A stretch of 64,000 nucleotides of DNA from Dendrobates tinctorius (lineage: Eukaryota): positions 24,118,001-24,182,000 of the forward strand of contig NW_027361788.1 of assembly GCF_039654945.1 (NCBI RefSeq), in the 5' to 3' direction. The notes under the pieces were generated by a model that did no database searches, had not been told where the DNA came from, and was given only the letters and a program-made list of their open reading frames with translations. This document shows positions 1 through 64,000 of the stretch, piece by piece. The translations under genes were made by a program, and so were the position numbers. Positions within the stretch are counted from its first letter, which is position 1, and each line of letters opens with the position of its first letter.

Positions 1-1475
1 TTAGCAATAACTAATTCTCACGTCCTATAAGGATGTCTGTTGTCTATAAGTCCTATTAAGACACCCAGACATCAGAGAGGGGGCTCCCTCACTAAAACAC
101 TCCACCCCCTATAAGATACAGCAACAATTCTGACAGGCTCAGAACATTGTGGTCATCCATCAATCTCAATAGCTTCCATGTAATACTATTCGAAAGTGTA
201 AAGGAACGAAACTTCCTCCAATGAGATCAGCTGACTGTCTGGGGTTTCAACATCCAGTCCTTATGATGATCTTTCCCCCCCCCCAATGAACCTTTAAAAG
301 GATTTATTCACATTTTTAAAGGATTGTCCAGGATTAGGATTTAAAAATCAAAGCTGCCTTTGTACAGACCGCACCAGCCCTGCCACACGAGTTGTGTTCA
401 GTATTGTAGCTGTGTTGTATTCACTTCAATGAGGCTGGGTGGCAATAATGGACACTGCACATGGCCATTCAGAGGTGGCATTGTTTCTAGAAGAGAGCAG
501 CAATGTCTTTCTTATCCTGGGAGAAAACCCTTTCAATCTGTTGCCAGACACACCTAGTAGCAGTTGGGCCCAAACATTCGAGCTGACAGCTATTGTTCCC
601 AGTTTCATATATTTTAAAAGGGACTGTCAGCACAGAATGACTGTTCAAACCAACCACAGGCGCTCACTGCTTCATGGCGGGACCAATCATTTACATATTG
701 CGACAACCATGAATAAGGCTCGTATGAGCTGAAATGCATTGGTTTTCATTCACATTGGTTGGAATCACCTTTCACTGTGTTTTTATATTTTCTACAATAA
801 ATTCTGGATTTTATATTTGTGAACCTGCTACCAAGCTGGATTTCCTTTCTGGTTCTTCACACACAGCCGGATCCCCGGCTTCTCCGTGCGTGTTTCTCAG
901 CAGGATTGATGATGCAACGATGTGGTGAGCTGGCTCTCCATCCCCTTTTTCCCCGTATTGGATCATAGTTTGAACAATCATCCTGTGCTTATAGAGTCCT
1001 ATTCAGGTTAAAGGTAGACTGAAGTCCTATCAGGTTCAATCTATAGCCTAACATGGTGATCCAGAGGAAGGCACCCCACGCCATGGGCACAGCCTCACTG
1101 CTCTTACAGCAAAGAATGTGCATCTGTGATGATTAAACCTTCTTTAATCGAGAAGATGCCCACTTATCACAGATTCCCCATCAACATACCATCATTTGTT
1201 TTTAACAAGGAAAGAATAGAATAGAATACTTGTCACCAAAAAAACCTCTTGCAGCGTTTTATCTCCCAGAGAACAAAACTGTCCATTGACATTATCGGTT
1301 TATCGAGGCAGAAGAAGGCAGCACAGTATACGGGCCCATTGCAGTCTAATAGTTTATGACAATGCGCCTGTGACAGAAGCAGCCTGCTGCTTTGAAGGTG
1401 GTAGTAGCCCCTTGAACTGCAGCACTGCTTGTACATAGTAACAGTTAGCAAGGCCAAAAAAAAAAAAAAAAAAAA

Positions 1476-2390
1476 GACATTTGTCCATCCAGTTCAGCCT
1501 ATATTCCCAGATCTATGTCCTTCTAAAGAACCTAATCACTGCAATATACAATATTGTTACGCCCAGGAAGACATCCAGGCCTCTCTTGAACCCCTCGACT
1601 GAGTTCGCCATCACCACCTCCTCAGGCAAGGAATTCCACATTCTCACTGCCCTAACAGTAAAGAATCCTCTTCTATGTTGGTGGAAAAACCTTCTCTCCT
1701 CCAGACGCAGAGAATGCCCCCTTGTGACTGTCACCTTCCTTGGTATAAACAGATCCTCGGAGAGATATTTGTATTGTCCCCTTTATTATACATGGTTATT
1801 AGATCGCCCCACAGTCTTCTTTTTTCTAGACTATTGCACTTCCCAGGTCAATACGATTAGTCCCCAATCCCCACAATTTTAAGCGTGCCCTGAAAACGCA
1901 TTTATTCAGACTGGCCTATCGCCTCAACACATTAACCTAATCTATCCCTGTGTGGCACAGCCAAAAGTTTTACCATAACCTGATTTCCCGCATCATGTTC
2001 CCACATGCTTTATGCATCCATTAGCCCTCTGTGTCTGTACTGTTACACACTTAACATTATGGCTGGTCCATACAATCAGGGCAACTGTTACCACCCACCT
2101 TTCGTGTCTACCTCTTTCCTCATAAATTGTAAGCTTGCGAGCAGGGCCCTCTTTCCTCTTGGTATTTGTTATAATCTACTGTATGTGATTATTGTTATGA
2201 TGTAATGTCTATTGTCTGTACAAATCCCCTCTGAAATGTAAAGTGCTGCGGAATATGTCGGCGCTATAAAAATAAAATGTATTATTATTATAGACTAAAT
2301 AATCCTAATTTTGCTAATCTCTCTGGGTATTGTAGTTCCCCCATCCCCTTTATTAATTTTGTTGCCCTCCTCTGTACTCGCTCTAGTTCC
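1476..2390 (-). mobile_element. CR1 LINE 3' fragment interrupted by an L2 fragment
   Basis: ORF 1513-1734 TRGHSLRLEERRF...FFTVRAVRMWNSLPEEVV is the CR1 ORF2 C-terminus. The CR1 sequence resumes at 2291. Confidence 0.85.
1834..2290 (+). mobile_element. L2-type LINE 3' end nested in CR1, TSD TAGACTA
   Basis: FKRALKTHLF-like coding tail, gcgctata...(ATT)n end, and TAGACTA at 1827-1833 and 2291-2297. Confidence 0.75.
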
Positions 2391-2834
2391 AGTGCACCAA
2401 TGGTATGTCTAGTATCGGCCAACTTACATGTAAGTGGTCCCTAGACATTTAAGGTATATCCACAGGAGATATGGTGAGGGTGTGGTGTTTGTGTGTGTGT
2501 AATATATAGTCTCCTATGTTGAAAATACCCCTTTCAGAATGTTCTGTTAGGGAACATGACACCATAGAGGGGATCCACATTCAAACACCCCCTATGCCCC
2601 ATAAAGGCGCTGCAGTTGTCGTGGCCATTCACTATAATACTGTATCAAGGAGTCTGAAGGACTTCCCCTTTAAGAGGTATTAGGCAAGATAAACTATCAA
2701 ATACATAAATGCAGAACCTCCCCCTTTACACCATGGCTGCCCTGCCATGCATACATACATGATATTATATCACACTGGTTAATACAGGGTTAACTCGTTC
2801 CCCAACACTCCCGCCCGGGAATATAACACGCCAC

Positions 2835-2960
2835 CCCACGCTCACCGTGACAAAGCTGCACGCTCCGCAGTCACTGCTTCTCTCTGTCACAGAAGCAACT
2901 ACTTGTAATCTCCTCACCTGACGCGTGACACCAGCACTTCCTGTTTCCGGTTTGCAGTCC
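2835..2960 (-). promoter_or_regulatory. Probable promoter/non-coding first exon of a leftward gene (identity not determinable; FAM3A lies here in mammals)
   Basis: Local CpG enrichment, CACTTCCTGTTTCCGG tandem ETS motif, TGACGCGTGA, and two minus-strand GTGAG donors (~2845, ~2917). No coding exon recognised. Confidence 0.35.
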
Positions 2961-3232
2961 AGCGCAGCAGTCTCACAACGAGGCTTGGAATGTATAGACG
3001 GTTTTTTGTTTTTTTTTAATCACAACAAACTTTATTGTTCTCTTTGTAGCACTGCATTCAGTGTTAGTAGTAGAGCAGCAGTGATGGCTGCAGAGTCTGC
3101 AGTGTATTATCACTCTCAGGCCCATGGTTATCTGATTATAGACTATGACCTGTGACCGATTACAGGATTGTTAACCACAGTGTTTTAGTTATTTATATTC
3201 CACCCACACAAAAGAAGCTAGGACACGTCTTA

Positions 3233-3797
3233 GGCCGGGGTCACACTGGCGAGGAATACGGGCGAGTGAGAGGCGCTAAAAGCACGCATTAGACACGGAC
3301 CAATGATTCTCTATGGGGTCCCTCGCACCAGCCGTATATTTCTCCTCAGTATCCTACGCTCCGTGCCACTCGCAGCATGCTGCGATTGTCAGCGTACTAC
3401 GCCCGTAGTACGCCAATGCAAGTCTATGGGTGCGCAAAAAATACGGATTACACACGGACCACACATGTGACTTGCGAGAAATACGCACCCGGTGTCTTTT
3501 AGCAAAGCCGGCAATTCAGTGCGCGATACAGTAAAATCACACTGACAGGTTTAATAAAGAAAGAATAGATATAGACACATAGAATACATATATATATATG
3601 CATTCTATGTGTCTATATCTATTCTTTGGTTTGTGTTATAAAACCTGTCATAGAGCTCCATTATATGTCCAGTTTGCAAGCCTGCAAGAAAATCTCGCCA
3701 TACAGATGACATACGGAGCACTGTTTAGGGGACATTCATCCGTATTACGCATGTAAAATACTGACCGTATTTTGCGTTGGTTAGTGTGACCCCGGCC
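3233..3797. mobile_element. PIF/Harbinger-type MITE
   Basis: TIR GGCCGGGGTCACACT / AGTGTGACCCCGGCC with TTA on both sides. Confidence 0.85.
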
Positions 3798-4260
3798 TTA
3801 GAGTTGTAGAGATCACGGGATGGATAGAAATGTTACTGATCTGTAAGTGGTGGAAAAGTGGAAAGATTTTCAGTGGACGTCTATGGAAGGTTCTGCCGCT
3901 GAATGCACTCTGGTAAATCATCAAGATCCGCTGCTGGCAGCTCCTGTGTAATCACCAACCAATGATATCCCAGATGTGCTTGATGGGAGACAAGTCCGGA
4001 GTCTCTGTAGGCCATAAAAGCAGGTTTAGGACATGCAGCCCCTGCTGAGCGCACTCTTTACCATTATGATAATTGTGGAGACACAGGGTCAGTGAGTGCT
4101 CTATTCCACAGGCACGGCTGTCTTTAGTAAGACTTCATGGACCAGGTCTCATCCCACCGAACGCCCGCTCGCTCTCCCCTTGGCCAGAATACCACTCCCA
4201 CGACACAGGATGAGAGTAACACAGTGTGGCAATAATTTACTGAACCATCAACACACAATA

Positions 4261-4657
4261 AGGGTAGTTTCACACGTCCAGATAATTCCGGTACCGGAGC
4301 TATCCGTGTCCGTGTGCATGTTTATGCCATCCGTGTGCTATCCGTGTGCTGTCCGTATCCGTGTTTTTGAAAAATTATTTTCAATGTTAACCCTTTGACT
4401 TTTAAAAACGCACATGGATTGCACATGGACAGCATCCGTGTGCGGTACGTGTTTACACAGACCCATTGACTTGTATGGGTCCGTGTGATCCGTGCTGTTG
4501 CACAAAAACGGACATGTCAGCGTGTTTTGCACATGGACACCCGGTCCGTGAAAACACACTGACATCTGCATAGACACATTCATGAGAATGTGTCTACGTG
4601 TGTCAGTGTCTCCGGTACGTGAGAAAACTGTCACTACACGTACCGGAGACACTGGCC
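4261..4657. mobile_element. Harbinger-type MITE (degenerate right end)
   Basis: taa-GGGTAGTTTCACACG start, internal ccgtgtg/cacacgg inverted motifs, ends ggcc-taa. Confidence 0.55.
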
Positions 4658-5126
4658 TAACATATAGAACAGTCCCAGCAAATACCCAACATGGCGCACA
4701 ATATAAAGAGTCTCAACTTCCCACTGACTCGCTGGGATCAGAGCTGCTTCCAGGGCCGAGTACCCCACCAGTGCCACCTCCCATTGAGTCTCCCAGGACG
4801 CAAACTCTCGATTTTTTGTTCACACGCAGCAGCTTTACCAATGAGCTGCAGCTCATAATGATACATGTAGGAGATTTTTGTAATCTATAGCAGACAGTGA
4901 ACCCAGAAGCAGAAAATACAAGTACATTGGATACAGCAGTGTATTCCTTTGTACCTGTATTGTGGGCTGAAAAAAGTCAGATTTTTGTCCTATAAAGCTA
5001 ATATTCTTATTCTAAGCAATTATAAAAGTATATTTTTGCAGGTGAAAGCCTCCTCCAGGTCTGAAACCCACAACCCTCTATTTCTCTGTTAAACCCATAA
5101 ACAATGTAATAAAAATATAATACTGA

Positions 5127-6814
5127 GGCCGTGTTCACACGTAGTGTAAATGCTGTGTGTTTTTTCTCCTGCTTTTTTTCTGCAGGTGTCAGCACCACAC
5201 GACACAATAATAATCTAAAAAAAACACTTAAAAATGTAACATGCTATTTTCTCAGAAGGTTTAGGGTATGTGCACATGTTGCGGATTTGCTGCGGATCCG
5301 CTGCAGATTTCGTAGTGATTTAGGCTATGCTCCCACCCGCGGATTTTATGCGTATTTGCCGCGTTTTTTTTTTAGCTGTGAAAACACATAAAATAAACAA
5401 CCCATTGAGTTCAATGGCTTTCCGCACATGCTGTGCTAATGCTGCGTATTTTTCCGCGGCGGAATAGCATCGCGAAAAAATACGCAGCATGCTCATTGTT
5501 TTTGCAGAATCGCGGGGATTCCGCACACATAGGAATGCATTGTTGCGCTTACTTTCCGCATGTGGCTATGGCCTGTTTCACACATCCGTTTTTTGGCGTC
5601 AGTCAAAATCCGCCAATTTCCTAAAAAGGGGCGGATCCGTTTTTTCCCCCATAGACTTACATTAGTGGCGCATCTTGACTGACGGTCGTCCGTCACACCC
5701 GTTTTTTGACTGATCCGCCAAAATTTTTCGGTCTCCGGGGCAGATGGGACGGAGTGCCGTCACCGGATCCGTCAAAACAACGGTCCGGTGGCACACGTTG
5801 GTGTGAAACGGATCCGTTTTCCACCATTTTAACGGATTGCAACTGACATCAAAAAACGGATGTTTGGATGGTACCCAGGGTCTGGAGGAGAGGATGACAA
5901 TGACCAGAGATGCCGTAGTGGTCTCGCGTGATGCTACGTCATCTGGGGTCATTGTCGCAAGGCATCGCTGGGGAACGGGACTTGCCGGGAGCATCACTGA
6001 GGCCTGGTGACGCTGCGGGGGACGCCGGAAGGTGAGAATAACAAGATTTTTTATTTATTATTTTTAACATTTTATTTTTTTACTACTGATGCTGCATAGG
6101 CTGCCTCAATAGTAAAAGTTTTTACACCCATTCCATTATAGGAATCCGCAGGTGTAAAAACGCAGGTAAAATCCACAATAAATCCGCAGGAAAAACGCAC
6201 GGATTTTGACCTGCGGATTCTGCAAAAATATGCAGATTCCGCGCTGAAAAATCCGCGCAGCAATCCACAACGTGTGCACATACCCTGATAGAGAAAAAAT
6301 GCACCAAAACAGCACAGTTCAGCAGCGTTTTCAGACCACAGAGAGCGGGGATTTCATGGGATCGCATCCACATTGCTCGGACATTTAGACTGTGTTCACG
6401 TGTAACGTAAATTTTGCATTTTTTCTTGCTGCTTTTTTTTTTTGCACAGCAAGTCTGCTGTGTTTAAGTGTCCAAGCAAAGTTGATGTGATTACATGGAA
6501 ACTGCGCCCCCTGTGTGTATAAAGAAGTGGCTGAACTGTGCGGTTTCGGTGCTTTTTTTGTCATCTTCTATTTGGAGCATAAAAATAACACATGTAAAAA
6601 AACTGCAGATACTTCATTAAGAATCAAAGCTTTTCTGTACTATAAAAAGCATATAAAAAACAGCTTCACATCTGCACCAGAAACACATCAAATAAGGTGG
6701 AAAGGCCTAAAAAAATGCAACAATAATTAGAGAACATTATTATTGTGTACTTTGGTGCAGACACTTGCAGAAAACATAAAACACACAGTATTTCAGCAGC
6801 GTGTGAACACGGCC
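5127..6814. mobile_element. Nested Harbinger-type MITE stack (outer 5127-6814, inner 5264-6285, further partial inserts near 5323 and 5570)
   Basis: Outer TIR GGCCGTGTTCACACG / CGTGTGAACACGGCC; inner TIR GGGTATGTGCACA / TGTGCACATACCC; TTA/TGA flanks. Confidence 0.75.
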
Positions 6815-7359
6815 TTACAGACGCCAGATATCAAACAGTGAAGCTACAAAGGGCTCATATTCATCTGAGAGGAAAATGAACGAGTGAAATACGATAAAAA
6901 AAAAAAAAAAATCGGACTGCAGTCTGACCAATGTTAACCTATGAGTCCCTGCTCATCTGTGATTTTTTTTTTTCTCAGCTGAAATCGGACTAAGAAAAAA
7001 AAATCATAGCATGATGTGATTGCCCTCGTATCTCCGACGAGACTTGCCAATGCAAGTCAATGGGTGAGAGAAAAAAATTGCACGGCACTCGGACCATGCA
7101 AGTGAAGTCCCATGTCCTTTGAAAAGTCGGCAATTCATCTGCCCACAGAAAAATCACAGCGTGACCCAACAAAATAGAATAGATACAGCATATACACATA
7201 GAATAGATATAAAGATGTCAGTGACATATATAATTACGGTAGCACAGTGGCTGTGTAGTTTACTGGACATGTATTTTATTACTGAATACATTATCCCCAC
7301 CGGGAAATGTGAGTAGTCAGGTAGACGGCGTGGGAATGACTCATGACTGTACTAGCTTA

Positions 7360-7800
7360 AAGGGGTGCAAAGGGTCTGAATACTTATGACCATGTGATAT
7401 TTCAGTTTTTCTTTTTTAATAAATTTACAAAAATTTCTACATTTCTTTTTTTTCAGTCAAGATGGGGTGCAGAGTGTACATTAATCAGAAAAAAATGGAC
7501 TTTTTTTTAATTTAGCAAATGGTTGCAATGAAACAGAGAGAGAAAAATTTAAAGGGGTCTGAATACTTTCCATACCCATTGTATTTCCCTCCCAGGCCTC
7601 ATGGGGTGGGGGAATGGACAGATCAGGGATTAACAGTTTGTAAGATCTCCCCGTGTTTCTTCTGGTTCCTGTCACACTCCAAAAACATACTGATAGGGAA
7701 TTTAAATGAGCACCAATGGGGACAGTGATGATAATGTATGTAATGCGCTGCGGAATAAGATAGCGCTATATAAGCAAAGCATAATAAATAAAATAAATAA
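7360..7800 (+). mobile_element. Tc1 terminal-repeat remnant (7360-7581) followed by a SINE/L2-type 3' tail (~7585-7800)
   Basis: GGGTCTGAATACTT direct repeats at ~7372 and ~7555 ending ccattg-ta; tail gcgctgcggaa...gcgctatataa...(AATA)n. Confidence 0.55.
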
Positions 7801-7802
7801 AA

Positions 7803-8455
7803 GGGTAATTTCAATGGGTTTGTACTTCTTTACCAAAGGACAAAAAGCCGGAGAAAAACTTCTAACCCCAGGATGTGTGGAGGATAACAACCTGGGTGTA
7901 TATATCTCCTCTGCATGGGTATCTCAGTTTTTCATATCCTCCAAAGTGGTTATTGGTATGAAAACTGACAGAATATCTATCCTCTTGGATAGTGGGGCAG
8001 GAGCCAATATGGTGGATGCTTGGTTCAGACAGGACTTTGGTCTTTCCTGTAGTATGCTGGCAAAGTCCTTCCCAATATTTGCGATTGACTCTGCACCTCT
8101 CAGTCAGGGAAATTTTAGGCAAGTATTGCATAATGTGAACTAGCACATAGGGGCTTTTCACAGGGAGCACCTTTCTTGTTGTATCTTGGAAGGTCTCTCT
8201 ACTCCTATTGCGTTAGGCCTTTGCTGACTAGCTGCATAATCCGGTTATTGACTGTCAGACACAGAAATAGTCAAACGGAGTGATTTCTCCAAATATAATC
8301 GGTTCCATCGTTTCTAGTGTTTCCACTAAAACCATACCTTCGTTTCTGTCTGATTTTGTGGATGAGAAAAGGGGTGCCAGGAACTGAATCCCCACCGTGT
8401 GTATAACTGTTCTGTGAACTTGCTTCTGGGTGCAAGATCTCTGCAAGATCATATG
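7803..8455 (+). mobile_element. Gypsy LTR-retrotransposon fragment (gag end, aspartic protease, pre-RT region), degenerate
   Basis: ILLDSGAGANMVD protease motif in ORF 7706-8143, followed by HNPVID- and PPH-like pol remnants with stops. Confidence 0.75.
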
Positions 8456-9988
8456 ACGGATTTTTTTTTAAAAAAGTGGAAAAATAAATAATCAGGGGTA
8501 CATCAAGAACAAAATAAGTGCAAAATCTGACCTGTCTTTTTAAGGAGGTGAGGTGTATCAAATTTTTTGTTAGGTCACTGTCACGGTTCCACCCCTCAGA
8601 GTGTCTGGGATGTAGTTACTGACAGCTCGGCAGTCCAATCTGGTAGAGGGGCGTGCTGAAGCTGTCAGTACTTTGATTGACAGAATGGCCATCCATTCTG
8701 GTTCAGGGGCATGCTGAGCTGCCAGAGTGTTTATTGACCTCATTCCTAGCGCCAAATTGCCAAAATCTCGCCTTTACAATTTGTTGGGGCCTGACGGGCC
8801 GCCATGAAAGAATATGTTAACGAGAGCTTACGGAAGGGTCATATCCGTACTTCCTCCTCCCCTGTAGCTGCGGGAATTTTCTTTGTTAAAAAGAAAGATG
8901 GGGGTCTCCATCCTTGCCTTGATTTCCGAGAACTAAACAAGATCATGGTTAAAAATACCTAACCACTTCCACTCATCCCGGACCTATATAATCAGATTCT
9001 GGGGGCCAGGGTGTTTTCTAAACTTGATCTTAGAGGAGCTTACAATTTGATATGCATCCGGAAGGGTGATGAGTGGAAAACGGCGTTTATAACATCTGAG
9101 AGTCTGTTTGAAAACCTTGTCATTCCTTTTGGATTATCTAATGCACCTGCTGTGTTTCAAAATTTTATGAATTATATTTTCTCTGATTGCACTGGAAGAT
9201 TTGTTGTCATATACCTTGATGACATTCTAATTTTCTCGCCAGACTTGGACACTCACCAGGAACATGTCCGTGTGGTGTTACAGAGACTGAGGGAGAACTC
9301 GGTTAGTTAAATTAGAGAAATGTGTTTTTTTTCTGTCAGAAATCTCTTTCTTGGGGTTTATCTTGTCAGCAGAAGGGTTTAAGATGGACCCTGGGAAGGT
9401 GCAGGCCATAATTGTTTGGGTTCAACCTCGTGATCTTAAGGCTTTGCAGCGTTTTCTGGGATTCACCAACTATTATAGAAAATTTATCAAGGGGTTTTCA
9501 GAAACTGCTAAAGCACTTACTGACCTTACACGTAAGGGGGCGAATCTCAAGGTTTGGTCGCCGGGTGCTATCAAGGCTTTTGAAAGATTAAAAGTGTTTT
9601 ATGTCCGCACTCATTATGATTCAACCTGATCTCCAAGAACCATTCATTGTGGAGGTGGATGCTTCGGAGATCGGAGTGGGAGTAGTCTTATCGCAGGGGC
9701 CCAAAACTCTGACTAACCTGCGTCCATGTGCTTTTCTTTCTAAAAAATTTTCACCGGCGGAGAAAAATTATGATGTGGGTAATCGAGAGTTACTTTGAGG
9801 AATGGAGGCATTTTTTGGAGGGGGGCGGTTCATCCAGTTACGGTGATCACGGATCACAAGAATTTTGCTTGCATTGAATAGGCTAAAAGGTTAACACCTA
9901 GACAGGCCAGATGGTCCTTGTTTTTCTCTCGATTTAATTTTTCTGTTACATTCAGGCGAGGGTCTAAAAATGTGAAAGCTGATGCTTT

Positions 9989-10409
9989 CAAATCACATAC
10001 CATAGAAGAGAAAAAGCAGGACAAAGGCACAGCTGTATGACCTCGGGTGAATGAAGCTGCACACACATCAGGGAACACGGGTGCCACTTCCAAGGAAAAT
10101 AGTCTGTATATCCATAGAGAGAAAAGTGGATAGGCACATTCTGTCCCATGCAAAATAATCCTTTATTATGGCATCAAGTTACCAACAGCAGGCAGATAAA
10201 ACCATGGAGCAAGTATAGACGATGATTTGTTTCGCGCTTACATTGCGCTTCAACAGGTCATCTGACCTGTTGAAGCGCAATGTAAGCGTGAAACGATCGT
10301 CGTCTTTACATGCTCCTTGGTTTTATCTGCCTGCTGATGGTAACTTGATGCCATAATAAAGGATTATTTTGCATGGGACCGAATGTGCCTATCCACTTTC
10401 TTCTCTAAG
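9989..10409. mobile_element. Penelope-like element fragment (inverted pLTR-type palindrome) inserted in Gypsy pol, 15-bp TSD
   Basis: GAAAGCTGATGCTTT at 9974-9988 and 10410-10424; ~145-bp inverted arms centred at ~10261; hammerhead-like core in each arm. Confidence 0.7.
10264..10304 (+). ncRNA. Degenerate minimal hammerhead ribozyme motif (mirror copy on the minus strand at ~10217-10259)
   Basis: GAC CUGUUGA a GCGC aauguaa GCGU GAAA C GAUC GUC GUC; the A6 position of CUGAnGA is U in both copies. Confidence 0.5.
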
Positions 10410-10967
10410 GAAAGCTGATGCTTTATCTCGTAGTCTAGATTCCATTTCTCCTCCAGAATCTCCATCCTCCATTATTCCTCAGGGTATTGTGGTGTCTATG
10501 GTAACCTCGGAGCTGGAAGAGGAGATTCGTAAAGCCCAGTCATTGACTCCTTCTAATTCACCAGGGTCCAAATTATTTGTGCCTGTGTACCTAAGATTGC
10601 AGGTGTTACAGGAATTTCATGATTCTGTTTTAAGTGATCATCCTGGGGTTACTGCCACAAGGAAGGCCATCGCTAGACTTTTTGGTGGCCATCCATGCAT
10701 AAGGATATTAAGGATTTTGTATCTGCTTGTGAAGTCTGCGCACCACCAAAGTCAGTCATAGCCAGCCGGCTGGGGAATTGGCTCCATTGCCTATTCTAGA
10801 AAGACCATGGACTCATTTGTCCATGGATTTCAATACTGATTTGCCTCTGTCTGATGGGAAGACTGCTATTTGGGTGATAGTTAATCAATTCAGCAAGCAA
10901 GCTCATTTTATTCCTTTGTCAGGATTAGCTAATGCCGAGACACTCTCCAGGTTGTTTATTTCTCATA

Positions 10968-12500
10968 CAGTGGGTGCAGAATTATTAGGCAAATGAGTAT
11001 TTTGATCACATCATCCTTTTTATACATGTTGTCCTACTCCAAGCTGTATGGGCTTGAAAGCCAACTGCCATTTATGTAAATCAGGTGATTTGCATCTCTG
11101 TAATGAGGAGGGGTGTGGTCTAATGACATCAACACCCTATATAAGATGTGCTTAATTATTAGGCAACTTCCTTTCCTTTGGCAAAATGGGTCAGAAGAGA
11201 GATTTGACGGACTCTGAAAAGTCAAAAATTGTGAGATGTCTTGCAGAGGGATGCAGCAGTCTTGAAATTGCCAAACTTTTGAAGCGTGATCACCGAACAA
11301 TCAAGGTCGCAAGAAGCGTGTTGATAAAAAAGGCGCAAAATAACGGCCTATGAAATGAGGAAAATCAAGCGTGAAGCAGCCAAGATTCCATTTGCCACCA
11401 GTTTTGCCATATTTCAGAGCTGCAACGTTACTGGAGTATCAAAAAGCTCAAGGTGTGCCATACTCAGGGACATGGCCAAGCTAAGGAAGGCTGAAAAACG
11501 ACCACCTTTCAACAAGAAACATAAGATAAAACATCAAGACTGGGCCAAGAAATTTCTTAAGACTGATTTTTGTAAGGTTTTATGGAGTGATGAAATGAGA
11601 GCGACTCTTGATTGGCCAGATAGATGGGCCCAAGGCTGGATCAGTAAAGGGCAGAGAGCTCCACTCTGACTCAGATGCCAGCAAGGTGGATGTGGGGTAC
11701 TGGTATGGGCTGGTATCATCAAAGATGAACTTGTGGGACCTTTTCGGGTTGAGGATGGAGTGAAGCTCAATTCCCAGACCTACTGGCAGTTTCTGGAAGA
11801 CATCTTCTTCAAGCAGTGGTACAGGAAGAAGTCGATATCGTTCAAGAAAAACATGATTTTCATGCAGGTCAATGCTCCATCACATGCATCCAAATACTCC
11901 ACAGCGTGGCTGCCCAGTAAAGGTCTAAAAGAAAAAAAAAATAATGACATGGCCCCCTTGTTCACCTGATCTGAACCCCATAGAGAACTTGTGGTCCCTC
12001 ATAAAATGTGAGATCTACAGGGAGTGAAAACATTACACCTCTGGGAACAGTGTCTGGGAGGCTGTGGTGGCTGCGGCACGCAATGTTGACCGTAAACAGA
12101 TCAAGCAACTGACAGAATCTATGGATGGAAGACTTTTGAGTGTCATCGTAAAGAAAGGAGGCTATATTTCTCACAGATTTTTTTTGTTTTGTTTTTGAAT
12201 GTCAGAAATTTTTATTTCTAAATTTTGTGTTGCTCTGTTGGTTTACCTGGTGAAAATAAACAAGTGAGATGGGCATATATTTGGTTTTTATTAAGTTGCC
12301 TAATAATTCTGCACATTAATAGTTACCTGCACAAACAGATAGCCTCCTAAGATAGCCAAAACTAAAAAAAACCCACTCCAACTTCCAAAAATATTAAGCT
12401 TTGATATCTATGAGTCTTTTGGGTTGATTGAGAACATAGTTGTTGTTCAATAAAAAGAATCCTCTCAAATACAACTTGCCTAATAATTCTGCACATGGTG
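10968..12500 (+). mobile_element. Tc1-family DNA transposon with a degenerate transposase, inserted at a TA in the Gypsy integrase
   Basis: TIR core GTGCAGAATTATTAGGCAA at both ends with inner repeats and TA flanks. Transposase remnants MGQKRDLTDSEKSKIVR, VLWSDE and SPDLNPIE-coding DNA. Integrase reads ISH|IVRL across the insertion. Confidence 0.92.
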
Positions 12501-14819
12501 TATTGTAAGGCTATATGGGATCCCTCTGAACATTGTGTCTGACAGGGGAGTATAATTTGTCTCTACACTTCGGAGAGCTTTTTGCAATAAACTAGGGATT
12601 GACTTGTCATTTTCATCTGCTTATCACCCTGAAACCAATGGTCAGACTGCGAGGACAAATCTATTTTTGGAACAGATTTTAAGGTGCTTTGAGGTGGCGC
12701 AACAGGAGGATTGTTCTTCGTTTTTACCCCTTGCTGAGTTTGCTTTTAAAAGTCGAGTAAATCAATCTATCGGAACCTCACCATTCTTCCATTATTATGG
12801 TTTTCATGCCCATTTTGGCGAATTTACTAGGTTTAGTTGTGAATGCCCTGGGGTGGAGGTCATCGTGCAGAGACTTGGGGATGTCTGGAGGGAGGTTCAA
12901 AAGAATATTGGGACTGCCCAGATTAACCAAAAACGAAAAGGCCGATAGAAGACAATGGGTCCGACTTTTAAGATTAGGGGTAAAGTTTGGTTGTCGTCTA
13001 GGAACATTAAACTTAAAGTGCCGACGGCGAAGTTGGGTCCAAAGTTTATTGGTCCATATGAGATCCTAGAGGTGGTCAATCCTGTGGCATTTAGGTTAAA
13101 GCTTCATCCATCCCTTTGCATCCCTATCGTATTCCATAAATTCCTATTAAAGGAGTATAACCCTTCTGCATTGTCTGCCTCATCACCGCCTCCTCCGATT
13201 TCAGTAGACGGTGGCCTGGAGTATGAGTTTCAGAGGGTTGTGGCTTCTCGGAGGGTCCATAATTCCCTCCAGTACCTCATCCACTGGAGGGGATACGGAC
13301 CAGAGGAGAGATCCTGGATCCCTGCTTGAGATGTGAAGGCCAATCGGTTAGTTAGGGCCATCCATCTAAAATTTCCTGGGAAGCCTGGGGGTCCGGTGGC
13401 CCCCCTAGAAGAGGGGGTACTGTCACGGTTCCACCCCTCAGGGTGTCTGGGATGCAGTTACTGACAGCCCGGTGGTCCAATCTGGTATAGGGTCGTGCTC
13501 AAGCTGTCGGTACTTTGATGCACAGCTCAGGCGTCCAAGCCGATACAGGGGCGTGCTGAAGCTGTCAGTACTTTGATTGACAGCATGGCCATCCAATATG
13601 GTTCAGGGGCGTGCTGAGCTGTCAGTGTGTTTATTGACGGCTCGACTAGCCAATTGGTGACTGGGAGGTGTCGGATGTCGCAGGTGTTCACTATCCCGGG
13701 TAAATGCCATGCTTACTTAACTGAGCAGCTTCTCCCAGACGTACATTCATCTTGTGAGGTTTGCGCTTTGTGCTCCCTGCACCTTGGGTTCTATATGCTT
13801 GGTCTGTTGCCCGACCTTTGACTTTGTTCTATGCGCCTGTTTAACCCCTTCAGCTCTGATCCGTTATCCTCCTGGTACTCTGACCTCGGAACGTTACCTG
13901 ACTACGCTTTTGTCTCTTCCTTCTGTTTATGACGTACGCTTCTGGCTTCTGACCTTGGACTTCTTGACCACTCTGACTCATGGCTTGGCTGTGAGAAGTG
14001 ACTACAGTCACACTTTTAACAAAAAATACATTTTTTTTAAATAAATAAAAAATCACTTTAATGCAAAATTGTATAAAGTAACTTGGATGAATAAAGCGCT
14101 GCAAGTGTGCCAGATGTCTCCATGTAGAAAATAAAAATATATGGAAGGTTTAATATTGATTTTTAATATTTTATTATTTTCAGATTTAGGTTTCATTTAT
14201 ACACATGAATAAATTGTCCTGGCGTCCAGGGGTGCAAGGTGTGTAGGGAAGCAAAAGGGTTAAAGGGTTTATGTATCTGTAAGAGCAAATGTTCAGTAGC
14301 AGTGCTGTCAGGTAAAAGCAGGTTAGAGCCTGACTGATCAGAAATGAATATTATAGCAATGTAATTAGTGAGAAAACATATCTAATGGCTTTCCCATAAA
14401 CTTTCGTCTCGGATGTATTTTATTGTATGTAGAATTTTTTCCTGCATGTTATGCTGCAAATGGCCAGTAGGGGGTGCAATAAGTACAAGTACCTGTGAGC
14501 AGAGTAGAGATCGTGATGGCTATAGAAAAAAATGGGAATTGGCCTTATGTTCTGCATCCCCTATGCCGGGTCACAGTGCGTCACCAACTAAGACATTTAA
14601 AAAAAAAAAAAAGGATTTGTAAAGTGAATCTGCAGGTGCAGAATGTGTCTATTGTATGGTTTGTTGGGTGCAATACTTTAATTTTCAGCCTGGGTACTAT
14701 CAATCCCCAAATATGGGCTGCTATGTGTGCAGAGACTGTGCCAAGATGTCAAAATGGGAAATGAATTACAGATCATCTTTAAAGATGGTGTGATTCGTGT
14801 CCTATTTTAAATGGATTTC

Positions 14820-15295
14820 CTTTCTCTCAGTGCTGAAAGGGTTAAGGACTCTTTCCATGCTGGCTGGGAACATACAGGTTATTGATATCGACTGCAGCTG
14901 CTGATATAATTTCCTCTCCCTACATATATTAGCTCTGGGAGTTTCTTCCTTGCCATTGAAAGAATCTTCTTCCTGGAAGTGTTGAGCTGTGTAGCTTTGG
15001 AGTTGGAAGTAGTTGCTGGAGTGTTTTGTTGCAGCAGTTTAGTGAGTGTTTATCTCCTTGTCCTTATGCCTATTTAGTTTGTTTATTTATCCCGGTCCTT
15101 ATCCTCCTCCCTATTTTTGGTGAGTGTTTTTGTATGATAGCGGTTTTCTGGTATTCCTGTCTGTCTTTGAATCTGGTTTCCCTTACATTTCTGTCCCATG
15201 CCTCATATGGTGAGGGGCGAGACAGATTTGGGTTTAACATAATAAGGTTGGAGACCGCTCTACCATCAAGAGTACCACTGGGACAGGTTTAGGTC
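14820..15295. mobile_element. Probable LTR remnant
   Basis: GT/T-rich U5-like sequence resembling the solo LTR at 30208; ends not defined. Confidence 0.35.
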
Positions 15296-15324
15296 CTGTC
15301 GCTTACTTAAGACCATACCAAGCT

Positions 15325-16612
15325 TGAAAGTTTGTGAACCTTTTAAAAATGTCCATATTCCTAAAAATAAACAAAGAAATAAGTCAAGCAAATTAATAAA
15401 AAATAGTAAGCTTTTAAAAGAAAAAAAGAAGAAATTTATCTAAAATCATGTTTGTGAGAGGCCAAAATATGTTAATCTTTAGGTTTAGCAGATAATTTGA
15501 AGGTGAAATTATAATCTTGCTTTCAGTCAATGGGATCACAATCAGGTGTGAGTGGGTAACCGGTTTTATTTCAAAAACAGAGATCTATCAAAGTCTGATC
15601 TTTACAACACAATCCTGTGGACGTGTATCTGTTACACACCTCACCAAGATCCTGGCTCTGCTCCCTTAACCCTGGTCCACTTAACTTTCTTGTGCTCCAC
15701 ATCAGACTTTGCAAGTAGCCTGGCATTCTCCCATGTGATCATCCACCCCGGCCTATAAAAGGCCCACCAAGGCCACACACCTGTGTTCTGGTATTAAGAC
15801 TCTTAGGTGTATGTGCACCATGACCTGTCTGTGGTCTCCAGGACCTCTATTACCTGGTTCCCGCGTGCATCAACTGCCTGATGAACTGAAGCCCATGGCC
15901 CATGTGCCCATACAGTCCATGTGCACCTACAGTGCCTAACTGTATCATGGCACAAACAAAGAAGGTTTCTGAGGATCTCAGAAGAAGAGTTTTATTTGAG
16001 CTCATCAGGCTGGAAAAGGTTACAAAGCAATTTGTAAAGAATGTGGATTCCACCAATCCACAGTCATATTGGTTGCAAAAAAAATAGACGAAATTCAAGA
16101 CTGTTATTACCCTCCCCAAGAGTGATCGACCACGAAAGATCCCTCGAAGAGCAAGATGTATAATAGTCCACAAGGTCACAAAGGAACCCAAGGTAACATC
16201 TAATCAACTAAAGGCCTGTCTAACATTAGCTAATGGTAATGTTTATAAGTCCACGCCCACGAAAGGCAATGGTATGCTGAATTTTAATCAGCAAATTCTA
16301 AAGAAAAATGTCAGAACATCTGTACATGAGCTGAATCTTGAGAGAACATGGTTCATGCAGCAAGACAAAGTCCCAAACACACACAAGTTGTTCTACAAAA
16401 GTATAGTTAAAAAAAAGGGAATACAGATAACGTTTTGGAATGGCCAAGACCCTAATCCTATAGAATTGTTGTGGAAGAATCTGAAACGAGAAGTTCATGG
16501 GAGAAAACCACCAACATAAGAGGTGACACTGTTTTGTAGGAAGTAATCATCTAAAATTCCGATGTGGCACACTAATGAAATACCGGAAAGGTTTAGATGC
16601 GGTTATTGCTGT
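15325..16612 (+). mobile_element. Decayed Tc1 transposon
   Basis: MAQTKKVSEDLRRRV N-terminus, WFMQQD and DPNPIELLWKNLKREV remnants. Confidence 0.8.
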
Positions 16613-16632
16613 TCATACTCAACTTAATGAGA

Positions 16633-17294
16633 TCAACAAAACAAAATTCAAACAGCTCTTAATCATAGCTTAAGGAATAGGACTAGAGTATAGTGTCCCA
16701 CTTTGGTATATCATAAGCAATGATAGAAGCAATAGAGTGGTGGAGTACTCCAAACTATCAAGACCAAAGCAATAGAACCCAAAAAAGTAGCCATAAACTA
16801 CATCGGTGAACAGTTAAAAAAAAAAGATTTCTTGAAATATTATGTATTAAAAACTTTTTAAATCATTACCATTTGATACAAACAATGAGTATTTTTAGGA
16901 GGAATGAAAAATGGAGGTCTGCCCTTGAGAAAGCAACACACGAAACGCGCGTCGGGGCAGCGCTGGTGGGCCTCACTGATTCCTCCAAAACTATGGGTGA
17001 GCAATACCTCACCTAACCAACTTTCTCTTGCCTCTATTTATGTATGTGACTATTTGGCTGATTTTACAGTGTATTTGTATACAGAGACTGGGTATTTTGG
17101 TACTTTGCACATTGTGTGCGGCATTACATATAGGATTTTAATGTAAGCCCTCCATTTTTCATTCCTCCTGAATAAACTCATTGTTTATATCAAATGGTAA
17201 TGATTTTAAAAATGTTTTAATACATAATGTTTCAATAATTAGTTTTTTTATTGTTCATCGTTGGTTTATGGCTACTCTGTTTTTGGTTCTTTTG
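16633..17294. mobile_element. Penelope-like element fragment with inverted arms and a 15-bp TSD
   Basis: CTCAACTTAATGAGA at 16618-16632 and 17295-17309; inverted arms ~16767-16917 and ~17148-17294; hammerhead motif in the spacer. Confidence 0.72.
16919..16960 (+). ncRNA. Minimal type I hammerhead ribozyme motif (U3-A8 variant)
   Basis: CUGCCC UUGAGAA agcaacacac GAAA C GCGC GUC GGGGCAG: helix I CUGCCC/GGGCAG, covarying core UUGAGAA, palindromic helix III ACGCGCGU, GUC cleavage triplet. Confidence 0.65.
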
Positions 17295-18032
17295 CTCAAC
17301 TTAATGAGAGCAGATAGACATGGAGCTGCGCTTTTAATTTTGGATCACACTGAAAAGGAACGCCGTTTACTAATGATAACGATGGCTCTTTCGATCGCAT
17401 CTGGCGTCACCACATGGCATAGAACTGCTGTGTATAATTTATAAGACCGGTACAGCATCCCTGCTGTTGAATGCCTTCCAGGCGGCAGTATCCGTAAAGC
17501 TGGCATCATTTCACAGAGGTAATGGGCAATTTGTATGACTTAACTTGCCATCCTTAAGAAGGACGCTGGGAGCAGACAGTGGGCACTGGGGGATTACGGT
17601 CCAAGCCCTGAGCAGATGTTTGCAATGTAAAATTGATTAAAAAAGCCTCAGAAATGATGTTGTGTTCTGGCTGATGAGTTATGGGTTTATGTAACTAGAC
17701 AAGTCGTATGGCGTGGAAACACAAGCACCAGAAATTAAAGGGATGACACTAGGGCACATTTTATGGAAATTATACTTAAAGGAGAACACTAAGTTACTGA
17801 GTTTGAGGGTTTTTTTTTGTTTTTTTCCACTGATGGGAAAACTGCTTCAGGAAATGTGACTGAGTTTTTCCTTTTTCTGAAGATGCTTTGGAAGAGTTTA
17901 TTCAGTTTTTTTTTCCAGCCTTTTGATGGAATATGCCGCAAACTAGGCACTGTTCAATCAGGATCCACTGCAAAATAGTCACATGCACTTTTATTTTTCT
18001 CCATCAGGGTTTTTTTTTTAAACTCCTGAGGC

Positions 18033-18460
18033 CAGATATAGAAGTGTGATCCAACATTGCACAGAACACGTCTCCTCCAGAGTCCAGTGGTGGCGGCTTT
18101 ACACCACTCCATCCGATGCTCGGCATTGTGCTTGGTGATGTAAGGCTGCATGCAGCTGCTCGGCCATGAAGCTCCTGGCGAGGGTGCAGTTTTTATGCTG
18201 CTGTTATACCAGAGGAGGTCTGGACTCTGCAGTTATGGAGTCAGCAGAGCATTGGTGACTTTTCTGTCCTCTGCTCCTCAGCACTCGGACCCCCCACTCT
18301 GTAACAATACGGGGTCTCCACTTTGTGGCTGAGTTTCTGCGGTTCCTTCCACTTCTCAATAACATCACTCACATGGGGATAGAGGAAGAAATGTCATGAA
18401 CGGGCTTGTTACACCAGCGGCTCCTATTACAGGACCTCGCTGGTATCAGTGAGCTCACTG
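18033..18460 (-). mobile_element. Tc1/mariner remnant (related copy at ~35060-35265)
   Basis: QPYITKHNAEHRMEWCKA translation, near-identical at both loci. Confidence 0.7.
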
Positions 18461-19366
18461 AGGTCCGATGGGGTCGGATGTTTAAAATCGTGGAGGGGAG
18501 GCGATGAGGATGGAGGTTATTCACTGGGGGGCGAGGGGGACGGAGGTAATACACTAGGGGCAAAGGAGCTGAAAGAAAGACCTGACTTTAAGGAAAGACG
18601 CGTTTCCCAATACTGTTCTCCATATGGTGGATCTCTATCACTGAGTGTAGGCATTGGCCATACGAAATAAACTCAGAAAGAAGCTCCTTCCCTTATTTGC
18701 ATGGACAAATTTACTATTTCAAATTTGTCAAAATAAAAAAGGCAAACAGGAAAACACAAAAATTGACCGAGGATATCTATCCACCTACCCTCAGCAGGAA
18801 GACATCGATATATATAAGTGCTAGCTCTACACAACAATCCATTTTATACATTATAGCTGCAGGAATTTTTAAACACAAGCGGGGAAAAAAATGATTTTAT
18901 GAAATGTAAACTGAAAGTAAGGGTTACTTAAAGAGGAACTCCTGTTTTGACAAGTAGGGTTTCAGTAAATGAGGATCTGTAGAGATCTCACATGTGGTCC
19001 CTCAGAGCTGAACTCAGGGACTGCAGCTTAAAGAGGAACATTGTGGGCCTCATTCACCTAAACCATCTATGTTGATGATTAGGATAAGGTAAAATTCCTC
19101 CAGGCCGACATGCAGCAGTAATCAACAATGATCAGCTCTAGTGGAAGAAATGAAGACAGCGAGTCATACAGGTGCCTGTCTACAAGCCCTATCAAAAGTG
19201 GAGTTCCCCTTTAAATGCCTTAAGACTATGCTATTGCATGGTGTAAAAAGTGATATAAGAGGGCAAAAAGCCAGCCCGGAAGCAGGTTGTACGTTGGTCC
19301 TCAGGAATTCCATGGTTGCAGTTGCTTGTTCTGGGAAGCCTGCCGGCACTTTGTTCTACCGGGTCA

Positions 19367-36901
<17,535 letters not shown>

Positions 36902-37489
36902 CTTGTGCTCTGTAGGGAAGGAGGGGAGAGACAAAGGGTTAATATCAGAGACATCATACTAGAATAGGAGGATGCCCTGCACACAATAAGCCCCCGCTAC
37001 TGCTCTCTGGTGTCATTTTCTAGAATACAAGTTGCTCCGATCAGCAGTGCTCACCTGGTGCTGTGCCCCACACAGTGTCAGCGGGCTGTCGCTGGCAGAT
37101 CTGACGTGCCCTGGCAGGTTGTTTGGGTGTGGATTCTGCAGGGTAAGCGCTGCCAAGGTCTACATGCAGCAGGCTGGCGTCAGCATGATACAGCACACAC
37201 CTTGCACCTCCTATTGACCGCTACCAGGTGCATAGTGGCTTTAACCCCTTCACAGCTGCTGTGGGCTAGTAACTTGGTCAGGGTCACTGCACAGGCACAT
37301 TACACTCTTATGTAATTCTACTGCCTGAGCCCCGGTGGAAGACCCCCTATACCATGCTAGACGACACCTGTATAAGTGGCACATTACCAATAAGCAAGAA
37401 TCTGGTTCGCTTTGCTGATCCTAGGATACCCTTCAGGTTTTGTGATAAAACTGCGTCAAAAACGCGACATGTGAACAGACATGACCTAA

Positions 37490-37530
<41 letters not shown>

Positions 37531-38479
37531 AAATATTTTTTTCCAGCAAGGAAAGTTAGGAAACTTTGCAAATCACTTTATTATTGAGATCTGTCTTCAT
37601 TACAGTAAAACATTAGAAAAAATTTTTGCATGTAAGCGGCTTCCGAACCCCAACTTTTCCCTGGTCTGTTTCCTGCCTCCATCTGGAGTACAGACGAAGA
37701 CATCTCCTGTTCGGAAAGCAAAAAACAGACCCCATAATAATCAGCGAGGCCACACTGATCCCTTTTGCATAACTGACGAGACAGATCACGTATTCCATTT
37801 GTGCCTTATAATGAAACCAATGGGGAGAGAGGCTCATCTACACTGCCTGCAAGTGGAGCAAATGCTCAGCTGCGAGCAAGACGTCCATTCACTGACATCC
37901 TGACAGTAACACTGCCTTTCATTATACATGGGGAAGCCTGTCGCTGGCAGTGCTCTATGGGGCATCACCTGAGGTGACCCGTGACAGTGGCTCTGCACAT
38001 CCATGGGGATGGAATAAAATATGTGCCCCCCCCCGTAACATTCCTAGAGGCGATCATTGCACATGCAGCAGAGTGAAAGCACAGATGACACATTCTGTCA
38101 CTACCCTAGTAGTAACAATAGCTCTGCTACCTATAAAGTGACCATTTTGGGTCTTTGCTTTAAGCCCACCTTCCACCATACTGACAGCCCAGGGTGGATG
38201 GGTACTCACTGGCACTGGGGTCCACACTAGGCTCTGGGATGGTGCGAGTCTGGATGCTGGGAGTTGTGTGTCTATGATGGGGGTGGATCTAGGAGGACTG
38301 TAGATTCCTCCCTGATGTTTGCCACACCCACTTCCCCATTCCCCTGCATGTCAGCCACCCCACAGCCCGCCTCTTCCTCACCTGATCACTGCTGTTCCTG
38401 CATCTTTGCAGGTGACTGATTTACAATAGGGGGCGTCACATAGAAATATAAAAAAATCATTGCACCCCAAAATGGAGTA

Positions 38480-39500
38480 GCAGCCAATCAGAGTACAGAT
38501 CTCATTTTGGATCAGTAGTTACTATGCAAAGGGAGGATCCTATCAAACAGCCTCCCAAATCTCAGCTTCCTGGACCCTTGGATATGGGGGGAGTTTGTTT
38601 TTAGTTAGTTATTTATTCCCATAGCATTAGATCCTAAAAGCATGCTTGTTACAGACATGTGGTAGGACTACAAGTCTCAGCATGGCCAGCAGCTTCTGAT
38701 TGGAGTGGCATGCTAGGATATTGGTGCTAAGTGAAGATAGCAGCAGAACTACAAGTCCCAGAGGTTTCTGATTGGGGTGACATGCTATGATAACGCTGCC
38801 GAGTGAAGATCCATTCAATGACTGTAGAACTACAAGTCCCAGCAGCCTCAGTGTCGGTATTCTGAGACTAGCATTTTTTTTTTATTTTTTCCTCTACTTT
38901 AGTAGAACTACAAGCGTCAGCATGTCTTACTAGAAAAACACTTCGGGACTTGTAGTTCCAGCTAAATAGTCACTATTTCAGAACTACAAGTCTCAGCATG
39001 GTCTGGCTTCTGATTGCAAATGCATTCTGGGACTTGTAGTACTAATCCCCATAATGTCAACATACACGATACATAAGGGAAGTCACGACCGGTTCTACGC
39101 CTACAACAGCCAGGAGGAGTGTGCGAAACCACCCCCGCTCTCACTCACCCACACTGGGTCTGCTCCCCATTTCTGCCCACTTGCTAAGCTCCGCCCACCA
39201 GCTAGGAATTTTTATCCAATTAGAAGCTAAATTATTTCCAGAGGGGCGTGTCCGGCGGCGTGACGAAGGGTGGAACTGTTCTCGTGCCCCTCACACGGAC
39301 CAATGAGAAAACACGTAAGAAGACATTGACCAATCAGATGAGGGCATGCCGGGTGTCAGGAGAGTGCATCGTATCATGATGGACAGGTGAGCGTGCCCCA
39401 CTTCCGTCCGGGAAGAATGTGGAACCTGCCCCACTTCCGCTGCCCAGGTTTCTGGTCATGCGAAAAGTCCCTTCGTGATGACGTGATGTGGTTGGGAAGT
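38480..39500. promoter_or_regulatory. G6PD/IKBKG bidirectional promoter with seven ZNF143/THAP11 (SBS, ACTACAnnTCCCA-like) motifs, CCAAT boxes and ETS sites
   Basis: ACTACAAG(T/C)n(C/T)C-type motifs at 38667, 38748, 38829, 38907 and 38983 (+) and at 38944 and 39027 (-). CCAAT near 38484, 39217, 39301 and 39331. CACTTCCG near 39400 and 39431. Candidate first-exon donors: G6PD (-) at 39148 and 38381; IKBKG (+) near 39386, 39532 and 39605. Confidence 0.8.
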
Positions 39501-39732
39501 AACACGGAAATTAGTGACAAAATAACTGCAGGTGAGTGTCAGAGTGCTGGTCCTGGTTCTGGGGGGACAGCTTCTGTTTATTCCAGGGCAGCGCCCCCTG
39601 GTAGGTGAGTAACGCTGTGTCATTGGCAGCCAGAGACATAGGGTGTAATACTGACGGCACCAGCTGCTGTGCACCAGGGTCGGTGACTGGCAGGACTGCT
39701 ATCCTGACATTGTCATTGGTATGGTGATAGGG

Positions 39733-40300
39733 TGTGGGCATCGCCCGTCGCCGGGGTCACGTCAGGTGGGCATCGCCCGTCGCCGGGGTCACATCAGGTG
39801 GGCATCGCCCGTCGCCGGGGGTCACGTCAGGTGGGCATCGCCCGTCGCCGGGGGTCACGTCAGGTGGGCATCGCCCGTCGCCAGGGTCACGTCAGGTGGG
39901 CATCGCCCGTCGCCAGGGTCACGTCAGGTGGGCATCGCCCGTCGCCGGGGGTCACGTCAGGTGGGCATCGCCCGTCGCCAGGGTCACGTCAGGTGGGCAT
40001 CGCCCGTCGCCAGGGTCACATCAGGTGGGCATCGCCCGTCGCCAGGGTCACATCAGGTGGGCATCGCCCGTCGCCAGGGTCACGTCAGGTGGGCATCGGC
40101 CGTCGCCAGGGTCACGTCAGGTATGCATCGCCCGTCGCCAGGGTCACGTCAGGTGGGCATCGCCCGTCGCCGACTCTGCGTCAGGTGGGCATCGTGTGTC
40201 GCCAGGGTCCTCGTCAGGTGGGCATCGCCCGTTGTCGGGTCCTCGTCAGGTGGGCATCACCCGTCACGAGGGTCGCGTCAGGTTGGCATCGCCCGGTACC
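39733..40300. repeat. 32-bp CpG-rich minisatellite, IKBKG intron 1
   Basis: Unit GGGTCACGTCAGGTGGGCATCGCCCGTCGCCA, ~17 copies. Confidence 0.95.
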
Positions 40301-42527
40301 GGTGACCGTGTCGGATGCCCGCGTCGGATGGGCATCACCCCTTGGTCGGGATTGTGTCAGATGGGCATAACTTTCTTCAATTGTTATTAAAGGGAACCTG
40401 TCACATGTGTCCATGCAGTCCAATCTGCAGGCATTATGTTACAGAGCAGGGGGAGATGAGCAGATAACGTTCTATGGGAAATGGCTGCCAGCTATCTCAG
40501 TATTTGCACCTGCACAAGGAAGGCTGTCAGTCTCTGATTAGGACCACCCACTGGACTCAAAATCCGCAAATGAGCAGGGGATTAAGGGACTAAAATACCA
40601 GTTATGCCAAATCATTTCCCATAAAGCTATATCGCCTCATCTCTCCCGCTCAGTAACCCGCTGCTTGGACTATGTGACAGGTTTCCTTTCTGTTGCCTAA
40701 GGTCTCCTCCCCCTGAAGAGATGGAGCTCCACCTTGTACATATGTACAGTACAATCATTCCGTAATCAGTATGAGCGTTCCCATACAGAGATTTGGTAAT
40801 TGTTCACAGCTGCAATTCAGAACAATCTGAGCTGCAGTGTAAAGTATGGGGAAAGAAGAAAATAGTAGTCTAAGTCCTAATGGGTGTGTTGGTATATTCT
40901 GGGTGACAGTCTGTCCTAGAATACCCTGCTGTGACATCAGCTTTAGCAGTACTCGCCCATCTTTTCCCCAAAACTGATAGGACTAAGGAATGACAGGGCA
41001 GAGTCCAGGTGCGTGATTATCAGCTGCGCTCTAAGACATTTATTCCTGCATGTTGTAAATCTCTGCCTGCTGCTTCCTGGTAGAGCGGAAGGATCAGATC
41101 CCAACTGACTTCTGACTAATAAACTACTTCCAGCGTCGGGTTAAGGATTTGGGCAGCGTTTTCACATGATGCTTGCGCGTCACTTGGGTGTCAGGCGGCT
41201 GAAAACTGCACCGCTAAACAGATGCTGGTTTGCCACAGACCCTTGGCAAGTAAAGGTAAGGTACACCGTATAGTGGCCATTCTTGGGTATTGCAGCTCTG
41301 CTCCTTTACGTGGCGATGGGAGCTGAGCCGTTGTCCCTGAGTACAGACACTACACTGTGTACGGAGCTGTGCTGTTCCAGCAGCATACACTGGTTACTTC
41401 CTTGTCTTGGGGCCCCCTCTTTACACTATGATGTACAGGAGGGTCCTGGGTGGACGGTCAACTATAACAATGTCCCCCATTAGGGTATATGCCAATGGTT
41501 GTTTAGATCAGAACTTGGACTTACTTCAGATTTTAGTTTGGAGAGGAGACACTCCTTAGAGGGCCACTATTCTCAAGCCACTCTCCATCCAACCACAAAG
41601 CTCGTCATTCCTTTATCAACATACCATAGCTGTGAACTACATCCATGGGCTCTGCTAGGTCTGCCAGTAGGGGGCTCCACCTTTGGGGCTTCTCCCACTT
41701 AGCTTCTTTAGTGGCAGAAATGTAACATAGGGATTTAGATACTAGAAGGATCTTTAAAATTGGAGACTGACTAAAGGGCAAGCCCCTCTGCAGGACCAGT
41801 CACATCTACACTACTATGTAATGCTCTTGTCCGCCTGTGGTGGCGCTGCAGTGTAGTTAAACACTTGCTGTCAGGTTCCGATTATGGCAGCAACGCAAAG
41901 ATAAGCTGCCATCAGAGGTGTCTGCCAGCTCCCCTAGCCTTATCGATAACACGTGCATTCTCGGTCACCCCGAGTGTGCACGTGTGTTGGTGCGCTGAGG
42001 ATTAGAGGTCATTTAATTGCTAGATATATATTACAAATGGGGCTGTTTATTGCCCCCTGGCACTCCATTGACCTCTGTTTGATTCCCTGCATTTAGTGTT
42101 TCCTGCCCTCCATTTAGCTAATGTAATTGCTTTATGACCCCTTTGAATTGCTTGTGTTATCTAGAAAATGGCATTAATTAAGGATGATGTGCCGGACGCC
42201 AAACAGTATATGTATTAAATGGAAGAGAAGAGGGTGAATGTCAGGCTCTCAACATCCAGATATTTAAAAAAGGCAAATAGTGAAAGATTACCCTGATACA
42301 ATAACACACATTCACCATGTGTTAATCGATGAGGATAAAGGCGCACGGCTAACAAATAGTGACTTAGGTCAGGACGCCGGTGTGAGTGTAATACTCATAA
42401 GACAGGCTGGAAGGAAGAGCTCTGACATCAGTAATGTAATAAGACCTCCATGCACCACAATATACACCTGTAGAAGGGAGAGAGCCACGGACCCCTCGTG
42501 TTACGCCACAGCCATGTGGCAGGGTCA

Positions 42528-42785
42528 CCCAGGGGGCAGAGTCCCCCCGGGGGGGGTGGGATCCAGGTGGGAGATTCCCCCCCTGGTTGGTGGGATCCAG
42601 GTGGGAGATTCCCCCCCGGGGGGGTGGGATCCAGGTGGGAGATTCCCCCCCGGGGGGGTGGGATCCAGGTGGGAGATTCCCCCCCGGGGGGGTGGGATCC
42701 AGGTGGGAGATTCCCCCCCGGGGGGGTGGGATCCAGGGGGCAGAGTCCCCCCAGGGTGGTGGGATCCAGGGGGCAGAGTCCCCCT
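42528..42785. repeat. 34-bp G/C-rich minisatellite containing kB-consensus sites, upstream of the first IKBKG coding exon
   Basis: Unit GGGATCCAGGTGGGAGATTCCCCCCCGGGGGGGT. Confidence 0.95.
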
Positions 42786-43372
42786 GAGCAGGGGCCTCCA
42801 TTTATAGCTTTGCATTTATTATGTGATGACTGGGCAAATCTAGTTCTCGTTTGCTAGTCCGGCACCTGATAATTCAGAAAGACTGGTGCACAAATGGTTA
42901 CCTCATTGTCCATCTCTTCAGGTTATATAGTCTATAAGAGCCCATTTACACAAGAAGATTTCTGCCCATAACGAGCACCAATCAATGATTTAACCAGCTA
43001 ATTGCCAATAACTTTAAATGTTGTTGTGATGGGTCGGAAATTGATGACTTGGAATGATTGATCATTTTATGATAAAGTTCTGCAACTTTCTACCAATCTG
43101 TGTGTGTCTATGTCTGTTTGCTGTCATTGAATGGAAACCTTTTCTTACCTCTACCCTGTAGAATACATATTCAGCCATTTCCTCACAATCGTCGTCTTCT
43201 TCTTCTTAATATCTGCAAGACGCCAAATAAATCCCCCCGTGACCTGCGCTGACTTCTGACCGATCTGTCTGGCTGCAGAGTGTCGTCTGTGAAGGAGTGG
43301 AGGGTGGCGTCTCGCCTCCTGACTTTATTCTCTCGTTCCCTCGCAGACTGGTGATCTGATTGTGCGCAGTGA

Positions 43373-46300
43373 ATGAGCGCCCCGGGGCAGACCGCCAGGA
43401 TGGTGCAGCCCAACGAAGGGGCCGGTAGCAGCTTCACCCCGCCGTGTACTGGAGGGTCGGGAGACATGTCCTTGGGGAAGGCTGAGATCGTCCCCCCTGA
43501 AATATGTAGTCACGAGGCCTTCCAGCGCTTGAGGGCTGAGAACCAGGATTTGCGAGGTGAGAACGCAGCCAACAGCAAAACGGCATCACACCGTGTGTCA
43601 CATTACCGTTTACCATGTACATTCCCATACTGGGATCTTTACTAGTCATAGTGTGCACATCCCGCCTGCTTAAAGGGATTTTCCATTACTATGATACTGT
43701 CATCCCTATCAGATCAGTAGTCGTCCGGCACCCACACACCCGCGGATCAAATATTACCAGCTCTAGTAGCTGCCGAATGGGGGGTCCAAGTCCTGAAAAA
43801 CCCCACCAACTACTTAAATCACCATGCAGGAGTGAGTGTGGGCTCAAAAGTCCATATACCTTGGTCTGTGAGCCCTATAGACTTACTGTTGAGCCCCTAC
43901 ACCGCACTGATCACTCCTGCAGGGGTCACTCAGTTTACGTATATTTTGAGCAATGGGGTTGTCCGGACCTGAACCCCCACAGACCAGTAGATTGGTGCAG
44001 CCTCTGTTACATATGATTTTTTTTTTTTTGTAAATGATAATACCCCTTTAATGTGCTTCTCTGTCCACATCTGCATCAATGTCTCCTTCAAAGACTCTGT
44101 CCAGTCAGAATGGCAGATTCCTCAGCATAACCTGATTGACCCCTCTGCAAGTTAGTGGGGTCCGTTCTGTGACTAACCTGGCAGAGCATTACAGTTTCTT
44201 TTCTGAAGAGAAGCAAATGTGAACACAGCCTTTGCTTCTTAGTATACAATCCCCTTATTTCCAACCAGTGCTTAGAGGGTCCCTGTACTTTTAGAAAACT
44301 TGATCTCATCTGATGGACAATGACATAAATAGACAATCTGCAAATCATTTCATTCAGAAATGTTGTTGTCTCCCTCCCCCTCCAAAAATCACTCCAAAGT
44401 GCCAGCCACATCCACTAGTTCTGCCTGTTGTCAAGTACAATCCAGCTTTAGTAGGGGGCGTCTTTGTCACTCAACAGGAAGTGGGGGCATGTCTCTGTCA
44501 TTCTGCAGGAAGTGTGGGCATGTCTCTGTCACTCTGCAGGAAGTGGGGGCATGTCTCTGTCACTCTGCAGGAAGTGGGGGCATGTCTCTGTCACTCTCTG
44601 GGAAGTGTGGGCATGTCTCTGTCACTCTCCGGGAAGTGGGAGCATGTCTCTGTCACTCCCTGGGAAGTGGGGGCATGTCTCTGTCACTCTCTGGGAAGTG
44701 GGGGCATGTCTCTGTCACTCTGCGGGAAGTGGGGGCATGTCTCTGTCACTCTGCGGGAAGTGGGGGCATGTCTCTGTCACTCTGCGGGAAGTGGGGGCAT
44801 GTCTCTGTCACTCTGCGGGAAGTGGGGGCATGTCTCTGCCACTCTCCGGGAAGTGGGGGCCTGTCTCTGCCACTCTCCGGGAAGTGGGGGCCAGTCTCTG
44901 CCACTCTCCGGGAAGTGGGGGCCAGTCTCTGCCACTCTCCGGGAAGTGGGGGCCAGTCTCTGCCACTCTCCGGGAAGTGGGGGCCAGTCTCTGCCACTCT
45001 CCGGGAAGTGGGGGCCAGTCTCTGCCACTCTCCGGGAAGTGGGGGCCAGTCTCTGCCACTCTCCGGGAAGTGGGGGCCAGTCTCTGCCACTCTCCGGGAA
45101 GTGGGGGCCAGTCTCTGCCACTCTCCGGGAAGTGGGGGGAATGTCTTTGTTTTTTTCTGATCTGTTTTCTGTCAAACTGTATACAGGCGTTAACAGAGAA
45201 CTGAACTTTTAGTTCTGGGCAGACAAGCAGTACAACGATAGTAGAAGCATTGCTTATTGGGAAGGGAACAAAAGAAAATTCCAGCACCTATAGTGCTGGC
45301 AGAATGCTGAATGCATGAGAACCCGGGACACTTCCTGGGCATACTAGACTTGTTTGTGCATCAAAAATTGTTAGAACTTTTTGTGGGTGACGGCAGTATG
45401 ACTGGTCTACTGCACATGTGTTAGGTGATGGGACCATTACGCTCCCGGTACACCCTACTCCCTATATCGCGCCCAGTGCAGGGTCTGAGACACATGCCAT
45501 TTCTTCTCGCCCCTCTGTGAACCCCCTTTGCCTTCCTCTCCCCCCAGTGGCTCTAGAGCAGAGTAACACCATGCTCAGGAAGAGACATGGCGAGATGCTG
45601 GAGTTTCAGGAGACACAGAGGAGAGAGCGGGAGTTCATCGCTTTCAAGTTCAGTGAAGCCAAGAGCCTGGTGCTGAGGTTATCGTCCGACCGCGACTCCC
45701 TACAATGTCAACTGGAGGAGGCGAGAAAACATTTATGTGAGGCGACTGCCACCCGAGAAGACGAGGCCATGGCCGAGGGACCCTCCAAGGTGACTGCCTG
45801 CTTCTTCCTGAACCTTCATGCTCCTTACACCCTTGGAAAAGCTGTCATGTAATACATAGCAGGGGCACTTCCCGGGCTGTGGGCTTCCTGTATAGTACTG
45901 CTCCGTGCCCGTTCTGTGCCCCCGCCAACACATGGGGTCCTGAGCTGCTCTCTTCCACACTCCTACATCCCAATTTGAGTTGTGTCTATGCACAGTAGTC
46001 AGAATAATGCATGTTCTCCATGTTTCATAGGTCAGTGTGATGTCTGGCTTTAGCTTTTTAATGCTCTGTTCACACTGGTGCTGTAGGCCTCCACTTATAC
46101 TGTGACAAGTCCAAGCAGCGACAGAGCCATCCTATAAGTTATGGAAACCCATAGTGCAAGTGTGGACGGAGCCTATAGGACCCCCATACACATTAATGTA
46201 AATTGTTGGTAGGATTGGACCCCTATCTATCGTGTATGGGGCGCTTCTTCCCTCAGTGTCTATGTCAAATTACAGTGCAGCAGTGACAATTACAGTAATT

Positions 46301-49300
46301 GACCGCTGCAGACAATCATGAAAAAAAAAAATTAAATTCCTATGCGGTGTGGGTGGTCTGTGTGTCCTATGCTGCTTCGCTCACCACTGGGTATAGTAAT
46401 GAAAGCACCTAAGGGATAAGTGACCCGGAATGCTTAATTACCTGTTGGGGGCGCTGCCGTATCCTCCGTGCTCTGTCGCTCTGTCCTCTGCCTCTCTCCT
46501 CGGCTCGGGCCCGGCCTGACTGCTGTGCTGTGTGTCATTAGGCTAACAGCCCTGGCAGTTCTATGTCCTCCTGTGAAACTCTGACCCAAAGTATGTGCGA
46601 AGCGCTGAGAGAGCCTGCGCGAAGTCACGCGGGGCCACCCCGAGCTGAGCAGGTGAGACCGCACGCCTGTCAGCACCCAGGTAATAGGAGCTGGCCACCC
46701 TGAAATACTTGCATTCCTATCAAAAAAGCTGCAGCCGATCAGTGAGTTGAGCAGAGGTGACGGCTCAAACCGCTCAGCTTTAGTAAATTGGAAGGCCCCT
46801 TTAAGTGAATGCAATGCGTGACATGGCCTATAGTCGGGTGGGGTGCTGTTTCTTAGGTTTCAGCCAGTTTTTTCCTAATCCTGTCATCCATGATTCTGTC
46901 TTGGGACCAGATGTTGACGCTGTTCAGTGTTCTTTTTTTTTTTTTTTTTGCATGGTGTTGTCTTCTTCTTTTTCCCTTATTGATGGATGTCTTTCTGCTG
47001 GATGATATCCTAAAGGAATTGCAGAGGTTAATGGAAGCAAACCTGACCCTGGAAAAGGAGAGGACTCGGATGATGAATTCGGCAGCTACAAATGGGGTCA
47101 GACTGCGGGTGAGGGAGACGTACTTGCGCTCGCCATCTTGATCCCTTCTGTGATCTAATGATTTGTGCCTTATTGTTGCAGGAGGAAACTGAAGTCCGTA
47201 GCGTGCAAACAGAAGTAGATTTCCTGCAGGGGGGTGGGGAAAGGTAGGGGACCGGCTTTGGGGGGGGGATTTACCCCTTCAGCGTCGCCTCCTCTTGTTC
47301 ACCACTCTCTATATCTGTTACTTATAGAAAAGCAAGAGCCGAGCAAGATCTCCAGGAGAAGCTGCGGGAGGCCGAGACACTGTGAGCGCCCTTAATGTAT
47401 ATTTGCAAGACAAAAGGAGCTGCTTTCTTGCAGAAACACTGCCACCCCTGTCAAGAGGTCGGTTATGGTATTGCATCCCAGAGTGCAATACTACACATTA
47501 CCCTTGTGCAAGAAAGCGGCTCCTTTGTTTTCTAATTCTCAGGTAGTCTTATGGTTTTGGCTCAGGGTGATGGGGATTGCCGCTGGGCAAGGGGCTAAGA
47601 TGCCAGGGGGTCTCTCCCACGTTTCCCCCCTAGTTTATATAACTTGCCACTTCTTGCTTTTCTGCAGGAATACTCAGCTGCAGGAGCAGATGAAAGAGCT
47701 GAAAGAGGAGGTGTCGCGTCTGACGCACCACCTGAGCGAGCAAGGGGAGGAAGCGCATCGAAAACTGCAGGTACAAAGACGTGTCCAACTTGTGATCATT
47801 GGAGAAATTAGCAGAAATATTGGCACCATGGTGTAGGCAGCACCAGGGCAGTGCCAATCTGTTTGCTCAGCTCTAATCTGTGTGTCTTAAAGAGGCTGTA
47901 TGGTATTAGAATAAAACTATACAGCACCACTCTTGTCCACTGGCAACTCGGCCTGTGAATGCATTACACGACTCAGTGGTGGCGCTGTTTCTTGGGAAGG
48001 TGGAACGCTGTCCTACCTGACATCAAGCCTGTCTCGGTACCATATGGATAGCTGGCATCTCCCCATAGGCAGAGATGGAGGCTTGGTGTACAGACCAGTC
48101 ACTCACAACCTGTATTCTGTATTGACAGCAGATGCAGGTTGTTACTAAAATTCTCTTTTACCTTCTAGTTACTGACGGAGGAGAAGATGTCAGTAAAAGC
48201 CCAGGTAACATCTCTTCTTGGGGAGCTACACGAGAGCCAAAGGAGTCTGGAGGTTTCTACACACCAGAAAAAAAAGGTGGAGGAAAGGTAAGGAACTAAT
48301 GGAGATGGATGAAGCGGTGGTCCTTAAAGGGGTTGCAGGGGGTACCTGCTAAAAGTCCCCAGCGCCTCTTCTGATTTGTAGGACTGACGTGGCCGCTGGA
48401 CCAGGGCTCTGCAAATTTATTTTCTCATTTCTAATGGTCAACTACTCCTCTTACTGTCCGATATGCTATGCTACATGGAACTTGCAGGGGAAATGTGCAA
48501 ACCCCTGGATGGCACTTGATTGCTCCTCAAGGATGTGCCGGTGCCAATCCGATGTTCTCTGGGAAGGCCCCCTTTAGGAAAGGTGTTCTTTTAGTGAGAG
48601 ATCCCCTTTACAGATCCTGGACGTAGCAGTCTGTGCACACTCGTATTGTAACCTCAGTCTCTGGTTTTGCAGCCTACAAAGCACACAAGAGCAGCAGCGG
48701 GAATGGGAGGCTCAGATGAAGCAGCAGGTCCTCCAGCTGGATCAGAACCGACTGCAGATGCAGAACCTGGAAGCAGCACTGAAGATAGAGAGAACGAACG
48801 CCAGAGAAGAGATGTAAGTCATCCAGTAATCATGGGGGGGATGCAGGATAAAATATCTGGGATCGAGCAAAAGTTTTAAAAGGAATCTGTCTCACCCCCC
48901 CCCGCGACATATGACCTATTAATATGGGCATACAGGTGATAGAAATGTTACACTAGACCTACCTGTATGCCTCATATCAATGGTCTTGCTGTTGAGAAAT
49001 CTTATATTCTTTCTTTATGCTAATGATTTATTCCAGGCTCTGGGACATTGTGTCTGGAAGAAATCCCTGCCTCCGCTTCTCATTATAATACTACCCACCT
49101 CAAATCAGCATCAGTTCTGGTGCAGGAATCTTGCTCCTGCGCCCTGCACGCTTTCCACAATACATACTTCTTCCTCCCTTCTATGGGCACTGCATTTAGG
49201 GCTCTTCCGCTCCAATGAGCTCCGGTGTGCGTGCCCATAAGGTGCTCTCCCCTCTTCCTCCCTGCATAGTCATTGCTATGTATACATGGTTCCTAGCGAT

Positions 49301-52300
49301 GACTGTTCAGGGAGGAAGTGGGGAGAGCATATTATCGGCATGCACACCAGAGGTCACAGTGACTCGCCTGCATAGAACATCCCGTAAGCAGGTGTGGGAA
49401 AGAATGCTGCACAGTAAGAAGCCTTTATATTAGGGGAGTTAATAGTTTTAGCAATTAACAAAAGGCAAAGTGAATGAATAAAAGAGAAATGGGAATCAGA
49501 ATTTGCATTGACCGCCATTTGTCTTTATCCGTTCCTTTTGATAAACTCGCACATGGATTTTGCAACAACTCGGTGGTTCCAAATATCCTAGAGAACTTAC
49601 CACAGATCTTTTGTAGATGCCTCAATACTTATCCATAGTGATGAGTGAGCGTGCTCAGATAAGGTGCTATCGGAGCATGCTTATGTGCTAACCGAGTGTC
49701 TTCGGCGTGCTCGAAAACTATGAGTCCACGTGGCTAACGCAAACTAAGAAAAATCCTTTGTTTTTGCACCCTGGGAACTTTAGACTTTGTTTTTTGTAAA
49801 ATTGCACGGCCATTTGTAATTAAAGAAAACCTGTCAGCAGGATTGTGTGCAGTAACCTACAGTGTCAGGTTGGCGCCATTATACTGATTACAATGATACC
49901 TGGTGATGAAATCCGTCTTGTGGTTGTTAGATAATCTTTATTGTCCGTTTTCAGTTAATGAGACTATAGTGCTCTGGGGTGGCCTGTGTGTGTGGGGGAG
50001 TCTTCATGTGGTGCTATGCTTACATATTCATCTGTATGGCTTCTGACAGGTCACTGATTCCTCACTGACCTGCCCCCTAGTTTACATACTGAATATTATA
50101 TGTACTGAAAAAAAATTACATTCAGCAGGCAGGAGGCGGCATTGGTGCTGCAGCATGATTGCATCTATAATATCCATTAAATTGTTTTATTTATTCAAAT
50201 ACTTATTCTGAAAAAAAAAAAAAAAAAACCCTCTTAAAATGCCTGCGCTGTAGCATCTATCGGATCGCTGATAGGTGCTACTGCGCAGGCTATCTTGCTA
50301 CAGAGAAAAAACATTCTCTACTAAGATAGGGTTGTCCTCCTACAGGCCACCCTAGAGCACGAGAGTCTCTAAAAGTACTGTCACACTTAGCGATGTACCA
50401 GTGATCCCGACCAGCGATATGACGCGGTCAGGATCGCTGGTGCATCGCTAAATGGTCGCTAGTGAGCTGCCACACAGGCAGATCTCACCAGCGACATCGC
50501 TGGGGACGGGGATCGCTACTTACCTGTCACACCAGGCGATCCTGACGTCCTCCCGCCCGGCTCCACGCTCGCCACTCCAGAGGAAGCTGACGACGAGAAG
50601 CAGTCCAGGACGTTCTCGCGCGATCAGCGATAACCAGCGGGGGAGCAGGTCGTAGGTATCACACACAGCGATATCGCTATAACGTCATAAGTTATAGCGA
50701 TATTGCTTGCGATATCGCTTAGTGTGACAGGCCCGTAACTCAAGACTGCAAATAAAGATTAAACAACAACCACAAGGCAGATTTCATCACCAGGTATCAT
50801 TGTAGTCAGTATAACAGCGCCGACCTGCCACTGTAGGTTACTGTGCACAATCCTGCTGACAGGTTCACGTTTAGCAGCACACGGACTGAGTGTCTGGCAG
50901 CTGCACTTTTGGACATGGCAGGAACAATCATAAGAACTCTTGGACCCAATATTTGGCTTATCGCTAACATGTTTACATGGAGTTCACTTGTCCCCAGTTA
51001 GCATTGATCCAGCGTAAAAGGGCCTTAAAATGAGCGCCGATCGACTCGCTGCATTCATAATTGGGCTCTTTATGCGCTGAAACCTGCTTGTGTAAATCTT
51101 CATTGATCTCTATCCCCAGTTTTGGATGTGAACCCATTTTTGAAGATATTTGGCACACATCAGATGTTATCAGCAAGACATAAATCATCCGTGTACCTGC
51201 TTTAGTATTTACTAGCTTTAGGGCTCTAAAAGGGTTGTATGAAATTAGAAACCACTGTTGCTGCCTTCTAGGAACAGCGCCACATTAGTCTACACATTGT
51301 GCCCGGTATTGTGGCATTTGTATGCATTACGCACGTATGATTTATAGGTCTCGACTGCGCCTCATAGCCACAGATGGGGAGCGGGAGCGCAATAAACAAT
51401 CAGTCAAAAAAAAAAAATGGGACACCTTGGAAACTGAACAAAAAAATGCAGGTTTCCATCAACTATAATTATATTCTTAAGTCGTATATGCAGTTATATA
51501 AATTATGGATCTTGTTTCAATTTTGTTTTTTAAATACCACTGAATTAAAGGGAAAGACCGGAATTAGAAAAACATGGCCACTGTCACACAAACCAATACT
51601 GTTGTTGGATGTGGAAGGGCAGATCAGCCCCATTCACTTTAATGGAACTGGGTTGCCTTACCAGAAGAAAGCTGCCATGTTTTATAGATTCCGGACCACC
51701 CCTTTAACGAGACCCTTTCTACATGTGACCGTCCTGTTGTTCCAGGGGATTGCGTTCCTTTTCTTCCGAGTGTGAAGGCTCCTGGCTGTCCTGCTGCTCT
51801 GCCTGCGTTACCCTCTTCTGCTGAGGAGTTTTTACAAGTTTTGCAATTTCTTCCTATTTTTTGAGCCACGTTGCTAAAGTTGTCGTTCTTTTAAATGCAC
51901 AAGGGGAAAAAAATCACCATATTCTGTACCATGGTGAAGGGTCCAATCACACATTCATCACTCTGGTTGCACACAGTAAGAAAAACATGGCTGCTCCCAC
52001 TCTCCACGAGAAAGTGCCACTGTTCCATTTACTTTAATGAAATCTAGCTGCATTACCAGACCCAGCCTGTAGCCAGATGTGGCACTGTTTGTGCAAAAAA
52101 AAAAAGCAGCTAATATTTCACCCCCTTAATAAAAAACATACACAATGGTGCTGAACACTGTATCACAAATGACTTATCACTTTATAGATTGTGTGCATTC
52201 TTAATTTTGTTATTTAGGGTCTTTGTTTTTTTGGGGGTTGGCTCATTACAGTACCCTAAGTGCTGCAATATGATCCCATTCACCTGCGAAGTAGCAGTGG

Positions 52301-55300
52301 CCCATCGCAATCTACGCTGCTGAAACATGAGCCGTGACCGCAGTGACCATCTCACCCTGTGCATATATTGGTTAGTGAAGTTTTTGCCAAAGTGCTACTA
52401 CAGGAACAGACTAAAATTAAAAAAAAAAGCAGCCATGTTCACAAGCACTGTGTAATACCATACTTCTCCTGTGGAGGAGCTGCATGGAAAGTGAACATCT
52501 TGCCAAACTGAATGTTATGTAGGGGAACATAAAACATCACAATTTCTCATCTCTAGGAGGAAGTTGGCCCAGCTCCAGTCCGCGTATCACAAAGTATTTC
52601 AAGAATATGACGCCCACATCAAGAAGAGCATCCATCATGAGAAAATGATAAAGGTGAGTACAAGCCGACCCATCGTGGTGTAGACTCCTTTGCTTGTAAC
52701 GTTTGGACTTATGTAACGTCTGTTGCGTTTTAGACCTTGCAAGGACAACTTCAAGAATTGATGCAGCAGCTGCAGGAGGCGGAAGAGGCGCTCGTGGCCA
52801 AGCAGGAACTTATTGATAAGCTGAAGGTCGAGACGGACGAGAAAAAAAGTCTGAAGGAGACAATATCTGTGCTGAAGGCCCAGGTCAGCCATCGCAGAGG
52901 GGCGACACTTAGCTGTGGTCTAAGCACTGGATACCAACTTTATTTTTTCTTATTTATCCCCCAACCCAGGCAGAAATATTTCGGTTGGACTTTCACACGG
53001 AACGTGAAGCCCGAGCGAGGCTTCATGCAGAGAAGCAGGAGCTGCAGGAACAGATGGATGAACTACTGCGAGAAAGGTGGAGGAATGAATCTGAGGGGGC
53101 CAGGTCCGTCTGGGACCCAGTTATAATTTGCCCTGGTATGGTGATTTCAGTCTGGTAACGCTGTCTGTTCTTTATAGGACTAGGATCGAAGAGATGAGGA
53201 ACAGACATTCTGATTTACGGCAAAGCATGGGTGGTGAGTACTAGCCTGTACTTCCACTTTTCATCCCTTTTTCCCTGGACAAAGTTTCGTTCTTCCCTCC
53301 CCATCTTAATAGAATCATAAAACTTATTGTTCCATCAATATATTTGTGTGAGGGCTTGGGTTTTTTTTCTCTCTGTGAAACTAGTGGTAGGTTTATTTTA
53401 TTACCACATATGGTTTGGAGGGGAAAAATGAAGCTTTTGGTTAATCACGTAAATTCTGTTTCGCGGATCCTTCATTGGGGGACACAGGAAATCATGGGTG
53501 AATGCTGCTGCCACTATGCAAAAAAAAAAAGTAGCGCCTCCTCTGCAGTGTACACCCCACCCACCAGTACTAGGTTAGGCTAGTTTCACACTAGTGTATG
53601 GAGGAGCTGCGGAGGGATGTGGACTTCCTCAGTGAAGCTCCACCAGCATGCGTACCCTATCTTTAGCATTAGGTACGCAGGCCGTGCTGATGTATGCGGT
53701 CGCCGCACCGTCAAAACAACGCAACACGTTGCGTTCAGCGCAGGTCACCGCACCGTCAAAACGACGCATGCGGAGGCATCCACATACATCGACACGACCT
53801 GCGTACCTAATACTAAAGATAGGATATGCAGGCCAACGGAGGAGGTGCGGCCGTGGGCGGAGCTTCACGGAAGTCTGCATCCCTCCGCAGCTCCTTTAAG
53901 GCTAGTTTCACACTAGCGTATAATCAGTTAGTGACAAAACAAAAACCAACTGAACCCAATACAACAGTAAACATGGGCGGGTGCTGTGTTTCCCAATGAA
54001 GACTTCGAGAAAAAGATTTTCTAGTGAGTAACCAAAATTTTAATTTCTCTCTCGCTTCATTGGGTGGACACAGGAAACCAAGGGATGTCCAAAAGCAGTC
54101 CCAAGGGTGGGAAAAGGAATACTACCCTTAAGTCAGAGCTCAGGCCACTGCGGCTTTCAAGACCTTTCTACCGAGGATCGCATCCGATGAAGCACGGATG
54201 TGTACCCTGTAGAATTTGGTAAATTTATGAATGGAAGACCATGTAGTAACTTTGCAGAGCTGTGAGGCTGATGCCTGGTGATGTACAGCCCAGAAGCCTC
54301 CACTGAGCGGGTGGAGTGTGCTGTGATACTCAGTGGGCGCGCTCTGCTTCTTAGTCGGTTGGCTTCCAGAATGGCAAAACGGACTTAGCGAGCAATGGTA
54401 GACCTGAAAGCAGGGAGACCCTTCCGTGGACCTTCTGGGATGATGAACAGAGAACCTGTGTGCCTGAAAGGCTGTCCTGGATATGTAAAAACAGAGTGCT
54501 CTTACCAAGTCCAGTTTGTTCAACAACCACTCTCAGGGTTGAGAGGGAGACAAACAAAAAAGAAGGGCGATGTCCTATTAAGATGAAAAGTGGAAACTAC
54601 CTTGGGACGAAAGGATGGAACCCAGACGTAGGACCATCTTGTCCTGGTGAAAAATATAAGAACAACAGGAGGGTGCTGTAAGCTCAGATACTCACCTAAT
54701 AGAAGTAATAGCAACCAGGAAGGCAACCTTCCAAGAAAGGAATGTGAAAGAGACCTCACGCAGTGGTTCAAAAGGAGTATCCTGTAATACGTTGAGCACT
54801 AAATTAAGATCCCAGGGGTCTACTGGAGGCCAGTAGGGAGTAATGGAGTGAGCAACTCCTTGAATGAATGTTTTGAGCTGTCGGCGAACTGCAAGATTCC
54901 TTTGAAAGATGTAAAGGGCAGATACGTGTCTTTTAAGAGAACTAAGGGAGTCTGGACTCCAGCTCCGACTGTAAAATGCACAAAATGGATGGGAGATGAA
55001 AACTCATTGGAATGATCAGATTAGTTTCGCACCAGTGAAAGAAATATTTCCTTATACGGAGGTAGATGCGATAGGATGAAGGCTTCCTTGCTTTAATCAT
55101 GGTCTGGACTACCTAATGAGAGAAACGAGCCAACTTTAGAACTGTGGCTGCAACAGCCATGCCGTTAAATTGAGAAACTTAGAATTCTGGTGGTAGCGGG
55201 ACCCCTGCCACAAAAGGTCTGGAAGATCTGGGAGTTTCCACGGAATGTCTCCAAGAAGATTGATTACTTCTGTGTACCAGGGTCTTTGGGGCCAGTCGAT

Positions 55301-58300
55301 AGCAACGCATATGACACATACTCCTTCCGCTTTTATCTTTTTGACTACCCTGGGGACTAGCTTTAGGGGTGGAAACATATGGGAGGGAGAACAGTGCCCA
55401 GAAAACTGCTAGCACATCTCGTCACTAACGGGTCACGAGATCTGGATATAAACTGAGGAACCTTGTGGTTGAGTCTGGACACCATCAGGTCAACGTCCGG
55501 AGTCCCCCATCTGAGGCAGGTCCTGTGAAGAACTGACAGGTTCAGTGACAATTCGCCGGCAACAAGACATTGTCAGCTGACAGTCTGGAGGCCAATTGTC
55601 CACTCCTGGGATGTGTAGCGCAGAGATTGCTGGAACATTCTGCTCAGGACAGGAGCCAAGCGACCTCAGACATCACTGTCTGGCTTTGAGTTCCCCCTTG
55701 GTGATTGACATATGCCACCGCCGTGGCATCATCGGACTGGCCTTGAATCGGACAACCGTAGAGAAGTTCCTGCCAAGGAAGCAGAGCAAGAACGTTGATT
55801 GGAAAAGATGATTCCTGAGCGGACTATCGGCCCTGACCTGTTAAGTCCTGAACTATTGCTCCCAAGCCACGTAGGCCAACATCAGTTGTCACGATCTTCC
55901 AATGAATAGGTAGGAAATATCTCGTAAGATGGACCAACAGAGTCCCTTCCCAGGGACTTCTTTATTCACGAGGGAATTGAGAAAAGCCGATACAGCAAAC
56001 AGATCGACCTGTCCCATCTTACTAGAAGGAAGAGTTGAAGAGGGGATGTGTGAAATTGAGCAAACGGGACTGCTTCCATTGAAGCAACCATCTTACCTAG
56101 TATACTGGTGCAGAAGCGGCGGGAACAAGGTGAGCGGCGTCAGAGAATGAATCCCGTGCCTGTGTTAAACTTTTTCTTGGGTAGGAAAATTTTTGCTTGG
56201 GCGGTGTCGTAAAGCATTCCCAGAAAAACAATACGTTGGACCAGGATCAGAGACAACGTCAGTGTTGAAAATCCAACCCAGACAAGAAAGGGTGTCCACA
56301 GTAATCTGTAGACTCTCTTGGCATGCCCTGCGGGATGCAGCCTTGATGAATGTCGTCTAGGTGACCAGAACGGCCAAAGCTGTCACCATTATTTTCGTAA
56401 AAACCCTGGAAGCGGTGGCTAGGCCAAGCCAAATGGGAGCACTGAACTGGAAATGGCATTCCTGTTTTGCGAAAAGGAATCTCTGGTTCGGAGGGAACGT
56501 GCAGGTAGACATCTTGAATGTCCACCGAGCAGAGGAATTCCTCTGGCTCCATGGAGGCTAATACCGATCGAAGGGACTGCATTCTGAAGTGACGCAGTCG
56601 CACCTAGCCATTTAATAACGTGAGATCCAGGATGGGACGAACGGAGCCACCTTTCTTTGGAACCATGAACAAGATTGAATATAAAGCTGAAAAGCGCTCG
56701 TGTGGGGACAATGAAGCCGGCTTTGGAGAGTTCAGACAGCCTTGAAAAACCCGGGGATGAGTGAAGCATTCTTTGGCGAGATTTGTAAAATCCAAAGTGA
56801 GGGAGTGTAGAAAACTACATATTGTAACCATAGGAGACATCTCGGACCCAGGTGTCATCTTTCTACAGAGCCATTCGTCCCAAAATTGAAGGAGACTGCC
56901 GCCCACCCAGAGTCCTCCTAGGTGGGAGCAACCCGTCATTCTGAGAATCTGTTGGAGCCTGTTCAGTGTAGCCAGTTTTTTTTTTCTTTAAAAAAAGGAG
57001 CCCCCTGCACTGCCATGAAAATAACTGTCCTGAAGATCTTGAATCCTTCACAGACCGGTGATGTAAGATGGACATCAAAGGACATCAAGAGATCTCTGGG
57101 CAGCTGACATCTTCGGATGACTGTCAAGTAACTGTTCTGTCTTACTACCCTGCACGACTGGCCCTGGAGGGCAAGGACCAATATGCCTGTCCTCAGGGAG
57201 GATGTCCCAAACACTCTTGCTGTGTTGGGGGGATAGGGTCCTACCTGGTAGGCATGAGATGGTACAGTAGTCACACTATCACACTGTGGTCCCGATCTCT
57301 AGGGGGGAGAGCAGAATGACAACCACTCTGTCGCCCAGAATCACAAGCTGAATCTGAAAAATAAAAATCTTTAATAAAAACAACAAAACGTAAAGGTAGA
57401 AACAGGTCCAAGAGCAGACCCGTGTCCACCTCCTACTGACAGTAAGCTAAAACGGATTAAAGGCCCTTTTACATTTAGCGATGCACCAGCGATCCAACCA
57501 GCGATCCGACCCGGTCAGGATCGCTGGTGCATCGCTAAATGATCGCTAGTGAGCTTTCATACAGAAAGATCTCACAGCGATGCAGCAGCGACGCAGCGCA
57601 CGATACTTACCATTCACACACAGCGATCCTGCGTCCTCCCGCCCGCGTCCAGCGTCGCTCGTCGTCACAGCAGGAAGTGCCCGACGAGAAATGGAGCCGG
57701 ACATTCTCACGCGATCAGCGAAGGACAGCGGGGGAGCCGGTCGCTGGTAAGTATCACACATAGCGATATCGCTAGCAATATCGCTATAACGTCACAAAAC
57801 CAGTGACGTTTTAGCGATATTGCTAGCGATATCGCTTAGTGTAAAACCCCCTTAACTTAGTGCCAGTCGGTGGGGTGTACATTGCGGAGGAGGAGCTAGT
57901 TTTTTTCTGCAGAGTGTCAGCCTCCTTGTGGCAGTAGCATACACCCATGGTTTTTTGTGTGCCCCCAATGAAGCGATAACCTTAAATATGGAATTTTGGT
58001 TTTTATTTCTACTTTTACTGGGTGGTAAAAAAATGACCTGTTAGCCCGATTCTCTATTGATTACTGTGATTCCAACGTTGTGTATTTTTTAAAGGGAATC
58101 TGTCCCCTATTTTTTTAGCCCTATCAGCTGCCGGCACCACCATCAGAGGCTTATCTACAGCATTCTGCACTGCGGTCCGGCGCCTCCCATCTTCTAGTGA
58201 TACCATCCTCCTTCTTACTTCTGCCGTGGCTCCGGCACAGGCGTACTTAATCTGCCCTGTTGAGGGCAGAGTAAAGTACTGCAGTGTGTAGGAGCTCTGA

Positions 58301-59493
58301 CCTTTCTCGGCGCCTGCACACTGCAGTACTTTATCTGCCCGGTTGAGGGCAGAGTAAAGTACGCCTGTGCAGGGGCCGCAGCAGAAGTAAGAAGGAGAAT
58401 GGTATCACTAGAAGATGGGAGGCGCCTGACCGCGACACACATCAGCACCAGACCACGCCTCCGGTAAGTATTATCTAACTCATTTTTCTTATCTTTCTGA
58501 TTACATCGGGGGCTTATCTACAGCATTATAGAATGCTGTAGATAATCCCCTGCTGGCAGTGGCAGCAGCTGATAGGACTAAAAAATAGGTGACAGATTCC
58601 CTTTAAAGGGGATCTAGATGCAGGCACTACCCTCCTAAGCCATCTATATCGACATACAGGTCGTAGGAAGCTGAACAAAATGATACCTTGATATCTGCGA
58701 TCCAATGTCTTTCAAGGAAATCCACTTTGCTTTATGTAAATGAGCTATGTCTAGGCCATAGATCTTAACAGCTCATTTACATATTAAGAAAAATATAGAT
58801 TTCTCTGGAATAAGACATTGGATCACAGATTTTATTCAGCTTCCTATGACCTAAATGTCCATATAGACTGATTTAGGGGGATAGCTTCTACAGATTGCCC
58901 TATAAGCGGTGAATAATAGAAATTGTTCATGCTGCTTCTTTCTGAGACCTGTAACTTCATTTTCCAACAGTAGACTGATGTAAGGGCTCTTTTTTCTGGG
59001 TCCTGAGCTATTGTTTTATTGAAGCCCATACTATGTTTGAATTGCATTTTTTGCTTAATTGTATAGGTTAAATATTTTGATTGGACTTTTGCAGACATGG
59101 TGAAACCCTATTTAATTTTTTTCTAGTTCTGTAAGGGAACTTACTCAAGTGATACATTTTTTGTATTGCAGTATATTTAGTACACAGCAGGGTTTCATTT
59201 TTGCCCGTTTTCCATTTTATGGCATTAGTTGGGTCATTAGACACTGATGTCAGGCCGGTACATACACCCATAGTAATGTGGATAGGGAAGGGTCTCTGTC
59301 GAGGTGGGTAGACAAGTGAATTCCTTGCTCTTACGTGATTCTTACTGTTACCTCTATTTCCTTTCTAGGTCTGTACCCATCACCAGCTTCCATCCCACCT
59401 TTGGAGCGACAAGAGTTCTGCTGCCCGAAGTGTCAGTACAAAGCGCCAGACATTGATACTCTGCAGATACACGTGATGGATTGTATACAGTAG
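43373..59493 (+). CDS. IKBKG: NF-kappa-B essential modulator (NEMO/IKK-gamma), ~556 aa. Coding exons: 43373-43556, 45548-45789, 46542-46652, 47016-47108, 47182-47243, 47328-47381, 47668-47770, 48169-48287, 48673-48813, 52557-52653, 52734-52883, 52970-53103, 53178-53233, 59369-59493
   Basis: Peptides [50 protein letters not shown] core DFHTEREAR and C-terminal zinc finger [25 protein letters not shown]. The GT-AG exon chain stays in frame (1671 nt). The five exons at 46542-47770 are less certain. Head-to-head with G6PD as in mammals. Confidence 0.95.
44465..45140. repeat. 31-bp minisatellite, ~21 copies, IKBKG intron after the first coding exon
   Basis: Unit GGGAAGTGGGGGC(ATG/CAG)TCTCTG(T/C)CACTCT(C/G)C. 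Confidence 0.95.
49824..50870. mobile_element. TTAA-type (Kolobok/T2-like) MITE with a nested Harbinger-like MITE (50373-50735)
   Basis: Long inverted ends AACCTGTCAGCAGGATTGTG / CACAATCCTGCTGACAGGTT. Nested element TGTCACACTTAGCGAT...ATCGCTTAGTGTGACA is the same family as 57461-57852. Confidence 0.8.
53578..53919. mobile_element. Hairpin MITE inserted in the left DIRS terminal repeat
   Basis: tta-GGCTAGTTTCACACTAG start and long internal inverted arms. Confidence 0.65.
57461..57852. mobile_element. Harbinger-like MITE inserted in the right DIRS terminal repeat
   Basis: TAA flanks; TTTTACA(T)TTAGCGAT / ATCGCTTAGTGTAAAA ends. Confidence 0.8.
58093..58901. mobile_element. Two abutting TTAA-type MITEs (58093-58602 and 58607-~58901)
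   Basis: TTAA-AGGGAATCTGTC...GACAGATTCCCT-TTAA, then AGGGGATCT... sharing the central TTAA. Confidence 0.8.
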
Positions 59494-60624
59494 CCGCCCA
59501 ATGCTATGGACTGTTCCTATAGATTGTGAATGGACACTTACCTGACTGCACACTGATGCAATTTTACCATTGGAAGTTGAAGGATGATGCAAATGTTTGA
59601 GAAGGCACAATCCTCCATTTTATGAATGTAAAAGACAAATTAAAACTTTTTTTTGCTTAAAGCAGATCAGTCGCCAGATATCACAATGCTACGTACAGTT
59701 GATTGATTTTAGACCTAATGAGGCTGGGTGTACTTTTAAAACCTATTAGAATGGTAGTATAATGCTTTCTCAAAGTTTTCCAAGCTAATATTAAAATGCT
59801 TATCATAACCCCCTCTCCAACATCAGTCATGTTTGGGAGTTGAGCCCGCTCCATACACAGGGTGCCAGGTGTGCCGCACAGTCGGCACTGGCCTCTTAGG
59901 TGCTTTACCTGTAAATGCCACTGTGAATCTGACAGTGGTGGAAATTCAAGTCTCTATAAGGGACTGAAAGGAAGAGTTTAAAAAAATATATATATTTTTA
60001 TACAATATGTAAAATTAACATTTCAAATTTAATTTTTGAAATTTAAAGTGGAAAAAAATATTACCCCAATCAATCCATATGGTAAACATCATAAAGGGGG
60101 AAAAAAAAAAGCGTAAAAATGAAGGGCGATTTAAGTGATAAAGGTCATATATACATCAAACTGGAAAAATTAAACAGGCTCCATTGAAGGAAAAAAAAAA
60201 AAAAAAAAAAAAGTCAAGGGGGTTGGGGAGGAGAAACAGAACACTGGCATTAGTGAGCTGCAGAGTGCTACTTTAAAAACTGAACCCAAAAAAAAAAAAG
60301 CTTTTGCCCAACCTTTAACACCGCCTTGGATTTTTTTTTCTCTCCGGTATATCATCTGGTAAAACGAATGTTGTTCAAGGTTTCAACTCGGGCCCACAAC
60401 TTTGCAATGGCGAGAAATAAAGTTATGGGAGAAGGAAGTTAGCAAAAAACCAAGTGTGTCCTTAAAGGGTTAGTCTATAGTGATATCTGGTGACAGATCT
60501 GCTCTAGAATGACTACCAGAGTCTGCGGATTGTTGTGCAATGGTCGGTTCTCCGTGGCTCATCCCGCCAGCCCAAAATGGGGAACATACTTACTGTCTCT
60601 TCCAGACACCTCATTCTGTTACTC

Positions 60625-60688
60625 TGTAAATTAAATGTGTTGTAAAAGCGCCAAAAATGCCTTTGTTTTGTTGTACATTCAGTTTATT
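60625..60688. terminator. Convergent poly(A) signals: IKBKG ATTAAA (+, 60630-60635) and SEPHS2 AATAAA (-, 60688-60683)
   Basis: TGTA upstream and a GU-rich tract (60661-60674) downstream on +. AATAAA just downstream of the SECIS on -, followed by U-rich sequence. Confidence 0.6.
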
Positions 60689-60739
60689 GAAAAATCATCT
60701 TAAAGAGCCCAATCCCAGACTGCCTGACCTTCCAACCCT

Positions 60740-60812
60740 CCTCTGAGCTCACATCAACCACCGCCAGCCCGACAGTAGCGGGTTTTACAGGATGTGGCGT
60801 CATTAACAGAGG
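60740..60812 (-). promoter_or_regulatory. Type II SECIS element in the SEPHS2 3' UTR
   Basis: Minus strand reads CCUCUG uua AUGAC GCCACAUCCUGU AAAA CCCG cuacugu CGGG CUGGCGGUGGU UGAU gugagcu CAGAGG: helix I, AUGA/GA core, helix II, unpaired AAAA and an apical mini-stem. Confidence 0.9.
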
Positions 60813-61035
60813 CAGGTGTGGAAGGCAACGGGAGCCCGATCTCCTCCATAACTCTCAGACCCAGCTGCTCAGGCCTGGACCGGGAGCGGAGATGACGACT
60901 ATGGAAGGGCTTTATTCAGTGTCCATGATGAAAATTAAATCACATTCCAATATATTCCATTTCCTTAGATTTACTCCATTATCCAGACATAATTAGGTTT
61001 CAGTCCAATCAATAACCCCAGTGATACTTTCCGGT

Positions 61036-63609
61036 TTAGCATGGTCCTTCTAGACTGGATGTGGTGCTATTGTCACTGGTCCCAGCACCACGTGGGGTCA
61101 CTTCAATAATGCGAGGTTTCTCAATAATGCGGGCAGACCGATTTCCTTTCTCCACAATACCAATGATCCACGCCTGGTGTCCCTCGCCGTACTTGGGCGA
61201 CTTTATCTCGGCACAGAAGCGTGCCGCTTGCTCTCTCGGAAGGCAGATGAGTAGACCACCTTTACAAGAAAATATTCAGGTTAGAAAGCAGTGGCACAAC
61301 CAGTCACCAGCCATAACAATCAAGTAGTAATTAAGAGTTGAGCGAGTTTTTCAATAATCAGTCTTCGATCGCCAGAGAAGGTTGTTTTTGCAATATTAGC
61401 CGAATGGAATTGGAGTCAATGGGAGTAGAAATTAGCAAATATGTTTGGAAACGATAGTCAAACAAATTCGGCACAAATAGGGTACCAATGTGACAAATTA
61501 GGATTCAGTGATAGTTTCCAAAGATATTCGCTCATCTTTAGTAGTAATACTAGTGCTGCCCACTAGTTACTCCACAGCCCAACAGTCCGTACTCACCCGA
61601 AGTCTCCGGGGACGTTCCTTGAAGTAACCTGAATCGGGTACCGCAGGCCTTCGTGATAGCCGCCATCTTGGCAATGATGGGCAAATTGTGGATGACAAAG
61701 TTTACTTCGGAGAGTTGCTGCTGCGCCAGGTTTTGAGCATGGCCCAAGATCCCAAAACCAGTAATATCGGTAGCAGCGTGGGCATTAAACAAGTGCATCA
61801 AAGCTGCAGCTAGGGAAAAAAAAAAAAAAAAGTAGAACTTAAAGGAGTAGTCTGATCTGGCACATGGCTTAAATTCTGACATGTGCACCCATCAATATTA
61901 AATTGGTGGGGGACCAACTCTTAGCACCCCTTTGTGAAGGGAAAGGCCCTGAGATGTAGTACCAGGAACAACCACTACTAAAGTGTGGACCCAGAAACCC
62001 CCTTTAAATGCTAGTGGCCCCAATTAAAAAAAAAAAAAAACACACAGGCCAACACCATTCCAGCCATGTTGGCGCTATTTTCCAGTGTTCACGTGACATT
62101 GTCAGGTGAGCGTTGCAGCCAGTCGCTGAATACAGGATGCAGTCTTCATGGTTCCATCAGACGGAAGCGTAAAGGCTGCAAACCATCACTCTGCTAATAA
62201 GCAGCAGCGCTCAGGTGACAATGTAACATGACCACCAAGAGAGAGTGCCGGTATCTATGGCACGGGCGGTGGGTGTTTGGGTATTTTGCAGTGTTTTTTG
62301 TTTTTTCTTTTTCTTTTTTTTTTTTGGGGGGGGGTTGTCACTTAAAGGGTTAAAGCCAAAACCACCATTACATAACAGTGAATCTGGTATGTGGGAGCTC
62401 GAGTAGGAGAGATCGCTCCCGACACAATGACCATCAGCTATAGGTTACCTGTACGATTCAGAGTCGCCATATTAAACATGGCCTCTTGGTATCCCAGCTC
62501 AACTTCTTCTCTGCTCACCACCAGACGGATCTTGTTCCAGCGTTCAGCCTGATGGACGAGACTTAGGATAACGATTACTGGGGTCAAATCACAAAAGAAT
62601 CCAGATGACAATGACCCAGAACGATCACTTACGTTGTCCAACCACTGATGTGCGTTTACAGCTACCTGCGTCCCCAGGGGCTTCGTCAGCACGAGGACAT
62701 CACCTGGAACAGCGTTGTGCGGCCTTGGGAAGAAATTACAGATTTTATATATAAAAAGTTGTCCGATGTAAGGGAGCGGTCCAGCCATAATTACCTATAT
62801 TAAAATATTTATTTTTTCCCCCATGTATGGACAATCCCAAGATCAGACCCCAGCACCAACTAGAGTCCAATCCAGAAGGAACATTACATGATGAATTCGT
62901 TGGTTTGACAGACAACGGTTGCCACTCCTCCAATGATGATCCACGGATTAACCACGGTCTGGCCCCCGGTGACTGAGGTGCCCCCCTCCTCAGCTGCATC
63001 TTTAAAACCTTTAATCATCAGCGGAGTCACCTTTTCCCGTTCCTGGAACACATAACAAGGAGTCTATTGTGTCCGACTAAGAAAGACCCATCACAGAAAA
63101 GGAGCCCTACACAAAGCCCCGAGCTCCAGTCACACCCTGAAGCCTGGATCAGTCACATCAGCCATCAAGATGTAGCTGGTTTAAATCCCATGCAAGATTA
63201 GAGAAACACAACTGCTTCCAAAAAGTCACGTGACCAAAATATTTGTGTGACTTGCTGTCGTGCAACTAACTTACAAAAAAAAAAAAATAAGGAAAAACAT
63301 GTTATATCCAAGGCACTGTTACAGCAAGCGAGCCACCTAAGCGTGAGGCCTGCGGCAAGCGAGCCGCATGCCACCTGACCGTAAGTTTGCCAGGGGACTT
63401 TAAAATGTCATCATGGTGGACATTCAGTCTGCTATATCGAGTCAAAGAAAGCAAAAATTAAAAGGAGTCACAAGGGTCAAGGAATCATTTGCCAGCCTCA
63501 CCTCCTCCGTCATCTTCTGGCTGACACTGAGCAGCATCAGCATGTTGTCACACTCAGTAATCCCCATGGCATAGAGATCACTCAGCACGTTAGCACAAGC
63601 AATTCGACC
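61036..63609 (-). CDS. SEPHS2: Selenophosphate synthetase 2, intron-containing form; 3' part only (the 5' exons with the expected Sec UGA are beyond the window). Exons: 63609-63502, 63042-62888, 62723-62633, 62548-62449, 61809-61597, 61259-61036
   Basis: Translation [31 protein letters not shown]...GGQTVVNPW...[20 protein letters not shown]...[12 protein letters not shown]...[13 protein letters not shown]. Residues GITECD, LSVSQ, VNAHQW, MFNMATL and LLQGTS are SPS2-type rather than SPS1-type. SECIS present in the 3' UTR. Confidence 0.9.
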
Positions 63610-64000
63610 CTAGGGACAAAAAAAAAAAAAAAAAAAAAAAAAAGTTTGTATCAACCCACATGACACTAAGAAGAGGGGCAACATGACCCCCTTGTGTCAG
63701 CTCGTTATAATGATGGATGTCACAGCAGCAGTGAATTATTGGTGGTCCGGGGAGAACAAATATACCTGGTAATCAAAGCTTCAGGTAATTCTCATTTGAG
63801 GTAGAGCACACTGCTGTCAAACTGCATACAGGTATAACAGATGTGGGCATTTACTTGGGAGAAGGCAGGCTATTAGTCAGTGGATGCATTGTGAGAGTAA
63901 GGAAGTTCCTGCACCTATAGTGCTAGAAGAATACAGATGAAGAAAAATTGCCAAATTAAAAAAATAATAAAAAAAAAAAAAAATAATAAACAGCATGAGA

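What the first reader, a model, noticed from the sequence alone, without database searches (positions are those of the whole stretch)
42528..42785. Tandem array of five consensus NF-kB sites built by a minisatellite inside the NEMO gene
Seen: GGGAGATTCCC occurs at 42569, 42603, 42637, 42671 and 42705 (34-bp period), ~0.6 kb upstream of the first IKBKG coding exon; the flanking units carry a non-matching GGGCAGAGTCCC variant. Known: both strands fit the kB consensus (GGGAGATTCC and GGGAATCTCC vs GGGRNWYYCC), and NEMO is the obligatory activator of canonical NF-kB. Inference: VNTR amplification of the kB-matching variant may have created a copy-number-tunable feedback enhancer acting on IKBKG and, through the shared promoter, on G6PD. 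The unit also has G4-forming tracts and a C7G7 palindrome.
Basis: partly seen in the sequence, partly recalled or inferred. Interest (0 to 1): 0.72.

Follow-up and report, generated by a model that had tools for sequence, protein, structure and literature searches.

The report
Young kB-motif minisatellite in frog G6PD/NEMO intron
A poison-frog genome has a short, young tandem repeat in the first intron shared by the overlapping G6PD and NEMO genes; five of its units spell a textbook NF-kB binding site, but chance and ordinary repeat growth explain this and no regulatory role is shown.

Summary
A 34-bp minisatellite (42529-42784, 7.6 copies) carries GGGAGATTCCC five times at the stated positions, with GGGCAGAGTCCC variants at both edges.

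RNA contigs correct the anatomy. G6PD exon 1 is 43149-43253 on the minus strand and splices to 36909. NEMO's ATG exon (43347-43556) is preceded by a leader not found within 40400-44450. The array therefore lies in intron 1 of both overlapping genes, and the nearest start site (at least 469 bp away) belongs to G6PD, not NEMO.

The five sites are one evolutionary event: one derived unit amplified, with four copies identical. The ancestral edge unit is one substitution from the consensus. About 1% of composition-matched units, and 2-4% of its near mutants, match by chance. The same units also gain a CAGGTG E-box.

The window holds six arrays of about five or more copies. The scan has already flagged another NF-kB-motif minisatellite elsewhere in this genome.

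A sister species has an array at the same site, apparently with fewer kB-type units. Deeper conservation, polymorphism, binding and chromatin state could not be tested.

Most likely this is a neutral young minisatellite. An NF-kB-responsive intronic enhancer, mainly for G6PD, remains an untested minority reading. The HRAS1 minisatellite, which binds Rel/NF-kB, is the known precedent.

The parts
42529..42784 (.). 34-bp minisatellite, 7.6 units: edge unit, variant kB unit, four identical kB units, then two edge-type units
   Evidence: TRF; units in register and pairwise differences
42569..42579 (.). kB consensus 11-mer GGGAGATTCCC, copy 1, in the unit whose palindrome is degenerate (CCCCCCCTGGTTGG)
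42603..42613 (.). kB consensus 11-mer, copy 2
42637..42647 (.). kB consensus 11-mer, copy 3
42671..42681 (.). kB consensus 11-mer, copy 4
42705..42715 (.). kB consensus 11-mer, copy 5
42518..42553 (.). 17-bp proto-repeat (2.1 copies, GGCAGAGTCACCCAGGG) that links unique sequence to the first edge unit; the likely seed of the array
   Evidence: TRF; sequence
42455..42520 (.). Fragment of a dispersed repeat abutting the 5' edge of the array; other genomic copies diverge at 42517-42520, so the array is not part of that repeat family
   Evidence: many contigs at 83-98% identity in X1 and X5, and high depth in the RNA run X6 (tables 2, 3, 7, 8)
43149..43253 (-). G6PD non-coding exon 1 (minimum extent; the start site is at or beyond 43253); GTAAGA donor at 43148
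   Evidence: 2816-nt contig at depth 220 in run X11, spliced to the G6PD coding exon; the loose-end 30-mer maps to 36880-36909
36910..43148 (-). G6PD intron 1 (6239 bp), which contains the array
36773..36909 (-). G6PD exon 2, the first coding exon (ATG at 36901; GTGAGT donor)
   Evidence: a G6PD_N Pfam hit on a later exon; RIDHYLGKE motif at 25525-25548
43347..43556 (+). NEMO/IKBKG exon 2, the first coding exon (ATG at 43373); it is preceded in the mRNA contig by at least 81 nt that do not lie in 40400-44450
   Evidence: X11 record 16 and X6 record 31, with the loose end matching exon 3
45548..45789 (+). NEMO exon 3 (IKK-binding NEMO domain)
   Evidence: Pfam PF11577, E 7.5e-11; splice partner in X6; aligned to the spliced contig L001

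Best explanation
This is an ordinary, young, locus-specific G/C-rich minisatellite. It arose in place by slippage or unequal exchange from a 17-bp local duplication beside a dispersed-repeat fragment. It sits in the first intron shared by the head-to-head, overlapping G6PD and IKBKG (NEMO) genes of a poison frog. One unit acquired three substitutions: GGGGGCAGAGTCC became GGTGGGAGATTCC. That variant was then amplified or homogenised to five copies. Because the unit consists of G-runs facing C-runs, a match to GGGRNWYYCC is an easily reached by-product. The array probably has no selected regulatory role. Shown here: the anatomy, the gene structure, the order of variants and the chance estimates. 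Inferred: neutrality.
For: Units 3-6 are identical over 136 bp, unit 2 differs from them by 3 letters, and the edge units differ by 4-10. The edge variant resembles the pre-array 17-mer, so the kB form is derived. The edge unit is one substitution (C9>G) from the consensus; 2-4% of random variants with 1-5 substitutions, and 1.1% of composition-matched shuffled units, match it. The same derived units also create CAGGTG five times, so kB is one of several possible readings. The window holds six arrays of 4.8 or more copies, about 5.6% of its bases. None of the seven other array units tested matches kB, and the arrays are unrelated to each other. Outside the array the window has 5 kB consensus matches, whereas shuffles give about 10 for the whole window, so there is no enrichment. 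CpG observed/expected over the array is 0.2-0.3, against 0.7 in the promoter block at 43000-43750. In the sister species (run X5; flanks about 96.5% identical) contigs break at the same edges, but the one array unitig has depth about 10 against a baseline of 8. In the source sample the figures are about 40 against 6-8, which hints that the five-fold amplification is recent. The single-strand DNA fold is no better than shuffles (z = -1.0). PMC5372544 states that many consensus kB sequences in genomes are non-functional.
Against: The sites are of high quality. They are an 11-bp GGGAG-A-TTCCC, identical to the element discussed for human FLRG, and the decamer also occurs in a paper on a functional TCR-beta kB site (that passage was not readable). 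Five such sites within 0.47-0.72 kb of an active housekeeping start site would probably be bound if the chromatin is open. p65 drives human G6PD transcription (PMC7541270). A minisatellite that binds Rel/NF-kB is documented (HRAS1). An array at this site is shared with a sister species. Neutrality is inferred, not demonstrated.
Confidence: 0.7

Rival explanations
1. The array is a working NF-kB-responsive intronic enhancer. After IKK activation, Rel dimers bind the five 11-bp sites and raise transcription of the nearest promoter (G6PD, 0.47-0.72 kb away), and perhaps of NEMO, with output depending on copy number.
For: There are five perfect consensus sites on both strands. The same 11-mer is treated as a kB element in human FLRG. 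The array lies close to the G6PD start site, inside both transcription units. p65 directly promotes human G6PD transcription. The HRAS1 minisatellite is a precedent for Rel/NF-kB binding and reporter activation. The plus-strand and minus-strand sites are preceded by T and G, not C, so the -1C methylation block described in PMC5372544 does not apply.
Against: There are no binding, chromatin or expression data. The match is expected in 1-4% of such units. The array is young and its amplification may be specific to one species. The array lies outside the CpG-rich promoter block. A feedback loop through NEMO levels has no precedent in the papers read here. An 11-bp symmetric site also suits p50 homodimers, which on their own lack an activation domain (textbook knowledge, not tested here).
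Confidence: 0.2
2. The array acts through something other than NF-kB. Candidates are five CAGGTG E2-boxes (Snail/ZEB/E-protein sites), G-run or C7G7 structures that affect transcription, splicing or replication, or a role as a recombination-prone element.
For: CAGGTG occurs in each of the five derived units, and C7G7 in four. G-runs lie in both pre-mRNAs because the array is intronic for both genes.
Against: The predicted single-strand structure is no more stable than in composition-matched shuffles. Only one canonical G4 match exists. Short motifs such as CAGGTG are very common. There are no functional data.
Confidence: 0.06
3. The array or its copy number is an assembly artefact.
For: Short-read contigs cannot span it.
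Against: Independent unitigs enter it from both sides with 0 mismatches. An internal 65-nt unitig matches exactly. Depth at 42611 is about 5-6 times that of the flanks, which fits five copies. A sister species breaks at the same edges.
Confidence: 0.02

Closest known systems
Human HRAS1 minisatellite (28-bp VNTR that binds rel/NF-kB family proteins and activates reporters; Trepicchio & Krontiris 1992 and Green & Krontiris 1993, as cited in PMC3464111)
   Same: It is a G/C-rich minisatellite next to a gene, and its repeated unit contains a Rel/NF-kB recognition sequence, so site number scales with copy number.
   Different: HRAS1 binding and allele-dependent reporter activity were shown experimentally, whereas nothing has been tested here. 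HRAS1's array lies 3' of the gene; this one is in a 5' intron shared by two genes. Here only the derived central units carry the site.
kB element upstream of human FLRG/FSTL3, 5'-CGGGAATCTCCCC-3' (PMC5372544)
   Same: It contains the identical 11-mer GGGAATCTCCC / GGGAGATTCCC, which reads as a consensus site on both strands.
   Different: It is a single-copy promoter site in a mammal. The frog sites are preceded by G or T rather than C, and they are repeated five times at 34-bp spacing.
Human and mouse G6PD-IKBKG head-to-head overlapping locus (bidirectional CpG promoter B; alternative non-coding IKBKG exons; promoter A in G6PD intron 2; PMC8835834, PMC6760803)
   Same: The orientation is divergent, the 5' ends overlap, and NEMO has a non-coding leader exon spliced onto the ATG exon. 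The ATG exon lies close to G6PD exon 1.
   Different: In the frog, G6PD exon 1 lies only 93 bp from NEMO's first coding exon, and the NEMO leader observed comes from outside 40400-44450. No minisatellite with kB sites was mentioned for the mammalian locus in the papers read.
Other transcription-factor-motif minisatellites noted by this scan in the same frog genome (foxd1 SOX/NF-Y array s1-377014; STX4 ZNF143 array s1-369591; NF-kB/ETS array s1-377342)
   Same: They are promoter-proximal or intronic tandem arrays whose unit happens to contain, or derives from, a transcription-factor motif, in a genome rich in minisatellites.
   Different: Those arrays are at different loci with different units. 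The STX4 array was reported as old and conserved across families, whereas this one looks young.

Membership tests
Minisatellite / VNTR | Head-to-tail units of about 10-100 bp | tested here: met
   Period 34, 7.6 copies, 92% matches
Minisatellite / VNTR | Internal variant structure, with a homogenised centre and diverged edges | tested here: met
   Units 3-6 are identical; the edge units differ from them by 4-10 letters
Minisatellite / VNTR | Copy-number variation between individuals | tested here: inconclusive
   Only one well-covered DNA sample of the species was on offer. The sister species shows an array at the same site with lower unitig depth, but contig depth is a poor measure of copy number.
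NF-kB-responsive enhancer (kB site cluster) | Sequence fits GGGRNWYYCC | tested here: met
   Five positions, on both strands
NF-kB-responsive enhancer (kB site cluster) | Rel/NF-kB dimers bind the sites | not testable with these tools
   This needs EMSA, ChIP or CUT&Tag. The only support is indirect: the same 11-mer is discussed as a kB site in human FLRG.
NF-kB-responsive enhancer (kB site cluster) | Stimulus-inducible activation of a linked promoter | not testable with these tools
   No reporter data or stimulated RNA data are available
NF-kB-responsive enhancer (kB site cluster) | Conservation of the sites beyond the neutral background | tested here: inconclusive
   The array is present in a sister species, but the motif state of its units is unresolved. 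The only contig found from a more distant frog (L001) aligns for just 28 nt upstream of NEMO exon 2 and does not reach the site.
NF-kB-responsive enhancer (kB site cluster) | More sites than chance or composition explains | tested here: not met
   The array is one amplified unit. 1.1% of shuffled units and 2-4% of near mutants of the ancestral unit match. There is no excess of kB matches elsewhere in the window.
G6PD-IKBKG overlapping divergent gene pair | Divergent orientation with adjacent or overlapping 5' ends | tested here: met
   Pfam on the exons. G6PD exon 1 is at 43149-43253 (-) and NEMO exon 2 at 43347-43556 (+), and the NEMO leader lies outside 40400-44450.
G6PD-IKBKG overlapping divergent gene pair | Shared CpG-island bidirectional promoter | tested here: inconclusive
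   There is only a weak CpG-rich block (observed/expected 0.7) at 43000-43750. The NEMO start site was not located.

The most novel reading that the evidence does not exclude
A recent minisatellite expansion has placed five high-affinity kB sites 0.5-0.7 kb inside the G6PD transcription unit, and inside NEMO intron 1, of a poison frog. This would create a lineage-specific, copy-number-dependent NF-kB input to the pentose-phosphate/NADPH supply and to the IKK scaffold. It would be a natural example of a VNTR that rewires an inflammatory-metabolic feedback.
Probability: 0.06. Interest if true: 0.6.

Novelty: new member of a known kind. Interest (0 to 1): 0.25.

Why it matters
If the array were functional, it would be a clean natural case of a tandem repeat creating a tunable NF-kB input to G6PD and NEMO, and alleles of different length could be used to test it. 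As it stands, it mainly shows that G/C-rich minisatellites, which are very common in this frog genome, readily spell transcription-factor consensus sites. Proximity to a thematically fitting gene is therefore weak evidence. A by-product with some value is the frog G6PD/NEMO 5' architecture, which shows overlap of the two genes as in mammals.

Tried and rejected
1. Common origin of the window's arrays. Local alignments of the unit dimers against shuffles gave nothing significant, so this was rejected.

2. Array carried by a transposable element or a genome-wide satellite. Other copies of the adjoining dispersed repeat diverge exactly where the array starts. Array depth is only about 3-6 times the baseline, not hundreds of times. 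A self-BLAST of 40300-44460 against the window found no other copy. This was rejected.

3. A structured RNA or tRNA-derived element next to the array. Rfam at gathering thresholds found no matches in the window and ARAGORN found none in 40000-44000.

4. Special DNA secondary structure. The fold is no better than shuffles (z = -1.0).

5. A CpG island over the array. Observed/expected is 0.2-0.3.

6. Fetching orthologous loci. Five exact window ORFs are not in the protein collection. A word search with the exon-3 ORF gave one hit, a spliced RNA contig of another frog, and its upstream 426 nt do not align to the window. The large representative search was not used, because the protein identity was not in doubt.

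7. Locating the NEMO leader exon. Only candidates were found, by the pattern GCAG|GT; the best is 39528-39531 followed by GTGAGT. They are unverified.

8. Retroelement-like ORFs at about 54-57 kb gave no Pfam hit.

9. The passage holding GGGAGATTCC in PMC2189503 could not be read, and PMC312374 is not held.

Full report
**Observation.** The sequence at 42529-42784 is a 34-bp tandem array of 7.6 copies with 92% matches. GGGAGATTCCC occurs five times in the window, at 42569, 42603, 42637, 42671 and 42705, and nowhere else. Each copy fits GGGRNWYYCC on both strands. Laid out in register, the array is: one edge unit (CCAGGGGGCAGAGTCCCCCC...), one kB unit with a degenerate palindrome, four identical kB units, and two edge-type units. 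C7G7 occurs in four units. Only one canonical G-quadruplex pattern is present, and CAGGTG occurs in all five kB units. Its shuffle-type significance, however, counts five copies of a single amplified unit.

**Genes and organism.** Exons on the + strand hit Pfam NEMO (E 7.5e-11), CC2-LZ and the NEMO/optineurin zinc finger. A - strand exon hits G6PD_N, and RIDHYLGKE lies at 25525-25548 on the - strand. Together with the head-to-head arrangement, this identifies IKBKG and G6PD. Earlier notes of this scan call the genome a poison frog, in one note the dyeing poison frog; I did not verify the species.

**Transcript anatomy from public runs (contigs only).**
- A 2816-nt contig at depth 220 in run X11 lies on the - strand at 43253-43149 and continues with a 30-mer that maps to 36880-36909, the start of the first G6PD coding exon.
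- The splice signals are good: a GTAAGA donor at 43148 and a pyrimidine-tract/AG acceptor at 36910.
- G6PD exon 1 is therefore 43149-43253 at minimum, and G6PD intron 1 is 36910-43148. The array lies inside that intron, 365 bp from the donor and at least 469 bp from the start site.
- A 538-nt contig in X11 covers NEMO 43343-43556 and is preceded by 81 nt that do not lie anywhere in 40400-44450. In X6 the loose end after 43556 matches the next exon at 45548.
- The ATG exon (43347-43556) is therefore exon 2. The leader comes from outside the laid stretch, presumably upstream, and the array is intronic for NEMO as well.
- The leader itself was not located. GCAG|GTGAGT at 39528-39537 is only a candidate.
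- The two genes overlap head to head, as in humans, where alternative non-coding IKBKG exons and a promoter inside G6PD are described (PMC8835834; PMC6760803).
- The promoter nearest to the array is G6PD's, and G6PD exon 1 lies only 93 bp from NEMO's first coding exon.

**Origin and age.**
- Just before the array, TRF reports a 17-bp, 2.1-copy repeat (42518-42553) that merges into the first edge unit.
- The stretch 42455-42520 is a fragment of a dispersed repeat. Its other genomic copies diverge at 42517-42520.
- The array therefore grew in place and is not carried by that repeat. No other copy exists in the window, and array depth in the source sample is only a few-fold above baseline.
- The edge variant sits at both ends and resembles the pre-array sequence, so it is ancestral. 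The kB variant differs from it by three substitutions in the motif region and occupies the homogenised centre, where four units are identical over 136 bp.
- Run X5 carries a different species label and its flanks are about 96.5% identical. Its contigs stop at the same array edges, and a 63-nt unitig with three mismatches and one gap lies inside the array. An array therefore existed before the two species split.
- That unitig's depth is about 10 against a baseline of 8. In the source sample the depth at 42611 is about 40 against 6-8. This is a weak hint that the five-fold amplification is recent. Whether species B keeps the kB motif could not be resolved.

**Chance.**
- Shuffling the unit's letters gives a kB consensus match in 1.1% of cases. 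Other arrays in the window give 0-1.3%.
- The ancestral unit is one substitution (C9>G) from the consensus. Between 2% and 4% of its random mutants with 1-5 substitutions match.
- The window holds six arrays of 4.8 or more copies, about one per 10 kb. None of the seven other array units tested matches kB, and the arrays are unrelated to each other.
- A rough estimate from these figures is one kB-matching array per roughly 0.3-1 Mb. In a genome of several gigabases that means thousands of such arrays. One of them lying within 1 kb of a first coding exon of some NF-kB-related gene is therefore not surprising.
- The scan's own notebook lists 105 minisatellite notes for this genome, including another NF-kB-motif array. 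These are unchecked notes and I use them only to show the look-elsewhere effect.
- Outside the array the window has 5 kB matches, whereas shuffles give about 10 for the whole window.

**Points in favour of function.**
- The site is a good one. The same 11-mer, read on both strands, is discussed as the kB element upstream of human FLRG (PMC5372544). The decamer also occurs in the text of a paper on a functional TCR-beta kB site, although I could not read that passage.
- Neither strand's site is preceded by C, so the -1C methylation effect described in PMC5372544 does not apply.
- p65 promotes human G6PD transcription (PMC7541270).
- The HRAS1 minisatellite binds rel/NF-kB proteins and activates reporters (cited in PMC3464111).
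- Five strong sites within 0.47-0.72 kb of an active start site could well be occupied if the chromatin is open.

**Points against function.**
- PMC5372544 stresses that many consensus kB sequences are non-functional.
- The array lies outside the CpG-richer promoter block.
- Its DNA fold is unremarkable.
- No conservation beyond a sister species could be shown. The only contig found from a more distant frog (L001, exons about 80% identical) aligns for just 28 nt upstream of exon 2 and does not reach the site.

**Verdict.** The feature is real and correctly described. Its most likely nature (about 0.7) is a young, neutral minisatellite whose derived unit happens to spell a kB site. The enhancer reading (about 0.2 for any NF-kB-dependent effect, about 0.06 for a genuine copy-number-tuned feedback device) cannot be excluded, and it should be aimed at G6PD first. 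It belongs to a known kind, the transcription-factor-motif minisatellite, with HRAS1 as the NF-kB precedent. Interest is low to moderate.

Noticed in passing
window 43149-43556: G6PD non-coding exon 1 (43149-43253, - strand) and NEMO's first coding exon (43347-43556, + strand) are only 93 bp apart. The G6PD core promoter must therefore overlap NEMO exon 2, and the two genes overlap head to head. An AATAAA (TATA-like) sequence lies at 43324-43329 on the G6PD strand.
   Followed up: partly
window 39460-39537: This is a candidate NEMO leader exon ending in GCAG|GTGAGT (donor at 39531/39532), in a CpG-richer stretch just upstream of the 32-bp minisatellite. It fits the four ambiguous letters at the exon-2 junction but is unverified.
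   Followed up: partly
window 39734-40295, 44460-45150, 32137-33906, 27381-27501, 23722-23900: Five further minisatellites lie in the G6PD and NEMO introns: 32 bp x17 (CpG-rich), 31 bp x22, 47 bp x37, 25 bp x5 and 30 bp x6. They are unrelated to each other and to the 34-bp array, and none has a kB consensus.
   Followed up: yes
window 43675-43684: A single-copy perfect kB consensus, GGGATTTTCC, lies in NEMO intron 2, about 420 bp upstream of the G6PD exon-1 5' end. No difference is listed there for the sister species, but the table was truncated.
   Followed up: no
window 40413-40465, 40514-40558, 41262-41305, 41830-41870, 42455-42520: These are short pieces of high-copy dispersed repeats. DNA depth reaches hundreds and RNA depth thousands, and many contigs run on into unlike sequence. 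The family was not identified.
   Followed up: partly
window 43149-43253 (- strand): G6PD exon 1 contains an upstream ATG (ATGGCTGAATATG...). Read across the splice, it runs into a TGA that overlaps the main ATG, so it is a short upstream ORF.
   Followed up: no
window 61550-63051 (- strand): Exons with AIR-synthase-related domains (AIRS_C E 2.6e-05; AIRS E 0.009, below Pfam's cut-off) lie downstream of NEMO in convergent orientation. They resemble a selenophosphate-synthetase gene.
   Followed up: partly
window about 53600-57800 (- strand): A cluster of medium-length ORFs in a NEMO intron looked retroelement-like by eye, but four of them gave no Pfam hit at E of 0.01 or less.
   Followed up: partly
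L001 1-426: An RNA contig of another frog keeps 426 nt of sequence upstream of NEMO exon 2 while exons 2-4 are spliced. This is either a retained intron 1 or an alternative start. That upstream part does not align to this window.
   Followed up: partly
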